Origin: a virus
IMG/VR virus record: IMGVR_UViG_3300029955_000013
Location: 1-64,000 of that record
Length of the DNA stretch: 64,000 bases
Strand: one strand, 5' to 3'
The first letter of the stretch is position 1. Each line of letters starts with the position of its first letter. The position numbers were made by a program, and so were the translations under genes. The notes under the pieces are model-generated. The model was given only the letters and a program-made list of their open reading frames with translations. It made no database searches and was not told the DNA's origin. Of the stretch, positions 1-64,000 are shown one piece after another.

Positions 1-1
1 G

Positions 2-757
2 TGTTACAAAGATCCAAACACGAATGCTCTCATCTCGCTTACGCAGACGACACAAATTCCAGTGCCGGTTAGCTGGACGTCCGCAAAAATAGGTGAAGCA
101 GCAGGCATAACAAACACATCTATGCCTAACTACGTATTCGAGGCCACATTAGTGGGCGACATAGTAACACTCGACCCTTCCACCAACTCCACCGGCACTG
201 AAGGCCAAATAGCCTACGGCCAGATAAACGGACTTGATGGTTCCCCAAACAGCGATAGTATTACGATATACGGCGGCTATTTTTACTACCACAGCGGCAC
301 CTGGAATAACGACGGTTTATACCCCGCCATATATTCGATCGGTGGATCACAGCCACTGCCATACATAACAAATTATACAAACCTCCCATACAACGTAAAA
401 GAAATATTAGTACAAATCGGCACATTCCAGGGCTTTGATAGCACCGGCTCGGCCAACCCAACCAACTTCGATGGGGACTCATTGGGTATAGCAGATAGGG
501 ATGTAACTTTGCCTTTTAACGTAAGTACACAGACCATAGACGACGGGGAGATGCTTGAAAAAGTATTGGTAGTAGACTCCAATAATCCAATTGTAAGCGT
601 AGGCACCACCAATGGCGGCTCGGACATTTACGACCCTGTCCAAATGACTGGAGGCCAGTTAATACTCGCTGGTGATGTATACTTTGCTAACAGCGCCACC
701 ATATATATAAATGGTGTAACCCCAAATACAAGTCTCGTTAAAATATTTAAAAGATAA
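2..757 (+). CDS. 5'-truncated virion/fibre-associated protein (frame open from window edge)
   Basis: Frame 2 is open from base 2, upstream of the tracked GTG at 62; Gly/Thr/Asn-rich beta-type sequence next to fibre genes. Confidence 0.6.
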   Translation, partial: CYKDPNTNALISLTQTTQIPVPVSWTSAKIGEAAGITNTSMPNYVFEATLVGDIVTLDPSTNSTGTEGQIAYGQINGLDGSPNSDSITIYGGYFYYHSGTWNNDGLYPAIYSIGGSQPLPYITNYTNLPYNVKEILVQIGTFQGFDSTGSANPTNFDGDSLGIADRDVTLPFNVSTQTIDDGEMLEKVLVVDSNNPIVSVGTTNGGSDIYDPVQMTGGQLILAGDVYFANSATIYINGVTPNTSLVKIFKR

Positions 758-760
758 ATT

Positions 761-3127
761 ATGAAAAAATTATTACTGTCATTATTAATTGCATTCTCTA
801 TAATAAAGGTCGGTGCACAGAACGTCGTGCAAGCCAATATTGTGAACGCAAAGCAGACATTGATCTTAAACAGTTTCAGCTTGAACGGTGTATTGGACGA
901 TTCTTCACTCGCTGGTAACAGCCATACGACCGTGCCTACAACGTATGCGATCTATAATTACATACATAACCACATGTCTGGTGGCGGTAGTGTGGATTGG
1001 AGTTCTATAACTGGCAAGCCTAACAATATAGTTGGCTACGGAATCACTGATGCTTACCCGTTGAGCGGAAACCCATCTAATTTCCTTACTTCAATAACAA
1101 GCAGCAACGTAACAACCGCATTGGGATTTACGCCATATAATGCTACAAACCCTTCTGGATATATAACTTCATCCGCGTTGTCTTCTTATGTGCCTACTAC
1201 AACGACGATAACAATAAACGGAATCACCTATGACTTAAGTACAAACAGGAGTTGGACAATCTCTGGTGGCGGGGGTGGAACAAACTACTTCACTAAGAGC
1301 GGTAATATAGTTTCGTTGGTGACGCCTGGCGATTCGCTCGTGGCAAATGGTTTTGCAAACATTGGTGGATTCGTCCACAACGGCTTATCAAATGGTTTAA
1401 ACTACAATTTCGTCGTCTTCAATGATGACACAGTAAACATTTCCGCAAACTCTATAGCCGCACTTGGGGCTACACACATAGCTACGCTTAATGCTGGAGA
1501 TAGCGTTTTTACGCTCGGCGGAAACTATATCCTTGGCAAGGGACAAACAGCTGACTACTTCGGTCAAATAAAATCAAGACTTGGATGGCTTGATTATTCA
1601 GGTGTTTTCCACGGTGTGTATGTTAGGGACAGTACAGAAACAGACGTTTACGGCGATACACATTTAAAGAACGATTTATACTTCGATGCTCAAACCTCAT
1701 TCATTAGCGGCACCTCGTTCATTAACGCGGTAGTTCCAGGCACCGCAATAAAAAACGTCCTCAATGTGACGAGTTTGATAAATCAAAGCAGTTTTTTTAT
1801 TGGCGATGATGCTGCTAACGGTACTGTAGAAATGGGTAACTATAGTTCTACAGGTGTAGAACTCTTTAAAACACACGGTGGCAGTACACCTTATATATCA
1901 TTTAATAATAGTGGGTTTAGTATTTTCCCAAATGGAACAACTTATTTTCAAAATGGCAATAATGGACTTGGTATCTCTTCAAGTCAAGAGAATTTTACTA
2001 ACCACTATGGAACTCAAATATTTTCATGGTCAGAAGGTGCATCAACACCAAGTGTAAATCTACAAGCCAACGGAACTATATTATTTAACACTCCTGGGTC
2101 GGCTGGGAATAAAAATGATTTGATTAATCAATCAGGTTTCGCATTCACTTCTGGTGATTTTGGTTTCGCATTCGTGCCAAGCTCAACGACTGCTTATATG
2201 GGTTCGTTTCTATCGAAAACTAAAGGCGTGTCCTTCCCGCAATTAGGCCAAACCGCTCAAACCAATTTGGGAGATCTTTTCCTTACTACTTCTGGTCATG
2301 CAACAGCCGGATTTGGTGCTGGCGGATATGGCACATGGTTTAATACGGTAGATTATGTTGACAGCGCTTCATCAAGAAGGATGTACTTGTTACAATACGC
2401 ATATAGCCGTCTAAACGGCTTATACGATTTAAGGAATATTTTTGCGAGATATTCAATTGAGAGCTACAACCAGGTAGGAAGCGTAATGACCAGTTCTGTA
2501 GACAATATAAATATTTCTGATACGCTTACAATATCTCCGCTCGAGGGTAGCACATTCTATGGAAATCTATCTCAAGCAACGACTTATATTTATTTTAACA
2601 GAGGTGGAAACACAACTTTATTACAGGGGAATAAAATAAAATTTGTATTAACTAATACTTATGCTCCGGCAAGCGTTCCGACCGCCACCCAAGTTAATTT
2701 TCCTACCACATGGAGATGGGACGGGCGTAAACCTACGGCCGTTGCACCAGGCAGGGAGATAATGTTGGAAGTAACCACCAATGACACGGCCGCGGCCGCT
2801 ATTGTATATGCTCATTGGATCGATGATAGCAGCCAGACTATCATGGGTGGCATAATAAACAAAACAATATTCACTCCAACAACAGGCAGTACCATAACGG
2901 CTTTAAACAGGTATCTTAACTTAATAAGCCCTACAGGAGCGCTCGCCACCTTAACCATAAACCTTCCACTGTCACCATTGGATGGTGACGAAGTTAAATT
3001 CAAGTTTACACAAAGCATAGCAAGCTTGAGCTTTTCTGGCGCAACCGTTAAAGGCGCCCTAACAACCGCTTCGCAAGGACAAGAAATAACGCTTACCTGG
3101 GATGCGGGTACATCTTCTTACTATTAA
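761..3127 (+). CDS. Fibre/adhesin-like protein with N-terminal Sec signal peptide
   Basis: MKKLLLSLLIAFSIIKVGA|Q signal; WSSITGKP and GYGITDA tail-fibre repeat motifs; paralogue of 5119..8070. Confidence 0.7.
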   Translation: MKKLLLSLLIAFSIIKVGAQNVVQANIVNAKQTLILNSFSLNGVLDDSSLAGNSHTTVPTTYAIYNYIHNHMSGGGSVDWSSITGKPNNIVGYGITDAYPLSGNPSNFLTSITSSNVTTALGFTPYNATNPSGYITSSALSSYVPTTTTITINGITYDLSTNRSWTISGGGGGTNYFTKSGNIVSLVTPGDSLVANGFANIGGFVHNGLSNGLNYNFVVFNDDTVNISANSIAALGATHIATLNAGDSVFTLGGNYILGKGQTADYFGQIKSRLGWLDYSGVFHGVYVRDSTETDVYGDTHLKNDLYFDAQTSFISGTSFINAVVPGTAIKNVLNVTSLINQSSFFIGDDAANGTVEMGNYSSTGVELFKTHGGSTPYISFNNSGFSIFPNGTTYFQNGNNGLGISSSQENFTNHYGTQIFSWSEGASTPSVNLQANGTILFNTPGSAGNKNDLINQSGFAFTSGDFGFAFVPSSTTAYMGSFLSKTKGVSFPQLGQTAQTNLGDLFLTTSGHATAGFGAGGYGTWFNTVDYVDSASSRRMYLLQYAYSRLNGLYDLRNIFARYSIESYNQVGSVMTSSVDNINISDTLTISPLEGSTFYGNLSQATTYIYFNRGGNTTLLQGNKIKFVLTNTYAPASVPTATQVNFPTTWRWDGRKPTAVAPGREIMLEVTTNDTAAAAIVYAHWIDDSSQTIMGGIINKTIFTPTTGSTITALNRYLNLISPTGALATLTINLPLSPLDGDEVKFKFTQSIASLSFSGATVKGALTTASQGQEITLTWDAGTSSYY

Positions 3128-3137
3128 TAATTAATTT

Positions 3138-5114
3138 ATGAAAAAAATAATTTCATTTTTAGTCATAGCTATGGTGTTTTTTAAAGCTAACAGCCAAGCA
3201 ATAATAGACACATTTCCGGCCGCAGTAGGCTCAACTAAACAGTTCACAATATCTTCTAACATACAAGGTGTGATGACCAATGGGGACCCGTACGTTGTTG
3301 GTTTTAATGTCAATTATCCAGAACCTTCAAAGCCGATTGAGGTAGTAAGGATAGATATTCTAACACAACAAGTCGTAACCAAGAGGATAGACAGCTCACA
3401 GTATTACGCTGGACAGCTTTGGGCCTCTACTTACGATTCAACTGGCACCGTCTATATATCGGCAATTTACGGGCCAGGCGCTGGACACGTTTACAGACTT
3501 GACTTGAAGGACCCAGATACCATAGGCCTTCATGACCTTGGCGCACCATTTTCAGGCACTACTGTATACTCAATGGCATTAGGCAGGGATGGCAAAATAT
3601 ATATGGGCGAGGAAGGAGATAGCAAGCCTGGCTTTTACGATCCGGTTACAAAAACATTTACAACTTATTCGACAATAAACTATCTCGAAAACTACATCCT
3701 ATCGGTAACAGGAGATACCGATTGGGTTTATTCTCAAGTCGGACAGACCGATAGCATTTTTCTATATGCGACAAGGAAATCTGATGGCGTGCATTTCGAG
3801 CTGTCAAGTAATCCTGTATCAACTCGTTACAACCTAACGACAGAAAAGGGGTATTGTATGGTACAACAAGACTATGCCGGCGGTGGACTTCCAGCCGGTT
3901 TTTACTATTTGTATGGAGGCGCAATGCACACAACGCAACCACCATGGACGGTAGGGGATCCAACCGCAGGCGATCAAATAAACTATTATGAAATATACAA
4001 CACACCGGTCGCCGGATATTATTATAACACATCAATATATGACCCTATAACGAACTATGTCTTTATGACCCACGGTTTCGGCACCGGATCGGCAACGATA
4101 GATAGTGTAGTTGTACCTGCAGATAGTTTACTGCTGACCATCAGCGGCCCGATATTCACAATTGACGACACGACCATATATTATAAAGCGAACATACAAT
4201 ACGGCCCGGAATACAGCTACAATATATACACCGGCGTTGTACACCCTCTCGGTAACACACCTACCAATTTGTACTCCGCGTTAATAGACAACAGACCAGG
4301 ACACAAAGGCGTGTACCTCGGAGGCTACCCGTCTGGCGCCGTCATGTATTACGATTTCACACAGCCATGGACGACGGACAAACTAATTCAAGCACAGGTC
4401 GTCCCGTTAACCACATCGAGCAACCCGAGCCTAATAACTTACTTCAAGACGTCGAGTACTCCGCCGGCTGGTTTCCACCACACGTACACCTTGAATTATG
4501 ATTACAGCGACACCATTATAGTCGCCACCGGAGAAGTGATAAGGATAGCTAACACAATCGGTCTCGGCTGTTATAACGTAAATCAAAACCTCGCTCTCGG
4601 CATAGATTATACTATTAGGCCAAACTTGTTGTATGACGGAGGCCTCGCCTCATATAAAAAGTGGACACTGATGACATCAGGGTCCGCCGACACCACGGTT
4701 GAGAAACCTTTTATATTTTTCTATAATGCCCAAAACAACACGATAGAAGACAGCATAAACATACCTGGCTTTACAGACTATGGCAACATATTCGTCGTTG
4801 GCGATAACCTATATGGAATCAACTCGACTAAGGAATATAAGATGAATCTATTGACGAGAAAAATAATTGACACCGTGTCATACCAAAATCAATCTGGCTA
4901 TTACATACTTTCCGATGGCAGACTTCTCGGCTCAGGTATCCCGAGATCATTCTACCCTTATCAGGCAACTTTCCAAGATATAAGCATAGGTTACGAACAC
5001 AATGGGATAATATACGGCGTTAACTCTGTAGGCCAACTGGTAAGAGTTAGAAACTATATCAAAAAGAACAATACAAATTCGGCTATAGGAAGATACTTGT
5101 ATTTAAAAAAATAA
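3138..5114 (+). CDS. Signal-peptide protein, probable beta-propeller
   Basis: MKKIISFLVIAMVFFKANS|Q; blade-like repeats (YSMALGRDGKIYMG, VYLGGYPSGAVMYYD). Confidence 0.6.
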   Translation: MKKIISFLVIAMVFFKANSQAIIDTFPAAVGSTKQFTISSNIQGVMTNGDPYVVGFNVNYPEPSKPIEVVRIDILTQQVVTKRIDSSQYYAGQLWASTYDSTGTVYISAIYGPGAGHVYRLDLKDPDTIGLHDLGAPFSGTTVYSMALGRDGKIYMGEEGDSKPGFYDPVTKTFTTYSTINYLENYILSVTGDTDWVYSQVGQTDSIFLYATRKSDGVHFELSSNPVSTRYNLTTEKGYCMVQQDYAGGGLPAGFYYLYGGAMHTTQPPWTVGDPTAGDQINYYEIYNTPVAGYYYNTSIYDPITNYVFMTHGFGTGSATIDSVVVPADSLLLTISGPIFTIDDTTIYYKANIQYGPEYSYNIYTGVVHPLGNTPTNLYSALIDNRPGHKGVYLGGYPSGAVMYYDFTQPWTTDKLIQAQVVPLTTSSNPSLITYFKTSSTPPAGFHHTYTLNYDYSDTIIVATGEVIRIANTIGLGCYNVNQNLALGIDYTIRPNLLYDGGLASYKKWTLMTSGSADTTVEKPFIFFYNAQNNTIEDSINIPGFTDYGNIFVVGDNLYGINSTKEYKMNLLTRKIIDTVSYQNQSGYYILSDGRLLGSGIPRSFYPYQATFQDISIGYEHNGIIYGVNSVGQLVRVRNYIKKNNTNSAIGRYLYLKK

Positions 5115-5118
5115 ATTA

Positions 5119-8070
5119 ATGAAAAAATTATTACTGTCATTATTAATTGCATTCTCTATAATAAAAGTTGGTGCACAGAACGTCGTACAAGGTAATATTG
5201 TGAACGCGAAGCAAACACTGATCATAAACGGTTTCAGCTTGAGCGGCGTGCTGGACGATTCCTCGCTCGCTGGTAATGATCATACGACCGTGCCTACGTC
5301 TTACGCTATATACAATTACATACATAACCACATGTCTGGTGGCTCTACTGCGTGGAGCGCGATAACAGGCAAGCCAACGACACTTTCGGGTTATGGTATT
5401 ACAGATGCTTACCCGTTGAGCGGTAACCCGTCTAATTTCCTTACAGGTATTACCAGCAGCAATGTAACCACTGCTTTGGGTTATACGCCTTACAATTCAA
5501 CAAACCCAAGCGGTTATACAACACAATCAAATAACGATGCCCGTTACCCGCAATTGTCGGGTAGCTATACAAACCCAAGTTGGATTACTACATTTTCTTG
5601 GAGCAAAATTACAGGCACACCAACTACCTTAAGCGGGTACGGTATAACGGATGCCACATTGCAGGCAATAACAGGTGTTAGCGGCACAACAACAAACAGC
5701 ATAACAGCCAACGGACTTGTTACAACAGGGGTGTTTGGGCAGATAGCAGGCGCAAATAACTTTTTTGTTTACCCCAACCCAACCCCTTTAAGCACAGCCA
5801 CTACAATGTATTGGCCAAGCAAGCCCGGTGATACCTTGGCGGTAAAAAGCGATGTAACCAATGCGGTAAATACCGCCGTGCCAAGCCAAACTGGCAACAG
5901 TGGAAAGTTTTTAACCACTAACGGTACGGCCACCAGTTGGGCAGCGGCAAGCGGTGGCGGCAGTGCGGCAGCGCATGGCTTGGGTACTATATTCGCTACC
6001 AACACTTGGGTTAATACTACAAATTGGACTGCCAACGGTGCCACGCCAACTATAAGCGGCGGCAAATTGGTTGTTACGTACAGCAGTGGCAATTTGCCAA
6101 GCGCGGATTATAATTATTATTCCATGCTGGAAAAATGGAATTTCTTTGCAAGAATAATAGCAACCAACACAAGCGCAAAAATTGGGATTGGCATACACAG
6201 CACGAACGTGTATGAAGGGTTTTCATTGTATGCGCAAGTGGATGCCTCAACGGGTTACCTTACCTTGACCTCAACAGACCTGTCCGGCGGCACATATACA
6301 CCAAGCGTGCAGGCAACAAGTGCAGGACATCTGACTATTAGCACAAACGACAAGATTGTTATTGATTTGGAACGGGATATTGACAGCATATATTGTTACG
6401 CGCTTGATGCCACAACGGCAGCAGGTTGGGTTAAATGCGCATTCGCTTATAACACAAACGGAACTAACCAAGGAACACCTAACACTGGGCGTTTTGGCTT
6501 TGTTGCCAATACAGGAGCTTTTACGGTAGACAGCATGGGCATATCAAGCAACGAACTGATCGGGGCAAATATGTATGTTACATGCGACAGCAAGGGTACA
6601 TACGTAGCCAATGGTTTTAACAGCAGGTGGCCGCAAAAGTTAGCAAACTTCTTTTACCCCTCCGTAGTGGCCATAGGCGGCAGCGAAGGGGTAAGAGACG
6701 TGGTAAACAGGCTTCCCGAAATTATTTCTTTGGCACCAAAATACGTATTGCTGTGTATAGGTAGGAATGACGTTGCATATTCTTATTCAAACTTGTATAC
6801 AGATTATGGCACCATTGTAAGTACGCTCACTGCTGCTGGCATTACCGTGGTGAATATGAACCAAATTTGGGAAAATTACGGAATATCACTATCCACTTTG
6901 TCAAACTGGATTTCTACAAATTACCCAACCTCCTACATTGACACATACACGCCTACGCAGCAGCTTGGTGTCACAGGCAACTGGAGTGACCAAATACACC
7001 CCATACAGAGTGAGCATGATATTGTTTACAACACGGTAATACAGTCAAGAAAAATACCTACCACATCTGACTTTCGTTCAATGGTAAGGATGAACGTGCC
7101 GCCAACGGTTTTAAAGCTTGATAATTTTGGCGCGAACCAGTTTATAGGCGGCAGTGGAAACGACACAAGTACACAAGGAGCAACAGATAATTATGCGTGG
7201 GGACCTGGTGCATTAAGCGGCATATCTTCGGGACTGCATAATTATGCATGGGGTACCGGTGCCGGTAAAAGCGAAAATACCGGCAACTCAAATATATACA
7301 TAGGCAATTTTGCGGGGTGGCAAAATGAAGGTTCTACATATAGTATTTTTTTAGGGGACCACGCTGGGCAAAATGCACTATATCCCCCAACATATACCGC
7401 AACTGATAATTTGTTTTTAGGGAACTACTCCGGTACAAGTATAACCTCAAACGGTAGTCATAATATATTCTTAGGAAACAAGGCTGGGTTTCAAACTTCA
7501 ACCGTAAACAGTAGCCTAATAATTGGCGGCGGCCTTGACGGCTCTTCAAACCCTAATGATTTAGTTTACGGCTCTTTCAATACGGGGCAGATGAGGATAG
7601 GGTTAAACCCGGCAAATAGTACCGCGTTTTCCGCTGGCGCAACATTAGAGGTTATGGGCGGCATAAAAATTGGCGGCAACACGGTTGGCGGCACTTCCGA
7701 AGGCACGTTTTTTTATGATAACACAAAGCATACTCCTTATTGGTACAATGGAAGCAATAACACTTCTAATGTTTTAGCTAAGAGCATACTTACACCAGCA
7801 GCGGCAAGTACTGCCGTTTGTTACCCGAACACATTTACTATACTTAACCCTGCATCTTCTTTATCAAGCATGACAATGCAATTATTTACAGGCTCTTACG
7901 CAAAGGATAATGACGTTGTTGAATTTGTTGCAGAGAATACTATTAGCGGAGTGTCCTATTACGTTGCCGGGGGGAGCGGAGGCAACTTATGCGTAAATTG
8001 CCCTACAACTTTTGTTACCGGTGTCCATTACAAGATAGTGTACAATGTTGCTGACGGAAACTGGTATTAA
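5119..8070 (+). CDS. Fibre/adhesin-like protein with signal peptide and SGNH/GDSL esterase domain
   Basis: N-terminus nearly identical to 761 ORF; SGNH blocks CDS / G / GRND / DQIH; Gly-Asn 'N.F.G..AG' repeats. Confidence 0.72.
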   Translation: MKKLLLSLLIAFSIIKVGAQNVVQGNIVNAKQTLIINGFSLSGVLDDSSLAGNDHTTVPTSYAIYNYIHNHMSGGSTAWSAITGKPTTLSGYGITDAYPLSGNPSNFLTGITSSNVTTALGYTPYNSTNPSGYTTQSNNDARYPQLSGSYTNPSWITTFSWSKITGTPTTLSGYGITDATLQAITGVSGTTTNSITANGLVTTGVFGQIAGANNFFVYPNPTPLSTATTMYWPSKPGDTLAVKSDVTNAVNTAVPSQTGNSGKFLTTNGTATSWAAASGGGSAAAHGLGTIFATNTWVNTTNWTANGATPTISGGKLVVTYSSGNLPSADYNYYSMLEKWNFFARIIATNTSAKIGIGIHSTNVYEGFSLYAQVDASTGYLTLTSTDLSGGTYTPSVQATSAGHLTISTNDKIVIDLERDIDSIYCYALDATTAAGWVKCAFAYNTNGTNQGTPNTGRFGFVANTGAFTVDSMGISSNELIGANMYVTCDSKGTYVANGFNSRWPQKLANFFYPSVVAIGGSEGVRDVVNRLPEIISLAPKYVLLCIGRNDVAYSYSNLYTDYGTIVSTLTAAGITVVNMNQIWENYGISLSTLSNWISTNYPTSYIDTYTPTQQLGVTGNWSDQIHPIQSEHDIVYNTVIQSRKIPTTSDFRSMVRMNVPPTVLKLDNFGANQFIGGSGNDTSTQGATDNYAWGPGALSGISSGLHNYAWGTGAGKSENTGNSNIYIGNFAGWQNEGSTYSIFLGDHAGQNALYPPTYTATDNLFLGNYSGTSITSNGSHNIFLGNKAGFQTSTVNSSLIIGGGLDGSSNPNDLVYGSFNTGQMRIGLNPANSTAFSAGATLEVMGGIKIGGNTVGGTSEGTFFYDNTKHTPYWYNGSNNTSNVLAKSILTPAAASTAVCYPNTFTILNPASSLSSMTMQLFTGSYAKDNDVVEFVAENTISGVSYYVAGGSGGNLCVNCPTTFVTGVHYKIVYNVADGNWY

Positions 8071-8094
8071 TCAATATTTAAAACTAAAAAATAA

Positions 8095-9549
8095 ATGCAA
8101 AACAATATAATCCTGCTGGAAAAAACAACGGGCAAAAAAGTGATCCTGATCAAAGAAGATGAGCCTGTGCTTTCAGCAAGGAGGCTCGGCGCTAAACAAG
8201 CCCTTATAAAAAAAGGATTCGACGACCTTAGCGAGAGCCAATACGCTGTTCTATACATCATAAACAAATTCGGCAGGAGCTCGTTACCCAAGCCTTACAA
8301 CTCTCTCGGACGCGGACAGATCGCAAGAGAGGCCGGCATAAAGGGAAGCACTTTCGCCTTGAACGGGCAGAAGATGAAGGCCTACCTGAACGGCGACCTC
8401 GAAGCCGGCGACGGTTGGCCAAAAGGAACCGAGTTCATCGAAAAGGTCAAAGGCATGAGCGCGGCGCAACTGAGCAACCTTGCCTTACAAGCTTTCGTTA
8501 ACAACCAGAACAAGGCCGAGGTGAATAAGACTAACGACCAGATAGGAAACAAGCGCAGCCTGAAATTACTCACACCTGACGAAAGGGCAAGGGTGGATGC
8601 AAAGCGCGCGGAAATGGGCAAGGAACCAATCAACTGGGAAAAGGTTATGATGGGCGAATCAAAAAAAAAGAAACGCCATAACTACTCAGGCATAGGCTTC
8701 ATAAACGGCGTCAGAATGGGCGATTGTGGAGACTGCGGCGCGAAACAGGTCAACATATCGTCTCACGACTGCGACGAGAGTGAAGGCGCACCAGAAGCAG
8801 ATTCAGCTCCCGCAGCTTTATCTGAGGGCTCCATCAAGAACCCGAACATTTCCAACTCCGGGCTGACAAACTATCTCGCTGTTGCAAAGGCTGGCCAGAG
8901 AAACGGGCACGTAAAGAACATAATGGACGGCACCGCATACAAAGGCGAAGACCCTTACTTCACCATCGAAAAGAACGACGGCACGTATGACATGGTTGAG
9001 CTTGACCGTGGCAACGGAGCGATCGCTGTGTTTTACGACATCGAAGGAGCAATAGGCGGCAAGGACCACGACATCATGTCGATCGATGAGTTCAAGAGGT
9101 ACGTCTCTAAACTTCCAAAACAAACAGCCGCTCCAATTATGGAAGACGTTGATTTACACCAGTCTGATGAATATCCAACACTTGATAATTATTTGAAAAT
9201 AGCAATAGCTGGTTACCACAATGGCCACATTACTAACTTAGACGATTCGTCAAATTACAATGATGGCCAACACTTCTCGATGACAAAATTAAATGGTAAA
9301 ATCGACGTTGTTGAAATGGATCCAACAAGTGATACTGGGAACGCCTTGTTGCACAAAGATGTAAAGGGAAACAATTTTGAACACGATTCAACGTGGGTAG
9401 ATCAAACAAAATTCAAACAGTATGTCGCATCTCTACCAAAAGGACCGTCTCTAAAAGAAAGAACGCCATGGATGAATGGACAAAAAAATATAGAAGAAAA
9501 CACGAAAGATGAGAGAAAAGTAGAGGGCAAGAGGAACCACAACGTGTAA
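8095..9549 (+). CDS. Hypothetical late protein with two tandem ~95-aa repeats, possible internal head protein
   Basis: LTNYLAVAKAG..NGH..FKRYVSKLPK versus LDNYLKIAIAG..NGH..FKQYVASLPK; TATTTAAAA upstream. Confidence 0.6.
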   Translation: MQNNIILLEKTTGKKVILIKEDEPVLSARRLGAKQALIKKGFDDLSESQYAVLYIINKFGRSSLPKPYNSLGRGQIAREAGIKGSTFALNGQKMKAYLNGDLEAGDGWPKGTEFIEKVKGMSAAQLSNLALQAFVNNQNKAEVNKTNDQIGNKRSLKLLTPDERARVDAKRAEMGKEPINWEKVMMGESKKKKRHNYSGIGFINGVRMGDCGDCGAKQVNISSHDCDESEGAPEADSAPAALSEGSIKNPNISNSGLTNYLAVAKAGQRNGHVKNIMDGTAYKGEDPYFTIEKNDGTYDMVELDRGNGAIAVFYDIEGAIGGKDHDIMSIDEFKRYVSKLPKQTAAPIMEDVDLHQSDEYPTLDNYLKIAIAGYHNGHITNLDDSSNYNDGQHFSMTKLNGKIDVVEMDPTSDTGNALLHKDVKGNNFEHDSTWVDQTKFKQYVASLPKGPSLKERTPWMNGQKNIEENTKDERKVEGKRNHNV

Positions 9550-9638
9550 TTCAATTTTGTATATTAAAAACAAAACAATATACAATATTTAAAAATTAAA
9601 TGGATTATTAATCATCCAAAAAAATTAAAACTTAAAAA

Positions 9639-10133
9639 ATGCCAACATCTCTCTTTAGCGGGATTCCAAATGAATTTCCAATGCTCCGTAAGGACATGTG
9701 GTCCATCATATTTCCTCCTGAGATGGGTATATCAGAAAGGTTCCAGGTGAAAGCTGCGAGGCCTAAGGTGACCAACTCGTTGAAGGAAGTAAAATACAAG
9801 CTCGGGTACACGAAGTACGCGGGCTCAAGCAAGTTCGAACCTATGACAATCGTCTTCCGCGACGTCGTCGGGCCATCTGTTATGCAGAAGCTATGGCAGT
9901 GGCAGAGAGAGCACTACGACCCGGCAACCGGCTGCGGCGGCTACCCATCGATCTACAAGAAGACGCTTACGCTTCTCATGGAAGACGACTGCGGAAACCC
10001 TGTTCAGAGCTGGACGCTAAACGGCGCGTTTATCACGGAGCTCGACGGCGGTGAGCTTGACATGAACAACGACGGCGACATTGCTGAGGTATCCCTTAAT
10101 GTTTCCTACGATTCAGCGATTTTGAACTATTAA
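9639..10133 (+). CDS. T4 gp19-like tail tube protein
   Basis: 164 aa; RPK, KYAG..KFEPMTIVFRD, LWQWQ, YKKTLTL, WTLNGAF, V.YD pattern typical of gp19 tube proteins. Confidence 0.85.
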   Translation: MPTSLFSGIPNEFPMLRKDMWSIIFPPEMGISERFQVKAARPKVTNSLKEVKYKLGYTKYAGSSKFEPMTIVFRDVVGPSVMQKLWQWQREHYDPATGCGGYPSIYKKTLTLLMEDDCGNPVQSWTLNGAFITELDGGELDMNNDGDIAEVSLNVSYDSAILNY

Positions 10134-10156
10134 TTTTCGATCGAGACTATATTCTG

Positions 10157-10185
10157 GAGGACACCAAATGGTGTCCTTTTTTATT
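10157..10185 (+). terminator. Intrinsic terminator
   Basis: AGGACACCA-AA-TGGTGTCCT hairpin followed by T-tract. Confidence 0.8.
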
Positions 10186-10215
10186 TGTACAAAAGGTATT
10201 TAAAAATAAAAATAG

Positions 10216-13200
10216 ATGTTCTATCAAAATACGTACATCCCGGGCCCATACAAGCCTGATTACTACACTTCGGTCGATGAGGCTAATGCTGACATAGTTA
10301 TGCAGTCGAGGTATCCCGGCATGAGCGTATACATAATAGACACATCAAACATACTCACCGAGTACTGGTACAAGGACGACATAAGCGACGGTGGCCTGAT
10401 CCCTAAAATTCTTTCCGCGCCTGGGACGGTGACTGTTGAAGAGGATCCAGTCTGGGAGGCGGAGAAGGTAAACTACTACGAGAAAACACAAGTGGACACC
10501 TTGCTGACGGCCAAGGCCGATCTGGTGGATGGAATAGTGCCGTCTAATCAGTTGCCTGACATGATAATACCTCACCACGTCACTAACTATAGCGCGCTGC
10601 CAGACCCGACAACTGTAGCTAATCAAACATACTTCGTTCTAAATTCGCAAGGCACAAAATGGCTCCCAGGGTCGCTCGGTGGTACGTACTACCCGGTAGG
10701 CATTTATTACAGCGACGGCACCCAATGGATATACATGGGCGAGTTCGCGTACCAGGCGACACAATCGGACACGAACGCGGAAGCCAACAACACCAACTTT
10801 GTAACGCCTTTCACCCTCGGCGGATGGGCTACACAGAAAACTTTCTCGTCTGGAGATCTCGCCGGAACTGTGACGACACCTACTATAAAGGGCGGCGTCG
10901 TCATAAATGACGTTAGCGCATCAGCCGCGGCAGACTTCGCGAACAGGCAATTAAAAATAGGGGCGCTAATATCTATAGACTGGTCTTCAGCATTAAAACT
11001 ACCACAGCTTGCGAACAGTAGCTCGACATCATTTCTTCAAACCAGTGCTGACGGCACAGTATCAGCAGTACCGGTACCGGTCACAAGTGTTTTAGGGAGG
11101 ACCGGCAACGTCGCAGCGACTGACGGCGACTACGACACTTCTCTTGTAACAGAAAACGGAAACTTATATTTCCTTAACAGTAGGGCTATCGGTGCCACCC
11201 TGACCGCTTATGCCGCTGGCGCAGGCATAGTTTCATCTACAGACTCCATAATCTCGGCCATTCAAAAGTTAGACGGAAACATTGGCGGCCTTGTCACTGG
11301 CGTTAGCTCTTTTAATACAAGGGCAGGGGCGGTAACACTATCTTCAGGCGACGTAACGGGAGCTTTGGGATTCACCCCTATGAATGGCAGTGCGACTCTA
11401 CAGACTATATCCAACAATGGAAACGCCACTACAACCGCCATATCTGCACAAAATTACATAGTGACCGGCACAACGGGTAGTGGCTATATATTTTTACCTA
11501 CACAGACAGTAGCCCCTACAACGCCTATAGGTGGTGACAACTTATACCACTTATCTACTGGTCTTACTTGGATGGGTGCTTCCGGTTTCTCGAAAACGTT
11601 CTCAGGATCAGGACTAACAGCAAGCCGTGTCTACACGCTACCAGATGCTAACGGAACACTGGCTCTTGCAGCCACTACTTTGGCCGGTTACGGTATAACA
11701 GACGCGTACCCTCTTATTGGTAACCCCTCTGGTTTTATAACTTCGGCCGCGCTGCCAATATCTGCAAACCCATCTGCTTCTGTAGGGCTGACTGCTGTGA
11801 ACGGAACAGCTACCACTTTCATGACCAGTGATTCTGCTCCAGCTTTAGACCAAACAATTGCACCGACGTGGACAGGGGTACACACTTTTGACAACACTGT
11901 GTTCGTAAACAACAGTCAGTTAACATCGATAGGTACGTTCAACTCTCCTACAAGCTTGGATTCCCAGACTTCTCCTATCTACGTAAACCAAAGTGTGGTA
12001 GACACATCTACTTTGGGAACAAGTGCTAATATTTTTGCTACAGGTATCTACTTAAACGGCGGTACAGTGTCGGCAACAAATGCAGCGACTTATAGCGGTA
12101 ACTTGGGTACTGTGGTCATAAGCTCTGCACCGACTGCCGGAACAAATGTTACTTTTACGGGTAATCAGTATGCTTTAAGTATCTTAACAGGAGGCGCGAG
12201 TATCAACGGTGGTCTGACTTTAGGAGGTAACGTTAGTAAAGCAGCTTGGGGCGCTACTGGTGTAGGGTTCGCTGTTAATACTGCTATTTACACAGATACC
12301 TCTACAGCAGCAAGCGGTACAGTATCAACAACTACTGCGTTTAGTTCTTTTGCAACACCGACACTTGCCACAACAAATACTGCTGTGACTTACAATGGTG
12401 TGGTTACAAACGTATACATAGCAGGCACACCGATAGCTGGTTCAAACGTTACTATACCTAACCTTTATGCTATGTATGTAGCGGCAGGAACAAGCCAGTT
12501 TCAAGGAAACGTAGTAGCTTCTGCCAACCTACAGACAGGCTTAACACTTGCGATAGGCACTACAACAGGTGGTGCAAAATTAGCAGTAGCAGGTAACTTT
12601 GCTTCATCTACTTTGTGGGGTGCCAATGGCATACAGTCAAGATTCCAATCTGCTACTTATACAGACAATATAACTGCTGCAAGCGGTACAGTATCTACAA
12701 CAACAGTTTTCAACTCTTTTGCAACACCGACACTTGCTGCAACGAATACGGGTGTCACTTACAGCGGCATTTTAGCAAATGTTTATATCGCAAGCGCACC
12801 GATAGCGGGCACAAACGTAACTGCAACAGGTACTTTATATGCACTCTATGCTGCCAGCGGAAACGTTGGAATAGTAAATAACCTATCGGTAGGCTCTTCG
12901 CTTTCTACAGTTTCAAGGTTCTCTGTAGGTAGTGGTTTGACAATACCACAGTGGGGCACGAACGGACCAGGATTTGCTTTTCAAAACGCCACCTTTACAG
13001 ACAGTTCTACCGCCGCATCAGGAACGGTATCTGCAACAACTGGCATATATACTATAGCCACTCCAGTTATTGCAGCTACTAACACAAACGTCACATACTC
13101 AGGTACAGTTGCTTCTTTGTATTTGACTGGCGCACCTATCGCTGGAACCAACGTAACGTTTACCGGAAGCCAGTACGCTTTGTATATAGCTGGTAGTGGT

Positions 13201-16200
13201 GCATACGTAACTCACGGCCTTACAGTAGGCGCAGGCGGGAACACCTCTGCTTGGGGCATCAACGGTCCAGGTTTACAAGTGATTGGTTCTAACTACACGG
13301 ATACTTCGACTGCTGCCTCTGCGACTGTCTCCAGTGCAATGATGAACACTTTTGGCACACCAACTATAATCGCGACTAACACTGGTGTGACTTATACCAC
13401 TGCAAGTACTGTATACATAAACGCAGCTCCTGCTGCCGGAACGAATGTTACTATAACAAACCCTTACGCTTTGATAGTAAACACTGGCAACACATATCTC
13501 GGTGGTGGCCTGCTCGTGGGAAGCGCAAATACTGCACCAAGTAGTGGAAACCTTATAGTAGCAGGTGTAAGTACAGGTGTAAGATATAACCCTACGAACT
13601 TGTCTTTTGCCAGCCCTGCATCAGGATTCGTAGGATTTAGAAACGCTTATACAGCAACTACAGCACAATACACACTCACTGCAAACGATAACTATGCACA
13701 GAACATATTTGGTTACTCTTCAGTTACCACAGCAGCTACAGGCACTCATGCGATGCTTGCGAATGTAGCAATAAACCCTTTAAACAGTGTAACAAGTGGT
13801 GGTGCGACAGTTACAACAACTGCATCTTTATACGTCAATGGAGCAGGTAGTGGTGGTTCAAGTAACTACGCATATTATAGTCCAAGTGGAAATACTTATT
13901 TCGGAGGAAGAGTAGGTATTCAGTCAACTTCTATAGGTAACTCATGGCTTACGGTAGGTGGCACTGGCGGTATAGCACCGTGGGGAACTACAGGTTCAAT
14001 CTTTAACGTTGTTGCATCAACCATAACAGACAACTCAACCGCAGCAAGTGGTACTGTGTCTGCGACAACTGCTTTCAACTCGTTTGGAATACCGACGCTG
14101 GCAGCTACTAACACTGGAGTTATATACTCTGGAGCAGTGTCAACAGTCTATATAGGTGGCGCACCTACTATAGGGTCGAACGTAACCCTGTCAGGTACAG
14201 CTTATGCGTTGTATGTTGGTGCAAGTAATGTTTATTTTGGTAATTCGAGTACAACACTTACAGTAAATAGAATAAACTTACCAGGAAATTCATACTCTAC
14301 AGGTATTATCGGTACTGCAGGAAATCTTTTGTCGGTTTCAGCGGGGACTATTACTGATACTTTTACAGCAGCTTCAGGTACTGTTGCAAACTATGCCGTA
14401 AGTGGGATAGGTGCTTCAACGCTTGCAGCTTCAAATACTGCAATCACGTATACCAACGCTGCAACATTCTATATCGCCGGTGCTCCAACGACTGGAACGA
14501 ACGTGGCGATTACGAATCCGTACAGTTTGTATGTCGCTGGTGGTAACACACTTTTTGCTAGCGGTACGAGTGTAGTGTTTTCTACTATAGTATTTGGTTC
14601 AACAAACTCTTCAGGTAATGCAAACTTTTTAGCTAGTGGTGGACGTACGAGTGTATCAGCCACAGACAGTAAACTACTGTTTGGTGGTGCGACAACAGTG
14701 AACTTCCGTGGAATATTCAACGGTGACAACGCATCTGGTGGTGCTATAAGCGTTGGTTCATCCTACTCGAACGTGATAGTCGGTTCATCACCTATAACAA
14801 CGGCAGCTTCTGGCACACACTCGGTCCTCGCTAATCTTGTTGTCAACCCTCTCGGCACAGTAACATCTAGTGGCGCAACGGTAACAACTACGGCTACGTT
14901 ATATGTCAACGGTGCCGGTTCTGGTGGTTCAAGTAACTATTCGATATTCTCGCCTTCTGGTAACAACTATCTTGGAGGTAGTACTACCATAGGACTTGGA
15001 TTAACTGTTGGAGGTGCAACAGTATTAAGTGGTAATATGACCTTAGCTGCTTGGGGTACAACAGGTGTAAAGTTCAATGTAGGCGCTTCAACTTTTACTG
15101 ACAACTCAACTGCCGCATCTGGAACAGTGTCTGGCACTACCGCATTTAACACTATTCAAACACCGACGCTTGCTGCCACAAACACGAGCGTAACTTACTC
15201 AGGCGATATAGCTACTTGGTATGTAGCAGGTGCACCGACAGTAGGCACAAACATTACTTCGACGGGAAACTTGTATGCCTCTTACATAAACTCCGGAGAC
15301 GCTTATTTCGGCGGTTACGTCAACGCAATTGGCGGCATCCATACTGGATCCAAGCTTACATCTAACTTGTTTGTAGAGGGTGGCACTGGTGCGATACTTT
15401 CTCAAAGCACTACAGGCTTAACTTTTGGAGGATCTTTAAGTGTTTCTTTTAGAACAGTTTTTAACGGCTCTACTTCTACTACGCTTGCAAGTGGCAATTC
15501 ATATTCAAATGTTATTGTCGGTTCCTCGCCTATAACGACTTTCACCTCAGGAACACACTCGGTCCTTGCGAACATGGTCGTCAACCCGATAGGCACAGTA
15601 ACGTCTGGCGGCGCAACAGTAACAACTACGGCTACGTTATATGTCAACGGTTCTGGTTCTGGTGGTACTTCTAACTATGCACTATTCTCATCTGGTACAA
15701 GCTTTCTTGGTGGTAGACTTGGTGTAGGAACCAATCCAAGCATAGGTAGTTCTATTTTATCTGTGGGATATAGTAACCTTTCACAAACAACTTGGGGTAC
15801 GCTTGGTGCTATTTTTAATTCAGCAACATCTACGATAACCGATAATAGCACCGCTGCATCAGGAACAGTTTCTGCAACAACCGCTTTCAACTCTTTCCAG
15901 ACACCAACACTTGCTGCCACAAATACGAGTGTCACTTATTCAGGCAACGTTGCAAATGTCTATATAGCTGGTCCACCAACCGCAGGTACAAATGTTACGT
16001 TCACAGGAAACCCTGTTGCATTGTATGCTGGAGGCCAGATATTCTCAAATTATACGAGAAACATAACTGGCACAGGTTCGACGACAGACACATACGAAAA
16101 TGCTACCATAAACCTGAGTGGTACTGCAGGTGGTACTTTCTTCTACCGTAACCAAAAGTCCTTTACAGTAAATAACTCGAGTATCCCTACAGGTGGTACA

Positions 16201-18228
16201 AGCCTACAACACATTGATATAAGTAACAACGGTACAGTAGGAGACCTGTTATATGGATGTGACATAACTATACGTCATCAACCTACTACAGGTAGTGGTA
16301 CTTATAACTATACCACTTTCCTTACTAACTATGTCCCTGCTGCTAGCTCTACTACAGTGAACACTTGGATAGGATATGGTTCAGGTGTCAACAGTCTGTC
16401 TACTGGTACACTCACTACTATGTACGGTTTCTATAACCCAGCAATTACTGTTACTAACTCTGCGCTCGGAGGATATGTAGGACTTTTACAAGGGGATGTC
16501 GTTGGTGCGACTGGTAACGTGTATGGCTACTACAACACTATGACCGCTGGTACTAACAAGTATGCTATCTATGTAAACGGCACAGCACAGTCTTCTATCG
16601 GTGGTAAGCTTACTCTTGGAGTGAGTTCTTACAATACTGCTGCTTGGGGAACTACAGGTTCTATACTTAACGTGTCAGGTTCAGCTATAACAGATAACAG
16701 CACAGCCGCAAGTGGTACTGTGAGTACTAATACTACGTTTAACTCGTTTCAGGTCCCTACCTTAGCGGCTGCTAACACTGGAGTTATATACTCTGGAGCA
16801 GTGTCAACAGTCTATATAAGTGGCGCACCTACTATAGGGTCGAACGTAACCCTGTCAGGTACAGCTTGGGCGTTCTATGTTAATGCTGGTAATACTCAGC
16901 TTGGTGGCAATACGTTGATAGGCAACGGCGCAATTCAAGGCAACGCGAGGTTATCTATTTCTGCTGGGCCGACTGGTGCCAATACAACAACTACTGGAGT
17001 CCATCTCGCAGTCAGTGGAAACACTTACACAGACAATTCAACCGCTGTATCTGGGACAGCTACATGGGCAGTTCAATCTTCATTTGGCGTACCTATATTC
17101 AACTCTACAAACACTGGCGTAACTTACACTAATGCCGCTACAGTATTGATATTAGGTGCTCCGACAGCCGGTGCAAATGCTACAATAACAAACCCTTATG
17201 CTTTGTATGTCGCTGGAGGTCAGGCAGCTTTCTTGGGCGGTATAGCTACAAGCGCAGTAAGTACAACATCAAACTTCTATGCAGCAGGTGGAGCTACTCC
17301 AGGTGCCACTGGTACTACAACGGCACAGTTCGCAAGTTCTACAGTAGCAGGATTTAGAACAATAATAAATGGTACTACAACAGCAGTACTTAACGCAAAC
17401 AGTGTATATGCTAACTTACTTGTAGGCTCTTCTCCTATAACAACTTTCACGTCAGGCACACATAGCGTACTCGCTAATCTTGTCGTCAACCCACTTGGTA
17501 CTGTAACCTCTGGTGGTGCCACAGTAACATTGACTGCAAGCCTGTACGTGAACGGTGCAGGTACTGGTGGTACAAGTAACTACGGTATATATGTTTCAGG
17601 TGCAACCGCAAACAACTTAGGAAGTGGCACGACGACTGTTGGGACACTTACCTCTACTGCACGTATCACAACGACAAGGATAACAGCTGGCGGCATACAA
17701 AGTACCGGCTTTGCTGGCATAAGCGGTGTCAACATTGCAGTACCGACAGGTGTGATAACAGATACAACATCCACAGGTACTGTGTCTACTATATACGGAC
17801 TTAGCAGCATACTTTCATCGGCGCTTGCTGCTTCTGCAAGCGGCGTCACCTACACGACTGCTGCTTCTTTGTATATAGACGGTGCGCCGACTGCCGGCAC
17901 GAACGTTACGGCAATAACAAACCCTTATAGCTTATACATAAACAGTGGTAACTCATACCTTGGCGGTGGGCTGACAATTCCGGTAGCACAGAAGGTTAAA
18001 ATAGCAACCGGCACAAACGCAATCATAGGCCAGGTCACTTTGGTTGCTGGCACCGTGACCGTTTCAACGACTTCTGTTACCGCATCAAGCTTGATATTCC
18101 TTACCATAAGTACGATCGGTGGAACGCCTGGTTTCCATTCTTCTACTATAGTTGCAGGAACCTCTTTCACTATAAATTCTACAAGTTCAACTGACACAAG
18201 TATCATAAACTGGTGGATAGTAAACTAA
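10216..18228 (+). CDS. Giant (2670 aa) repetitive tail fibre/adhesin
   Basis: Thr/Ser/Gly/Ala-rich; many ~95-aa WG..G/TDNSTAASGTV/PTLAATNT/APTAGTNVT repeats; VSSFNTRAGAVTL and GYGITDA fibre motifs. Confidence 0.8.
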   Translation: MFYQNTYIPGPYKPDYYTSVDEANADIVMQSRYPGMSVYIIDTSNILTEYWYKDDISDGGLIPKILSAPGTVTVEEDPVWEAEKVNYYEKTQVDTLLTAKADLVDGIVPSNQLPDMIIPHHVTNYSALPDPTTVANQTYFVLNSQGTKWLPGSLGGTYYPVGIYYSDGTQWIYMGEFAYQATQSDTNAEANNTNFVTPFTLGGWATQKTFSSGDLAGTVTTPTIKGGVVINDVSASAAADFANRQLKIGALISIDWSSALKLPQLANSSSTSFLQTSADGTVSAVPVPVTSVLGRTGNVAATDGDYDTSLVTENGNLYFLNSRAIGATLTAYAAGAGIVSSTDSIISAIQKLDGNIGGLVTGVSSFNTRAGAVTLSSGDVTGALGFTPMNGSATLQTISNNGNATTTAISAQNYIVTGTTGSGYIFLPTQTVAPTTPIGGDNLYHLSTGLTWMGASGFSKTFSGSGLTASRVYTLPDANGTLALAATTLAGYGITDAYPLIGNPSGFITSAALPISANPSASVGLTAVNGTATTFMTSDSAPALDQTIAPTWTGVHTFDNTVFVNNSQLTSIGTFNSPTSLDSQTSPIYVNQSVVDTSTLGTSANIFATGIYLNGGTVSATNAATYSGNLGTVVISSAPTAGTNVTFTGNQYALSILTGGASINGGLTLGGNVSKAAWGATGVGFAVNTAIYTDTSTAASGTVSTTTAFSSFATPTLATTNTAVTYNGVVTNVYIAGTPIAGSNVTIPNLYAMYVAAGTSQFQGNVVASANLQTGLTLAIGTTTGGAKLAVAGNFASSTLWGANGIQSRFQSATYTDNITAASGTVSTTTVFNSFATPTLAATNTGVTYSGILANVYIASAPIAGTNVTATGTLYALYAASGNVGIVNNLSVGSSLSTVSRFSVGSGLTIPQWGTNGPGFAFQNATFTDSSTAASGTVSATTGIYTIATPVIAATNTNVTYSGTVASLYLTGAPIAGTNVTFTGSQYALYIAGSGAYVTHGLTVGAGGNTSAWGINGPGLQVIGSNYTDTSTAASATVSSAMMNTFGTPTIIATNTGVTYTTASTVYINAAPAAGTNVTITNPYALIVNTGNTYLGGGLLVGSANTAPSSGNLIVAGVSTGVRYNPTNLSFASPASGFVGFRNAYTATTAQYTLTANDNYAQNIFGYSSVTTAATGTHAMLANVAINPLNSVTSGGATVTTTASLYVNGAGSGGSSNYAYYSPSGNTYFGGRVGIQSTSIGNSWLTVGGTGGIAPWGTTGSIFNVVASTITDNSTAASGTVSATTAFNSFGIPTLAATNTGVIYSGAVSTVYIGGAPTIGSNVTLSGTAYALYVGASNVYFGNSSTTLTVNRINLPGNSYSTGIIGTAGNLLSVSAGTITDTFTAASGTVANYAVSGIGASTLAASNTAITYTNAATFYIAGAPTTGTNVAITNPYSLYVAGGNTLFASGTSVVFSTIVFGSTNSSGNANFLASGGRTSVSATDSKLLFGGATTVNFRGIFNGDNASGGAISVGSSYSNVIVGSSPITTAASGTHSVLANLVVNPLGTVTSSGATVTTTATLYVNGAGSGGSSNYSIFSPSGNNYLGGSTTIGLGLTVGGATVLSGNMTLAAWGTTGVKFNVGASTFTDNSTAASGTVSGTTAFNTIQTPTLAATNTSVTYSGDIATWYVAGAPTVGTNITSTGNLYASYINSGDAYFGGYVNAIGGIHTGSKLTSNLFVEGGTGAILSQSTTGLTFGGSLSVSFRTVFNGSTSTTLASGNSYSNVIVGSSPITTFTSGTHSVLANMVVNPIGTVTSGGATVTTTATLYVNGSGSGGTSNYALFSSGTSFLGGRLGVGTNPSIGSSILSVGYSNLSQTTWGTLGAIFNSATSTITDNSTAASGTVSATTAFNSFQTPTLAATNTSVTYSGNVANVYIAGPPTAGTNVTFTGNPVALYAGGQIFSNYTRNITGTGSTTDTYENATINLSGTAGGTFFYRNQKSFTVNNSSIPTGGTSLQHIDISNNGTVGDLLYGCDITIRHQPTTGSGTYNYTTFLTNYVPAASSTTVNTWIGYGSGVNSLSTGTLTTMYGFYNPAITVTNSALGGYVGLLQGDVVGATGNVYGYYNTMTAGTNKYAIYVNGTAQSSIGGKLTLGVSSYNTAAWGTTGSILNVSGSAITDNSTAASGTVSTNTTFNSFQVPTLAAANTGVIYSGAVSTVYISGAPTIGSNVTLSGTAWAFYVNAGNTQLGGNTLIGNGAIQGNARLSISAGPTGANTTTTGVHLAVSGNTYTDNSTAVSGTATWAVQSSFGVPIFNSTNTGVTYTNAATVLILGAPTAGANATITNPYALYVAGGQAAFLGGIATSAVSTTSNFYAAGGATPGATGTTTAQFASSTVAGFRTIINGTTTAVLNANSVYANLLVGSSPITTFTSGTHSVLANLVVNPLGTVTSGGATVTLTASLYVNGAGTGGTSNYGIYVSGATANNLGSGTTTVGTLTSTARITTTRITAGGIQSTGFAGISGVNIAVPTGVITDTTSTGTVSTIYGLSSILSSALAASASGVTYTTAASLYIDGAPTAGTNVTAITNPYSLYINSGNSYLGGGLTIPVAQKVKIATGTNAIIGQVTLVAGTVTVSTTSVTASSLIFLTISTIGGTPGFHSSTIVAGTSFTINSTSSTDTSIINWWIVN
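14108..14203 (+). repeat. 96-bp direct repeat, copy 1 (copy 2 at 16772-16867)
   Basis: 95/96 identical by manual comparison. Confidence 0.85.
16772..16867 (+). repeat. 96-bp direct repeat, copy 2
   Basis: See 14108-14203. Confidence 0.85.
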
Positions 18229-18249
18229 TCAATTATTTAATAAACATAA

Positions 18250-18522
18250 ATGAAAAACATACAAGCGGTCAACATTAATCAGCCTGGGCCTCCGATCGGT
18301 ATTCAAAATACCATCCAAGCAACACAGCTCGTCGTTTCAATAACATCAGACAATCTCATAGACACATGCCAAATATATTTCGAGCTACAAAACGGAAACA
18401 GTAATTGCTTATACTATGGCAACATGAGCATAACAGGCGTAGACTATCAGAACTGGGGCGGCGACAACGATTATCCTTATATCTATGTCGCAAATAGATA
18501 TTTGCTGACAATAACTTCTTAA
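18250..18522 (+). CDS. Small fibre-associated protein (possible chaperone)
   Basis: 90 aa directly after giant fibre; GNMSITGVDYQNWG..DY motif. Confidence 0.55.
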   Translation: MKNIQAVNINQPGPPIGIQNTIQATQLVVSITSDNLIDTCQIYFELQNGNSNCLYYGNMSITGVDYQNWGGDNDYPYIYVANRYLLTITS

Positions 18523-18543
18523 TATTTAAAATATAAAGCGTTA

Positions 18544-20247
18544 ATGAGTCAGCAAATAAATGATAATTTTGACATAAAAGCCGGCAAATCAGTCGACGAC
18601 AAATATGGCAAAATAGTTGGTGGTAAAACTGTACCTTACGCATCTACAACGGAAGCTAACGCGGCTATCAACATAAACTATAGATACATCGGCTTGACTG
18701 TACTCATACAAGGCGAAAACGCGGAAGAGTATTGGTACCATGCCGACGTTACAGACGAGTCACTCGTGGCCAAAAGCGTATCACAATCGCTCGCCACCGT
18801 AGCTACGAGCGGAGAATACTCAGACCTTCTCGGGCTGCCTACTATACCGAATGTACCAACCGATGTATCCGCATTTACAAACGATTCTGGTTACATAACG
18901 AGCGCGGTAACACGCTTAACAGGTATCACTAATCAAGTGAGCGTGTCGGCCCCGACAGGTTCCGTTATCATATACTTACCCCAGGATATAGCGGAAACCT
19001 CATCGCCGCTTTTTGCTGGCATGGAGTTAAACGGTAGCTTCAACAGCGCCGGCAACAAACAGGGATTGAAAATAGATCCCACTCTTACAAACGTAGGTGC
19101 AGGTGAGTCTCTGGCCGGTATCGTTGTTAACCCGACGTTTAATATGCCAACGCCAATAAACACAAGCGAAGGGGTAACTATAATCACTACGAGCAACGAC
19201 TACACCACTGGCTCTCACAACGGCTGCACGGCAACAGGCGGAACAGGTACCGGCGCTACATTCAGCGTCTCGATAGCGAGCGACCACACCATAAGCAACA
19301 TATTCGTTACAAACGGTGGTGACGGCTATCAAGTAGGTGACGTGCTAACGTTGGTTGGATCTTACGGCGGAACGCTATCAATCGTTGTGAGCGTACCAGC
19401 AGTCGGGTTCAACGGCGTATCAGCCGTTGGCATCGATATACAATCGGGCTACCTAAAAATAAACGGGAGCATACTTTACACCGCGAACAACAGTATAACT
19501 TTCGGACAAGGCAACTCGTCGGCTGGTACGAGGAACATATTTCTTGGCGTACAATCTGGCACTTTAAACAGCGGCTCGTACAACACCGCCGTAGGCTTTG
19601 GTTCGATTCTGGGTCACGATTCTGGATCATACAACACAGCCGTAGGCGACCACGGCGGCTTCAGCATTGGAGCGGGCTCGTACAACACAGCATTGGGATA
19701 CTCAGCCATAGGCGCAGCAACAATAGGCGTGCCGCAGTTGCCCGGCGACAACAACACCGGAGTCGGAGCTTTCGCGCTGAGCATAATAGGGGCTGGCGCA
19801 ACATTAAATACAGCGCTTGGCTTTAACGCCGGCGCGAACCTAATAAGCGGCCAGAGCAACATAATCATAGGCAACAACATAGACGTAGCGGACCCTAACG
19901 GAAACAACCAGCTTGCAATAGGCAGCGGAGGGACGACTTGGATAGGTGGCACCGGAGGGGCTATACAGATCCCCAACCTCGCAGGCTCAGGCTCGAGGGT
20001 TGTAGTAGCCGACGCGTCAGGAAACCTAACTGCAACACAGCAGTTATCCAACATGTTCGTAACGGACGCTGACATTGTTGCAGCAATAACTGGGGCGACT
20101 TACAACTCTGGAAACAATTTTACAGCAGCGATAACACCAGCAAGTCTTAAGGTGTTCAACCAGGGATTCTGGTACAAAGACCCGGCGTCAGCGTTCCTTT
20201 ACTATGCCGTAGCAAACAACGCTTCATTCAGAATAACAGGCAGCTAA
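18544..20247 (+). CDS. Tail fibre-like protein
   Basis: LATVATSGEYSDL and SAFTNDSGY fibre motifs, YNTAVG repeats; N-terminal module shared with 10216 ORF (EAN...RY.G..V...EYWY). Confidence 0.75.
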   Translation: MSQQINDNFDIKAGKSVDDKYGKIVGGKTVPYASTTEANAAININYRYIGLTVLIQGENAEEYWYHADVTDESLVAKSVSQSLATVATSGEYSDLLGLPTIPNVPTDVSAFTNDSGYITSAVTRLTGITNQVSVSAPTGSVIIYLPQDIAETSSPLFAGMELNGSFNSAGNKQGLKIDPTLTNVGAGESLAGIVVNPTFNMPTPINTSEGVTIITTSNDYTTGSHNGCTATGGTGTGATFSVSIASDHTISNIFVTNGGDGYQVGDVLTLVGSYGGTLSIVVSVPAVGFNGVSAVGIDIQSGYLKINGSILYTANNSITFGQGNSSAGTRNIFLGVQSGTLNSGSYNTAVGFGSILGHDSGSYNTAVGDHGGFSIGAGSYNTALGYSAIGAATIGVPQLPGDNNTGVGAFALSIIGAGATLNTALGFNAGANLISGQSNIIIGNNIDVADPNGNNQLAIGSGGTTWIGGTGGAIQIPNLAGSGSRVVVADASGNLTATQQLSNMFVTDADIVAAITGATYNSGNNFTAAITPASLKVFNQGFWYKDPASAFLYYAVANNASFRITGS

Positions 20248-21536
20248 TGATACCTTGCACGTCGTTCGTTTTTTCAGCCGGGAATCTCATACCATACATA
20301 GACGGGTCATTCGTGCTGCGAATGGTAGGTCTAAGATTCCCGCAAACTGCTTCCACAAGCGTCGTGGGGGCTATATCTTTGACATTCAGCGCCCCTACGA
20401 GCGTGTATGTTGACTTTGGAGACGGCAACTCGACTACGTATAACACTACGTCGTTTGGGGGTAATAACGTCTTCTACATGGGTGATAAAGGAATTAATTC
20501 CACCCAAACCCTGCCACCGTACGCTACGGCGGTACACGTCTATGCGGACGAAACGTCTTCGCCAAGGATAATTTCGTTTAACTTCGACAACAACCTATTA
20601 ACAGGCATAACCGTAGCGCTCATGATACTTTCGCATGGAGACCTGGACTTCGAGTTCGCTAATTACTCAAACTTGAAAACCTTCAATTTTCAGCAGGTCT
20701 CTTCTGTAGTAAATTTGAATCTTTTAAACGCGTCATTGTCGAGCCAGTTAACAAGTATATATATAAACAATACTTTTACATCGACGTCTCCGTATTACAA
20801 CTACATACCATTGGAATTGCTTAACATGCCACTCATCTCGCTTGGCGTTGGCACTGAGGGGTTCGGTGCATCAAATTTCGAAACTAACAATATGGCAAGC
20901 ATCGTAAATTGCGCCGCCACATTACAAACTCTAATAATACAGGGGGCCAACATAGGAGACGACGATCATGGCGAAGGCGCCCTGCCCGCCAACTTTGTCG
21001 ATTTAGTTAACCTGCGCAGCCTCGGTATATACGGGACCCTACACACGACATTTCCAGCCGTTATAAACAGCATGACCTGGCTAACAAGCCTCAATATGGC
21101 TTATACCGGCCACCTTACTGGTTTTGGCGACTTTTCGGCCCTTACAAACCTTACGGCCCTAAGCACCGCTTCTACCCCAAACCTTTCAGTTACGCTTCCT
21201 TCTTGGCTCAACAGCCTCATAAAATTAAAAAGCTGGAATTGGCTTGCAGTAGGCAGCACGATACCTGGCGCGCTTGACACGTTCGTCGGAAACATCTATT
21301 CTTTCGTGACGACGAACGCACCGATAACTGGCGTAAGCACGGACCCCTTCAGGAACATGTCATTCAACATCTCCCCTTACTATATCGGAGACGGCACCGA
21401 GATACCAAGCGGCACCTTCCAACAGCCAACTGGTTACATACTCGGCTCATCAAACGGATCGCCGGCATCGAGCCTGGAGATGATATGGGTCATGACGAAT
21501 CAGTACAAACACAGCTGGGTTTACAGAACAGTCTAA
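20247..21536 (+). CDS. Leucine-rich-repeat protein
   Basis: LxxLxxLxL repeats (LVNLRSLGI, MTWLTSLNM, LTNLTALS, LIKLKSW); N-terminal VDFGDG PKD-like motif. Confidence 0.75.
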   Translation: MIPCTSFVFSAGNLIPYIDGSFVLRMVGLRFPQTASTSVVGAISLTFSAPTSVYVDFGDGNSTTYNTTSFGGNNVFYMGDKGINSTQTLPPYATAVHVYADETSSPRIISFNFDNNLLTGITVALMILSHGDLDFEFANYSNLKTFNFQQVSSVVNLNLLNASLSSQLTSIYINNTFTSTSPYYNYIPLELLNMPLISLGVGTEGFGASNFETNNMASIVNCAATLQTLIIQGANIGDDDHGEGALPANFVDLVNLRSLGIYGTLHTTFPAVINSMTWLTSLNMAYTGHLTGFGDFSALTNLTALSTASTPNLSVTLPSWLNSLIKLKSWNWLAVGSTIPGALDTFVGNIYSFVTTNAPITGVSTDPFRNMSFNISPYYIGDGTEIPSGTFQQPTGYILGSSNGSPASSLEMIWVMTNQYKHSWVYRTV

Positions 21537-21556
21537 GTATATAAATAAATAAAACA

Positions 21557-22294
21557 ATGTGGAACTCAATTATCAGCTTCATTTTGGGCCTCTTCGGCTC
21601 GAATAAGGCAAACACAAGCCAAACACAACAAACGCCCGTAACGGAGCCCGTAACGCCAACCGCGAGCGTCCCTGCCGCACCTGTCGTAGAATCTCCCGCA
21701 GTTACGACGCCTGTCGCGGTCGCGCCTACCCTTGTCGTCGCGCCGGCTGTAAACTACGACAACCCTAAAATAAAAAACGCATACCCAAACGTACCCGTCA
21801 TACAATACCAGAAAACTTCCGTATCTGACGCTGACACGGTGGCGTACATGCTCGGCCTAAACCAACCACTTAACGTAAAGAGAGCCGCGTACACAATATT
21901 CTACATAGAGAGCGCTGACGGCAAGGACGGCTTGAATAACAACTACGAAGGGATTCAGGCGGACGGCGATAAGCTCGGGGAACCGTGGGACGATCTCGTA
22001 ATAGCTACGATCGTAGAGCCCGAGACGATGACCGGCAACCCGAGAAGGTTCTGCGTCTTCGCCAACTGGTCCGACCCTCTCGACTACCTTATAAACAGGG
22101 TATCAGGAAGGGGCCTTTACATAGGCGGCTACGCGCACCCCTACGCAAACATGAACGTCACCGATCCCACGTCGTTCGGCCTCGCTTACTACCGCGAATG
22201 GGTGGAGGGAGACGGAACGGCGACGCCTTCTGCAAGCGACCTAAACGACATCGTGGAGGTCTACAACAAGTCGGTAACAGTAATAACGAAATAA
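21557..22294 (+). CDS. Putative endolysin (lysozyme/glucosaminidase-like) with N-terminal hydrophobic segment and Pro/Val/Ala linker
   Basis: IES..G...NNYEGI and RRFCVF..W motifs resemble GH73-like enzymes. Confidence 0.55.
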   Translation: MWNSIISFILGLFGSNKANTSQTQQTPVTEPVTPTASVPAAPVVESPAVTTPVAVAPTLVVAPAVNYDNPKIKNAYPNVPVIQYQKTSVSDADTVAYMLGLNQPLNVKRAAYTIFYIESADGKDGLNNNYEGIQADGDKLGEPWDDLVIATIVEPETMTGNPRRFCVFANWSDPLDYLINRVSGRGLYIGGYAHPYANMNVTDPTSFGLAYYREWVEGDGTATPSASDLNDIVEVYNKSVTVITK

Positions 22295-22325
22295 AAAAGG
22301 GAGCATTTGCTCCCTTTACTTTTTG
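22293..22325. terminator. Bidirectional terminator between convergent genes
   Basis: AAAGGGAGCA-TT-TGCTCCCTTT flanked by A- and T-tracts. Confidence 0.75.
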
Positions 22326-22690
22326 CCGAACCAGTCGTTCCAACTAACCCAACCATTACCCTCGTACACCTTGTTTGGCGCCGTCGGTATGTTGTCAGGC
22401 CGCTTGCAAGACTTATAATATCTACGCCATTCGTTGAAGCTCTTTATGTTGACATCGTGTATGAACGACCTCGCTTCAACGAATGGCAAAAACGTCTTCT
22501 TATTGTTTATCCAGTCGTTCCAGTTTACCCAGCCACGACCTTTGTAGAATAAGTAAGGGTTAGCCGGCACGTTAGCAGGGCGTTTCCCAGACTCCACGTA
22601 ATCTATCCAGTCGTTGTGCGTCTTTAGTTTAAGCCCATGGACAAACTCCCTCGCCTCCTCAAATGATAAAAAATCTCTCTTAGTGTTCAT
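22316..22690 (-). CDS. Two-repeat protein resembling the 'integrase repeat' unit (putative DNA binding)
   Basis: Twice FL.F.EAR.F.H......W..Y..S.KRP.N.P..P...Y.G.GWV.WNDW. Confidence 0.7.
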   Translation of the reverse strand: MNTKRDFLSFEEAREFVHGLKLKTHNDWIDYVESGKRPANVPANPYLFYKGRGWVNWNDWINNKKTFLPFVEARSFIHDVNIKSFNEWRRYYKSCKRPDNIPTAPNKVYEGNGWVSWNDWFGKK

Positions 22691-22786
22691 AACTAAATTT
22701 TTACTCCTTCTATGTATGTGAACTTCGTCTTTCTTTCCGGTTTAAAACTTTAAATAAAAAATGTCTCGTATCTTACGAATACGAGA

Positions 22787-22794
22787 CAAATATA
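22787..22794 (-). promoter_or_regulatory. Bacteroidota-type -7 promoter element
   Basis: TATATTTG on minus strand upstream of 22690 gene. Confidence 0.5.
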
Positions 22795-22820
22795 CAAACA
22801 AATCCCTGGTGTACAGCCGC

Positions 22821-23186
22821 TTACGAACCGTAATCAATTGCAACTATTCGGCCGTTTAGCCATCCGAAGCTGTCGCTCTTGTGCTCGACCGGAATTACAT
22901 AATCGCCCATATTGCAGAACTTCTCAACTTTGAAGTGCTTAAACTCTTCGTTTTTCATCACCGCGGCCCTCCTCATGACGTTCAGCAAGCCGAGTGGCAG
23001 ACTGAATACGATCTGGCAGAATTTATCGATCGGAAACGCACCTTCTTTAGCATACTCATAAGTCTTATACTCGAATACGTTTGAACGTAGGCCTCCGAGG
23101 AAGTCGGTATAACTATGAAGGGATGGCAGCTTAAACGCGTACCTACCTAAGCAAATAACCCACCTTGTTGCGCCTTTTCGTATCAT
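22821..23186 (-). CDS. Small hypothetical protein, possibly protein-kinase-like fold
   Basis: G.TR.V...AFK.P at N-terminus and H..D.FG......IDYG at C-terminus. Confidence 0.5.
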   Translation of the reverse strand: MIRKGATRWVICLGRYAFKLPSLHSYTDFLGGLRSNVFEYKTYEYAKEGAFPIDKFCQIVFSLPLGLLNVMRRAAVMKNEEFKHFKVEKFCNMGDYVIPVEHKSDSFGWLNGRIVAIDYGS

Positions 23187-23488
23187 TTTACTTTATAGAA
23201 CCTTACAAATTGATTCGGACTGTAATACGCGGAAACTATATCGTTATCTGGATACACACCTACTGCCTGCTCGACCACGAGAATCTGATCCTTGTCGTAC
23301 TGATCGGTGTTGTAGTTGTAGTGGCTCGAGTAGAAGGCATTATAGCAATATATTTTACTGCCGTCCACCATCTCGACGCAGTAGTGTATCTCGCCTGCCT
23401 TGTAGCTCATTTTATCCTCTGTTATGAGAATAAACATAAACAGCCAGATGAAAGCGATAAGTATAAGAATATCACGTATGAACCTCAT
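23183..23488 (-). CDS. Hypothetical membrane-anchored protein
   Basis: N-terminal hydrophobic helix; overlaps neighbours in operon. Confidence 0.55.
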   Translation of the reverse strand: MRFIRDILILIAFIWLFMFILITEDKMSYKAGEIHYCVEMVDGSKIYCYNAFYSSHYNYNTDQYDKDQILVVEQAVGVYPDNDIVSAYYSPNQFVRFYKVK

Positions 23489-24144
23489 TAGTTGTAGAAG
23501 TTGATTAGCTTGTAACCGAGACGCCCTTCGACGCTATCTTTAGTAAGGTCGAGCCTTATCAGGCTGATGTCGTTCTTGGCGTAAATCTTGTTGGCCGCGA
23601 GGAACTCCTCCTTGTGGCCCTTGTAGACGAGTATCTTGTAGTAGTAGTCCGGTATGCTCAACTTGCCGAGCTTCTTGTCAGAGTAGATACAGCCAGTCGT
23701 AACGAAGACGCTATCGTACTGTAAAGCGACCTTCCTGGTGTAGTTCTCCACCATCCTCCACAAACCGCGGTTAAAACTCTTCACCTGCGGTGCGGCGTTC
23801 GTGTAAAGCATAGACTCGGCCTGTGCGATGCTGTCAAACCTAAAGTCGTCGTCTGGTGCGAGGTGACCGCGATCGTAAATGTCGTTGTACTCACTGCCGT
23901 TGCTCTGCAGCCTCTTAGGCAGTGAAGTATCCATCTTGAACGGCGTCCTGTCGTAAGTGCCTACTTCGTGAGCCTTAGTCAACCAATACTCGGTGTAAAG
24001 TGGAACGAACCTCGTCGTGTCGAAATCGCTAACGTAAAAATGCTTCCTCAAAACCACCGAAGGCGAACCGCCATCGTCGAAAGACAACATCAAGCAGACC
24101 ACAAAGAGATACACACAAGTCAATAAACCAATAATCCTCTTCAT
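23488..24144 (-). CDS. DNA/RNA non-specific endonuclease (NucA/EndoG type) with N-terminal signal/anchor
   Basis: YDRGHLAP, TNAAPQ..FNRGLW..VE, IPDYYYK motifs. Confidence 0.9.
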   Translation of the reverse strand: MKRIIGLLTCVYLFVVCLMLSFDDGGSPSVVLRKHFYVSDFDTTRFVPLYTEYWLTKAHEVGTYDRTPFKMDTSLPKRLQSNGSEYNDIYDRGHLAPDDDFRFDSIAQAESMLYTNAAPQVKSFNRGLWRMVENYTRKVALQYDSVFVTTGCIYSDKKLGKLSIPDYYYKILVYKGHKEEFLAANKIYAKNDISLIRLDLTKDSVEGRLGYKLINFYN

Positions 24145-24157
24145 TCATAAATTTTTA

Positions 24158-24165
24158 CAAATGTA
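24158..24165 (-). promoter_or_regulatory. Bacteroidota-type -7 promoter element
   Basis: TACATTTG on minus strand 13 bp before the nuclease start. Confidence 0.6.
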
Positions 24166-24213
24166 GTACAAAATCCTTGAATATGTCAAAACTGGAGTTA
24201 CATAACACCACAC

Positions 24214-24270
24214 CTGGAACTTTCTATTATAATATATACAATATATCCGTATATAGTGCGCGGATTTCAC
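24214..24270. repeat. 57-bp perfect inverted repeat, left copy
   Basis: CTGGAACTTTCTATTATAATATATACAATATATCCGTATATAGTGCGCGGATTTCAC is the exact reverse complement of 42974-43030. Confidence 0.95.
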
Positions 24271-24276
24271 GGCCAG

Positions 24277-24285
24277 TATTTAAAA
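24277..24285 (+). promoter_or_regulatory. Putative phage late promoter TATTTAAA(A), representative copy
   Basis: Same motif shortly before starts at 744, 5100, 8075, 9586, 10197, 18523, 24747, 28224, 28673, 29942, 42945(-), 43356, 43817, 45418, 62766. Confidence 0.65.
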
Positions 24286-24290
24286 ATAAG

Positions 24291-24746
24291 ATGAAAGCAA
24301 AGAAACTAAAACCTCTTAAGCCGCTGAAAACCATTGCAAAGATCAAAAAAAAGAGGAAAAAGAGGCCAATAACGAAGGAAACAGTAGGAACTTCTAAACT
24401 CGAAAAAAAATTCGGGGAATTCATGAATAGCATCGGGATTGAGTTTGATACACAGTTTCAGCTTTCGTGGAAATTCTACGACTTCATCATAAAGGACACC
24501 AATATAGTTGTAGAAATGGATGGTGACTTCTGGCACTGCAACCCTGCGGTTTACAAAAATGGTCCAATAAACAGCCAACAAAAGAAGGCAAAAAAAAACG
24601 ACAAGCTTAAAAATCACTTGGCGGAAGTGGCCGGCTACGACTTAGTAAGAATATGGGAAAAAGACTTCAAAGACAACCAAGACATGGTTAAAGAACTGTT
24701 ACTTAAAAAGCTCGAAAAGTATCATGAGAAGAAGAAAAATAAGTAA
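24291..24746 (+). CDS. DUF559/Vsr-like PD-(D/E)xK endonuclease
   Basis: TSKLEK, YDF, VEMDGDFWH, LVRIWE; ATG at 24291 follows the late motif. Confidence 0.8.
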   Translation: MKAKKLKPLKPLKTIAKIKKKRKKRPITKETVGTSKLEKKFGEFMNSIGIEFDTQFQLSWKFYDFIIKDTNIVVEMDGDFWHCNPAVYKNGPINSQQKKAKKNDKLKNHLAEVAGYDLVRIWEKDFKDNQDMVKELLLKKLEKYHEKKKNK

Positions 24747-24765
24747 TATTTAAAATAAAAAATCA

Positions 24766-25419
24766 ATGTGTGATATAAACAAAAGCTGTTCTTGCGGTTG
24801 CAAAAAAGATCTTAAAGAGAGCATAGAAACCAAAAAGTTCATGATACTCGCGAAAGATCCTGACGGTTCGCTTGAGAGTATAATGAAGGCATTACAAACG
24901 AGAGGAAACACTGGTCACTCATTCTCTGTGGAAATGGACAAAGATGATGATGATGGCGGGGAAATTTTCGGTTGGGATGGCGACGGTGGAGCATACATAA
25001 AGAGCATCGAGGTGGAAACCATCGACGATAAGAAGAAGAAGAACAAGGAGGAACTCGACGAGGACGTGAAGGCTGACGATGCCGCGTATTACGAGAAGGA
25101 AGCAAAGGCCCTCGCCAAGAACGGCTACAAGAGGGAGGCGGCTAAAGTGAAAAACAAAGCTAAGCTCGCAGCGCAAGGCAAGCTCGTAGACGGTGAGCTC
25201 GTCGAGGCGAAGATGAACCTTAAGATCACGTCGAATACGAAGAGGGAGCTCATCAAGCAGGCCAAGACCGCGCTCGACTCGATATACAACATATACAACA
25301 TTTGCGAGAAGCAAGGCATAACTGTAGCGGCGTTCATGAGGGACCTTGACATGGCTTTCGAGGGGACAAACGAGATGCTGACCGCCTTGGTTATACAGGA
25401 CTCTGTGGAAAAGAAATAA
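24766..25419 (+). CDS. Hypothetical late protein, possible internal head protein
   Basis: Late motif upstream; highly charged; LKE/LDE/LVE motifs. Confidence 0.55.
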   Translation: MCDINKSCSCGCKKDLKESIETKKFMILAKDPDGSLESIMKALQTRGNTGHSFSVEMDKDDDDGGEIFGWDGDGGAYIKSIEVETIDDKKKKNKEELDEDVKADDAAYYEKEAKALAKNGYKREAAKVKNKAKLAAQGKLVDGELVEAKMNLKITSNTKRELIKQAKTALDSIYNIYNICEKQGITVAAFMRDLDMAFEGTNEMLTALVIQDSVEKK

Positions 25420-25533
25420 ATACTGATAAAAATGATTATAAATGACGACAATTAGTCGTCATTTTTTATTTATGATGAAATAAAATAAATTCAAAATAAT
25501 TAAAAAATAGCATATATAACCGGATATAAATAA

Positions 25534-28188
25534 ATGGCAAATAAAAAGAGTAATTTCTTCAACAATATGAGTAATTTCTTCAAAAAGGTCGACGGCAGCG
25601 ATCTGATGAAGTTTACAGACAACGGCATTAAGACGTTCGATACGCCTATCTCAAGGAGAGAACTCGATAAGAAAAGGGAACTCCAGGTGTTCAGGCAGTA
25701 CCTCCAGTCGAAGAACTGGACCCAGAAGCACATAGAGTTGTATGACGAATACAGGAGGATGGACAACACGTTCCCTATAATAAATGCAGCTATAAGGTTG
25801 TACGGCCAAGAGGTATGTTTGACTGGGGATACGATAGTTACCACGCCTGGCGGTGACAAGACCATAAGGGAGTTATACAATACTAAGAAGGACTCATTCT
25901 ACGTGAAGTCATTTGACAAGATGTTCAACAGGGTAGAGTGGAATGAGGCGACCAACATACAGAACAATGGTGTCAAGCCGGTATTCAAGGTTACCGTCGC
26001 GAGGAACATAAGCTACGACTCCGCGGAGTGGGACAACAAGCTCGAGGCGTCGTTCAAGTGCACCGACAACCACGAGATAATGGTCGGGCCTGGGTTGTTC
26101 AAGCAACTCAAGGACCTTAGGGTGGGCGACAAGATATGGTCTATGTATTACTCTGTAGACCCCGCATGTAGTTGTAAGGTGGCAAACTTCAACACTACTG
26201 TGATAGAGAGTATAGAATCGGCCGGCGAGGAGGAAGTATTCGATCTCGTACACGTGGTCCCTAACCACCACTTTATGATTAAGTTGACTGATAGCTTCTA
26301 TGTTAGCGTGCATAACTGTACGAAGGACACGGATGGTAACGTTATCAAGATCATAACGGAGGACAAGAGGATAAAGAAACTGCTCGAAGACTGCTTCTAC
26401 AAAAACCTAAAAATAAATTCAACATCGTATTACCACGTAAGGAGCCTGCTGAAATTCGGCAACCACTATTCCTTCTTGGACACGAGGCAGGGTGTAGGTG
26501 TACTTGATCTAATCCATCTGCCACCAGAGTCGATAAGGATACAACTTCTTGACAATTCAGCGAGCCTCGATGATTTCAAGTACACTTGGTACGGTCATGG
26601 TCTTGAGTTCGAGCCTTGGGAGATAGTTCACTGGAAGAACATAGAGGATCTTGAAACTGAGCCGTACGGCCAGTCGATCTTGAGGTCTATAGTAGACACC
26701 TACAGAAGGATAATACTGATGAGGGAGGCTATGATAATATACAGGATTACTCGTGCACCACAGAGGCTCCTTTTCAAAATAGATACTACTGGTCTTGGTG
26801 CTGACGATGCGCTTAGGTATGCTGCAGAGTTGAAGAAGCAGATGATGAAGAGGCCGCTTGTTAATCCAATGACAGGTGAGCTTGACTACAAGCATAATCC
26901 GATCTCTATTATGGAGAACCTTTACATGCCAACTGTTGAGGGTGATACGTCTGACGTTAGGGTGCTCGAAGGTGCAACTAATATGGGCGACCTCGAGGAC
27001 TACAAGATAATAAAGGACGATTTGTTTGCCGGCCTATTGATACCTAAGAGTTACTTGACGTTTGAGGAGGATTTGTGCCTTAGGGAGAACACAAAGATAC
27101 TTACCACAGACGGCGTCCTAACTATAGGCGAGATTTCGAGGCTCCTGGAGAGCGACGAGCCGAAGAAGATATACTCTTTATCTTCAAACAAGTATGGCAT
27201 CATACTTAGCGGCAAGATACTTTGGTGTAAAAAGACAAAAGTCGTGGATATGCTTTATAGGATAACCATAAATGGTAAGCACATAGTTGAATCGACGGAT
27301 AACCACCCATTCATGCTCGAAAACTTGAGCTACAGGAGGGCGGATGAGCTTAAGATCGGTGATAGGTTAAAAAACATATTTGATGAGGACTATTACGTTT
27401 CAGACATAGAGGTTTTGAATCTCGATGTCGAAGAATACGTGTATGACCTTGAGGTTGATGAGTATCACAACTTTGCTCTTGAGAGTGGTGTATTTGTTCA
27501 CAATAGTAACAAAGCCGCCCTCGCGCAAGAGGATTTGCGTTTCGCTGGTGCGATTAGGCAGTATCAGGGCAACTACATAGAGGGGTTGCTGCACATAGCA
27601 CTTGTCCATCTACACATGAATGGCTGTTCGCAAGAGGAACTCGGGTCGTTCCAGATACAGATGAACATAAACTCAACCCTTGCCGAGAAGACTAAGAATG
27701 AACTGTTGCAGCAGAGAATAGACCTTGTTAAGAGTGCTTGGGATCCTTCTAATCCTGGTCTAAATGTTATGTCTTACACTGATAGTTTGAAGGAGTTGCT
27801 TCACTACACCGACGAGGAGATTGAGAAGACTTTCAAGGACCAGATGATAGAGAAAAAGATAAACTGGAGACTTTCACAGTTGAATGAGAATGGGTTCTAC
27901 GAGGAGCCTGCAAGCGAGCAAAGGAAAGCATCGCTGCTTGGTATGAGCAGTGAGAACAACGTGTTTTCAAACCTTAACTTCGAGGGTGTTGATAGTACAC
28001 CAGATATTAAGAGAATACTAACAGAGAAGCTCAATATGGAAATAAATGCGTTGCTGCACAAGGTGACTGCGTCCCCGTCCTTGAAGATGATAGAGTCTGT
28101 TATAAGCGAGAATTATAATTATACGAGCAAGCTTAGCAAGACGAGGAGGAACGCAATACGTGTCAAGAAGGAATTGGGTCTCGATTAA
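25534..28188 (+). CDS. T4 gp20-like portal protein containing two inteins (574 aa after splicing)
   Basis: PYGQSIL, LMREAMIIYRITRAPQR..FKID, EDYK..KDDLFAGLLIPKSYL, LAQEDLRFA motifs. Confidence 0.92.
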   Translation: MANKKSNFFNNMSNFFKKVDGSDLMKFTDNGIKTFDTPISRRELDKKRELQVFRQYLQSKNWTQKHIELYDEYRRMDNTFPIINAAIRLYGQEVCLTGDTIVTTPGGDKTIRELYNTKKDSFYVKSFDKMFNRVEWNEATNIQNNGVKPVFKVTVARNISYDSAEWDNKLEASFKCTDNHEIMVGPGLFKQLKDLRVGDKIWSMYYSVDPACSCKVANFNTTVIESIESAGEEEVFDLVHVVPNHHFMIKLTDSFYVSVHNCTKDTDGNVIKIITEDKRIKKLLEDCFYKNLKINSTSYYHVRSLLKFGNHYSFLDTRQGVGVLDLIHLPPESIRIQLLDNSASLDDFKYTWYGHGLEFEPWEIVHWKNIEDLETEPYGQSILRSIVDTYRRIILMREAMIIYRITRAPQRLLFKIDTTGLGADDALRYAAELKKQMMKRPLVNPMTGELDYKHNPISIMENLYMPTVEGDTSDVRVLEGATNMGDLEDYKIIKDDLFAGLLIPKSYLTFEEDLCLRENTKILTTDGVLTIGEISRLLESDEPKKIYSLSSNKYGIILSGKILWCKKTKVVDMLYRITINGKHIVESTDNHPFMLENLSYRRADELKIGDRLKNIFDEDYYVSDIEVLNLDVEEYVYDLEVDEYHNFALESGVFVHNSNKAALAQEDLRFAGAIRQYQGNYIEGLLHIALVHLHMNGCSQEELGSFQIQMNINSTLAEKTKNELLQQRIDLVKSAWDPSNPGLNVMSYTDSLKELLHYTDEEIEKTFKDQMIEKKINWRLSQLNENGFYEEPASEQRKASLLGMSSENNVFSNLNFEGVDSTPDIKRILTEKLNMEINALLHKVTASPSLKMIESVISENYNYTSKLSKTRRNAIRVKKELGLD
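25816..26316 (+). mobile_element. Mini-intein 1 in portal (167 aa)
   Basis: Starts CLTGDT, block B TDNH, ends VSVHN followed by Cys; too short for an endonuclease. Confidence 0.9.
27076..27504 (+). mobile_element. Mini-intein 2 in portal (143 aa)
   Basis: Starts CLRENT, TDNHPF, VYDLEV..YHNF...GVFVHN followed by Ser. Confidence 0.92.
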
Positions 28189-28248
28189 GTGTGTTCGCGT
28201 AGTTTAAAAAACAACGAGAATACTATTTAAAAAAGAAAATTATTAGTA

Positions 28249-28623
28249 ATGAGCATCTTACTGGACACGGGTATTATACAAGGCCTTGGTAATGATATTT
28301 TGGTATCCATAGGTGCTGCCGCTGCTTCATTGATTGGCGGTTACATACTTATCAGGGAGAGGATCCTGAAGAACGAGTTGAAAACCAACGCTATGTCAGA
28401 GTACATCGACGGGAAGTATCAGTTGCTCGAGAACAAGATAGCGGAACTGCAAAAAGACATATTAGAGTTCAAGCAGCTTAACAAGGAGACGACCAACTCG
28501 CTGATAGAAAATACGGCGGCCATAAGGGAATTAAAGGCTGTTCTCTACATACTAAAGGAACAGCTTGGCGTCAAGGGCGCCAGGAAGGTTCGGAACATGA
28601 TTGAAGATGAAATTGAAAATTAA
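28249..28623 (+). CDS. Membrane protein with one TM helix and coiled coil (holin-like candidate)
   Basis: Hydrophobic residues ~17-34, then heptad-rich region. Confidence 0.5.
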   Translation: MSILLDTGIIQGLGNDILVSIGAAAASLIGGYILIRERILKNELKTNAMSEYIDGKYQLLENKIAELQKDILEFKQLNKETTNSLIENTAAIRELKAVLYILKEQLGVKGARKVRNMIEDEIEN

Positions 28624-28632
28624 TATAAATAC

Positions 28633-28661
28633 GAGGCCACCTTATGGTGGCCTCTTTGTTT
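28633..28661 (+). terminator. Intrinsic terminator
   Basis: GAGGCCACC-TTAT-GGTGGCCTC then TTTGTTT. Confidence 0.8.
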
Positions 28662-28691
28662 ACTCTAATTAGTATTTAAAATTAAAATGCA

Positions 28692-29147
28692 ATGAGTCAG
28701 CCATCCGGTTTTAATACTTTTACTACTGATTACGACAAGGTTGATCTTATAGACATAAACACTTGGGCGTACAAGAAGACTTACGATGAGAAGCCTTTCC
28801 TTGTTGTGCCGAATTATAAGTTTAACTTAAAGCTCGGCGACACGATGCCTTGTTTCAGATGCTTCGTAAAGAAACTTGGGGAGCAATTCGGCGACCCAAT
28901 AACGTTGCCGAACTTGGACCAGTACGTTATATACTTGAATGTATTTAACTACAGCGACAACATAATATTCAAGGGCAGGATGAATATAGTTAATCTTTCG
29001 TTGGGTGAGCTTGGCTATCAGATGACGCACCTGGACTTCTCTTGCGCTGGTGTTTATTACGCCGAAGTGGAATTCACAGACCCTAACGGGATGATATTTA
29101 CGCTGCCGGACACGCATATTAAGTATGAAATAATAGTAAGAGAGTAA
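28692..29147 (+). CDS. BppU-like baseplate/virion Ig-fold protein
   Basis: LKLGDT.P, G...Y....DF..AG.Y.AEVEFT...G...T.P pattern. Confidence 0.6.
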   Translation: MSQPSGFNTFTTDYDKVDLIDINTWAYKKTYDEKPFLVVPNYKFNLKLGDTMPCFRCFVKKLGEQFGDPITLPNLDQYVIYLNVFNYSDNIIFKGRMNIVNLSLGELGYQMTHLDFSCAGVYYAEVEFTDPNGMIFTLPDTHIKYEIIVRE

Positions 29148-29569
29148 TGTCAAGAGGCCAAACAAACTTTTGGAACAACGGCCAGGTTAAGTGGGTCGAC
29201 AAGACCAACAACACGCCTGCACAAGCTGCCGTGGTGCCTTCGTACAACGACATATTAACGCAGAACCTGATAGGCTGTGATGTTAAGACGGACATCGTAA
29301 ACGTGTCCATGAAGATAGAAAAGAATGGCACCATACTGAAGCTTTTCAACATAGCTGATATAGTTTCTTGGCAGATTGACAACAACATAATAAAGCTGTT
29401 TATGAAGTCTTCGGCTCCTTATTCACTTCTGTTCATATCGGTTGCGCAAGCCGTGAAGGCGGACCTGAGGATGTATCTCATTACAAACGGGAACGACATA
29501 CAAGGCTGCGACGATGACCAGGCTTACGTTTGTGGCTCTATTGGAAACTTAAACGCAATATTTGAATAA
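29147..29569 (+). CDS. Hypothetical virion-region protein
   Basis: TAATG-coupled; similar layout to next ORF (C.V...PY...F......A..R......NG). Confidence 0.6.
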   Translation: MSRGQTNFWNNGQVKWVDKTNNTPAQAAVVPSYNDILTQNLIGCDVKTDIVNVSMKIEKNGTILKLFNIADIVSWQIDNNIIKLFMKSSAPYSLLFISVAQAVKADLRMYLITNGNDIQGCDDDQAYVCGSIGNLNAIFE

Positions 29570-29934
29570 TGCTTACAGGATCAGATTTTTTCTCGGATGG
29601 CAGCCCGATGTGGAGCCCGGTGTACAACAGCTCAAAGGCGGTTACAATAATTCCCGTTTCGCAGGGCCAGAACAACGTCCTGGAGGGGCTCGTGTGTAAC
29701 GACGTGGAGGTGGACAGCAACACGGCTTGTTTCACTGTTAATAAAAACACACAGTTCATATTCGTGGAGAGGGCGCAGATAAACGTCATACAGGTACAGG
29801 GGTCCATGCTGACGGTAAATACGATGGACAACGTGCCGTACGTCATGGTGTTCGTTGACTCCGCCAATATGAATTCGGCATTGACGAGAATAACCGCGAT
29901 GATGAATGGCGAATTTGATCCAGGTTGTGCATAA
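29569..29934 (+). CDS. Hypothetical protein, probable paralogue of 29147 ORF
   Basis: TAATG-coupled; shared motif pattern. Confidence 0.6.
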   Translation: MLTGSDFFSDGSPMWSPVYNSSKAVTIIPVSQGQNNVLEGLVCNDVEVDSNTACFTVNKNTQFIFVERAQINVIQVQGSMLTVNTMDNVPYVMVFVDSANMNSALTRITAMMNGEFDPGCA

Positions 29935-29963
29935 TAGTTAATATTTAAAAAACAAATTAATAA

Positions 29964-30677
29964 ATGAGCTTATATTCAGCGAAACAGATTAATAAAATAA
30001 TCACCGCGCCTATTAAAATAACAAACCTTTCGGTGGGCTCCGGTTCGCTGAGTGTGTCTGTCACCTCCGCCCTTACGTCCGCACTGGCTATAGCCGGAAA
30101 CAACGGTGTATCAGTGCCCGTGCAGGTAAGCACTGACGTGTTTACTACTGGCATCATCACGTCTTCGCCTCTCAACAAGGCCGAGGTATTCGATTCCACG
30201 AGCAAGGAGAAACTGTCTACTAATACGAACAATGAAGTGTACGGTAGAATAACCTACTCATCGGGCTACGTGCTTAGTTTCTATTACCTCGACAGTTCTG
30301 GCATAGAGCAGACTTACACGTTTTCCGCCACGCAGAACGTTGATTTCGATTTCGTCTACAGGTTTACTTTCGCGACGCTACCGACAGATGCACTGGTCTC
30401 TTCCGTTTCGAGAAACATAAACCAGGATCCGGTCGGGGCGAGTTCTATACCAAAGACGGAATTGTTGACCGTGACGGCTCTAAATGTTGTGTCCAACCTC
30501 TCTCTGACACCTAACAACGCAGCCAATGTTACTCTTATCGTTAATGGGAAGACGGAGTTTGCTGTTGGGTCGGGCCCTTCGTTCGGCGTCGCCTCTACTA
30601 CGATAACTTGGAACTCATCCAACGCCGGGTACAATCTCGAGACGACGGATATTGTTTACGCACAATACTACATTTAA
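29964..30677 (+). CDS. Virion structural protein (beta-rich)
   Basis: Late motif upstream; NEVYGRIT, YNLETTDIV.A.Y. Confidence 0.6.
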   Translation: MSLYSAKQINKIITAPIKITNLSVGSGSLSVSVTSALTSALAIAGNNGVSVPVQVSTDVFTTGIITSSPLNKAEVFDSTSKEKLSTNTNNEVYGRITYSSGYVLSFYYLDSSGIEQTYTFSATQNVDFDFVYRFTFATLPTDALVSSVSRNINQDPVGASSIPKTELLTVTALNVVSNLSLTPNNAANVTLIVNGKTEFAVGSGPSFGVASTTITWNSSNAGYNLETTDIVYAQYYI

Positions 30678-31024
30678 TGGCAGGATACAAGGCTAAACAG
30701 TTAGATATTAGTGACGTGTCCAATGGTATTGGAGCGGCTGTTCAAGATTCCCAAACGCTTAGGAATATGTACAACTACAGCCAGTATTCTGCTTACTTCT
30801 TGCAGTCGGCAGCACAGCTAACTGTGGGCCAGGTTAACGTGGATGTCATATATGGTGGTGGCACACCGGCATATTATTTTCTTTTCAGGAACGGCTTGAA
30901 ACTAATAGATACCGTGGATTTTACAGTCACCGTGGCGGATGGATTTAACAACCCGAGATTTGTATTAACAAACCCAATAAATAACAGCGGGACGGAAACG
31001 GTCGAGGCCATTCTGTTCACATAA
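30677..31024 (+). CDS. Hypothetical virion protein
   Basis: ATG at 30677 coupled to previous TAA; LFRNGLKL...DF motif. Confidence 0.6.
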   Translation: MAGYKAKQLDISDVSNGIGAAVQDSQTLRNMYNYSQYSAYFLQSAAQLTVGQVNVDVIYGGGTPAYYFLFRNGLKLIDTVDFTVTVADGFNNPRFVLTNPINNSGTETVEAILFT

Positions 31025-31034
31025 TAAACAATAA

Positions 31035-31583
31035 ATGTCTACAGCAAACCTATCTTGGGATCCAGCCAGTGGAGCGGTCGATTATAAAGTTGAGTATAAG
31101 CTAAGCTCCGATTCCTCATACACGTTGTTCAATGCTCACAATTCGACTACGTCTTGTGTAATCACAGGCTTGTCGGAGGGTAATTCCTATGACTTCAGGG
31201 TGACGACGAACTGTTCATCAGGAAGCGCGTCTGGGGTCGTATACACGGCATCAACACCTTGTCTCGACGTTACCGATTACGTAGCATCTTTCTCTGGCAC
31301 TACGGCCAATTTGCAGTGGGACAAAAAACCGACGGCAATATCTTACGCCATAAGTTACAAGCTGCACTCGGATTCGGTCTACACGACTGCATCCGGCTCG
31401 CCACTGTCAAACACAGGTGCGCCAGACCCGGTCCTTTTCTCGATAAGCGGGCTGACATCAGGCGCCGCCTATGACTTCATGGTCGTTGTAAACTGTATAG
31501 ACAGCGCATCATCTGCTGGAGAGGTTGTGTCCGCCACATCTACTTGTCCGAATGTTACTACCTTAACGGCTACTTTTTCTTAA
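31035..31583 (+). CDS. Protein with two fibronectin type III domains
   Basis: LSWD..SGA..Y.V.Y...ITGL..G..YDFRV pattern twice. Confidence 0.8.
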   Translation: MSTANLSWDPASGAVDYKVEYKLSSDSSYTLFNAHNSTTSCVITGLSEGNSYDFRVTTNCSSGSASGVVYTASTPCLDVTDYVASFSGTTANLQWDKKPTAISYAISYKLHSDSVYTTASGSPLSNTGAPDPVLFSISGLTSGAAYDFMVVVNCIDSASSAGEVVSATSTCPNVTTLTATFS

Positions 31584-31600
31584 TAGCTAAATAAGAATAG

Positions 31601-31864
31601 ATGACAAAAGAAATGGTGAACCTTTACCTCAGGAAGACCATGGGTGTTCCCATAGAATTCAAAGCTGAAGAAGAGGTGCTTTACATAAAATTCGACTTCC
31701 TGCCTTATAGGGTGAGATCGTTCATACACGCCAAACCAGACTACGATCCATCTAAAATGAAGAAGATGGAGAGGGAGTGTGCTTGTGGGCAAGCTTATTT
31801 CTATGAGGCGGATAGCTTTTACAATTACTTAACAGATTACGAGGATCCAAAATTCACACCATAA
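31601..31864 (+). CDS. Hypothetical protein
   Basis: Fills the gap within the operon. Confidence 0.55.
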   Translation: MTKEMVNLYLRKTMGVPIEFKAEEEVLYIKFDFLPYRVRSFIHAKPDYDPSKMKKMERECACGQAYFYEADSFYNYLTDYEDPKFTP

Positions 31865-31867
31865 CAA

Positions 31868-33322
31868 ATGTCAACTGTAAACTTATCTTGGGACGCGGCA
31901 AGCGGAGCGGTAGGCTACCAGGTTGACTACCGGATAACCGGTGCTGGCGCCTGGACAAACTCCACTCCAAACGAGCCGAACACTACTTGGAGTATTTCAG
32001 GCCTAACTGACAATACGGATTACGACTTTAGGGTCATAACTATTTGTGCATCCGGTACTTCTACCGGAACGGTCATTGGCAGTGTCATAACGCCAAACTA
32101 CGTGTGGATAGAAGACACCTACGTCTGCGAGCAGGAAGAGGTGTTCGATCTGATTAACTATTGGACAGGCTTTAGTTCGCCGGCATATCTTTTTTATGAT
32201 AGCACGAGCGGCTTGATATATTGCATTGATGAGGATGACGCGACGAGTAACGTGTTTAGTTTCGACCCGGCCGTTCTATCTGCGATTAGCTCCCACTCCG
32301 GTGGATTCAGCAGCGTGACTCATAGGATAGGCCTGACGGATTATATATACGCCGCCAAAATTGATCCTGACAATAGAAGGCTTTATATGGTTGGTAAAAA
32401 TACCGGCGGCTTGGCTGTGTACGACATCAATTCGGATTCTTTTATTCTGCCCTCCTCAAATGCAAATCTCGCCTATGGTTGGGATGTGAACACACACACC
32501 TCAACCGGCAATGGGTTTAACAGATTAAGCTTGTCTTTGTTCAGCACCCAAATAATAGCATACGACGATTATTCTGTTACCTTAACGGTATTTGACAGGG
32601 TGTCGCTTACTAAGACGCTTGATAATGTTGCAATATCGACCATAACAGATGGCTCATCCTATATAGACGGCGGCACTCTGTATTTCGAGGTAAACGGAAA
32701 GGCATGGGTTTTGGTGAATGAATCTTCTGCGGCCGGTCATGATTACATCGCCATATACAACCTCGACTTCTCCGGGACCCCTTCGACTATTAACATCGGT
32801 GCATATAGAGCAGTTGCTTTTTACGGCTCTCAGTATTGGTGTTCTGGTTTTTTTGACAGCTATTACCAAAAGCTTTACATATTCGACTTCGGTTCTAACA
32901 TGATGTTTGTTGTTGATACCGACTCCACGTCTGGTACATACCAGACGGTTGTATACAGTTATACCTTTAACAACAGGCAGGGAAAAAGCAACATATCGTT
33001 TGGCATAATCCAGGACCCTATAACCGGAGAGCTATTTGTATCTGGCAATTACTCTGAAGGCAATCCTGGTGCGGACGGATCACCAATATCCGTTACGTAC
33101 AAAATACAGCGAGATCCGTCCGCACCGGACGCTTACAAAATACAGGAATTATATGCTAACACTGTTTTTTCCACATTGACCCAGGTTGGTGGTACGAACA
33201 CGCTTTTCGGCGCTGCACCAGGGGCACCAAAGTGGTCATACGCAACGAGCTGGGGAACAGTAGATACTGCCTCCTCATCGGTGTGGTCGACCGACGGTCA
33301 AATATCACAATATTCGAGATAA
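31868..33322 (+). CDS. FN3 domain plus probable beta-propeller protein
   Basis: N-terminal FN3 like 31035 ORF; YD...GLIY, IDPDNRRLY blade motifs. Confidence 0.7.
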   Translation: MSTVNLSWDAASGAVGYQVDYRITGAGAWTNSTPNEPNTTWSISGLTDNTDYDFRVITICASGTSTGTVIGSVITPNYVWIEDTYVCEQEEVFDLINYWTGFSSPAYLFYDSTSGLIYCIDEDDATSNVFSFDPAVLSAISSHSGGFSSVTHRIGLTDYIYAAKIDPDNRRLYMVGKNTGGLAVYDINSDSFILPSSNANLAYGWDVNTHTSTGNGFNRLSLSLFSTQIIAYDDYSVTLTVFDRVSLTKTLDNVAISTITDGSSYIDGGTLYFEVNGKAWVLVNESSAAGHDYIAIYNLDFSGTPSTINIGAYRAVAFYGSQYWCSGFFDSYYQKLYIFDFGSNMMFVVDTDSTSGTYQTVVYSYTFNNRQGKSNISFGIIQDPITGELFVSGNYSEGNPGADGSPISVTYKIQRDPSAPDAYKIQELYANTVFSTLTQVGGTNTLFGAAPGAPKWSYATSWGTVDTASSSVWSTDGQISQYSR

Positions 33323-33765
33323 TGGCAAACACAGGAAATAAAATAGTCTTATTGCTTAAGCAGGTCGACAGTAATCACGGGGACACGCCTACCGGACTAA
33401 CGGAGGCGAACACGGTAGACGTCGCGGGTAGCGATTATATCCCGCCGTACCAGAACCTGACCGAGTGCCCTCTGTCATCGCCAACTACCGATTGCCCTAT
33501 TCCTGTGTATGTGACGAATACGTCGAGCACTACCGTGTTCAATTTTGAGTTCTCACTCAACAGCACGACGTTTACAAACTCTAATATAGCGAAGATAACC
33601 GCTACGATAACCGCATCAGGTCACCCTACATACTCGGTTGACTTTACAATGCCTATGACGAACAACTACTTTTCGGGTTCGTTTACCGGGCTGTCTAACG
33701 CGAGTCTGTACACTCTCGTATTGACATATTACGACGCGAGCAACACACTACTACAAACATGCTAA
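33322..33765 (+). CDS. Hypothetical virion protein
   Basis: ATG at 33322 coupled to previous stop; DYIPPYQNLTECP motif. Confidence 0.6.
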   Translation: MANTGNKIVLLLKQVDSNHGDTPTGLTEANTVDVAGSDYIPPYQNLTECPLSSPTTDCPIPVYVTNTSSTTVFNFEFSLNSTTFTNSNIAKITATITASGHPTYSVDFTMPMTNNYFSGSFTGLSNASLYTLVLTYYDASNTLLQTC

Positions 33766-33899
33766 TGAAACAAGCATTAATAAAGTTATTTATAAGGACC
33801 GTAAACCTTATATTTAAGTCCAACCTTTTCTACTTGTACTCTGACGATAACTTCAAGGAGTTAAGGTACAAACACAAAACTGAAGTTGGTAATGGATAA
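33765..33899 (+). CDS. Small 44-aa protein (not in ORF track)
   Basis: TAATG-coupled start; MKQALIKLFIRTV...; overlaps next start. Confidence 0.45.
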   Translation: MKQALIKLFIRTVNLIFKSNLFYLYSDDNFKELRYKHKTEVGNG

Positions 33900-34086
33900 A
33901 GATATTAATACTGAGTTGGCGGAAGTGTTCGACGAGTTACAGAGCAGTAAATCATTCATAATAAATACCGTGAAGTGTTTTGACGGCAACACGGCTTACA
34001 TAGGTATGCAATTAGGGCTTCTGTTGTGCCAACTGACGGATCTCCAGAATAAAATTAAGTCTATAGTAAAAAAGGACGATGAGTAA
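33892..34086 (+). CDS. Hypothetical protein
   Basis: Overlapping operon arrangement. Confidence 0.5.
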   Translation: MDKDINTELAEVFDELQSSKSFIINTVKCFDGNTAYIGMQLGLLLCQLTDLQNKIKSIVKKDDE

Positions 34087-35167
34087 AACAAGCATGCACT
34101 TCGTATCAGAGATGGCTGGATCCATAGGAGAAGTAACCGGTGATCTGTCCGAGTGTTTCGAAAAGGAATTCGAGCTTACAAAAGAATGGGAAAAACAGCA
34201 GCCTTCGAATAAAGAACTGCTGTTTTGTCATTTTATACAGCCAGAGTTTGTCAAGAGCGAAGACTTCCAAGGCTATGACGTCAAAGTGATCATTCAGCCG
34301 ATCGACGGCACCTCAATAAAGGATGATGTGGTAGACATGCTCAACATGTTCGACCTGATAATCACACCAGGCACCGCAGGTAGGTCCATAATGCTCCAGA
34401 ACGGAGTTTTAAAGCCCATTGTGGTCATACCAAACTTTTTTAAGCCTAACATACTGCGTGCGGAAACAAGCCAAGAATTCAAGTCCTATGTCGACCGTGA
34501 GGTAGGCGATAGAACCGTCATATACCACGAGTCGACGTTTCACCCAAGAAAGGGGATAGAAATACTTTACGAGTCTTACATAAAGGCGTTTTCAGACAAG
34601 GTGTATACCAAAGACGTCGTACTGCTGCTCAAAGACTCCAAGCTAAGCCCTGGGACGATTCTAAACAACGAGAGCATGAAGATGAATGCGGTGAGACTAC
34701 AGAGGAAGTACAAACACCCGGCGAAGATATTGAAGATTTCCTGCAACCTGGAAGAAGACGAGCTCGCATACCTGTGGGACCGGTGCGATATATACGCCTC
34801 CTTCTCGAAGATGGAGGGGTTTGGCATCCCGTTGATGAGGATGATGGTGATGGGAAAACCCATTATAACGCTCAATAGCGAAAATAACGGATATATGGAT
34901 TATTTAAACAATGATAACGCGATACTCGTCCCAACAAAAGACGTCGTTGCGAAGGAGGAGTTCATGTGGCTTTACAAGGAAGACACCAAGTGGTCCGTCC
35001 CGAACATAGACGATTGCGTATCAGGATTCGAAAAAATCTATAGTTCTTTAAAGGAAGTAGACTACATAAAAACAAGTAAGGAAGTTTATAGATTCAGCTT
35101 CGAGAATGTTTGCAATATGTACGTCAGCACATTGAAAAGTCTTATAAAATCAAAAAAAATTAAATGA
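34079..35167 (+). CDS. GT-B (GT4-like) glycosyltransferase
   Basis: PRKGIE.L, CDIY...S..EGFGIP...M..GKPII. Confidence 0.88.
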   Translation: MSKTSMHFVSEMAGSIGEVTGDLSECFEKEFELTKEWEKQQPSNKELLFCHFIQPEFVKSEDFQGYDVKVIIQPIDGTSIKDDVVDMLNMFDLIITPGTAGRSIMLQNGVLKPIVVIPNFFKPNILRAETSQEFKSYVDREVGDRTVIYHESTFHPRKGIEILYESYIKAFSDKVYTKDVVLLLKDSKLSPGTILNNESMKMNAVRLQRKYKHPAKILKISCNLEEDELAYLWDRCDIYASFSKMEGFGIPLMRMMVMGKPIITLNSENNGYMDYLNNDNAILVPTKDVVAKEEFMWLYKEDTKWSVPNIDDCVSGFEKIYSSLKEVDYIKTSKEVYRFSFENVCNMYVSTLKSLIKSKKIK

Positions 35168-35799
35168 GCGAAAAGTTTTTTGCGGAGAAGTTGAAGTATT
35201 CTTCGGAATTCGGCGTTAGGTTCGACAGCAGGGTTATACATGTGTTCGGTGAGCTCACAGAGGACATAGGCTCGATACTCAGGATAAAGTATGAACTAAT
35301 AAAACAGTGGTGGAAAGTAGTAGAGAACAAAGATTTTAACGACATAACGCTCGACATATCGAGCTGCGGCGGCTCGATATATTCTATATCGGCCGCGCTT
35401 GATTTTTACGACGAGCTGAAGAGGGAGGACGGTGTAATAGTTAACACTAAAGCGCAGGGTATATGCATGAGCGCGGCCACTATATTGCTCGCCGGCGGAA
35501 CGGGTGTGAGGTCCGCTACAAAGAGGTGTAAGTTCATGTTACACGACATGCAGATTGAGGGTGTCGGCGGCACAGCGAATCAGGTACAGAACACTGTAAA
35601 AAACATATCTGACGAGCAGCTCGAGTTGTTTGCGCTGTACGCTCACTACTCGCGAAAGGGCCAAGAGGACCTTTCCGAAAAGGAACTCGTAAAAGAGGCG
35701 AAGAAATGGCTCAAGCAGTACACCAAAGACGGGTTCGATCATTACGTCAGCGCGGAGGAAGTACTCGGTCTGAATCTTATAGATAAGATTTTAGTTTAA
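35164..35799 (+). CDS. clpP: ClpP-family protease subunit
   Basis: SSCGGS, G.CMSAA (catalytic Ser), FMLH (His), D.Y.SAEE...L.LID. Confidence 0.85.
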   Translation: MSEKFFAEKLKYSSEFGVRFDSRVIHVFGELTEDIGSILRIKYELIKQWWKVVENKDFNDITLDISSCGGSIYSISAALDFYDELKREDGVIVNTKAQGICMSAATILLAGGTGVRSATKRCKFMLHDMQIEGVGGTANQVQNTVKNISDEQLELFALYAHYSRKGQEDLSEKELVKEAKKWLKQYTKDGFDHYVSAEEVLGLNLIDKILV

Positions 35800-35825
35800 T
35801 ATAACTATGTATCATATTTGTATTT

Positions 35826-36371
35826 ATGGAGAAAGAAAAAATGTCTAACAAAAAAGAATCGGTATTCGAAAACATACCAGAAAGAACAATAGCGCCGGAA
35901 ATGAAGGCACCCATACAACAGGGTGCCTTCGCTGGCGCAGAACTCGAGGTTGTCAACAAGCAGAATAAAATATATTCCATCATGTCCGGCAAGGATGAAG
36001 GCGAGTATTACTCGTTCAACCTGCCAACGTTCGCCGACGGCGAGCTAATAGTGCACGAATACTTCAAAAAGGGTGTCATATCTCAGAAGATACTTAACGA
36101 GAACATAGAGGAGTACTATTGCGACTGGCCAGATGACGAGGACATGAAAATGAGTCTCGACTTCGGCATATTCATGCAGGCATACGAGATCGACAGTATA
36201 TATTGGCTAAACAACACGGTCGTGACGGCGAATCAGAGTCTGCAAGCGAAGGTTATAGAGAAGTACCAAGCGATCGTCCCCAATCTGATTCAGAGGATAA
36301 CAAACCTCGAGAGCCAGCCGGCACACAATAACGTAAAACAAAGGCAGCAGAGCAACCTAATAGAACTTTAA
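35826..36371 (+). CDS. Hypothetical protein
   Basis: ORF with AT-rich leader. Confidence 0.6.
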   Translation: MEKEKMSNKKESVFENIPERTIAPEMKAPIQQGAFAGAELEVVNKQNKIYSIMSGKDEGEYYSFNLPTFADGELIVHEYFKKGVISQKILNENIEEYYCDWPDDEDMKMSLDFGIFMQAYEIDSIYWLNNTVVTANQSLQAKVIEKYQAIVPNLIQRITNLESQPAHNNVKQRQQSNLIEL

Positions 36372-36589
36372 TGACTCGTGAAACGGAGATAGAGAAGATA
36401 CTTGATATATGCGAGCTGCTCGCAGAAGTGTGCGCGATGATACCTGACAACCCTGGCGTAACACTGCTTGCGGAGGTGGAGGCGAAAATAGCCGCGATGC
36501 GATTGGTCGAGCTTACTGTGATAGCCAGGCAGGACCTTGCCGCTCTTGATTCTAATCAGATCATAAAGAAAATAAACGATATAAAATGA
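36371..36589 (+). CDS. Hypothetical protein
   Basis: TAATG-coupled. Confidence 0.55.
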   Translation: MTRETEIEKILDICELLAEVCAMIPDNPGVTLLAEVEAKIAAMRLVELTVIARQDLAALDSNQIIKKINDIK

Positions 36590-36948
36590 TAATGATAAAA
36601 CAAAAGGCAAAGAAGAAGAAGATGCTGGATTATTTTGTATCGTTTAGGAAGAAACAAAATTTTATGGAGACTGACGATTCGTCAATATATTCCATAATAC
36701 CTATAGGTACGGCGCTTAAGTTTAACGTGCTAATAAAGGACTTCTTGCTTCACTCACTTCTTGTCAAGAAGAGGAAATTCTACGAGGATATTGAATTTAT
36801 AACTACTAAGAAAGAGCTTATTGAAATAATAACTAAGGTGCTTGATCTGGAGCTCGTAAAGGAGCCTGGTAAGAGCGAGATGAGCGACGATGCAATCAAC
36901 GAACTCGTCGCGGCGCATACAAGATTAACTAAGAAAAAAGCTAAGTAA
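36586..36948 (+). CDS. Hypothetical protein
   Basis: Overlap-coupled in operon. Confidence 0.55.
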   Translation: MIMIKQKAKKKKMLDYFVSFRKKQNFMETDDSSIYSIIPIGTALKFNVLIKDFLLHSLLVKKRKFYEDIEFITTKKELIEIITKVLDLELVKEPGKSEMSDDAINELVAAHTRLTKKKAK

Positions 36949-37403
36949 TGGTGAACCAGTATATGTTTGAGGTGGTAGACCAGGTTATCATATTCTCACA
37001 GCAGTTTGCGGCCGAGATAAGGCGGGAAGCGGATGGTCTCGCCAAGTATTACAACAACAACAGGAGCGGTCTTATAGACTCTATGCTGGAGATAAAGAGC
37101 GTCGACGACCAAGACGACTACTACACCAACTACTTTCAGGATGCCGCCGGTAAGGTCATAGAGAACATTGGCAATAATAAATTCAGCTTCAAGGATGAAT
37201 ACCTCATAGACAGCTACGATAAGATACTAAAGCAGATAAACAAAATACCGATAGCCCACAGGCTCGAGAACCCGGTCGTGAAGGTTTTCTTCTACGACCT
37301 GCTCGAGAGCCCAGCAGAGGACACAAACCTGAAGATAATATTGTCCTCTATGTCAATACAGTGGGTCATGTTCCTCGACTTCTATCAAAGGAAGCTTAAT
37401 TAG
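36948..37403 (+). CDS. Hypothetical protein
   Basis: TAATG-coupled. Confidence 0.6.
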   Translation: MVNQYMFEVVDQVIIFSQQFAAEIRREADGLAKYYNNNRSGLIDSMLEIKSVDDQDDYYTNYFQDAAGKVIENIGNNKFSFKDEYLIDSYDKILKQINKIPIAHRLENPVVKVFFYDLLESPAEDTNLKIILSSMSIQWVMFLDFYQRKLN

Positions 37404-37423
37404 TTGTCGCCACAATTATAATC

Positions 37424-40150
37424 TTAGAAGGCTGGCTGGAAATCATTGTAATCGCTAATCGGTTGAGCGATGTTTGTGTTTGCGTTTTCTTGCGCATAGT
37501 ATGCTGCCTTCTTCTGGCTGTTCAGCAGTGAATTGTAATCTTCTGTACCTATTGATTTCACGCAGCTTATTTCGGAAATAAATTTTCCATCTTCACTTAG
37601 TATGTGTTTAACCGTAGAGATCACATACTGTCCGTCGAATAATCCGGTCCCTTTCATAAAGGCAGGATCCCCAACACTCAGCCAAGGGTGGGCAATTGCT
37701 TTTATGTCAGCGTTTCTAAGAGTAGTTAAATAATAATTCTGTTCTGTTCTTTTCTGTTCGAACGTTATAGCGCCTGTAGTCGGCACATCCGGCGGGTTAA
37801 TCACGTCTTTGTTTATGTTGTTCGCCGCGTTCTGCGCGCCCTGTATCCCTGGACCAGTAGGAGTCGGATTGCCTTTTATTTTTATATCCTCCACAAGCGA
37901 CCCCATAAATCTGAATGAAAACACATCGTCCGGTATGACGAGCCTGTTGGTGCCGGTGACACCTATAAACTGTGTTTGTGAAGTGGATAATATGCTGCTT
38001 TGTTTTATAACGGATTCGTCTGTTAGCTGGACAGGGTCGTCCCATATAATAAAGAACCTTCCGTTAGGATTTGCCAGGTCAGAGTCGCCAGGCCCGCTTA
38101 CTGTCATGTGGTTGTTAGACAACACTGTTTGCACCCAAGTCAACAGAAGTGTGTCGCTGTTTTTGGCATTTATGTTAGTTGTCAAAAACTTCACATCATC
38201 GCCAGTTATATTTATGTGTATGTCGTGCGGCGGCGTTGTTATATTTTGGTGGTTCACCCTCCTAACCTGTAACCACGACGAATCATAAACAGCTGTCGGC
38301 CTTTGATTGTGAGCATAACTCGTATTGATGCCATTAGGATTAGTGTAGGCAGATGAATTTGGATTTATAGCGTTGTTAGAGTACTGACTATAGTTTTGGT
38401 CTTGCTTTAAAAATGCAAAGTTATCGTTTAGGAATGCACTTATAAAGTCGAGCAAGTTTGTAGTCAGACCGTTTTTATCATTTGCAAGCTTATGCATGTT
38501 CATTGCAAGATTTATAGGGCAGAAGCAGTTTGCAAAAGTATTATTGTAACGATAGTGGACGTCTGCGCTAAGCGATCCATCTTGTGAATTAACCGTTATG
38601 TCTGAAGACAGTATAGAAATCAATCCATAGTGTTCTATAGTCAATTGCCTATCTATCTGAAAGACGGCTATGTCGTCAACAGTTTTAATCGTATACCCGG
38701 GGTACCAAAGCGAGTTTATGGAATTTGACTGCGTAAGCGATATTGTATAATCGTTAGCCGCCGCCTTGTTCATTATGTCTTGCTTCAAGGTGCCATTGTC
38801 AAAAAGTATCCAGCCAGGGTGATTCCAGAACTTATAGGCAGAGCTGTTTATGTCCTTATCATCCTTCGGTATCCTTAGCTGCCATCCGTACCTGAAATAG
38901 AAATCGCCGGCCTGCTTCGGCGGGTTTATAAGGAAAGACCACGGTGAAGCTATGTCAAAGAATTTGTTTCCCTGTACGTCAAGAAGTTTTAGGGTTATTA
39001 AAGAGAGGCCCTTGCCGAGCTGCAAGCCGGCTTGTACCTCTATCGACTTAAAGCCAATAGCTCCAGCTTTAGATGTAGAGCCGACGTTTGCCGAAGGGCT
39101 CATGACCAAGCTGCCTAAAATTCTATAGCCGAACCCTCTGCCTGTTGACGTGCTCTTTAATGCCGTGTTCGCGGCGTTGTCCATGTATAACCCGGTAGAG
39201 TAATCTTGAAACGGGTCGAGCGTCATTAAATCTATGCCGCCGTTAGCCTGTATACCACTACTTCCGTCAGCGCCTATCAAAGAAGTCCTCATTGCATTAA
39301 ACCTGCTAATGTCATTTGTATTTAGATCTGTTTCAAGAGCACTCATCCCGGCGTTAGACGCCTGTGGCTGGTCTATGAAAAACACAGGTATCAACTCCAC
39401 AAACGGTATAAACGATTGCGGGTAATACCTTGACGCAAGATACATTATGAACTGCCTCAAACCAATCCAGTCAGAACTTTCGCCCTTATCGGACCGCGAG
39501 CCCCATGTAACATAAGAATTATCGTTCTCTATGTTACTAATGTTTGCATTGAGGTTTGCCAGTTCGTTTAACAACGACAAGTCGTTCGGTGGAGCAATCG
39601 AAGGCGCACTGTAAGGTTTTAAGAAATCTGAAGCATAGTTTACATTCGTTACATCCGATGCAGTGTTAGATAACGGTCCCAGCCCTTTATTCCTGTAATA
39701 GTTAGAACTTACACCACTCAAGTAGTCGGCAGTCTTCCCTGCCACATCTTCCCCAGGTGTGCCATTCAAGAAATAAGAATTCTTAGCGAGTGCGTTTACA
39801 TAACTTGTCGGATCTGTAACGGTAGAAAAATCCGAGTAATGGCGATTCAAGTATCTACCTATTTCCGCCCCTGAGTCAGTAACGTTCGGATAAGCGGCAT
39901 AATAACCGCCACCAGGCTGCGGCCGCCCTTGTGTTATACCGCCAGTCGTCTGACCCACATAGTTATAACCGAACACGTTGTTATCACTCGAGGTGGCCTC
40001 TATCGAATTCCAGTTCTGTCCGCTCTCTTGCTGCGATTGTGCCACGGCAAGGTTAGCGAGCAGGGTCGCCTGATCTGTTGTGTATGGTCCGAATGGCGGC
40101 GCTAATTGTGAATATACGCCATTGTATATCTGATTACCGTAGTCTGGCAT
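37424..40150 (-). CDS. Baseplate hub (gp27/GPD-like) with N-terminal glucosaminidase-like domain
   Basis: N-term AQSQQESG..NNVFG..YAAY...YVNAL...Y; C-term HPWL.VGD....G.GLFDGQY.I..VKH. Confidence 0.65.
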   Translation of the reverse strand: MPDYGNQIYNGVYSQLAPPFGPYTTDQATLLANLAVAQSQQESGQNWNSIEATSSDNNVFGYNYVGQTTGGITQGRPQPGGGYYAAYPNVTDSGAEIGRYLNRHYSDFSTVTDPTSYVNALAKNSYFLNGTPGEDVAGKTADYLSGVSSNYYRNKGLGPLSNTASDVTNVNYASDFLKPYSAPSIAPPNDLSLLNELANLNANISNIENDNSYVTWGSRSDKGESSDWIGLRQFIMYLASRYYPQSFIPFVELIPVFFIDQPQASNAGMSALETDLNTNDISRFNAMRTSLIGADGSSGIQANGGIDLMTLDPFQDYSTGLYMDNAANTALKSTSTGRGFGYRILGSLVMSPSANVGSTSKAGAIGFKSIEVQAGLQLGKGLSLITLKLLDVQGNKFFDIASPWSFLINPPKQAGDFYFRYGWQLRIPKDDKDINSSAYKFWNHPGWILFDNGTLKQDIMNKAAANDYTISLTQSNSINSLWYPGYTIKTVDDIAVFQIDRQLTIEHYGLISILSSDITVNSQDGSLSADVHYRYNNTFANCFCPINLAMNMHKLANDKNGLTTNLLDFISAFLNDNFAFLKQDQNYSQYSNNAINPNSSAYTNPNGINTSYAHNQRPTAVYDSSWLQVRRVNHQNITTPPHDIHINITGDDVKFLTTNINAKNSDTLLLTWVQTVLSNNHMTVSGPGDSDLANPNGRFFIIWDDPVQLTDESVIKQSSILSTSQTQFIGVTGTNRLVIPDDVFSFRFMGSLVEDIKIKGNPTPTGPGIQGAQNAANNINKDVINPPDVPTTGAITFEQKRTEQNYYLTTLRNADIKAIAHPWLSVGDPAFMKGTGLFDGQYVISTVKHILSEDGKFISEISCVKSIGTEDYNSLLNSQKKAAYYAQENANTNIAQPISDYNDFQPAF

Positions 40151-40155
40151 TCCTG

Positions 40156-40428
40156 TTATATGTCTTTATTGATTAACCATGTCGATGTCACTCTCGTTAG
40201 AGGGTACGGTATCCTTAAAACTGCGTTTATCGGTACCTCGAACTCGTTGTCGAACTGAGGGTTGCCGTACATTATTATCCACGACAAACCAGGGTCGAGG
40301 TAATACACATTAGCAAGATTATCAAGCCTCTCGCCCATCTTGAGCGTATGAAATAGGTCCGTGTTCGCCGGCAATATCTGCCTGATCGGCTGCGGCACGT
40401 CTGTACTTAAGTCATATCTATTAATCAT
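40156..40428 (-). CDS. LysM-like baseplate wedge protein (gp53-like)
   Basis: GERLDNLA..YY.DP.L.WII...NP...LRIP. Confidence 0.8.
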   Translation of the reverse strand: MINRYDLSTDVPQPIRQILPANTDLFHTLKMGERLDNLANVYYLDPGLSWIIMYGNPQFDNEFEVPINAVLRIPYPLTRVTSTWLINKDI

Positions 40429-40458
40429 TGTTGTTAAGATTAAAAATACGTAAAAAAA

Positions 40459-42924
40459 TTAACCAACGTTACTCCCAATATAACTACCAGTGTTAACAAT
40501 ATCGCCTGCCTGACTCGCAGGCGGAATGGCGTTGCTTATAGGTGTTAACTGCGTGCTCGGTGCCGAAGGCGTTGTCTTGACGCTCTTGTTTATTATGTCC
40601 TGCAGTGTTTGAGGCTGGGATACGAGAGGGGCGGTAGTCGATATGTTGTTCGCAGACTTAGGTATCACCACCGGGCTTCCATTTATTATCAAGTCCGTGT
40701 TCGTTATATCTTGGTTACTCGCGCTGCTGCTGTATTGTTTGCTCTGCGTGGTAGTACTGTTGCTGTTCTGAGGGATGGACGCGCCGCCTATGACGGAAAC
40801 ACTGTTGCTACCGATGCCCATTTGCGCGGCTATCTGGTTGGCCACGTAAGCCACCCTTATGTATGCGTTCATAGCATCCTGCGCCGCCTGTTTTGCGGCC
40901 AAAGAGCTCGTTGTATTTTGCGTCACAGTCGTTAAGTTGTTGTAAGAGCTTTTATATGAGCTCAATTGGTTATTGTAATTAGCCGTGCCGTTCTGCAACA
41001 CAGAAGGGTTCGCGCTGGTGCCGTTAACCGGATTCGTCGTAGAGGACCCGGAAGAGTTGTTGTTGTCTATACTCAACAACCCCACACCAGTCTGCCTGCT
41101 TATTTCGCCGTTGTCGAACTCCCTTCTGTTATAGAAACCGAAATAGTTCGACGAAGGCTCGTCGTCGTGTATTACCTGGAGGTTCATATTGACTTTAACG
41201 GCCATTGGTACGTGGCCTATATACGATGGATTCAAGTCGATCATGTTGCTGAAATCGTTGAAGTCGAGTGTATAGTCTTTTATGGTGCAAACGAGGTCGA
41301 ACATGTCGGTTACCCTCAGTCTGATCAGCGGCTGCTCTTTCATTTTGCCGTCAGTTCTGTAGTAAGGATACACGCACTGGGCCAAGAAGTTCAACTTGAG
41401 CCACAACGTGTTAGGTGTGTCCGAATACTTGCCGGGTATGTGGTTTCCTACCTGGCCATCATATTTCTGTATTGGTGGTATCATGTAGCCGTTTCCCCAG
41501 TCGAGCTTTGCGTCCTGTATTGCTTGTATTTGATCGACAACATTCGTCGAGTTGGCGATCGCTTGATTCAATTGCTGCATAGCAGCGAAGTAGTCGAGCG
41601 AGAAGTCTGCGATTATAGAAAAGGATATGCTCATTGACCTCGTAGTGTTCTTATACATGGAAACACTCTCCCCCCTTCCAAGGAAATTGTACTCAGACTT
41701 CTGAGAAGAAAACTGGTCAGAAAACCCATCTATGTAGGCGGAGAAAACCATCCTGTTGCTCAAGTTGTTGTTGCCTGTTATGCCGAGCTGTGACGCAATA
41801 GGGTTCTTCTTATAAGGGTCACCATTGTCGTACCTTCCGTGCAGTTTTTCTATAAAAAATCTGTAGGCTCCTGGAGGGGTGTCGATGCTTGCCTTGCCGT
41901 ACATTTGCTGTATGGAATCGTTTATCTCCTGGCTGAATGGCGTGTCCTTCGTGCTCATCTTGGCCGCGTCTGGTATAAATTTCTTGCCCTTAGGCGTCGT
42001 CCTGCTGGCCCAACCCTTGAATAGCGTTGGGTCGTTTTGAGTGCTTGATGCGCCGTAAAACTGTACGTGTTGCGGGTTGAAGTCCTGATTATTAGCGTTG
42101 AAATCCGATATGTTCTGCATCAGATTGTTATACACGTAATCTTTACCATGTATGGGATAGTTGTCGAGCGGTTGAAATGTATCGACCGTTTTATTGGTCC
42201 CAGAATGAGATATGTCCATGGACCCTGGCGTCTGCTCAAGGTCAAAGCCAACGTTGGTGACGCCTGGAGTGTTAATGTATATTTTTTTGTTGTCTTGTTG
42301 TGATGTAGTGGCTGCGTCTTTGTTTATGTTATAACTATCAGTTGTGTTTCTATTTATAAGTTCAGTATGTACGTGATCGGACACCGCGAGCCAAAGCGGC
42401 TGGATGTCACCGTTGTTGAAGTCTGTGTTTATGTACTGGCTCGTATCAATCGTCTTGTCGTACTTTAACGGGTTCTGAACCGACGGGTCTGGAGCCTGTG
42501 TTATGCTATCAATGTTGTATACGAGCACATCATCAGAAATGTCGCTGGTGTTTGCCAGGTAGTTACTTATGTCACTATTCTGAGAGTTCATCGCATCAAA
42601 TACGTTCGAGTACTGGCTGTCAGCAAGCATCTGGCCGGCCACACCAGCGATTTCGACGTCTTGTACCGCTATTTGAATTCTGCTGTCGGCGTAGTATGCG
42701 AGAGTTGTGGCCTCTATTTCTGTCAGAACCTTAATGTAGTTCTCGTCCATCGTATCGGTAGGGCTGAACAGGCTCGCGCTCGTCTGGTTTATGAGCGCGA
42801 GCAATGCTCCATAAGTCGGGTCAACTCCCGTAACTGCATCCGTCACCGGCAATAGGGCGTTCGTCACGACCGAAGGCACACTGACTGGTATCGATAAGGG
42901 AAGACCTGGAATGTTTATAGGCAT
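40459..42924 (-). CDS. Baseplate/tail-tube initiator-like protein
   Basis: FSAYIDGFSDQFS......FLGRGE.V..Y..TTRS.SISF; P.IRLR..D. Confidence 0.65.
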   Translation of the reverse strand: MPINIPGLPLSIPVSVPSVVTNALLPVTDAVTGVDPTYGALLALINQTSASLFSPTDTMDENYIKVLTEIEATTLAYYADSRIQIAVQDVEIAGVAGQMLADSQYSNVFDAMNSQNSDISNYLANTSDISDDVLVYNIDSITQAPDPSVQNPLKYDKTIDTSQYINTDFNNGDIQPLWLAVSDHVHTELINRNTTDSYNINKDAATTSQQDNKKIYINTPGVTNVGFDLEQTPGSMDISHSGTNKTVDTFQPLDNYPIHGKDYVYNNLMQNISDFNANNQDFNPQHVQFYGASSTQNDPTLFKGWASRTTPKGKKFIPDAAKMSTKDTPFSQEINDSIQQMYGKASIDTPPGAYRFFIEKLHGRYDNGDPYKKNPIASQLGITGNNNLSNRMVFSAYIDGFSDQFSSQKSEYNFLGRGESVSMYKNTTRSMSISFSIIADFSLDYFAAMQQLNQAIANSTNVVDQIQAIQDAKLDWGNGYMIPPIQKYDGQVGNHIPGKYSDTPNTLWLKLNFLAQCVYPYYRTDGKMKEQPLIRLRVTDMFDLVCTIKDYTLDFNDFSNMIDLNPSYIGHVPMAVKVNMNLQVIHDDEPSSNYFGFYNRREFDNGEISRQTGVGLLSIDNNNSSGSSTTNPVNGTSANPSVLQNGTANYNNQLSSYKSSYNNLTTVTQNTTSSLAAKQAAQDAMNAYIRVAYVANQIAAQMGIGSNSVSVIGGASIPQNSNSTTTQSKQYSSSASNQDITNTDLIINGSPVVIPKSANNISTTAPLVSQPQTLQDIINKSVKTTPSAPSTQLTPISNAIPPASQAGDIVNTGSYIGSNVG

Positions 42925-42973
42925 TAACTATTTTTATTTTAAATAAGACAGAAGGCTCGTTTTTTACGTTTTT

Positions 42974-43030
42974 GTGAAATCCGCGCACTATATACGGATA
43001 TATTGTATATATTATAATAGAAAGTTCCAG
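42974..43030. repeat. 57-bp perfect inverted repeat, right copy
   Basis: Exact reverse complement of 24214-24270. Confidence 0.95.
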
Positions 43031-43100
43031 AAAATATGGAGCTGTGGTGTGTTCTTCTATCTTATTTGTGCTTTTTGAAACTTATGTACATATTTGCTCT

Positions 43101-43310
43101 ATGAAAAGGAATAGCAAAACATACTTGATTTTCGTAGCGTTAATGCTCGTTTGTATTTTATTGGAAGATTTTTTTTGTCGGCTCGCTTTCGGCACTTGGC
43201 GCGTACAGGAATACCCCGTGTTCGGCATTGTCATTTGGCTATTCAGTTTGATCTGGATCGGGCGAGAGTGTGCAGACCTGAGCATAATTCTTACTGAAAA
43301 CGAAAAATAA
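43101..43310 (+). CDS. Small two-TM membrane protein
   Basis: ATG at 43101; two hydrophobic segments. Confidence 0.55.
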   Translation: MKRNSKTYLIFVALMLVCILLEDFFCRLAFGTWRVQEYPVFGIVIWLFSLIWIGRECADLSIILTENEK

Positions 43311-43334
43311 ATTTTTTTATTTCGGAATTACCCA

Positions 43335-43363
43335 TATCTTTGTCTTCTAATTGGGTATTTAAA
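43335..43363 (+). promoter_or_regulatory. Tandem host-type (TATCTTTG) and late-type (TATTTAAA) promoter motifs for tmRNA
   Basis: Both motifs within 50 bp upstream of tmRNA. Confidence 0.55.
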
Positions 43364-43384
43364 GTATTAGTTCTTTTACATTAT

Positions 43385-43797
43385 GGGGCCAAACAGGTTA
43401 TCGACTTAACGGTGTATGAGTCAGTAGTCATGCAGGGACAATTCGAATTGAGTTCCTCTAATAAATACATTCGATGCTATAAACGCAAAAAACAAAAGAA
43501 TCGCTGAAGGCGGCGCAATTCTAAGAAACATTTTCAGCAAGTCCGAAGCACCTTGTGCTATCGCAGCCTAATAAGCTTGCTGGAGAGTGCGCAAACTACT
43601 AAGTGTTTGCCAAGTGTGGTCGGGTAAATGTGGTTTCGCTTTTCTGCCATTGAGCGTAACTGCAGCACTTAGCAAAATGCTGTTATACCGAGATATAAAT
43701 GCAATCTGATATTCTCCTGGAAGAAACCAGCGATAAGCATGTGAGTTCCTACAGAACGTAAACGTTAAACACGAGGGTTCGACTCCCTCTGGCTCCA
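43385..43797 (+). ncRNA. ssrA: tmRNA; predicted tag AKNKRIAEGGAILRNIFSKSEAPCAIAA (43485-43571)
   Basis: GGGGCCA/TGGCTCC-A acceptor with G3.U70, 5' GGTTATCGAC, T-arm GAGGG-TTCGACT-CCCTC, ATAAAC|GCA resume context, tag ending IAA then TAATAA. Confidence 0.93.
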
Positions 43798-43838
43798 CCG
43801 AACCTAAATTTAATAGTATTTAAAGTGTAAAGTTTTGA

Positions 43839-44762
43839 ATGAATTTGAATTTAGGTAAACAGAAATTTTTTGTGATCTATCAGATTACCAATTTATTGAA
43901 TGGTAAGATTTATGTCGGTGCACATTGTACTTATGATGTGAATGATAAGTACATGGGTAGCTCCAAACACCTCAAAAAAGATATTAAAGAGTTAGGCCGA
44001 CAGAATTTTGCGAAGGAGATTTTACATGTCTTTGACAATAAAGAAGACATGATGGCAAAAGAGGCAGAAATTGTTGATCAAGAGTTCTGTCATCGAACTG
44101 ATACTTACAATCGTATGATTGGCGGGATAACAGAAATGTTATGGAATAATATGGTTTCGGTTCGAGATAAGGATGGAAACTATTTGAAAGTGTATAATGA
44201 TGATCCGCGTTATCTTTCCGGAGAATTTGTTGGTTGTACTAATGGTTTTGTTCCAGTAAAAGATGTTGAAGGAAATTTTTTACAAGTTGCTAAAGATGAC
44301 CCACGTTATTTGTCTGGTGAATTAGTTAGTTCTGCAAAAGGAATTTTTAACGCCAAGGATAAAGACGGTAATGTTTATCAAATCAGTAATAAAGATATAA
44401 GGTGGTTATCTGGAGAGTTGGTTGGATTAACTGCTGGTTTACATGGCAATTGTGCGTTCAGTGGTAAAAAACATTCAGAAGAAACAAAAGCCAAGATCGG
44501 AAAGAAAAATTCTTTAGCTCAAAGTGGAAGTGGTAATTCAATGTTTGGTAAAAAGCAAACAAAAGAATCTAACGATAAACGGCTTGATAAGATGGGTAAA
44601 AGTTTTTTTGTATTTGATACTGATGGCAATTTTATTTCGCAAGAATTTGGAATAAATCAATATGCGAATAAAAATAACTTAACTGCCACAAGCATTGTTC
44701 AGTGTTTGAAAGGTAAACAAATAAGTCATAAAGGTTTTAAGTTTTTATACGAAAATATTTGA
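43839..44762 (+). CDS. GIY-YIG homing endonuclease with NUMOD-type repeats
   Basis: VIYQITNLLNGKIYVG, YMGS; D.R.LSGE.VG x3; GKKHSEETKAKI, NSMFGKK. Confidence 0.85.
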   Translation: MNLNLGKQKFFVIYQITNLLNGKIYVGAHCTYDVNDKYMGSSKHLKKDIKELGRQNFAKEILHVFDNKEDMMAKEAEIVDQEFCHRTDTYNRMIGGITEMLWNNMVSVRDKDGNYLKVYNDDPRYLSGEFVGCTNGFVPVKDVEGNFLQVAKDDPRYLSGELVSSAKGIFNAKDKDGNVYQISNKDIRWLSGELVGLTAGLHGNCAFSGKKHSEETKAKIGKKNSLAQSGSGNSMFGKKQTKESNDKRLDKMGKSFFVFDTDGNFISQEFGINQYANKNNLTATSIVQCLKGKQISHKGFKFLYENI

Positions 44763-44766
44763 GATT

Positions 44767-45015
44767 ATGGGTAGTTTCAGGATTGAGATTAATGCAGTCG
44801 GTGGTCATGGTGTCGATAGGGATGTAAAGGATGGAGAAATTGTAAACTTCTTTAAGGAGGGAAGTACTACTCCAGATGCGATTGCAAAGTCGATTGTTTT
44901 GATCTTACAGCACCACGGCGTTATGGTTGACACTGCTACTCTAACACACTGGCCGGGCCAGGAAGGAGAAGTCCAGGACAATCTGATAACCGGCAAGCGA
45001 AAAGGAAATTTTTAA
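44767..45015 (+). CDS. Hypothetical protein
   Basis: Clean ORF. Confidence 0.6.
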   Translation: MGSFRIEINAVGGHGVDRDVKDGEIVNFFKEGSTTPDAIAKSIVLILQHHGVMVDTATLTHWPGQEGEVQDNLITGKRKGNF

Positions 45016-45050
45016 TTTGAAGCCCAACCTCATCGGAATTGGACTGATGT

Positions 45051-45251
45051 TTGGGTTTTTTAATTTTATTAATGTATGTAGTTATATTCATTTTTACGGT
45101 AGGAATGCTTTTGGTAATTGAACGGTTAATAAAGCGAACACTCGAGGTCAAGCAACATTTGTTTGGTCTCAGGGATGAATTCAAAAAATTAACCGACGAT
45201 ATGATTAAAAGTGATTTTGCTATGAATGAAAAGGCTGCTCTACAAGATTAA
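45051..45251 (+). CDS. Small membrane protein (start uncertain)
   Basis: N-terminal TM helix. Confidence 0.5.
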   Translation: MGFLILLMYVVIFIFTVGMLLVIERLIKRTLEVKQHLFGLRDEFKKLTDDMIKSDFAMNEKAALQD

Positions 45252-45372
45252 ATGTGAATGGTTTAAAGTCCACACCTTTAAACGTGATTCTATTTATTTT
45301 TTTAGAGGCAATTTGATCAGGAGGTACAGGTGCATACATTGCGGCGAGACGGTTATAGTGGAGAAGAAATAA
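45226..45372 (+). CDS. 48-aa putative zinc-binding protein (not in ORF track)
   Basis: MKRLLYKIKCEWFKVH...RCIHCG: C-x5-H and CxxC. Confidence 0.55.
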   Translation: MKRLLYKIKCEWFKVHTFKRDSIYFFRGNLIRRYRCIHCGETVIVEKK

Positions 45373-45378
45373 AGCAAA

Positions 45379-45402
45379 CGGACACATTTTTGTGTCCTTT
45401 TC
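45379..45402 (+). terminator. Probable intrinsic terminator
   Basis: GGACACA-TTTT-TGTGTCC then T-tract. Confidence 0.65.
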
Positions 45403-45439
45403 TATTTATAACTCTAATATTTAAAATATAAATACTTAA

Positions 45440-46933
45440 ATGGCCAGTAGGGAATTTGCTGAACAATTACAGACAAGACGTTTTGAAGAGGTAAAGGCGC
45501 TTTTCGCGAGTGTTATCAAAAAGGCGAGAATACTTCAGAAAGGCCTTGACAAGGAAAAGAGGTCTACGGACGACTTTGCATACATGATCGGCGAGCTGCT
45601 TGAGATACAGGAGCACTTCCAGAATTACAGCAAGGAAAAAACTGTTGCCGCACCGAGGGAGAACAACTTCGAGTACTTTAAGGCACTTGCCCGCAACGTA
45701 ATGGTCAGCGTTTCAAATCTTTACAAAGAGCTTGTCAAAGGCGGCTATACCACCGACGATCTCGGCTACGTCAAAGGCATCCTCAGGGACCTTAACAATA
45801 GGCTTTCCGGGTATGACACTATAAAGGAGGGCAGGACGCCGGTTGTTCGCACGAACAGGGTTAGGAGTATTATAAACAAGTTCTCTGGCAACATACTTAC
45901 GATAGAGGACGTCGAGGCTTTCTTCGCCGCGCTTACCAACCAACTTGGTATAGATTTTCACCCAGAAGACAGCTTCTATGATTACATAGACAATAACGGC
46001 CACATGACATTCTCGCCTGCGGACGCAACAGACCTCGACGAGATCATGTCCAATTGCGATGATGTTTGTTCGAGTAAAGGCTTGGATGTAAACCAGGTGG
46101 CGCTCGATACGGTCAATAATAACAAAAGCAACCCGCCTGCGGATGATGACGCCTCACAAGTAGAGGACGAGCAGCCGCTTGAGGAAGAGGACGAGCCGGA
46201 TTATAGCGACGAGGACAACGAGCATGAAAATTCACAGCAGGTCGATGACTTCATTTACAACCTTAAGACGGCCGCAGCGGGTAACCCTAACGCCCTCATC
46301 AAGAAGGCGCAAGAGCTTTCACAGAATTTCAGTTTGGATTTCATGGAATACCTAATAGACGTGCTCGAGCAGAATAATTACAGGGCTGCGGCGGCTGGCG
46401 TAAAGCAGAGCTTCGAGCAGAGGAGCAAAAGCGAGGAGTATAATCACTTCAAGGACAAGATTGATATGAACAGTCGCCTGAATTCTTCTAACTTCAACGA
46501 GAGCGAGTTTGATGATTTCGATACACAGCAACAACCTGAGGAGCAGGATGTCGAGGACTATGGCGACATGGACCAAGAGCCAGTATCGCAGGACGTGATT
46601 GACGAGCTTGAGCACTTCATCAAGCAGGTGAAGATAAACGCGTTGAGGAACCAAAATAATATAAACGACGAGGCTGGCGCCGCGTTCGCCCAATCTTCAG
46701 GTTATAGCAAAGAGGAGCTTGCTGAGTTTTTAAAGGTCCTGAAAGATCACGGAGGTTTCGACCAGATTGTCAAAGGCATAACTGAGGCGATGAGCGACGA
46801 CGGTAGCAACGATGAGGCGCCTATGTGTCATGCATGCAACGGTACTGGAGAGGGGCCTGCGAGCGGTACTTCCTGCCGTTCATGTGGAGGAAGCGGCGTG
46901 GAAGATGTAAGAAATACCTACCAGGACTATTAA
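45440..46933 (+). CDS. Acidic late protein with C-terminal DnaJ-type CxxCxGxG zinc finger
   Basis: CHACNGTG..CRSCGGSG; late motif upstream. Confidence 0.65.
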   Translation: MASREFAEQLQTRRFEEVKALFASVIKKARILQKGLDKEKRSTDDFAYMIGELLEIQEHFQNYSKEKTVAAPRENNFEYFKALARNVMVSVSNLYKELVKGGYTTDDLGYVKGILRDLNNRLSGYDTIKEGRTPVVRTNRVRSIINKFSGNILTIEDVEAFFAALTNQLGIDFHPEDSFYDYIDNNGHMTFSPADATDLDEIMSNCDDVCSSKGLDVNQVALDTVNNNKSNPPADDDASQVEDEQPLEEEDEPDYSDEDNEHENSQQVDDFIYNLKTAAAGNPNALIKKAQELSQNFSLDFMEYLIDVLEQNNYRAAAAGVKQSFEQRSKSEEYNHFKDKIDMNSRLNSSNFNESEFDDFDTQQQPEEQDVEDYGDMDQEPVSQDVIDELEHFIKQVKINALRNQNNINDEAGAAFAQSSGYSKEELAEFLKVLKDHGGFDQIVKGITEAMSDDGSNDEAPMCHACNGTGEGPASGTSCRSCGGSGVEDVRNTYQDY

Positions 46934-47002
46934 GGAAAACGGGTTTCTGGGAAAAAAACAAGAAAATTTTTGAAAAAATTTTTTTATTCTGGAAAAGTAC
47001 CG

Positions 47003-47010
47003 TACATTTG
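47003..47010 (+). promoter_or_regulatory. Bacteroidota-type -7 promoter of leader/tRNA operon
   Basis: TACATTTG preceded by long A/T tracts. Confidence 0.7.
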
Positions 47011-47055
47011 TACTCTAAATAGCAAATAAGCAAATTTAAAGTATATAAAATATAT

Positions 47056-47148
47056 ATGAACAACAAGGTAAACATATTGATATTAGGCACCGAAGGCACA
47101 ACAGAGATTCTCGAAGGAATCCACTGGCTCCCAGCTCTATGTTCGTAA
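47056..47148 (+). CDS. Putative attenuator leader peptide MNNKVNILILGTEGTTEILEGIHWLPALCS
   Basis: 30 codons between promoter and terminator; 3' end overlaps predicted antiterminator; codons match downstream tRNAs. Confidence 0.7.
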   Translation: MNNKVNILILGTEGTTEILEGIHWLPALCS

Positions 47149-47170
47149 GTTTACATTATGAATAAATTCG

Positions 47171-47205
47171 AAGCCTGGGAATAATCACCCAGGCTTTTTT
47201 ATTTT
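47171..47205 (+). terminator. Intrinsic terminator (attenuator) immediately before first tRNA
   Basis: AAGCCTGGG-AATAATCA-CCCAGGCTT then TTTTATTTT. Confidence 0.85.
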
Positions 47206-47208
47206 AAC

Positions 47209-47284
47209 GGGAAAATCGCATAGTCAGGTCTATTGCCTCTGCCTTCCAAGCAGGTGTTCGTCGGTTCGAATCCGTCTTTTCCCT
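47209..47284 (+). tRNA. tRNA-Gly(TCC)
   Basis: GGGAAAA/TTTTCCC acceptor, U73, TCTGC-CT TCC AA-GCAGG. Confidence 0.85.
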
Positions 47285-47341
47285 CACACGGGGCTCAGAT
47301 ACAAAGGTATCGTCTGCCCATGTTCTTTGACATATTATTAA

Positions 47342-47420
47342 GCCATGGTGGCACAGTGGTCGACTGCACCGGTCTTGTAAACCGGAATACAACACGTGGG
47401 TTCGAATCCCACCCATGGCT
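47342..47420 (+). tRNA. tRNA-Thr(TGT)
   Basis: GCCATGG/CCATGGC, CCGGT-CT TGT AA-ACCGG. Confidence 0.9.
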
Positions 47421-47426
47421 CATTAT

Positions 47427-47498
47427 CATCCTGTAGTCTAACGGTTAGGACGTCAGATTTTCACTCTGGAGATGGGGGTTCGATTCTCCCCAGGATGG
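47427..47498 (+). tRNA. tRNA-Glu(TTC)
   Basis: CATCCTG/CAGGATG, TCAGA-TT TTC AC-TCTGG. Confidence 0.9.
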
Positions 47499-47531
47499 CG
47501 ATTTTTAAAAGCTAATTTATAAATTCGTTTT

Positions 47532-48251
47532 ATGGAAAATCTTTATGACATTAACGGCCTCGTTTTCTGGAGCAAGAGGGAGATACAGTTTAGGAGGTAT
47601 GCGCAGGAATTTTTTTCGAGGGAGATAAGTGACCTGCTCATATTTGAGAACAAGAGCTGGTCTTTCCATGAGACTGAAGGCCCGCTGCTCATTCCTAAGT
47701 CCTTAATCAACGCCGATTATACCAACGAGGACATTTGGGTACAGGAAGTAATTGGCGACGATAACGAGCTCGTATTGAGGCCTGAGACTACTCCAAGCTC
47801 TTTCCGGTATGCGGTTTCTTTGATAAATAACTATGTTTCGCTCCCACCTATGGTTGTGGAGCAGACCGGCAAGTCATTCAGGCGGGAGCAGGATCAGGTC
47901 TCAAAGAACATGAGGCTCAAGGAATTCTACCAGCAGGAGTTCCAGTGCATTTATGCGGCGGACACCTTTAATGATTATCAGTCTAAGATATTGCCCGGCT
48001 TGGTGGCGGTTTTCCAAAAGCTGATTGGTAAGCCTTGCAGGATGGTAGATAGCGACAGGCTGCCTTCTTACAGCTTAAGGACTGTCGATGTGGAGGTGAA
48101 TAATGGTAACAAGTGGATGGAGGTTTGTTCTGTTTCAAAACGTACGGATTTTCCTATTCAAGTTAAGTTTGGTTCCAAGGAACCGAAGCCTATGCTGGTT
48201 CTCGAGATCGCGATAGGCCTTGACAGGTGCGTTTACAATTACTTTTTATAA
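47532..48251 (+). CDS. glyS: Minimal glycyl-tRNA synthetase-like protein (alpha2-type catalytic core only, 239 aa)
   Basis: LRPET, motif 2 GKSFRRE..RLKEFYQQEFQ, TVDVE, motif 3 VLEIAIGLDR; ends before the anticodon-binding domain. Confidence 0.75.
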   Translation: MENLYDINGLVFWSKREIQFRRYAQEFFSREISDLLIFENKSWSFHETEGPLLIPKSLINADYTNEDIWVQEVIGDDNELVLRPETTPSSFRYAVSLINNYVSLPPMVVEQTGKSFRREQDQVSKNMRLKEFYQQEFQCIYAADTFNDYQSKILPGLVAVFQKLIGKPCRMVDSDRLPSYSLRTVDVEVNNGNKWMEVCSVSKRTDFPIQVKFGSKEPKPMLVLEIAIGLDRCVYNYFL

Positions 48252-48268
48252 TATTTTGCGGCCGAAAA

Positions 48269-48339
48269 GCATTTGTAGTTCAGTGATAGAACATGCCTCT
48301 CGTAAAGGTAAAACAGCAGTTTGATTCTGCTCTAATGCT
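48269..48339 (+). tRNA. tRNA-Thr(CGT), slightly degenerate
   Basis: TGCCT-CT CGT AA-AGGTA; T-loop TTTGATT; one acceptor mismatch. Confidence 0.7.
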
Positions 48340-48396
48340 CATAAAGTTTTATTACTCTGGGGATTTCGATGTACATTTGCTTTGAAACATTATTCT

Positions 48397-48915
48397 ATGT
48401 ACAACATAAACAAGCGAGCGTTGGATATAAGGAAGATGTTTGGTGAGATTGCAGACATGAACAGTCCTTATGCTGGAACTCTGGATCTCGTTGTTAGGGA
48501 GGAAAAGATTTTCTGCATACTTGCCGAGTCGGTTAGCCAAACGCAGGCGAACTTCATGGTTCAAGAAATCTCAATGTCTTTCTTCCAGGACACGAAGAAC
48601 ATGTTGCTGTCGCAGGCCAAACTGATGCAGAATTTCATAGACACTTATTCTTCGTACGGTCCTGAGTTTAAGATAATAGAAGGGCAGCGAATGGCGTACC
48701 AGAATATGCTTAATTCAATAAATGGTTTGATCGAAGATGTTGACTCACATATAGAATTGTACACTCAATATATTGCGACCAACAACATAATAAAGAAAAG
48801 TATGAAGAAGACTATGAGGGAATGGAAGAAGAACGGTTTTCCTGATCGTTTTGCCGACTCGAGAGATATTCAGATAGTTCCAGACATAATGGGTAATGGT
48901 ACCACACCACCATAA
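48397..48915 (+). CDS. Hypothetical protein
   Basis: ATG at 48397 downstream of TACATTTG (48372). Confidence 0.6.
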   Translation: MYNINKRALDIRKMFGEIADMNSPYAGTLDLVVREEKIFCILAESVSQTQANFMVQEISMSFFQDTKNMLLSQAKLMQNFIDTYSSYGPEFKIIEGQRMAYQNMLNSINGLIEDVDSHIELYTQYIATNNIIKKSMKKTMREWKKNGFPDRFADSRDIQIVPDIMGNGTTPP

Positions 48916-48923
48916 ATTAAAAT

Positions 48924-48995
48924 GCTCCGCTCTTCTAACGGTTAGGATGTGACCCTCTCACGGTTACGATACGGGTTCGATTCCCGTGCGGAGTA
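48924..48995 (+). tRNA. tRNA-Glu(CTC)
   Basis: GCTCCGC/GCGGAGT, TGACC-CT CTC AC-GGTTA. Confidence 0.9.
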
Positions 48996-49010
48996 CAAAA
49001 AATAATTGAA

Positions 49011-49208
49011 ATGGGTTGGAAATGTACGCAGATTTTGACGAGACAGGAGGCGATAAATTTGATTGTTAGGTTGTCTGATGTGAGCATCTTGGAGAGCCTT
49101 TCTGACGACGATTTGTCAAACGTGGTTGACGGATTTTGTGGAGATAACATGGATATGCCTTATTATGGCTGCAACTTCATGGTCTCCGATGTTATAGATA
49201 ATGATTAA
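49011..49208 (+). CDS. Hypothetical protein
   Basis: ORF filling inter-tRNA space. Confidence 0.55.
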   Translation: MGWKCTQILTRQEAINLIVRLSDVSILESLSDDDLSNVVDGFCGDNMDMPYYGCNFMVSDVIDND

Positions 49209-49212
49209 ATAA

Positions 49213-49284
49213 GCAGGAATAGCACAATGGCCAGTGTACGGGTTTGCCAAATCTGATATGGGAGTTCGATTCTCCCCTCCTGCT
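49213..49284 (+). tRNA. tRNA-Gly(GCC)
   Basis: CGGGT-TT GCC AA-ATCTG, U73. Confidence 0.85.
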
Positions 49285-49364
49285 CTGTGTGTGCAAATAA
49301 AGTTCGAATCTTTACCTTATGTACCGGTTAGGGTAGGGTTAGTTCAATTGGTAGAACGGCACAG
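49285..49364 (+). ncRNA. Circularly permuted tRNA-like RNA (T-arm precedes D-arm; YrlA-like topology)
   Basis: TGTGC...T-arm TAAAG-TTCGAAT-CTTTA...CCTTAT/GTAGGG stem...D-arm GTTC-AATTGGTA-GAAC...GCACA closing stem. Confidence 0.6.
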
Positions 49365-49368
49365 TGTC

Positions 49369-49441
49369 GGGCATGTAACTCAGCGGTTAGAGTAGTTCGC
49401 TCATAACGAAAAGGTCGTAGGTTCGATTCCTACCTCGCCCA
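49369..49441 (+). tRNA. tRNA(CAT), probably Ile2 (lysidine type) rather than Met
   Basis: TTCG-CT CAT AA-CGAA; GGGC/GCCC-A acceptor with C4-G69; no initiator features. Confidence 0.8.
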
Positions 49442-49461
49442 CCTTAAAAGCAAGAATACGA

Positions 49462-49671
49462 ATGGATAAAAATGAGTTAAAGAAGGTTATTTACAAGACA
49501 CAACCGATTGCGATTTTGCTTAATGTCAGGAAAGACGGATTGTCTTATGCTGCGAGTGTCGATAACAAGATAGTAAAGTTCTTTATACCATACGATGAGA
49601 TTGGTGAAGTGGTTTGGTTTGCAGAGATGCCGGCAAAGTTGCTGATAAGGTATTTGATAGATGTTGATTAA
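49462..49671 (+). CDS. Hypothetical protein
   Basis: Clean ORF. Confidence 0.6.
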   Translation: MDKNELKKVIYKTQPIAILLNVRKDGLSYAASVDNKIVKFFIPYDEIGEVVWFAEMPAKLLIRYLIDVD

Positions 49672-49680
49672 ATATTTTTT

Positions 49681-49962
49681 ATGGAAGCCAAAGAGAAAAG
49701 ATTTCAGGGCCCTAATGGCGAGTTCGTACCGAGTAAACCGCTCAAGAAAGGCTACCTTTCTATAAAGCAAGCTGATGAAATATGTGAGTGGGTTTATTGT
49801 CACGACTCGTTTAGCGACGAAGAGAAGTTAAAAATGATACTTGGGGTGGAGACGCTGATCGGGGACATAATATCTGAGAACCTTGGAGACTTCAATGTGG
49901 CTTATGTTCCAACCTGGTCAACAAAGTTTAATGACAAAACGCCAATATCGTCTAACGGTTAG
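49681..49962 (+). CDS. Hypothetical protein (3' end runs into tRNA-Glu)
   Basis: Stop codon lies in D-arm of next tRNA. Confidence 0.55.
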   Translation: MEAKEKRFQGPNGEFVPSKPLKKGYLSIKQADEICEWVYCHDSFSDEEKLKMILGVETLIGDIISENLGDFNVAYVPTWSTKFNDKTPISSNG

Positions 49963-50013
49963 GATTGCTCGTTTTCAGCGAGAAAGATGTCGGTTCGAAT
50001 CCGTCTATTGGTT
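49941..50013 (+). tRNA. tRNA-Glu(TTC)
   Basis: GCCAATA/TATTGGT; CTCG-TT TTC AG-CGAG; D-arm like the other Glu tRNAs. Confidence 0.75.
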
Positions 50014-50098
50014 CAAAACTTGGAGGAATCTGGGTCTATCCTGAATTAATAAAGTGCGAGCAAGTGTACATATCTCGCCGCAATAAAGTAAGAGGGAT

Positions 50099-50170
50099 CG
50101 TGGATTAGCTCAGTGGTAGAGTAGCAGGCTGATGGACTGTTGGTCGGTGGTTCAAATCCACCATCCACAA
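50099..50170 (+). tRNA. Atypical tRNA-Ile(GAT)
   Basis: Good D and T arms; loop CT GAT GG, weak anticodon stem, C1-A72 mismatch. Confidence 0.55.
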
Positions 50171-50252
50171 CAAACCAGATAGGAATGTCTGGTGTGCTCT
50201 GGTAATGAGAGTGTGAATAAGCGCGAATAAAACACACTGGTAAGAAACAGAG

Positions 50253-50324
50253 TGTACTATAGGGTAGTGGTAGCCCGTCGGCATCAACAGCCGAAGATCT
50301 CAGGTTCGATTCCTGGTAGTGCAA
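50253..50324 (+). tRNA. Atypical tRNA with CAA anticodon (Leu) on Gln-like body
   Basis: TGTACTA/TAGTGCA-A; TCGGC-AT CAA CA-GCCGA; short variable loop. Confidence 0.6.
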
Positions 50325-50330
50325 CAATTT

Positions 50331-50669
50331 ATGGCTGAATATTATCATATAACTAATAGTAAAAACCTTAGTAATATCCTTACGGAAGGCCTGATACCAA
50401 ACAAGGGATATGGCATGAGCCGTAGGTTAATAAAGCATAACAAAAACTTTATTACGGATAATATTGCCTACATAATTCATAAGCAGATAGGCTTCAAAAG
50501 GTTTATTACAAAAGATTATGTAGTTCTTAATATCGAGCCATACGGTTTAAATATCAAAGAACACACTTATTGGGATCATATAAACCATAAACATGAAGTT
50601 GCAAAGCATGAGTTTGTTTGTTTTGACGTAATATTACCGAACAAAATTAGTGTAATGCAGAACAATTAA
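50331..50669 (+). CDS. ADP-ribosyltransferase/Tpt1-like NAD-binding domain protein
   Basis: YYHIT...NL..IL.EGL.P; C-terminal E.......I.P..I. Confidence 0.5.
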   Translation: MAEYYHITNSKNLSNILTEGLIPNKGYGMSRRLIKHNKNFITDNIAYIIHKQIGFKRFITKDYVVLNIEPYGLNIKEHTYWDHINHKHEVAKHEFVCFDVILPNKISVMQNN

Positions 50670-50678
50670 AATAATTTT

Positions 50679-51551
50679 ATGAACACACGTATTGCGCCTT
50701 CCCCAACAGGCTTTTTTCATCTGGGGACTGCACGGACAGCTTATCACAACTGGCTTGTGGCTCGCGCAACGGGTGGCTTGTTCACCCTGAGGATCGACGA
50801 CACCGACGACGACAGGAACGATGAGGGTCATGTACAGATGATCTACGACTGCATGGACTGGCTTGGTCTCGATTATGACGATACTTTCAGGCAGAGCGAC
50901 CGGAACAAGATTTATGTTGATTACGCTCAGTTCCTTTTGGACATTGATTATGCTACTGTTGCCGACAATGGTGCTATAATGTTTAGATTTCGTGATGAAG
51001 ATTTAATTCACTTTTTTAACGACACTATCGCCGGCAAGATAGAAACTAAGCAGGATGACATCGACAATCTTAGGAGCCTTGTTCTTATGAAGTCTGATGG
51101 TAACCCTACTTATAACTTCTGTTCCATTGTCGACGACTACCTAAGCAAGATAGACTGGATAATTCGTGGCGCCGATCACATAAAGAATACGATAAAACAG
51201 CTACATGTCATAGAGGCAGTTCAGTCTTTGGATAATCCGGTTAATTATTGGAAACCAAAGTTCACCCATGTGGGCCTTATACACGACATGAGCAACAAGA
51301 AGCTGTCCAAGAGGACCGGTGCGAAAAGCGTGCTCGACTACAAGAACGAAGGCGTAAAGCCGGGTGCTCTGCTCAACACGCTGCTTAGGATTGGCTGGGC
51401 GCCTACCGACCCGAACTTCGACTCGAAGCATAAGATCGTGACGAAGGACATGGCGGTGGACATGATACTCAAGGAAGGTAACTTCAGGTCTGCTCCCGGT
51501 AAGTTCGATCCGATGAAACTCGCATACTACAATAAAAAGCATAGTAATTAA
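50679..51551 (+). CDS. gltX: Minimal glutamyl-tRNA synthetase-like protein (catalytic domain only, 290 aa; GluRS/GluQ family)
   Basis: TRIAPSPTG..HLGT, LRIDDTD, QSDR..Y, PTYNF..VDD, IRGADH, KLSKR; no anticodon-binding domain. Confidence 0.85.
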   Translation: MNTRIAPSPTGFFHLGTARTAYHNWLVARATGGLFTLRIDDTDDDRNDEGHVQMIYDCMDWLGLDYDDTFRQSDRNKIYVDYAQFLLDIDYATVADNGAIMFRFRDEDLIHFFNDTIAGKIETKQDDIDNLRSLVLMKSDGNPTYNFCSIVDDYLSKIDWIIRGADHIKNTIKQLHVIEAVQSLDNPVNYWKPKFTHVGLIHDMSNKKLSKRTGAKSVLDYKNEGVKPGALLNTLLRIGWAPTDPNFDSKHKIVTKDMAVDMILKEGNFRSAPGKFDPMKLAYYNKKHSN

Positions 51552-51579
51552 AAAAATGTCGCACATCAGTGCGACACTC

Positions 51580-51650
51580 GCCCGTATAATTTAATGGAAG
51601 ACTAATCCTTTGGTATGGGATATGCATCAGTTCGATTCTGATTATGGGCT
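51580..51650 (+). tRNA. tRNA-Thr(GGT)
   Basis: GCCCGTA/TATGGGC; ATCCT-TT GGT AT-GGGAT; weak D stem. Confidence 0.7.
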
Positions 51651-51666
51651 CATAAAATTTCAATTA

Positions 51667-51837
51667 ATGCAGTTATCGTTTGGTATTGGTGATACGGTTT
51701 ACGCGAACGTTGGTGGCCAGGAGATGAAAATATTGGATGTCTCTGGCAACACGTATATTTGTCAGGTAATTGTTGACGGTAAGACGGAAAAGGTTAACTT
51801 CGAAAAGGGAACAGTACACAAGAAAATAAGGAAATAA
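51667..51837 (+). CDS. YodC/DUF2158-like small protein
   Basis: F.IGD.V....GG..M...C; start at 51667 because the tracked start overlaps a tRNA. Confidence 0.6.
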   Translation: MQLSFGIGDTVYANVGGQEMKILDVSGNTYICQVIVDGKTEKVNFEKGTVHKKIRK

Positions 51838-51891
51838 TTTATAAATGGAAAACATTCACGTCTCGTCTGGATAGCTCATCATTGATCAACA

Positions 51892-52095
51892 ATGATGACT
51901 ACAATTACAAGAACTCGATTTTGGAGAGTCGAGTGGATCCATAGAAATGGATACCGTGCACCACATTCGTTTGTGGAAGCAAAAAACAAGAAAGAGGCTG
52001 TGAAAATAGCCCAAGATAATTCCAGGTTTACTGATTTTCCCAAGACTTGGTCCTTTAATCTTGTCCGCTTAGTGGAGAAGGGAGAGGAAGAATAA
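51892..52095 (+). CDS. Hypothetical protein
   Basis: VEA.NK.EA pattern common in small phage proteins. Confidence 0.55.
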   Translation: MMTTITRTRFWRVEWIHRNGYRAPHSFVEAKNKKEAVKIAQDNSRFTDFPKTWSFNLVRLVEKGEEE

Positions 52096-52213
52096 ATGAC
52101 TTAAAACCGAACGGGTTTGTGGACAAGCAACAACCTGCTCCTGGCCAGCAATGGTATATGGAAAAACCACTTTAAATATGTTGTCGTGAAAGGGGGCGGT
52201 GACCCTTTCAAAT

Positions 52214-52284
52214 GCGGGAGTAGCACAATGGTAGTGCACGGGCTTGCCAAGTCTGATACGAGGGTTCGATTCCCTTCTCCCGCT
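52214..52284 (+). tRNA. tRNA-Gly(GCC)
   Basis: Canonical GCGGGAG/CTCCCGC-U; TT GCC AA loop. Confidence 0.93.
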
Positions 52285-52319
52285 CAGGGTTAAAAAGAGT
52301 TTAAAATAAAAACAATTCT

Positions 52320-52592
52320 ATGAGTAATTTAAAGATACCTTCTTTTGAAGAGGTATTAGCGAATGATGGCAAGGCTGAAGACCTTGAGCTTATTAAGATA
52401 GAAAAGCAATCTCAGCTTGACACCCAGGTCAGGACCATAGAGGTTAAGATAGCAAGGGCACGCAAGCTTTTTGCGAAGTCTGTGATCGACCCGAAGATTG
52501 ACACTTTGGCGATTGCCTCAGAACTAAAGATATTGACTGCGGAACTCGAGCTTGCGAAGGAAATAAGAGAGGCGGTTTTCCCAAAAAATTAA
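52320..52592 (+). CDS. Hypothetical coiled-coil protein
   Basis: Clean ORF. Confidence 0.6.
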   Translation: MSNLKIPSFEEVLANDGKAEDLELIKIEKQSQLDTQVRTIEVKIARARKLFAKSVIDPKIDTLAIASELKILTAELELAKEIREAVFPKN

Positions 52593-52596
52593 TTTG

Positions 52597-53376
52597 ATGA
52601 GCGTTATTGATGAACTTTGGAAACCTCAGCAAGAATCCGTTCACGATTATGACGACACTGTAAAAGAACTGCATCCGTACAAGGATTATATCCAGGAGAA
52701 GTATCGGCCGGAGCCTTGCGATTACAACAATTCGCCGCCTCGTTTTTATTATGGTTATGGCAACAGTTCTATTTTAATCACCAAGCAGCGTGGAAGGCGT
52801 AGGCATCTTGGGAAGCATATCATCATCAAAAAGACGCTTAAAAGCACCTATCTCGATTTTGAGCTTCCTGACAAACTTTACGTTACTGTAGAGGGTTTGA
52901 TCGTACATGAAAGCGATTTCTATTGTACTGATGACTCGTTCATGGAGGCGGAATACTTTACTAACAAGTCCATTTACCTGCAGTTTAAAGACGTTAGTTG
53001 CGACATCAACTTAATAGCTTATTTCTTGACCAATAAGGAGTATGATGATTACGAGAAGGAAGACTATCGGTATAGGAGCATGGGCATGATGAGTCCTGTG
53101 CTGGAAATTTACAAGTATCTGCACGAGGGTCGTTCGAAGATAGAGATCGTTTACTGCAATACCTTCTTTGATGATCCGAACAAGCATGTCATAAATAACA
53201 TGTTAAATACGAGTAAGTTTTTGATAGACCCGGTGGCCCCAATCGTACAAAGTGTTTGTGATCTCGGCCGGCATCTGTTCGTCAGCTCTAATGGTTACAT
53301 CTGTCACTGGAAGTTTTATACCAGATTAGATACAGACTTACTGATAAGACATGCTAAAAAACTTGTATTTCTATGA
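52597..53376 (+). CDS. Hypothetical protein
   Basis: Long ORF coupled to next gene. Confidence 0.6.
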   Translation: MSVIDELWKPQQESVHDYDDTVKELHPYKDYIQEKYRPEPCDYNNSPPRFYYGYGNSSILITKQRGRRRHLGKHIIIKKTLKSTYLDFELPDKLYVTVEGLIVHESDFYCTDDSFMEAEYFTNKSIYLQFKDVSCDINLIAYFLTNKEYDDYEKEDYRYRSMGMMSPVLEIYKYLHEGRSKIEIVYCNTFFDDPNKHVINNMLNTSKFLIDPVAPIVQSVCDLGRHLFVSSNGYICHWKFYTRLDTDLLIRHAKKLVFL

Positions 53377-53864
53377 ACATATTTGTGCTCGGCGGTACCA
53401 AGTCCGGTAAATCCACCATTGCGAAGTATATTGCTGATACGTATGGCTTCAAACTCATACAGATGTCCAAGCCGCTGAAAGATAGGTTCGAGCGTGGGGA
53501 TCTGAACATAGACGTTTACACGAACATGTTGGTTAAGACCACGCTTAGTTACATAGGTTCCAAAGAGAGGCGTAAATCTGAGTATTTCTTGAATTACGCT
53601 TTGCTGGAAATGGGGCCTAATAATGTGTTCGACGGTGTGCGGAACCCTCGTGACTTCATGAGGCTTTTCAATCACTTCGAGGACATGGTTATAAAGATGC
53701 CTGGCGAAGGCATAAATGCTTTTGAGGTGGATGGCTTAAGAGCTATATTCGGCTGCCACAGGTATATGTACAAGTACATGAGCGCAAAGCCGCTGATCAA
53801 GTACCATTACGATCTGGAGCTATCCATAGAGGAGAATTTCCAGAACAACAAAATAGTCATTTAA
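53373..53864 (+). CDS. P-loop nucleoside monophosphate kinase-like protein
   Basis: GGTKSGKST Walker A; DGVRN..D. Confidence 0.7.
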   Translation: MNIFVLGGTKSGKSTIAKYIADTYGFKLIQMSKPLKDRFERGDLNIDVYTNMLVKTTLSYIGSKERRKSEYFLNYALLEMGPNNVFDGVRNPRDFMRLFNHFEDMVIKMPGEGINAFEVDGLRAIFGCHRYMYKYMSAKPLIKYHYDLELSIEENFQNNKIVI

Positions 53865-53873
53865 AAGTAGCTT

Positions 53874-55085
53874 ATGGTTTCTAAATTCGCAATGGACGAC
53901 GCTTATGCTGTACAGGCAGACATTATAGAAGGTTGGTACACGAAGTACAAGTCCATGGATTTGCCTAACGGCTTCAAGAGGGTGTTGTATAGCTTTTCTA
54001 AAAGCGGCGTATCTGTTGCTCTCGGCAGGAATGAAAAATACGGGTATTTCATCTGCGCTTACGGTCAGGGCGAATATTCTTTCGTGATGACAGAAGCTGA
54101 TAGCGAGAACATTCCTGCCGAGGAAGTCTTTGACGTTAAAACTAAGGAAGGATTTATAAAGCATTTCGAGAGGTTTTGCAGGGAGTATAATTACTTGGAT
54201 TTCGAGGTAGTCGATAATGTAAGAGCCTATGATGACACGACGCTTTTCTGCCCGGCCGGGATGCAGAAGTATAAGAACGTGTTTAAGGCGGAGTGCCCAG
54301 AGGATGCTGACAAGGCCGTAAGGCGTCAGTACATGAAGCTAAATGAGAGTGTTATAGCAAATATTCAACCTTGCATAAGGATGAACGATTTGGATGATAT
54401 TGGTGACGGCACGCATTTGCTTTACTTCAACATGATGGGCCTTTTTGCATTTAGGACTCCTGGCTTTGGTGTTAGGCATGCTGTAAAATTTTGGCTTGAT
54501 TTCCTTGAGACGATCGGCTTGAAACCGGATCTTGTTACTGTCCACCCAGACAAGCAAGATTGGATATTTTATTACCAAGATGAAACGGTAGAGCAGAAAT
54601 ATGTAGACGATTTTCTTCAGTATAACGGGCCTGATTTCCTGCTCGATCCAGATTGCACGTGGACTGATGGCGAGATTGGAGGTTACTGTACGGAGTTCTA
54701 CATAAAGGACGTGGAGATAGGCAACATTGTGAATCCGCTTGGTAACTGCATAGATTGCGGCTTTGGCCTCGAGAGGATTCTGTATATACTCAATAATGAG
54801 TTGACTATCGCAACCGATTTGGACACGCTTAAGGAAACCATACTTAAGATATTAGACAGCGGTTACACGCCATCTAATCTCAAACAGGGCTATGTTTTAA
54901 GGAAGCTGTTGAGGGAGTTCGTCAAGAAGGGCGGCGAGATGGATCACGAGGTGTTTCTCGACGAGAAGGATAGGCAGCGAAAAATATATGACAGGTGGCT
55001 GCTGCTCAAGGATAAGCACAAGGACAAGAGCCCTGAATGGTGGTATGATACGCACGGGATTGATTTGAAAATGATAAACGGTTAA
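53874..55085 (+). CDS. alaS: Minimal alanyl-tRNA synthetase-like protein (no editing or C-Ala domains)
   Basis: D.TTLFCPAGMQ, QPCIR.NDLD.IG...H..YF.M.G, GYCTEF, IDCGFGLERI, PSN..QGYVLRKLLR, YDTHG. Confidence 0.85.
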   Translation: MVSKFAMDDAYAVQADIIEGWYTKYKSMDLPNGFKRVLYSFSKSGVSVALGRNEKYGYFICAYGQGEYSFVMTEADSENIPAEEVFDVKTKEGFIKHFERFCREYNYLDFEVVDNVRAYDDTTLFCPAGMQKYKNVFKAECPEDADKAVRRQYMKLNESVIANIQPCIRMNDLDDIGDGTHLLYFNMMGLFAFRTPGFGVRHAVKFWLDFLETIGLKPDLVTVHPDKQDWIFYYQDETVEQKYVDDFLQYNGPDFLLDPDCTWTDGEIGGYCTEFYIKDVEIGNIVNPLGNCIDCGFGLERILYILNNELTIATDLDTLKETILKILDSGYTPSNLKQGYVLRKLLREFVKKGGEMDHEVFLDEKDRQRKIYDRWLLLKDKHKDKSPEWWYDTHGIDLKMING

Positions 55086-55088
55086 TTT

Positions 55089-55406
55089 ATGACCAAAGCG
55101 CCTTTTGACGTCTTCTTTACTTTTGATATAAGTTTGAATATTGTGTCTTATGATTCGGATAGTGATACAATGAATTGGTTTAGCCGGTCTGTTCGTAATC
55201 AGATTAAGCTTCACGAGGAAGTTGGAAAGAAGATGGAAGACAGAGGCTATCTTTATGGCTGGTATGAAATATTGGAGACTGATTTTAACTTTCTCACACC
55301 GGCTAAAGAGTCGATCCAGGATAAAAAGGTAAAAGTAAAAGTCGGCGCCTATAAGGATGAACAGTTTATGTATTCTAAGAAAGAATTGGAAAAAATGGTA
55401 AGTTGA
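55089..55406 (+). CDS. Hypothetical protein
   Basis: Clean ORF. Confidence 0.55.
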   Translation: MTKAPFDVFFTFDISLNIVSYDSDSDTMNWFSRSVRNQIKLHEEVGKKMEDRGYLYGWYEILETDFNFLTPAKESIQDKKVKVKVGAYKDEQFMYSKKELEKMVS

Positions 55407-55416
55407 TAAGTAAGAT

Positions 55417-55492
55417 GGGCGATTACTCCCTCACCCTTATAAGGTGTTGAAAGGATAGTTGGTACAGTTCGGTTCGATCCCGAAATCGCCTA
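55417..55492 (+). tRNA. Non-canonical tRNA-Ile(TAT) lacking a conventional D-arm
   Basis: GGGCGAT/ATCGCCT-A acceptor, CACC-CT TAT AA-GGTG, T-arm TTCGG-TTCGATC-CCGAA; D-loop-like AGTTGGTA lies after the anticodon arm. Confidence 0.7.
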
Positions 55493-55494
55493 CA

Positions 55495-55971
55495 ATGATT
55501 TACGATGAATTGTGTGGAGAGATTTATGACGAGGTGATAAAGTTTAATATTTTTAAACAGTACCTCGAGAATTACGATGTAGATTTGCCTAAGTTAAGAG
55601 TTGAGACGCTCGATTTTTGTTCACAGACAGTCGATGGCAGGGATGCGGATTATATGGCCAGGATTGCCGCGGCAAAGCCGAAGATTTATTTCGCTACTCT
55701 TATAAAGAGCAAGATACTTGGCGAGCTCGTTAAAATCAAGAAACGTCAAGATTTACTCGAGAAATGGCAGGCATCAGGCATATTGGATGGCTTACACCAG
55801 GGAGTTAACACTAATATTGTTGCATTGATGGAAAGCCAGTCGGAGCAGAGTATTACTGAAAACAGGAGCGCTGAGTTCTATTGGGACACAGTAAGGCTTC
55901 CGCTCGTAAGGAGTGTGTTAATTGATTCTTTAATCAAAGAAGCAGAGCATGACCAGGAAGAAAAGGTATGA
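55495..55971 (+). CDS. Protein with C-terminal segment resembling the N-terminus of T4-like major capsid proteins
   Basis: LLEKW..SG.LDGL.......ALMESQ...LPLVR; true start 55495. Confidence 0.55.
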   Translation: MIYDELCGEIYDEVIKFNIFKQYLENYDVDLPKLRVETLDFCSQTVDGRDADYMARIAAAKPKIYFATLIKSKILGELVKIKKRQDLLEKWQASGILDGLHQGVNTNIVALMESQSEQSITENRSAEFYWDTVRLPLVRSVLIDSLIKEAEHDQEEKV

Positions 55972-56329
55972 ACTTACGAAATCGTCTGCCGATAAATTGA
56001 CAGACGCCATTGGGTGCAAGATAGATTTTAAGATAAAAGAGCTTGTAGTTTATCTTAACTTAAATAAGTTCGTTACATTTGCATCTTGTCAGGGACATAG
56101 GAGTCACGGCTTGCGTTACCCTTGGATTGATTTCGACATAAAGTCATACAATGGTTTATTCGATTTTATAAAGAGGCACAAAATCGTCGGCCTTGAAATA
56201 AAGCTCTTGGAAAGCGGTGATGGTTTCGTTATGAGGCTACAACCGGTAGACAAGACCAGGATAAAGGCGGCGAGGGATATTTTTCACATGCTTGAGAAGA
56301 AGTTAAGTAAAAGTTTTTGGAATAAATAA
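55949..56329 (+). CDS. Hypothetical protein
   Basis: ID..I..LV..LN.....T.ASC.GH...PWI.F conserved-looking motif. Confidence 0.6.
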   Translation: MTRKKRYELTKSSADKLTDAIGCKIDFKIKELVVYLNLNKFVTFASCQGHRSHGLRYPWIDFDIKSYNGLFDFIKRHKIVGLEIKLLESGDGFVMRLQPVDKTRIKAARDIFHMLEKKLSKSFWNK

Positions 56330-56380
56330 GTGATTCTTAGTTTCATCGCTGTAGGGATTCTATTAATCAAAACAGTTAAA

Positions 56381-56734
56381 ATGAAAGATCTAAGAATGGC
56401 CTTTGAGGGTTTGAGGAAAAACCCAGTATTCGTTGAAAATTTCTCTTGTGTAGAAGACGTCTTTAATGGTTTTGTCACATCGGAAGAACAAGAGCAGGGA
56501 GTAGAGATACTATATGCTGCTTACCATAGACCAGATTGGGAAGGCTATGCTACAGTTTACTTCTACAATGCGATCTCCGGAAAGTATTACGAGGTACACG
56601 GCTCACACTGTTCCTGCTACGGCTTGGAAGGTCAATGGGTCCCAGAGGAATTATCGTTAGAGGGATTGCAATACATCCTCGACAATGGTAATTCACACGA
56701 GTATGACGACTTTAGAGAAATCTTGGGAAGTTAA
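56381..56734 (+). CDS. Hypothetical phage protein
   Basis: YEVHGSHCSCYGLEGQW motif. Confidence 0.7.
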   Translation: MKDLRMAFEGLRKNPVFVENFSCVEDVFNGFVTSEEQEQGVEILYAAYHRPDWEGYATVYFYNAISGKYYEVHGSHCSCYGLEGQWVPEELSLEGLQYILDNGNSHEYDDFREILGS

Positions 56735-56787
56735 AAAAATGGTATCAAAGTATTGGGTGAGATTCCCAGTATTCCCTGATACCAAAC

Positions 56788-56860
56788 AGGCCTGTATATC
56801 ATCGGTTAGATAGCCATGCTGATAACATGGAAGCAGTTGGTTCGACTCCAACCTGGCCTA
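56788..56860 (+). tRNA. tRNA-Ile(GAT)
   Basis: CCATG-CT GAT AA-CATGG; AGGCC/GGCCT-A. Confidence 0.88.
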
Positions 56861-56875
56861 CACTAAAAGAATTTT

Positions 56876-58042
56876 ATGAAAGTAGATGTTAACCAGTTCA
56901 AGGAGATACCTTCTCCTCACGGAGTTGGATTGTGTGTCTACGGCGGCATGAGCGATGAAATCAAGGCATGGACCGAGTATCACGATATAAAGACAGAATT
57001 CCACGGAAGATTTACTAATTTTCTGTTTGACGGCCAGGATCTCGATAATTGTTTCAACGAGGGGAAGGTGTACGATTACGTGGATGGTTTTTCGCCGAAT
57101 CTTAATAAGCATTTGCACCTCGGTCATGCGTCTAATTTTGTAATAGCGAAAGCGTTGCAGAACATGGGAATTGGCAAGAAGTACATTGCGAACCTTGGTG
57201 ATACTGTTACTGGAGCTGTTGATAAGTTCGAGGCGCTCGAGGCTTTGAGTGACCTTTGGGACAAGTTTGATTACAAGGTCGATAAGATTTACTTCGCTAC
57301 ACAATTGGTAGGCGATGTTGAGATGGAGGATGGTACTGGCGATTATGTCGGCACGAAGGTTTTCGACGTGAACGGTCAGAAGATAGTTGGCCAGAAGAGC
57401 AACGGTAATTATAGTTACTTTTACCATGACGTCGTTCTCGCGAGCAAGTTGAAAGGCGAGACTCTGTATATGACCGGTTTCGAGCAGAAGGAGCACTTTG
57501 AGAGCTTGAAGTGTCTTTACCCCGGCACTAACCACCTGATGCTTGGCCTCGTGACGATCGACGGCAGGAAGATGTCGAGTAGCGAGGGTAACGTGATTAT
57601 GTTGGCGGACGTCATGGACACGCTCAGGACCGAATTTGGAGACGATCACCTTGCTTGGAATGTTTTGAGTGGTTATATACTCAAGTCAGACGTGGACTCG
57701 GTTAAGGACATCAATATGGCCAACATAGACAACCCACGACAGTCTCTCGGTTTGTACTTCAGTTACACGCTCGCAAAGTTGAAGAGCGCCGGCATGAATG
57801 TGGAGCTGAAGGAAAAGTTTAATTCTTTTCGGATGCAGTACAAGTTCTTGAAGGCAAAGACGAACCTGCAGCCGAGAATATTGTTCGACGGCATTTTCGA
57901 TGTTGCAAAGAAGATTAGTACTCTATACGTAAACCACCACATAGCAGGCAACAAGAAAAACCAGGAGCTGTACCAGCCTTTGATGGAGGATTTGCTGCTC
58001 GGCATGGTAAAGCTTGGCATGTTTGACGTAGATAAGGTTTAA
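56876..58042 (+). CDS. argS: Shortened arginyl-tRNA synthetase-like protein (388 aa)
   Basis: SPNLNK.LHLGH, KS.G...Y...D, EQ.EHF, KMSSSEGNVI, DALR-like G.Y..YT.A. Confidence 0.85.
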   Translation: MKVDVNQFKEIPSPHGVGLCVYGGMSDEIKAWTEYHDIKTEFHGRFTNFLFDGQDLDNCFNEGKVYDYVDGFSPNLNKHLHLGHASNFVIAKALQNMGIGKKYIANLGDTVTGAVDKFEALEALSDLWDKFDYKVDKIYFATQLVGDVEMEDGTGDYVGTKVFDVNGQKIVGQKSNGNYSYFYHDVVLASKLKGETLYMTGFEQKEHFESLKCLYPGTNHLMLGLVTIDGRKMSSSEGNVIMLADVMDTLRTEFGDDHLAWNVLSGYILKSDVDSVKDINMANIDNPRQSLGLYFSYTLAKLKSAGMNVELKEKFNSFRMQYKFLKAKTNLQPRILFDGIFDVAKKISTLYVNHHIAGNKKNQELYQPLMEDLLLGMVKLGMFDVDKV

Positions 58043-58149
58043 AGATAGTGCACCGGGATGGGATACCGGAACAGAATGCGATCCTCAAAGAATATAGCAA
58101 TTAGGCCGCCTGTGGCTATGTGTTAAATGGTATGAGGCATCCCAACAAT

Positions 58150-58223
58150 GGGGAGGTGGCCAAATGGTGAAGGCACTTGACTGATAATCAAGAGATGTGT
58201 GAGTTCGAGCCTCACTCTCCCCA
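58150..58223 (+). tRNA. tRNA-Ile(GAT)
   Basis: CTTGA-CT GAT AA-TCAAG; GGGGAGG/TCTCCCC-A. Confidence 0.88.
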
Positions 58224-58368
58224 CGAGGCAATAGCAGGTAGCTCATGTACGTACCCTTCTGCAGACGTGGTCAAATCGTGAGCGAAGCATCAATCGTACC
58301 TGTCCACTGTAACGTGCAGTAGTAGCTGACTAAAAATACGAGACAAGTTGCGGAGAGACGCAACAAAC

Positions 58369-58447
58369 GGTGAGGTGATGGAATTGGCAGACATTGGGGA
58401 TAGGATTCCCCTGCGCAAGCGTGGAGGTTCGAGTCCTCCCCTTACCA
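58369..58447 (+). tRNA. Leu-type tRNA body with aberrant 6-nt anticodon loop (TAGGAT)
   Basis: TGATGGAATTGGCAGACAT D-arm, variable arm GCGCAAGCGT, A73; anticodon unreadable. Confidence 0.55.
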
Positions 58448-58462
58448 CTTAAATTTAACGTT

Positions 58463-58729
58463 ATGACAAGTTTATTGAAGTTTAACAAGTCTGTTACCGA
58501 CAGGTTTACGCCTGCCGAGATCGGTGACATGTTGGTTGGCGAAAAGAAGTATGCCTTAGAGGTTGAGGGTGGTAACCGCGAGCCTACGGGCATCTTTAAG
58601 GACGAGGATGGCGACCTGTATGTTACCATACATGGTTACAAGGTTGGCCGCACAGACCTCGAGGTAGAGTTCGTGGTATTTCCACAATATGACAATCACA
58701 CAATTTTTCAAGCGAGGGTACAGATTTAA
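58463..58729 (+). CDS. Hypothetical protein
   Basis: True start 58463 (tracked start overlaps tRNA). Confidence 0.55.
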   Translation: MTSLLKFNKSVTDRFTPAEIGDMLVGEKKYALEVEGGNREPTGIFKDEDGDLYVTIHGYKVGRTDLEVEFVVFPQYDNHTIFQARVQI

Positions 58730-58812
58730 TGGTAAAGAAGATATTGAGATTTTTCGGTTTGTGTAAACCAGAGAGCGTAGAAGATTTTAAACAGCGTATA
58801 TCCAATAGGTAA
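58729..58812 (+). CDS. 27-aa peptide MVKKILRFFGLCKPESVEDFKQRISNR
   Basis: TAATG-coupled at both ends. Confidence 0.45.
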   Translation: MVKKILRFFGLCKPESVEDFKQRISNR

Positions 58813-59234
58813 TGGCAAACTATTTCACGGTTCGGGATCTTATTGAGTTCATAACGAATAACAACATCCCAATGGATGCAAGGATTTATATGCAGCGTGT
58901 GGAAGACGTCTATTTCAACGGAGTGGATATTGGTGGGTGTGGCGGCTATGTGGACGATAACGGTGTTCGCAGTTGTTTTCCGCCTGGTTCTAAAGCTGAT
59001 GGGTGGAAGACTGTCAAGAAAGAGGGTTATGCTTATCGTAAGGCTTTGGAGTTGAACAGAAGGGTAGATGCTGGAGATTTTCACAACAAGGAAGATTTCC
59101 CGGATCTGGAAGACCCTGAGGTTTTAAGGTCGAGCGAGGAAAGGCTCGAGGAGCTCAAGGAACAGTATTATCCTTGCTTCTCTCCGGTTTACTATGCTGA
59201 TCAGAAGGATTTGTTTTTGGATGCACACTATTAA
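58812..59234 (+). CDS. Hypothetical protein
   Basis: Clean ORF. Confidence 0.65.
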   Translation: MANYFTVRDLIEFITNNNIPMDARIYMQRVEDVYFNGVDIGGCGGYVDDNGVRSCFPPGSKADGWKTVKKEGYAYRKALELNRRVDAGDFHNKEDFPDLEDPEVLRSSEERLEELKEQYYPCFSPVYYADQKDLFLDAHY

Positions 59235-59245
59235 ATAAAAATTAT

Positions 59246-59464
59246 ATGGGATTGGTAGTTAACGTTACTTCTAAAGAGATTATTAGTGGCAAGTTTATGA
59301 AAACGCTCATGAAGTTGCAGGGTTATATTCAGGAAGCCAAGGGTGACATTGAGGTTAGCCAGAGTTACAGTGCTAAAGCTGTGCACTCACGGATGGAGCG
59401 GATCATGGAACTTATGGAAGAAGACATGACCGCATTGGCAAACTCGATACAATTACCAGAATGA
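59246..59464 (+). CDS. Hypothetical protein
   Basis: Clean ORF. Confidence 0.55.
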   Translation: MGLVVNVTSKEIISGKFMKTLMKLQGYIQEAKGDIEVSQSYSAKAVHSRMERIMELMEEDMTALANSIQLPE

Positions 59465-59706
59465 ACAAGTTTCTGCAAGAGGATTTTAAGGAAATTATTG
59501 ATCAGTTGTCAGAAAAGCTTGATCCAGGTAGCAAAAAAGTATTGCAAGAGGTGATAATGGATAATCTTGTCGAAATAAAAGAGAAATATCGTCTTTACAA
59601 GAATTCAGGCTCTGGCAGGATTAGCCTTAATTATACCCGTATTGCTATTGATTACTGGAGCCAAGTGCCTCATTTGATTGAGTTTCTTGAAAAATTTTTA
59701 GAGTAA
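59461..59706 (+). CDS. Hypothetical protein
   Basis: ATGA overlap. Confidence 0.55.
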   Translation: MNKFLQEDFKEIIDQLSEKLDPGSKKVLQEVIMDNLVEIKEKYRLYKNSGSGRISLNYTRIAIDYWSQVPHLIEFLEKFLE

Positions 59707-59707
59707 T

Positions 59708-59780
59708 GGCACTGTAGACCAACGGGAGAGTCAACGGCTTTAAACCCCGTCAAGTGTCGGTTCGAGTCCGACCAGTGCTA
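59708..59780 (+). tRNA. tRNA-Leu(TAA), short variable loop
   Basis: ACGGC-TT TAA AC-CCCGT; GGCACTG/CAGTGCT-A. Confidence 0.8.
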
Positions 59781-59794
59781 CAAAAAATAAAAGC

Positions 59795-60328
59795 ATGCCG
59801 CAATCTACGATTGAGTTAAGGGATAAGTTTTGGCACAGGGACGAAGATGGTGTTCCAACGTCGGATGGGATAGAGGAGTGTGAGGACATACTAAGGAAGT
59901 ATGGCGTTACATTTGCTCGTGGGTACATAAGTACCACCGGAATCGATGTTGACATATCTGAAGAACTTAACGATGCCATCGAGTTCTTGGTTTATGAGTG
60001 GGACTATGCTTTCGACGGTTACGTCCAGGACAGGAGTCCGGAGAAAGAGACAGTATCAATATCCAAGGAACTTGCGATAGAGATCATAAAGGTCATAACT
60101 GATAAGACGGATAACGGTTATGAGTGGCGCAATCTCGCAGGCATAGAGTATGAGTTGTTCAAGTTCATGTTCATAGAGGAGATGCCTTATAACTCATACA
60201 AGGACCTAAGCGACGACGAGCTGCGTAAAGCAGTTCACATCTATGCGAAGGACAATCAGTACAGGTGGTATGGTCAGCCCATAGATCAAATAGAAGACGT
60301 GGAAGTAAATGCGGAGGATTTTGGTTAA
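59795..60328 (+). CDS. Hypothetical protein
   Basis: Clean ORF. Confidence 0.6.
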   Translation: MPQSTIELRDKFWHRDEDGVPTSDGIEECEDILRKYGVTFARGYISTTGIDVDISEELNDAIEFLVYEWDYAFDGYVQDRSPEKETVSISKELAIEIIKVITDKTDNGYEWRNLAGIEYELFKFMFIEEMPYNSYKDLSDDELRKAVHIYAKDNQYRWYGQPIDQIEDVEVNAEDFG

Positions 60329-60434
60329 TAAAGTCGGTGGCATTGTTTGACTTGTGATTTTTTAGTGTAATAAAGTCGGTGCGAATTCTGGATTCGAGTT
60401 GTAAACCGAATAATAAAAACTAAAATTGAAGCAA

Positions 60435-60791
60435 ATGTTTAAGTATGTGTCTATTGACGAGTTAGTTGGTAAGGTCTTTAAAGAAGTAACTGCAAGTGTT
60501 GACGAAATGTATTTTATCGCGGAGACGGGAGAGAGATACACGTTCTATCACGACCAGGACTGTTGTGAGTGTGTTAGCATAGAGGATATTGATGGAGACA
60601 TCAGTGATCTTGTTTGCACTCCGATCACGATGGCTGAGGAGACTGTAATGGCAGCAACGGAAGAAGAGTGTAGTGAAAGTGGCACCTGGACTTACTACCG
60701 TTTTGCGACTGTAAGAGGTTACGTTACGGTTAGGTGGTTTGGTTCTTCTAACGGCTATTATTCTGAGGGCGTTTCGTTCGTGAAGTGTTAA
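60435..60791 (+). CDS. Hypothetical phage protein
   Basis: H.QDCCE.V.IEDI, TWT.Y...T..G.V..RW.G.SNGYYSE. Confidence 0.75.
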   Translation: MFKYVSIDELVGKVFKEVTASVDEMYFIAETGERYTFYHDQDCCECVSIEDIDGDISDLVCTPITMAEETVMAATEEECSESGTWTYYRFATVRGYVTVRWFGSSNGYYSEGVSFVKC

Positions 60792-60820
60792 GATGTTTGG
60801 GGTGAAACTCCCCATAAATT

Positions 60821-60893
60821 GGTCCTGTAGCCCAATGGCAGAGGCGATAGGCTTAGAACCTATTTAGTGTCAGTTCGAGTCTGACCAGGACTA
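60821..60893 (+). tRNA. tRNA-Leu(TAG), short variable loop
   Basis: ATAGG-CT TAG AA-CCTAT; GGTCCTG/CAGGACT-A. Confidence 0.88.
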
Positions 60894-60908
60894 CTTTAAA
60901 ATGAGCAA

Positions 60909-61067
60909 ATGGGTGTTGTAATTTTCTTTGCGTTATTGTTAGCAGCTTTTTTGATCGCTATGGTTATCGTTGCTTATGATTTTTACTGCGAGAGGAAGGA
61001 GAAAGATGGCAACTTGACATGGAAGCAATATTTTGATAACAAGAAACCTGATATGGGTGACTATTAA
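60909..61067 (+). CDS. 52-aa single-TM protein (not in ORF track)
   Basis: MGVVIFFALLLAAFLIAMVIVAY... Confidence 0.55.
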   Translation: MGVVIFFALLLAAFLIAMVIVAYDFYCERKEKDGNLTWKQYFDNKKPDMGDY

Positions 61068-61095
61068 CGTTTAATATTGCTCTATAAATAATTTT

Positions 61096-61557
61096 ATGAA
61101 AGATTTTGTTAAGAAGATCGACTCTATAGATCAGTTTCCGCCAGAATGTCTTGCGGAATGTTTGCCTGATTTTTTAAAGAAGTCTCGTTCGAAAGATAAT
61201 GAGCTTGAGTTGGACGATCTGATAGAGGTCATAGTTTGTTATGGCGATCGCGAGGAGTCAATCGAATCGCTTTACGTTAATTTCACTTATAGCTACACAA
61301 CAAAGAACTGGTTGTTCCAAGCTTTCGGTAGCCAGTATCGTAAGGGTGATTTGCTTTGTGATGAGGAAAATGAAAACTACATAACGGTTACAGACATTGC
61401 TGCGAAGAATAAGTACAATGAAGAGCGGCATGATAAGAAGAAGGAGGCTCGCATAAGGCAGTGGGGTGATTTGTTTTCGAGGCACACGAAAGAAGAGTTA
61501 CTTGTAGTGCTGAGCCAAATTGATTTCCCTAAAAGCATTATCGGCAAGATAAGATAG
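61096..61557 (+). CDS. Hypothetical protein
   Basis: Clean ORF. Confidence 0.6.
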   Translation: MKDFVKKIDSIDQFPPECLAECLPDFLKKSRSKDNELELDDLIEVIVCYGDREESIESLYVNFTYSYTTKNWLFQAFGSQYRKGDLLCDEENENYITVTDIAAKNKYNEERHDKKKEARIRQWGDLFSRHTKEELLVVLSQIDFPKSIIGKIR

Positions 61558-61570
61558 TTATAAAAATGTT

Positions 61571-61642
61571 AATCGAGTACCTCAGAGGCCAGAGGCCAGA
61601 GGGATCGACGGAAAGTCGGTGGTTCGACTCCACTCTCGATTT
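61571..61642 (+). pseudogene. tRNA-like RNA with intact acceptor, D and T arms but no anticodon stem
   Basis: AATCGAG/CTCGATT; CCTC/GAGG; GGTGG-TTCGACT-CCACT; CAGAGG repeated 3 times. Confidence 0.6.
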
Positions 61643-61657
61643 CAATAAATTATTCAC

Positions 61658-61966
61658 ATGATAGTCAAGAAGAGATTTCCAAGTTTTTTCAGCGGCTACG
61701 AGGCCGACAAGACGATACACGAGGTATCTACGCATGATGAGCTGATGGAAATAAATTGGGTAAAGGACAAGGTTAAAATTCCAGGTCACATTGGGATTTT
61801 CTACTCGAAGATTCACTTGAACGATACGCCTTATTATCTCATGGCTCTTTCCAAAAGTGATAAAGAAATTATTTATTCTGTTATAGGATACGTGTACGGT
61901 GATGCGGCCCTTTTAGGTTTGACCGACTATACAGACTATATCAAGAAATACAACAGTACCAAGTGA
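61658..61966 (+). CDS. Hypothetical protein
   Basis: Clean ORF. Confidence 0.6.
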   Translation: MIVKKRFPSFFSGYEADKTIHEVSTHDELMEINWVKDKVKIPGHIGIFYSKIHLNDTPYYLMALSKSDKEIIYSVIGYVYGDAALLGLTDYTDYIKKYNSTK

Positions 61967-62012
61967 AATTAGCTGTACCGCTTCAAGAGATAGTGGAGTT
62001 TGCGGTACGAAT

Positions 62013-62114
62013 GCCCGGTTGGCGAAACTGGTAGACGCACTGCCTTGTACTTTTAACGAGGAACAAGGTGGCAGCGCCCGAAAGGGTGTGGGAGTTCGAA
62101 TCTCCCATCGGGTA
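62013..62114 (+). tRNA. tRNA-Leu with 25-nt anticodon loop; Leu(GAG) if 62048-62065 is removed
   Basis: Canonical Leu D-arm, long variable arm, A73; CTGCC/GGCAG stem encloses TTG[18 nt]AGGT. Confidence 0.7.
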
Positions 62115-62184
62115 GGAGTATAAAGTTAATACCTGCACGTGGTATGCTCTGCACACAGATTTATTCTGTGACTAAATTTAACTT

Positions 62185-62421
62185 ATGATCGCGGAATTTA
62201 CTGACGACCTGGTTGATTTCGTCGATCACCATGATTGTTCCATGCACCTCGACATGTTCGACAGCGCCAAGGATAAGGTTTTTAAGTTCGGCGACTGGAA
62301 GCTTAGGTTTGTCCACGACGAAATTGCTGATTGTGATGTTTTTTACGTTTCTTTGATCTCAGATTTAAAGAGACTGAACAATGAGTACAAGCCATACCCG
62401 AATTCCGGAAAGCCTCGATGA
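62185..62421 (+). CDS. Hypothetical protein
   Basis: ORF with AT-rich leader. Confidence 0.5.
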   Translation: MIAEFTDDLVDFVDHHDCSMHLDMFDSAKDKVFKFGDWKLRFVHDEIADCDVFYVSLISDLKRLNNEYKPYPNSGKPR

Positions 62422-62785
62422 GGCGGTAGACATAATAGTATCAAGCACCTCGCCGGAGGTGATAGAGAAATACAAGACCCTCACTGAAAAAGAGATCCTC
62501 AGCGGATCGCACCACTCGCTCGGCATGAGCATTAGGAACAACTGGCACCTATGGTGGGAGGAAAGTCATACTTACGATGAGTGGCCAAAAGAAAAACCAA
62601 AGTTAGTAGAAGAGTTTAATGCGCTCGGCATATACCATGCAGACGACATGAGCGGCATCATATTGTCTTCCGCCATAAGGCGGATACAGGACAAGCCACG
62701 TAAGCTCAATGAGGAAGTTGCGAAGTACAAGAAGTTCTGGGCGAAGCAGGGCTTCGAGGATGGGATATTTAAACCTAAAAAATAA
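62381..62785 (+). CDS. Hypothetical protein (DUF6794-like)
   Basis: P..LDEA, HH.LGM.IRN.W.LW, GI.H.DDMS.II. Confidence 0.7.
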   Translation: MSTSHTRIPESLDEAVDIIVSSTSPEVIEKYKTLTEKEILSGSHHSLGMSIRNNWHLWWEESHTYDEWPKEKPKLVEEFNALGIYHADDMSGIILSSAIRRIQDKPRKLNEEVAKYKKFWAKQGFEDGIFKPKK

Positions 62786-62800
62786 TTATATTTTACATAA

Positions 62801-63937
62801 ATGTTTGGACAGATTAACACAAGGAAGGACTTGCCGCACTATGGTTACCCTTCGATCGAGCAGTTTAGGACGGTGATACACAATGTGAACCACAAGGCTC
62901 ACTACGTTGGCCAGGACGAGAACGGAGATGCCATATACGATCAGACGAGACAGAAGCCGACGCTAAAATTCATCGGTACCACGAAGCTGCATGGCACTAA
63001 CTGCGCGGTGGTAATTGACATCAAGAACGAGATAGTTTACTTCCAGTCGAGAGATAACGTGATAACGCCGGCTGAGGACAATGCGGGAGCAGCTACTTAC
63101 CTCGCCTCTATACAGCAGGACATTGTGAATATGGTTAAGGAGGTGATCCAGGAAGAATTCTACGCAAACGAAGTGTATAATTTCACGATACTCGAGACTA
63201 TGCACAAAGAGGACAAGAACAAGTTCGATACGATAGTTATTTACGGCGAGTGGTGCGGCGGCAGCATTCAGAAGGGAGTGGCTTTGAACGGGCTTGACAA
63301 GATGTTCGTAGTGTTCGACGTCGCCTTCATAGACAGCACCGCCGAGATAAAGCACAAGCGCTGGAAGTCTTACGATTTCGTGCAGAGGATCAAGTTGCCA
63401 AGCAAGAGGGTTTACAACATACTCGACTACAAGGTTTGGGACATCGACATCGATTTTAAGGCGCCTACGTTGTCGCAAAATGATTTGATTGACATAACTA
63501 CTGAGGTTGAGGCTCACTGTCCCGTTGGGCTTGCTTTTGGCAAGGATGGCATAGGAGAGGGAGTTGTTTGGAAGTGCATTACGCCGCCCTACGACGGTGA
63601 TTCGGGCTACTGGATGAAGGTCAAGGGGGAGAAACACTCTTCCTCGAAGGTGAAGACAATTGCGGCAGTCGATGTTGAGAAAGTAAGGAACGTGATTGAG
63701 TTCGTCGACAACGTCGTGACGGAGAGCAGGTGTCTGCAGTCGATCGACAAATTGAGGGAGGCTGGCAAGCCGCTGACGAGAGCGAGCCTCGGCGATTACC
63801 TCAGGTGGATATTCAACGACATCGTAAAGGAGGAGACCGACACGATGGTCGCGAACGGCATAGAGGCCAAGGCTGTTGGCGGTGCGATTTCCAACAAGGC
63901 GAGGGAGTGGTTCTTCGCGAACGAGTTGAATTTTTAA
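62801..63937 (+). CDS. RNA ligase, Rnl2 family
   Basis: Motif I TKLHGTN, FQSR, YGEWCG, FVVFDV, EGVV, KVK; C-terminal helical domain. Confidence 0.88.
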   Translation: MFGQINTRKDLPHYGYPSIEQFRTVIHNVNHKAHYVGQDENGDAIYDQTRQKPTLKFIGTTKLHGTNCAVVIDIKNEIVYFQSRDNVITPAEDNAGAATYLASIQQDIVNMVKEVIQEEFYANEVYNFTILETMHKEDKNKFDTIVIYGEWCGGSIQKGVALNGLDKMFVVFDVAFIDSTAEIKHKRWKSYDFVQRIKLPSKRVYNILDYKVWDIDIDFKAPTLSQNDLIDITTEVEAHCPVGLAFGKDGIGEGVVWKCITPPYDGDSGYWMKVKGEKHSSSKVKTIAAVDVEKVRNVIEFVDNVVTESRCLQSIDKLREAGKPLTRASLGDYLRWIFNDIVKEETDTMVANGIEAKAVGGAISNKAREWFFANELNF

Positions 63938-63948
63938 ACATAATAAAT

Positions 63949-63980
63949 GGGAGGAGGCATAAAGGCTTCCTTCCTCTTTT
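63949..63980 (+). terminator. Probable intrinsic terminator
   Basis: Imperfect GC-rich hairpin (GGGAGGAGGC...GCTTCCTTCC) then T-rich tail. Confidence 0.5.
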
Positions 63981-64000
63981 AAGCATGAAACCTATACTGG

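What the first reader, a model, noticed from the sequence alone, without database searches (positions are those of the whole stretch)
55417..55492. Topologically rewired tRNA-Ile(UAU): D-loop relocated after the anticodon arm
Seen: perfect acceptor and T arms, anticodon loop CT TAT AA, and IleRS-type features (C4-G69, A37, A38, A73). Only TACTCCC lies between the acceptor and the anticodon stem. The 'variable region' TGAAA GGAT AGTTGGTA CAG contains a textbook D-loop (AGTTGGTA), preceded by GGA (55453-55) that can pair with TCC (55427-29). Inference: the D-stem 5' strand and D-loop have moved 3' of the anticodon arm (connectivity 9->22, 44->10, 21->48, positions close together in the L-shape), which would keep the G18G19/T-loop elbow. 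UAU anticodons are rare in bacteria (established) and would read AUA without TilS/lysidine. ATA codons look frequent in this phage's genes (not counted) and occur twice in the leader peptide. Standard tRNA scanners would probably miss this gene.
Basis: partly seen in the sequence, partly recalled or inferred. Interest (0 to 1): 0.85.

Follow-up and report, generated by a model that had tools for sequence, protein, structure and literature searches.

The report
Rewired-core isoleucine tRNA family in phages
This 76-base gene belongs to a widespread, previously unannotated family of phage isoleucine tRNAs in which part of the D arm sits after the anticodon arm, an arrangement kept in place by compensatory mutations and missed by standard tRNA finders.

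Summary
Window 55417-55492 has a 7-bp acceptor stem, a T arm and a CUUAUAA anticodon loop. Only 7 nt lie where the D arm belongs, and a D-loop-like AGTTGGTA lies just before the T arm. ARAGORN (default) and the Rfam tRNA model both miss it.

It is not a one-off. Carriers include at least 77 cultured Streptomyces phages, Rhodococcus phage Peregrin, crAss-like phages and a few bacterial genomes. All share the layout, and almost none are annotated.

- **Helix:** TCC/GGA takes 14 forms and is fully Watson-Crick in 119 of 122.
- **Tertiary pair:** the base at D-loop position 15 covaries with the base before the T stem (A-U 83, G-C 31), like the canonical 15-48 pair.
- **Identity:** anticodons are UAU 95, GAU 18, CAU 8, UAC 1. 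The discriminator is always A.
- **Demand:** in this phage ATA is the second most used codon (61% of Ile codons) and aligns with Ile in homologues.

Most likely this is a working AUA-reading tRNA-Ile with a permuted core. Charging and decoding are untested. Seven unchecked first-reader notes flagged look-alikes on other DNA. I found no published description.

The parts
55417..55423 (+). acceptor stem, 5' strand (GGGCGAT, positions 1-7)
   Evidence: Pairs 7 of 7 with 55485-55491. All 7 pairs covary in alignment A1.
55424..55426 (+). linker TAC: U8 and A9 equivalents plus a position-22 equivalent
   Evidence: T8 and A9 are invariant in 26 sequences. The family consensus is TAT.
55427..55429 (+). 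TCC, 5' strand of the 3-bp 'D-stem' helix (positions 23-25 by geometry)
   Evidence: Covaries with 55453-55455. Three of 3 pairs show double changes, and 119 of 122 are fully Watson-Crick.
55430..55430 (+). C, position-26 equivalent
   Evidence: C in 121 of 122 members.
55431..55447 (+). anticodon arm: U27-U43 mismatch, 4-bp stem CACC/GGTG, loop CTTATAA (anticodon TAT at 55438-55440)
   Evidence: The stem covaries. The 27-43 pyrimidine mismatch is conserved: TT 111, CT 6, TC 5.
55448..55452 (+). TGAAA connector from the anticodon stem to the helix 3' strand
   Evidence: GAAA is invariant in the 26 sequences of A1, none of which was retrieved by the GAAA-requiring pattern alone in the first scan. 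NGAAA was required by the patterns behind the 122-member set.
55453..55456 (+). GGA, 3' strand of the helix (positions 10-12 by geometry), plus T (position-13 equivalent)
   Evidence: Covaries with 55427-55429. The T is invariant.
55457..55464 (+). D-loop-like AGTTGGTA (positions 14-21 equivalents: A14, G15, G18, G19, U20, A21)
   Evidence: A14, G18 and G19 are invariant. Position 15 covaries with 55467-type positions.
55465..55467 (+). CAG, equivalents of 46-48; the last base is the partner of position 15 (here G15-G48)
   Evidence: CA is invariant. Family 15-48 counts are A-T 83, G-C 31, other 8.
55468..55484 (+). T arm TTCGG-TTCGATC-CCGAA
   Evidence: Five bp in the window. The stem covaries and is 99.2% paired in A1.
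55485..55492 (+). acceptor stem 3' strand ATCGCCT plus discriminator A73; no encoded CCA
   Evidence: The discriminator is A in 122 of 122.

Best explanation
The element is a functional phage tRNA-Ile(UAU) of a conserved non-cloverleaf architecture. Its secondary structure is a three-way junction. The arms are the acceptor stem, the T arm, and a long arm in which a 3-bp helix (TCC/GGA here) sits below the anticodon stem. A 12-nt single strand between that helix and the T arm carries a D-loop sequence. In canonical numbering the order is 1-9, 22-26, 27-43, 44-45 plus AAA, 10-13, 14-21, 46-48, 49-73. That is an internal circular permutation of segment 10-45. Both natural continuities of the D stem are kept: 22-25 runs into 26 and the anticodon stem, and 10-13 runs into the D loop. 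The usual core contacts can therefore still form (U8-A14, 15-48, G18/G19 with the T loop), giving an L-shape. Shown: the secondary structure, its conservation and covariation, the restriction to Ile anticodons, the placement in tRNA arrays, and the very heavy use of ATA=Ile codons by this phage. Inferred: RNase P and 3' processing with CCA addition, charging by the host IleRS, decoding of AUA without lysidine, and the 3D fold.
For: The three pattern scans that found relatives left the helix letters free. On alignment A1 (26 sequences), 97.9% of cells pair against 63% in shuffles. The covariation score is 0.868 against 0.19 in shuffles and at most 0.20 when partners are slid. The D-stem-like helix shows double changes in 3 of 3 pairs. 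RNAalifold gives the same fold on its own. The position 15-48 equivalents read A-U 83, G-C 31, other 8, and this pair ranks among the top mutual-information pairs outside the helices. A covariance model separates members (74-100 bits; window 88.8) from canonical tRNAs (33 bits or less). The most anticodon-neutral scan recovered only the 21 loci (19 UAU, 1 GAU, 1 CAU) and no new member. Overall the anticodons are UAU 95, GAU 18, CAU 8, UAC 1, with A73 in 122 of 122. Members lie in phage tRNA arrays, often directly beside tRNA-Ile(GAU) and tRNA-Lys, or together with tRNA-Arg(UCU). No canonical tRNA-Ile(UAU) was found in those loci. In this record the tRNAs are grouped by amino acid, and the element lies just before two tRNA-Ile(GAU) genes. 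ATA is 42.2 per 1000 codons and 61% of Ile codons. ATA positions in the AlaRS-like gene align with Ile in 119 homologues, two of the columns at 116 of 119. No other UAU tRNA exists in the 83.9-kb record.
Against: There is no RNA, processing or aminoacylation evidence. The fold of this single sequence is no more stable than shuffles (z -0.28). Several E. coli IleRS determinants listed in PMC9976931 are absent: U12-A23 is A12-U23 here, and C29-G41 is A29-U41 here. C4-G69 is not conserved in the family. The window member has G15-G48 rather than a standard 15-48 pair. The 3D argument is geometric reasoning from memory of the canonical structure, not a model. The patterns required GAAA, GGT and CA, so the Ile restriction partly reflects how members were found. 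Arg-anticodon versions of the scaffold carry GGA instead.
Confidence: 0.8

Rival explanations
1. It is a conserved tRNA mimic that is not used for decoding. It might act as a decoy or substrate for a host tRNA-targeting nuclease or modification enzyme, or be a processing or regulatory element that merely keeps an Ile-type anticodon loop.
For: The non-canonical core scores only 27-31 bits or nothing with the Rfam tRNA model. The Ohtaekwangia copy lies in an island with an RNA ligase and an HD/kinase-like protein. This phage also carries an RNA-ligase-sized ORF in its tRNA region and other irregular tRNA-like genes.
Against: The family uses all three Ile-box anticodons and almost nothing else. 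U33, A37 and A73 are invariant, and the acceptor/T minihelix is intact. Members take the AUA slot in near-complete phage tRNA sets. This phage has an extreme ATA demand. A decoy would not need to track Ile-box anticodons this closely.
Confidence: 0.1
2. The gene is permuted only at the DNA level. RNA cutting and re-ligation, for example by a phage RNA ligase, would restore a canonical cloverleaf tRNA.
For: Moving the 12 nt GGATAGTTGGTA to just after position 9 gives a cloverleaf that ARAGORN accepts at default settings. RNA ligase genes occur near some copies.
Against: The ARAGORN pass is not specific, since 348 of 960 arbitrary cut-and-paste variants also pass. Restoration would need three cuts and three joins. 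No bulge-helix-bulge or other splice signal was seen. The connectors TAT, NGAAA and CAN are conserved as if they function in the mature RNA.
Confidence: 0.04
3. ARAGORN's low-threshold model is correct: a 93-nt cloverleaf tRNA at 55401-55493 with acceptor AGTTGAT/ATCGCCT, D arm AGTA-[11 nt]-TACT and a 20-nt variable region.
For: It is found at -ps90 and -ps80. Another phage (L016) has a 93-nt tRNA(UAU) with a true long variable arm.
Against: Its acceptor has a mismatch and a G-U pair, and it overlaps the stop codon of ORF 55089-55406. Its connectors are irregular. Relatives have unrelated upstream sequence, and some start directly at the end of the preceding tRNA (L041, L059, L075). The L016 phage shows no portal similarity.
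Confidence: 0.02
4. It is a decaying pseudo-tRNA left by a rearrangement in a fast-evolving tRNA array.
For: The same record holds other irregular tRNA-like genes at 61571-61642, 62013-62114 and 71834-71919.
Against: Family-wide conservation with compensatory changes appears in phages of Actinomycetota and Bacteroidota hosts and in environmental phages. All stems are intact in the window copy.
Confidence: 0.02

Closest known systems
Canonical bacterial and phage tRNA-Ile(UAU), e.g. Mycoplasma mobile tRNA-Ile(UAU) (PMC3575796)
   Same: It has a UAU anticodon in a CUUAUAA-type loop, A37, A73 and a 7/5 acceptor/T branch. Its presumed job is reading AUA without lysidine.
   Different: The canonical form has a normal D arm between positions 9 and 26 and a 4-5 nt variable loop. 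Here the D-stem strands are swapped in order and the D loop lies just before the T arm.
D-armless mitochondrial tRNAs, e.g. tRNA-Ser(AGY) (PMC4013460, PMC9427863)
   Same: Only a short connector lies between the acceptor and anticodon stems, and standard scanners have trouble finding them.
   Different: Mitochondrial forms lack the D stem, the D loop and the G18G19/T-loop lock. This family keeps a covarying D-stem-like helix, a D-loop motif and a canonical T loop. It occurs in phages of bacteria.
Permuted tRNA genes of Cyanidioschyzon merolae type (my own knowledge, not checked here)
   Same: The gene order of tRNA segments differs from the canonical order.
   Different: In those genes the 3' half precedes the 5' half, and processing through a circular intermediate gives a normal mature tRNA. 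Here the 5' and 3' ends are normal, and the permutation is internal and presumably kept in the mature RNA.
allo-tRNAs with 8/4 or 9/3 acceptor/T branches (PMC5389517, PMC7609411)
   Same: They are non-canonical tRNAs found in metagenomes and phages, and UAU is a common anticodon in the 8/4 type.
   Different: allo-tRNAs have altered branch lengths, a long variable arm and serine-type identity. This family is 7/5, has no variable-arm stem, and is tied to Ile anticodons.
Viral tRNA-like structures such as the TYMV TLS (my own knowledge; TLSs are mentioned in PMC9976931)
   Same: A tRNA-shaped fold is built with strand connectivity that differs from tRNA.
   Different: TLSs are 3' ends of RNA-virus genomes with a pseudoknotted acceptor and are not decoders. 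This is a stand-alone 76-nt gene in tRNA arrays with a normal acceptor stem.

Membership tests
Canonical cloverleaf tRNA (Rfam RF00005) | 7-bp acceptor stem with an unpaired discriminator | tested here: met
   55417-23 pairs with 55485-91, followed by A55492. All 7 pairs covary.
Canonical cloverleaf tRNA (Rfam RF00005) | T arm: 5-bp stem and 7-nt TTCRANN loop | tested here: met
   TTCGG-TTCGATC-CCGAA. T54, T55, C56 and A58 are invariant.
Canonical cloverleaf tRNA (Rfam RF00005) | Anticodon arm with a 7-nt loop, U33 and purine 37 | tested here: met
   Loop CTTATAA. The stem is 4 bp plus a U-U mismatch.
Canonical cloverleaf tRNA (Rfam RF00005) | D stem-loop between position 9 and the anticodon stem | tested here: not met
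   Only 7 nt (TACTCCC) lie there. The partner strand and D-loop motif lie 3' of the anticodon arm.
Canonical cloverleaf tRNA (Rfam RF00005) | Score at or above the family's gathering threshold, or detection by ARAGORN at default settings | tested here: not met
   No RF00005 hit even at E<=10. ARAGORN default finds nothing. Relatives score 27.4-30.8 bits against a 29-bit gathering score, or are not hit.
Canonical cloverleaf tRNA (Rfam RF00005) | Aminoacylated and used on the ribosome | not testable with these tools
   No RNA data were available.
tRNA-Ile isoacceptor | NAU anticodon (GAU, UAU or CAU/lysidine) | tested here: met
   TAT at 55438-40. The family has NAU in 121 of 122.
tRNA-Ile isoacceptor | Discriminator A73 | tested here: met
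   A55492. A in 122 of 122.
tRNA-Ile isoacceptor | Other bacterial IleRS determinants (PMC9976931): C4-G69, U12-A23, C29-G41, G16, U20, U21, A37, A38 | tested here: inconclusive
   The window has C4-G69, U20, A37 and A38, but A12-U23 and A29-U41. The equivalents of G16 and U21 are T16 and A21 here, so those two are not met. C4-G69 occurs in only 64 of 122 members.
tRNA-Ile isoacceptor | Its codon means isoleucine in the genome that carries it | tested here: met
   ATA positions of the AlaRS-like gene align mostly with Ile in 119 homologues.
tRNA-Ile isoacceptor | Charged by IleRS | not testable with these tools
   Needs an in vitro or in vivo assay.
   The window scores 88.8 bits. Members score 74-100 bits and canonical tRNAs 33 bits or less. 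The window sequence was part of the seed alignment.
D-armless mitochondrial-type tRNA | D arm replaced by an unpaired connector, with no D-loop/T-loop lock | tested here: not met
   The connector pairs with a downstream strand with covariation. The GG motif and canonical T loop are conserved.
allo-tRNA | 8/4 or 9/3 acceptor/T branch and a long variable arm | tested here: not met
   The branch is 7/5, and the 20-nt region has no conserved stem of its own.
Permuted tRNA gene (3' half before 5' half) | The acceptor 3' strand and T arm lie upstream of the acceptor 5' strand | tested here: not met
   The acceptor strands are at the two ends in normal order.

The most novel reading that the evidence does not exclude
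Rewired-core tRNAs are a general alternative tRNA architecture spread among phages, not an Ile curiosity. Versions with Arg anticodons exist: ACG in Microbacterium phage A3Wally and in L135, and UCU and CCU 79-nt forms in L033 and L065. One Val (UAC) version was also seen. All of these are clients of class Ia synthetases. The Arg versions carry A at the position-20 equivalent, the main ArgRS determinant, whereas Ile versions carry U. The architecture may be selected because it stays chargeable and decodes normally while escaping host tRNA-targeting nucleases or host modification enzymes.
Probability: 0.3. Interest if true: 0.95.

Novelty: new variant of a known kind. Interest (0 to 1): 0.9.

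Why it matters
If these RNAs are charged and decode, the tRNA L-shape can be built in nature from a different strand topology, a three-way junction with an internally permuted D domain. That bears on how synthetases, EF-Tu, RNase P, modification enzymes and the ribosome recognise tRNA.

It also means the tRNA sets of many phages are under-counted. At least 77 cultured Streptomyces phages, Rhodococcus phage Peregrin, crAss-like phages and more than 100 IMG/VR contigs are affected, so analyses of codon usage against tRNA content are biased for Ile codons.

The family occurs in phages with laboratory hosts, so the hypothesis can be tested directly. A naturally divergent scaffold could also be useful as an orthogonal tRNA, and for asking whether phage tRNAs change shape to evade tRNA-directed defence.

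Tried and rejected
- **Protein route to related phages.** Neighbour proteins (105 aa and the 403-aa AlaRS-like protein) have no relatives in IMG/VR. The metagenome scan returned mostly bacterial AlaRS-related genes without tRNAs.
- **BLAST.** The window element and its 1.4-kb surroundings gave nothing useful against INPHARED.
- **First exact pattern.** With AGTTGGTA it gave only a chance coding hit, L002.
- **'Un-permuting' test.** ARAGORN accepts the rearranged sequence, but the test is not specific because 36% of arbitrary rearrangements also pass.
- **Sequencing runs.** No RNA holder was listed. Contigs of four peat runs were laid and are identical to the window, so there is no microdiversity to exploit.
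- **L016.** Its 93-nt tRNA(UAU) with a long variable arm was considered as a homologue. It was rejected because it has a normal D arm and its phage shows no portal similarity.
- **ARAGORN's 93-nt model.** Rejected; see rival explanations.
- **L046 and L049.** These pattern hits are not members.
- **Literature.** Six searches and two papers read found no description of this architecture. The library lacks most subscription journals, so this is not proof of novelty.

Full report
**Setting**

The window is part of an 83.9-kb linear IMG/VR virus record, about 41% complete by CheckV. It comes from peat metagenomes. From 43.4 kb onward the record carries a tmRNA and 27 ARAGORN-detectable tRNAs, all on one strand and largely grouped by amino acid. 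The tRNAs are interspersed with small synthetase-like genes. One is a 403-aa AlaRS-like protein just upstream of the finding (PF01411).

The element fills the 88-nt gap between ORF 55089-55406 and an ORF starting at 55495. It precedes two tRNA-Ile(GAU) genes at 56788 and 58150.

**Observation**

The sequence is exactly as described. It has a 7-bp acceptor stem, then 7 nt (TACTCCC). Next comes an anticodon arm with loop CTTATAA, then 20 nt containing GGA and AGTTGGTA, then a canonical T arm and discriminator A.

ARAGORN default, Rfam at gathering score and Rfam at E<=10 do not report it. ARAGORN at lowered thresholds proposes a different 93-nt cloverleaf starting at 55401. The single-sequence fold contains the TCC/GGA helix but is no more stable than shuffles. 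Contigs assembled independently from three other peat runs cover the element without a single difference. The sequence is therefore real, but that population offers no variation to analyse.

**Finding relatives**

Protein-based routes failed. I then scanned IMG/VR with DNA patterns describing only the unusual order: anticodon loop, then a D-loop motif, then the T loop. The letters of the proposed helix were left free.

- The first relaxed pattern gave 45 loci, about the number expected by chance. Of these, 16 had the candidate's full architecture with exactly 7 nt between the acceptor and anticodon stems.
- A pattern without any anticodon constraint gave 21 loci, all true members.
- Dropping the GAAA requirement added no new member.

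Pooled, there are 122 distinct sequences in 141 loci.

The same pattern in one-genome-per-species prokaryotes found five true copies. These are two Actinomycetota MAG contigs with 19-23-tRNA arrays, a Saccharibacteria MAG, a Bacteroidota MAG and the isolate Ohtaekwangia koreensis. In the order of Ohtaekwangia only 1 of 121 genomes searched has it. There it lies in an island with an RNA ligase and an HD/kinase-like gene. This pattern suggests a mobile origin.

BLAST of members against cultured phages found the family in at least 77 Streptomyces phages (131-136 kb, rich in tRNAs), among them Samistivirus EGole and Coruscantvirus Coruscant. It also found Rhodococcus phage Peregrin, crAss-like cr130_1, a Kehishuvirus and bajarodcaudo virus 1. 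In the rows shown it is unannotated, with two exceptions. EGole labels it 'tRNA-Leu' although the loop reads CTGATAA, which is GAU. In Coruscant a CDS start overlaps it.

**Structure**

I used a MAFFT alignment of 26 distinct sequences (A1). On it the proposed structure pairs 97.9% of cells, against 63% in column shuffles and at most 49% when partners are slid. The covariation score is 0.868 against 0.19.

| Measure (A1) | Observed | Shuffled | Partners slid |
|---|---|---|---|
| Cells forming a standard pair | 97.9% | 63.3% | 34-49% |
| Covariation score | 0.868 | 0.193 | 0.10-0.20 |

In the 122-member set it takes 14 forms, including CCC/GGG, CTC/GAG, ACC/GGT, CGG/CCG, CCG/CGG, CAC/GTG, CGC/GCG and CCA/TGG. 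It is fully Watson-Crick in 119. RNAalifold predicts the same structure without being given it.

Several residues are invariant in A1:
- the equivalents of U8, A9 and A14
- G18 and G19
- G53, T54, T55, C56 and A58
- a C at position 26
- GAAA after the anticodon stem, and CA before the T stem

The purine after A14 (position 15) covaries with the base just before the T stem: A-U 83, G-C 31, other 8. This is the signature of the canonical 15-48 tertiary pair. The window copy is one of the few with G-G.

A covariance model built from A1 scores members at 74-100 bits and ordinary tRNAs at 33 bits or less. The Rfam tRNA model gives members 27-31 bits or nothing.

**What this means structurally (inference)**

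The 5' strand of the helix runs directly through one C into the anticodon stem, as positions 22-25 and 26 do in a normal tRNA. The 3' strand runs directly through one T into the D-loop motif, as positions 10-13 do.

The RNA therefore reads 1-9, 22-43, 44-45 plus AAA, 10-21, 46-48, 49-73. This is a circular permutation of the internal segment 10-45. A tandem duplication followed by two deletions could produce it.

From my knowledge of the canonical fold, positions 8-9, 21-22, 45-46 and 10 lie close together around the D stem. The three changed backbone links therefore look feasible, and the conserved tertiary partners argue that the L-shape is kept. I could not model this.

**Identity and function**

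- **Anticodons:** UAU 95, GAU 18, CAU 8, UAC 1. The discriminator is A in all 122.
- **Context:** members sit in tRNA arrays, often flush against tRNA-Ile(GAU) and before tRNA-Lys. In small phages they are paired with tRNA-Arg(UCU), the classic rare-codon combination. None of the 25 loci examined has a canonical tRNA-Ile(UAU).
- **Codon demand:** in this phage ATA is 42.2 per 1000 codons, 61% of Ile codons and the second commonest codon.
- **Meaning of ATA:** its positions in the AlaRS-like gene align mainly with Ile in 119 homologues.
- **No alternative:** no other UAU tRNA is present in the record.

The simplest reading is a phage-supplied AUA decoder. Charging by IleRS is inferred. Some E. 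coli IleRS determinants listed in PMC9976931 are present (A73, A37, A38, U20, and C4-G69 in this copy). Others are not (12-23, 29-41).

**Rivals**

- A pseudogene is excluded by family-wide compensatory change.
- ARAGORN's 93-nt model depends on upstream sequence that is not conserved. That sequence is occupied by the preceding tRNA in several relatives.
- RNA-level re-ordering to a cloverleaf would need three cuts and three joins. It is not suggested by any signal, and the ARAGORN 'un-permute' pass is unspecific.
- A non-decoding mimic cannot be excluded without RNA data. It fits the anticodon restriction and codon-usage link less well.

**Beyond Ile**

- L135:7912-7987 carries ACG. It has a relative in Microbacterium phage A3Wally (MZ150783 93609-93685) that scores 66.5 bits with the Ile-family model. 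The two differ by compensatory changes: CAC/GTG against ACC/GGT.
- L033:1681-1759 (UCU) and L065:35-113 (CCU) are two 79-nt genes that share a related layout, with helix CAG/CTG against CGA/TCG.
- All four have A after the GG, the position-20 equivalent. That is the main ArgRS determinant in bacteria (PMC9976931). The Ile forms have U there, but the patterns required it.

These are few cases and were only partly followed up.

**Prior knowledge**

Seven unchecked first-reader notes of this scan describe look-alikes on other DNA, and one describes this same stretch in another window. Six full-text searches found no description of such a topology. A 2020 review of non-canonical tRNAs (PMC7609411) has no occurrence of 'phage' or 'permuted', and a 2023 survey of viral structured RNAs (PMC10690425) did not describe it either. 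Subscription literature was not searchable.

**Verdict**

I file it as a new structural variant of tRNA with a large, mostly unannotated membership. Function as a charged decoder is likely (about 0.8) but unproven.

Noticed in passing
L135:7912-7987 (-); L222:586-662 (= MZ150783.1 93609-93685); L033:1681-1759 (-); L065:35-113 (-): These genes have the same rewired topology but arginine anticodons: ACG twice, UCU and CCU. All have A at the position-20 equivalent. They are unannotated and missed by ARAGORN. The Ile-family model gives 66.5, 44.4 and 33 bits for the A3Wally, L135 and L065 copies.
   Followed up: partly
window 61571-61642: A 72-nt tRNA-like gene with perfect acceptor, D and T arms. 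The anticodon-arm region does not pair. ARAGORN misses it.
   Followed up: no
window 62013-62114: A class-II Leu-like tRNA gene whose anticodon stem CTGCC/GGCAG encloses a 25-nt loop. The loop looks like an 18-nt insertion that extends the stem.
   Followed up: partly
G000:C1:71834-71919 (beyond the window's end): An 86-nt odd Ser-like tRNA gene with an oversized anticodon loop, missed by ARAGORN at default settings.
   Followed up: no
window 50253-50325, 59708-59781, 60821-60894: Three tRNAs with Leu anticodons (CAA, UAA, UAG) are only 73-74 nt. They lack the long variable arm expected of bacterial tRNA-Leu.
   Followed up: no
window 58369-58448: ARAGORN calls this 80-nt tRNA Pro(AGG), but it has a Leu-like D arm and an ambiguous anticodon loop (GGGG-ATAGGAT-TCCCC can be read with a 6- to 8-nt loop).
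   Followed up: no
whole record G000: Codon usage is extreme. ATA is the second commonest codon, and AGG is the dominant Arg codon (15.5 per 1000 against 5.1 or less for the others). No tRNA-Arg was found in the 83.9 kb held.
   Followed up: partly
L016:2616-2708: A 93-nt tRNA(UAU) with a normal D arm, a 22-nt variable region with a 4-bp stem and an encoded CCA, in a 193.7-kb tmRNA-bearing phage. It is a class-II-like tRNA with an Ile anticodon.
   Followed up: partly
L077:4384-6198 (Ohtaekwangia koreensis): Beside the Asn-[rewired Ile]-Lys-Pro-His tRNA cluster lie an HD plus AAA_33 kinase-like protein, an RNA ligase (PF09414) and a WYL/WCX regulator. This looks like a tRNA-repair or tRNA-backup island.
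   Followed up: partly
L078:1495-1571 (NC_055791.1 75265-75341): Streptomyces phage EGole annotates its copy as tRNA-Leu. The loop CTGATAA gives anticodon GAU (Ile). In EGole and Coruscant the gene follows a small nucleotidyltransferase gene.
   Followed up: partly
window 53874-55085: The 403-aa AlaRS-like protein is a catalytic core (PF01411) with a roughly 95-aa N-terminal extension. Its relatives are a large family of about 278-aa 'alanine--tRNA ligase-related' proteins, found in bacteria such as Rhizobium and in many metagenome contigs.
   Followed up: partly
L065 (IMGVR_UViG_3300033070_001106): This 10.8-kb contig has a tmRNA, a CUA-anticodon tRNA, pairs of normal and over-long (84-90 nt) tRNAs for Asn, Ile and His, a CAU member of the rewired family and the CCU rewired form.
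   Followed up: no

Follow-up and report, generated by a model that had tools for sequence, protein, structure and literature searches.

In the closest precedent that we found, Lak megaphages, 'enigmatic' introns were described in tRNA genes, where they are conserved across cohorts and one of them maybe encodes a tRNA (Devoto et al. 2019, PMC6784885). Apart from this Lak report, phage tRNA introns that are short and spliced by proteins did not turn up in our search of the literature. An interruption between nucleotides 34 and 35 is known from cyanobacterial and plastid tRNA-Leu(UAA), in which this site is occupied by a group I intron. To our knowledge, the tRNA introns so far described from bacteria and phages are all self-splicing, protein-dependent splicing being an archaeal and eukaryal hallmark, and we know of no demonstration of protein-dependent tRNA splicing in bacteria or phages.

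Removal of an intron by proteins depends on the ends that the nuclease leaves and on the ligase that receives them. The splicing endonuclease EndA, which bacteria lack as far as we know, leaves a 2',3'-cyclic phosphate and a 5'-OH, and these ends cannot be sealed by an Rnl2-type ligase without healing enzymes. RNase III-class enzymes leave 3'-OH and 5'-phosphate ends, and we know of no RNase III-made break that is re-ligated into a tRNA. The preferred substrate of T4 Rnl2 is a nick in a duplex. In the tRNA repair of phage T4, a normal tRNA under host attack is cut by PrrC, healed by Pnkp and sealed by Rnl1. As to substrate length, E. coli RNase III requires 11 bp or more from cut to loop (T7 R1.1, minimal 34-nt substrate; PMC1540722), and the usual RNase III substrates span about two helical turns (PMC1540722).

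The locus described here belongs to a large phage from peat soil, near-identical DNA of which is found in many peat metagenomes. Its source is an IMG/VR virus record of 83.9 kb, judged to be ∼41% complete, and the window, i.e. the whole stretch of 64,000 nt that was analysed, is the first 64 kb of this record. The record contains a tmRNA and 27 tRNAs (ARAGORN) together with further tRNA-like genes, in a block that extends from ∼43 to 78 kb, and in most tRNAs of this phage CCA is not encoded. One gene of this block is a tRNA-Leu whose anticodon is interrupted by 18 nt, with the following features.

62013-62114, + strand: class II tRNA-Leu(GAG), interrupted (Rfam RF00005 alignment and sequence reading).
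62013..62047, + strand: 5' half, with the acceptor strand, Leu-type D arm, 5' strand of the anticodon stem and U32 U33 G34 (Rfam and homologue alignments).
62048..62065, + strand: insert of 18 nt, TACTTTTAACGAGGAACA, between G34 and A35 (missing in cellular homologues).
62066..62114, + strand: 3' half, with A35 G36 G37 U38, the 3' strand of the anticodon stem, variable arm, T arm, acceptor strand and A73 (Rfam and homologue alignments).
62013-62019/62107-62113, + strand: acceptor stem, 7 bp including two G-U pairs.
62022-62038, + strand: D arm of Leu type, 3-bp stem, with the loop AAACTGGTAGA typical of tRNA-Leu.
62040-62044/62070-62074, + strand: anticodon stem, 5 bp, CTGCC/GGCAG.
62045-62069, + strand: anticodon loop, 25 nt versus the usual 7.
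Between anticodon stem and T arm, + strand: variable arm of 15 nt with a 4-bp stem.
62090-62106, + strand: T arm, perfect, TTCGAAT.
62114, + strand: A73; CCA is not encoded.

A long-arm Leu tRNA with a 25-nt anticodon loop was the starting claim of the original prediction, and it is borne out both by our reading of the sequence and by the Rfam tRNA model, since RF00005 (gathering score 29) matched 62013-62114 under permissive filters with 38.9 bits (E 6.3e-7, model positions 1-71), leaving 21 nt of the anticodon loop unaligned. Default ARAGORN and an Rfam gathering run with fast filters made no call at 62013-62114. In the tRNA body all stems are paired and the conserved bases of the D- and T-loop are present. 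The gene as encoded has no anticodon loop of seven nucleotides, and such a loop appears only once 62048-62065 is removed; after deletion of these bases in silico, ARAGORN calls a canonical tRNA-Leu(GAG). The intron mode of ARAGORN proposed a tRNA-Val(AAC) with a 15-nt intron, which we rejected as a mis-parse, as it relies on a shifted stem rich in G-U pairs and contradicts the Leu(GAG) homologues.

The insert splits the GAG anticodon between nucleotides 34 and 35, as indicated by three independent lines that agree. Contigs of four peat runs (DNA contigs only) were aligned to 61600-62900. Phage contigs from all four peat samples carry the insert, and their tRNA shows no difference at all, the strains being near-identical. 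The same peat runs also contain contigs with cellular tRNA-Leu(GAG) genes, which align over 62012-62047 and 62066-62112, with breaks exactly at 62047|62048 and 62065|62066. Beyond the aligned parts their sequence is '...ACTACCTTG' before 62066 and 'AGGTGGTAG...' after 62047, i.e. they run across the gap as '...CCTTG' and 'AGGTGG...'. In addition, a scan of one genome per prokaryote species (GTDB) for the uninterrupted junction followed by the variable arm gave two genes, one of which is the tRNA-Leu(GAG) of a Bdellovibrionales metagenome-assembled genome. This gene has an identical D arm, an anticodon arm CTGCT-TTGAGGT-GGCAG with uninterrupted loop, and the same start of the variable arm; with the insert removed, the phage gene differs from it at 1 of 17 positions in the anticodon arm and at 2 of 15 in the variable arm. 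A shift of the boundary by one base would give AAG, likewise a CUY reader, and the homologues point to GAG. Thus, the uninterrupted cellular homologues fix the boundaries, and both halves of the anticodon have been kept precisely. The expectation that deletion of 62048-62065 leaves a normal Leu(GAG) loop is therefore upheld by the homologous contigs, the Bdellovibrionales gene and ARAGORN. The insert itself is unique in the 83.9-kb record, with no second copy at up to 4 mismatches and no similarity to flanking or other phage DNA, which suggests that it is not a typical fresh mutation; if the insert is old, the perfect tRNA body implies selection.

Whether the phage has a use for a Leu(GAG) tRNA was judged from the other tRNAs of the record and from a short reading frame at the head of the tRNA block.

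50253-50325: tRNA with anticodon CAA (ARAGORN, whole record).
59708-59781: tRNA with anticodon UAA (ARAGORN, whole record).
60821..60894, + strand: tRNA with anticodon UAG (ARAGORN, whole record).
64952-65035, just beyond the window: second tRNA with anticodon CAA (ARAGORN, whole record).
47056..47148, + strand: leader ORF of 30 codons at the head of the tRNA block (sequence reading).

By standard wobble pairing these other Leu-anticodon tRNAs (CAA twice, UAA and UAG) read neither CUU nor CUC. The interrupted gene is the sole candidate for a CUY reader in the phage tRNA set, and GAG is the only Leu anticodon class that is otherwise missing. According to the same ARAGORN run over the whole record, other isoacceptor families are complete (Thr UGU/CGU/GGU, Glu UUC/CUC and Ser UGA/CGA/GGA/GCU). 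Codons CTT and CTC make up 23.9% and 17.9% of the Leu codons in 92 long ORFs, together 41.8%. The leader ORF contains the Leu codons TTG, TTA, CTC, CTC and CTA, i.e. the Watson–Crick partners of CAA, UAA, GAG and UAG, and the two CTC codons noted previously in this peptide are indeed present at 47056-47148. That five Leu codons cover exactly these four classes has a probability of ∼0.016 given the codon usage of the phage, for a test that was chosen post hoc, and the argument from the leader codons leans on the leader being a putative attenuator. The make-up of the tRNA set, the codon demand and the leader codons argue against an origin as decoy, and they are equally compatible with splicing and with a recent disablement of the gene. 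Not far from the interrupted gene, at 61571-61642, there is a degenerate tRNA-like gene whose anticodon arm is unrecognisable; degenerate tRNA-like genes in this region mean that decay does occur there.

The structure of the unspliced RNA was predicted by folding the whole tRNA, and the minimum-free-energy fold contains one additional element.

62040..62071, + strand: extended hairpin predicted for the unspliced RNA (minimum-free-energy fold of the whole tRNA).

Above a 9-bp helix (62040-62048 with 62063-62071) this hairpin has an A/A mismatch and then a tip of 4 bp, two of them G-U, closed by a UAAC loop, and the hairpin drawn in the original prediction (CCTTGT-A-CTTT-TAAC-GAGG-A-ACAAGG) is identical with it. 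The whole-tRNA fold has a free energy of −42.8 kcal/mol (z −2.9) and preserves the acceptor, D, variable and T arms; for the stem-loop alone the value is −12.6 kcal/mol with the insert versus −7.0 kcal/mol without it. Inserts that fold as well at the same site were obtained in 2.9% of cases for shuffled, 8.9% for random and 9.8% for genomic 18-mers. By these predictions the stability of the hairpin appears only weakly unusual, marginally above chance (p ∼0.03–0.10). Only three or four of the pairs between insert and exon are new, and the CCU/AGG complementarity is a feature of every Leu(GAG) loop. The predicted fold hides the anticodon bases in a helix of ∼13 bp, and thus the unspliced RNA, as modelled, cannot decode.

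Four pairs, U32-A35, U33-A62065, G34-C62064 and U62048-A62063, are found in the predicted fold and in every register that we drew by hand. Taken together with the boundaries from comparison, these pairs place the two boundaries at an offset of 2 bp, so that in the predicted fold an excised 18-mer would be a hairpin with a 2-nt 3' overhang, and the exon stem would be likewise overhanging. Products of this geometry are those of RNase III-class enzymes. By a rough estimate, a 2-bp stagger would arise by chance in about one in five cases for an arbitrary insert that spans a helix.

The ligase gene on which the original prediction relied lies downstream of the interrupted tRNA.

62801..63937, + strand: RNA ligase of the Rnl2 family, 687 nt downstream of the tRNA (Pfam PF09414, RNA_ligase, E 4.5e-17).

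It had been placed ∼700 bp from the tRNA and assigned to the Rnl2 type, and both statements stand: the distance is 687 nt, and in addition to the Pfam match a profile match to T4 Rnl2 (2hvq) was obtained at E 5.6e-12, with a TIGR02307 score well under the cut-off. By these profiles the product of 62801-63937 is a distant relative of Rnl2, and we regard it as no more than a candidate for the sealing enzyme. Its homologues number more than 2500, many of them on contigs of more than 100 kb, and the closest have 56–59% identity. In IMG/VR, tRNAs lie within 10 kb of the Rnl2 homologue at 20 of 80 loci. The density of tRNA or tRNA-like genes in the block is ∼29 per ∼31 kb, and a tRNA at most 700 bp upstream is to be expected with roughly even chance for any given gene of it. 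Owing to this density, and to the frequent location of Rnl2 homologues in tRNA islands, the closeness of the ligase is no evidence of a functional link.

TRNA and ligase are separated and surrounded by genes (DUF6794, DUF7448 and unknowns) that are not conserved beside the ligase in relatives. The ORF at 61658-61966, which ends 47 nt before the tRNA, encodes 102 aa and belongs to a small conserved family of ∼20 members, the homologues of which stand beside tRNAs in 1 of 6 loci, i.e. not regularly. Its structural neighbours in the ESM Atlas were all RelE/ParE/MqsR/BrnT toxins, but the model had a pLDDT of 0.44; this lead to a RelE-like RNase was dropped, as an AlphaFold model (18 homologues, pLDDT 91) had no match in the PDB (best Foldseek E 0.42, best VIA Z 3.5). 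In the 83.9-kb record, which represents ∼41% of the genome, there was no match for RNase III, EndA (PF01974), an AAA_33 kinase or another nuclease, and a six-frame search of the record gave no match for Tpt1 (PF01885). Likewise, no kinase-phosphatase or other end-healing gene was found in the 83.9 kb (∼41% of the genome); the only kinase-like match of the neighbours in Pfam, PHROGs and NCBIfam is a weak dNMP-kinase-like P-loop at 53373-53864. No antisense splint of at least 10 nt across the spliced junction is present in the 83.9 kb.

Homologues with an insert at the same 34/35 position had been suggested as a check, and this check was run with a negative outcome: none was found anywhere that was searched, and the nearest cellular homologues are without the insert. 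In IMG/VR the pattern CTGCCTTG-N8-30-AGGTGGCAG returned chance matches and normal tRNAs only, and the pattern GGTAGACNC-N6-YTG-N8-38-AGGT-N18-32-GTTCRANTC had 11 matches, none of them interrupted. The 17-mer of the D arm occurs in IMG/VR in normal tRNA-Leu genes and in prophage attachment junctions, without insert. No match for the tRNA was obtained by blastn in the INPHARED phages, no orthologous interrupted Leu(GAG) at 160 loci around Rnl2 homologues from IMG/VR and metagenomes, no tRNA with an insert at 34/35 in the whole records of the nearest IMG/VR relatives, and no tRNA with an insert in this context in the GTDB species genomes. At L339, where the ligase is 59% identical, scans found no tRNA upstream. 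As far as these searches reach, the interrupted tRNA-Leu(GAG) is a singleton of one phage population.

Other unusual tRNA genes came up in these searches. The IMG/VR pattern TGGTAGACGC-N46-75-GTTCGAATC gave at least 118 matches, which are RNAs in the shape of a tRNA whose D arm is of Leu type and whose middle is hypervariable. Further interrupted tRNAs occur in huge phages that carry Rnl2: a type I tRNA of 111 nt with 34 extra nt in the context CTG...AGGT (L257:18756-18866), a tRNA of 104 nt with a 31-nt insert that contains a perfect 8-bp hairpin (G038:C1:34700-34803), and a tRNA-like gene of 137 nt with a perfect palindrome of 20 nt (L247:3635-3771). These inserts are unlike one another in position and form, and a search for close uninterrupted homologues, by which their boundaries could be fixed, gave none. 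The element L340:528-632 lies 2.5 kb upstream of an Rnl2 homologue. It was considered as an orthologue and rejected: its D arm is of Leu type, but an anticodon arm is missing and the Rfam tRNA model does not match.

In our reading the insert would be a short protein-dependent intron, which the original prediction offered beside a chargeable decoy and which we put forward tentatively as the single most likely explanation. It is favoured by the flawless tRNA body, the exact halves of the anticodon, the demand for a CUY reader, the codons of the leader, the non-duplicative nature of the insert and the precedent in huge phages. In the mechanism that we propose, the helix would be cut by a hydrolytic endonuclease of double-strand type, which would come from the host or from that 59% of the phage genome which is not sequenced. 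One strand would be cut behind G34 and the other behind the final base of the insert, i.e. with an offset of 2 bp. An 18-nt hairpin with a 2-nt 3' overhang would be released, the exons would be left with 3'-OH and 5'-phosphate ends, and an ATP-dependent RNA ligase, e.g. the Rnl2-like enzyme of the phage, would join G34 to A35. The product would be a GAG isoacceptor for CUC and CUU, which is absent from the rest of the phage set. With 3'-OH and 5'-phosphate ends from an RNase III-class cut, Rnl2-type sealing could do without a kinase-phosphatase. Sealing by Rnl2 has against it that, in the modelled structure, the cut ends would sit in a loop and not at a duplex nick. The complete scheme, in which a new kind of protein-dependent intron is removed by a staggered cut of a helix and rejoined by Rnl2, and a 'masked' tRNA-Leu(GAG) thus stays hidden, until it is matured, from host defences that target tRNA, seems to us unlikely to hold in all of its parts.

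Several observations that count against splicing, namely that the gene is a singleton, that the hairpin is near chance and that the genes for a nuclease and for end healing were not found in 83.9 kb, are also those on which a different explanation can be built. A working tRNA-Leu(GAG) may have been knocked out by an insertion of 18 nt and not yet have decayed, its RNA being without a role, and the insert may be a scar left by some larger element, e.g. a group I intron. The original prediction left out this disabled gene, and the data are compatible with it; we consider it a somewhat unlikely account but a serious rival. Searches of IMG/VR and GTDB without a conserved relative, a hairpin barely above chance and the failure to find a splicing enzyme in the 83.9-kb record are what would be seen if the gene were simply broken. 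The phage has, moreover, redundant and odd tRNAs, and a neighbouring tRNA-like gene has an anticodon arm beyond recognition; strain data are too shallow for showing constraint, and a function in the recent past would account both for the lack of just the GAG class and for the CTC codons of the leader. These points have to be set against a gene in which every stem and every conserved tRNA base is intact. The insert is not a duplication, which makes a fresh slip improbable, and if the insertion were old, decay should have followed; the insert is fixed in all phage contigs of four samples, and loss of the only CUY reader would run counter to the codon usage of the phage. As for the scar of a group I intron, the 5' exon ends in G, not U, and there is no terminal G. 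An actual group I intron was rejected, the insert having 18 nt and no match to an Rfam intron family even at E up to 10, and so the earlier statement that it is far too short for such an intron is correct.

If the RNA is not spliced, it might also be the functional product itself, a non-decoding mimic of a tRNA in which the arms read by LeuRS are kept and the anticodon is masked. LeuRS largely ignores the anticodon (E. coli), and such an RNA, chargeable or bound by protein, might serve as a decoy or sponge for a host defence that targets tRNA, or as a donor of leucine. An intact body with A73 and a Leu-type D arm, together with an anticodon buried in the predicted helix, would suit this role, as would the tRNA-shaped IMG/VR matches (at least 118) with Leu-type D arm and hypervariable middle, one of which (L340) is near an Rnl2 homologue. 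Unlike these other tRNA-shaped RNAs, however, the present gene has kept exact halves of the anticodon stem-loop and a normal variable arm, for which a decoy has no need; a loop that is masked would make a poor lure for anticodon nucleases, and neither a partner gene nor evidence of conservation was identified. A mimic is less probable, in our judgement, and we regard it as unlikely, though likewise as a serious rival. An intron of the archaeal type, with a bulge-helix-bulge cut by splicing endonuclease, is extremely improbable. A relaxed 3-4-3 motif can be drawn, with the helix U32-A35, U33-A, G34-C, U-A and the bulges ACU and GGU, its 3-nt 3' bulge adjoins the intact anticodon stem, and the product is accepted as a tRNA by ARAGORN; but the cuts (62050|62051 and 62068|62069) would give the loop UUGUACU, in which a Leu body would carry a GUA (Tyr) anticodon followed by C37; on the side of the intron, the outer helix consists of just U-A, U-G and U-G, and an EndA domain was not found in the record (∼41% of the genome). 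The earlier remark that no clear bulge-helix-bulge is visible thus agrees with our result, the one that can be drawn giving a wrong anticodon loop.

Decoding by this RNA requires that the insert be excised and the ends be rejoined, and sequence alone cannot separate splicing from disablement. If the tRNA is spliced, as the reading as protein-dependent intron holds, a new route of RNA maturation would be at hand, and with it a natural job and a physiological substrate for Rnl2, the role of which in phages is unsettled. If it is not spliced, tRNA islands of huge phages would carry freshly disabled or repurposed tRNAs.

In comparison with known systems, the peat phage shares with the group I intron of tRNA-Leu(UAA) a bacterial-type tRNA-Leu that is split between 34 and 35, whereas group I introns have ∼200 nt or more and a conserved catalytic core, and the insert here has 18 nt, with a 5' exon that ends in G and without a terminal G. 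Archaeal and eukaryal tRNA introns are similar in that they, too, are short, lie in the anticodon loop, pair with the region of the anticodon and depend on an endonuclease plus a ligase for removal; their canonical site is 37/38, and that of the peat insert 34/35. The hairpins cut by RNase III would have in common with the structure predicted here a 2-nt 3' overhang on the excised part and 3'-OH and 5'-phosphate ends, but the peat hairpin has only ∼6 positions above the cut, including the A/A mismatch and two G-U pairs, and ∼13 bp in all. With ∼6 instead of the required 11 bp, it would be too short for E. coli RNase III.

Like T4, the peat phage has a gene for an RNA ligase among its tRNA genes, and the break proposed here would be, as in T4, in the anticodon loop by position 34. 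Here, in contrast to T4 repair, the ligase is Rnl2-like, no Pnkp was found in 83.9 kb, and the break is proposed to be a step of programmed maturation. In the tRNA-shaped RNAs without anticodon the arm is replaced, whereas the peat tRNA keeps both halves of the Leu(GAG) stem-loop as well as the variable arm. The introns of Lak phages are closest in kind, as they too occur in very large phages, are inserted in the anticodon loop, are no recognisable self-splicing introns and are known from gene prediction and alignment with uninterrupted copies; the peat insert differs from them in having 18 nt, in splitting the anticodon (34/35), in having been seen in one phage population only and in lying in a phage unrelated by sequence. 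Huge phages with short non-ribozyme inserts in their tRNA genes have been reported before, with the mechanism not explained, and what is distinctive of the present case is the combination of sharp boundaries fixed by homologues, a split anticodon, the position as only candidate to read CUY, the commonest Leu codons of the phage, and a ligase of Rnl2 type for which no end-healing enzyme was found in the 83.9 kb.

The interrupted tRNA-Leu gene at 62013-62114 is not the only tRNA-shaped element of irregular build in this phage, and two further features upstream of it are listed here.

Features upstream of the interrupted tRNA-Leu gene (window coordinates)
61571-61642, plus strand: extra tRNA-like gene, Rfam tRNA match of 34.1 bits, overlooked by ARAGORN
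61658-61966, plus strand: 102-aa ORF, just upstream of the interrupted tRNA-Leu gene

In the tRNA-like gene, acceptor, D-like and T arms are good, the place of the anticodon arm is taken by 17 nt without an anticodon-arm fold, a tandem CCAGAGG repeat is present and the discriminator is U. One peat contig (run X3, a metagenome run with near-identical phage DNA) matches the gene from 61609 on and is divergent upstream of 61609, so strains vary in exactly that part of the gene. The protein of the 102-aa ORF is one of ~20 members of a small conserved family (33-50% identity). AlphaFold models it with confidence (pLDDT 91), and no solved structure was found to match the model. A homologue of this ORF in one phage of 357 kb is followed after a 10-nt gap by a tRNA-shaped element of 169 nt with a very large extra region (L556:4305-4473).

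Elements of related kinds were located in other viral and metagenome loci fetched for comparison (L and G handles).

tRNA-like elements in comparison loci
L257:18756-18866: interrupted tRNA(-like) gene, insert of 34 nt
G038:C1:34700-34803: interrupted tRNA(-like) gene, insert of 31 nt that includes a perfect 8-bp hairpin
L247:3635-3771: interrupted tRNA(-like) gene, insert of ~49 nt that includes a perfect palindrome of 20 nt
L257:18598-18673 (= G012:C1:24843-24918): tRNA-like gene, overlooked by ARAGORN
L257:19353-19431 (= G012:C1:25598-25676): tRNA-like gene, overlooked by ARAGORN
L340:528-632: element of 105 nt; acceptor stem, D arm and T arm present

The three phages bearing the interrupted genes are huge and each carries a homologue of the Rnl2 RNA ligase; sites and shapes of their inserts are unlike those of the insert at 62048-62065. 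In the two genes overlooked in L257, acceptor and T arms are normal and an anticodon-type hairpin stands immediately 3' of the acceptor strand. The D arm of the L340 element is nearly identical to that of the interrupted tRNA-Leu; no anticodon arm is recognisable in this element, and the Rfam tRNA model does not match it. Its contig, 172 kb long, carries an Rnl2 homologue (50% identity) 2.5 kb downstream of the element, and no ordinary tRNA was found near by.

When IMG/VR viral contigs were scanned with the pattern TGGTAGACGC-N46-75-GTTCGAATC, at least 118 matches were obtained (L122-L239), and in most of the matches listed an acceptor stem close to AGTCAGG recurs together with a Leu-type D arm and a T arm, the middle of 46-75 nt being hypervariable (for example L129:162-227, minus strand). 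These matches form a large class, either of tRNA-shaped phage RNAs or of tRNAs with very long arms.

Further genes of note lie in the tRNA block of the phage.

Further genes of the phage (window coordinates unless marked)
43839-44762, plus strand: GIY-YIG/NUMOD homing-endonuclease-like gene
50253-50325: short tRNA, anticodon CAA (Leu)
58369-58448: 80-nt tRNA gene, anticodon AGG (Pro codon reader)
59708-59781: short tRNA, anticodon UAA (Leu)
60821-60894: short tRNA, anticodon UAG (Leu)
record 72615-72986 (L121:8615-8983): small protein, weak S4/TyrRS C-terminal-like RNA-binding domain
record 75386-75688 (L121:11386-11685): small protein, same weak domain

Both small proteins are encoded among Ser and Met tRNA genes, and the homing-endonuclease-like gene directly follows the phage tmRNA gene. 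The AGG gene has Leu-like D and variable arms, and its anticodon sits in an irregular loop. The three short tRNAs, only 73-74 nt in length, are without the long variable arm of bacterial tRNA-Leu.

Bacterial tRNA-Leu(UAA) genes are themselves the place where many provirus ends terminate (IMG/VR loci L419-L538, e.g. L444 and L497), the break point being immediately past the anticodon loop, where ...GGGACTTAAAATCC is followed by unrelated DNA; these ends are integration junctions at the tRNA-Leu anticodon loop.
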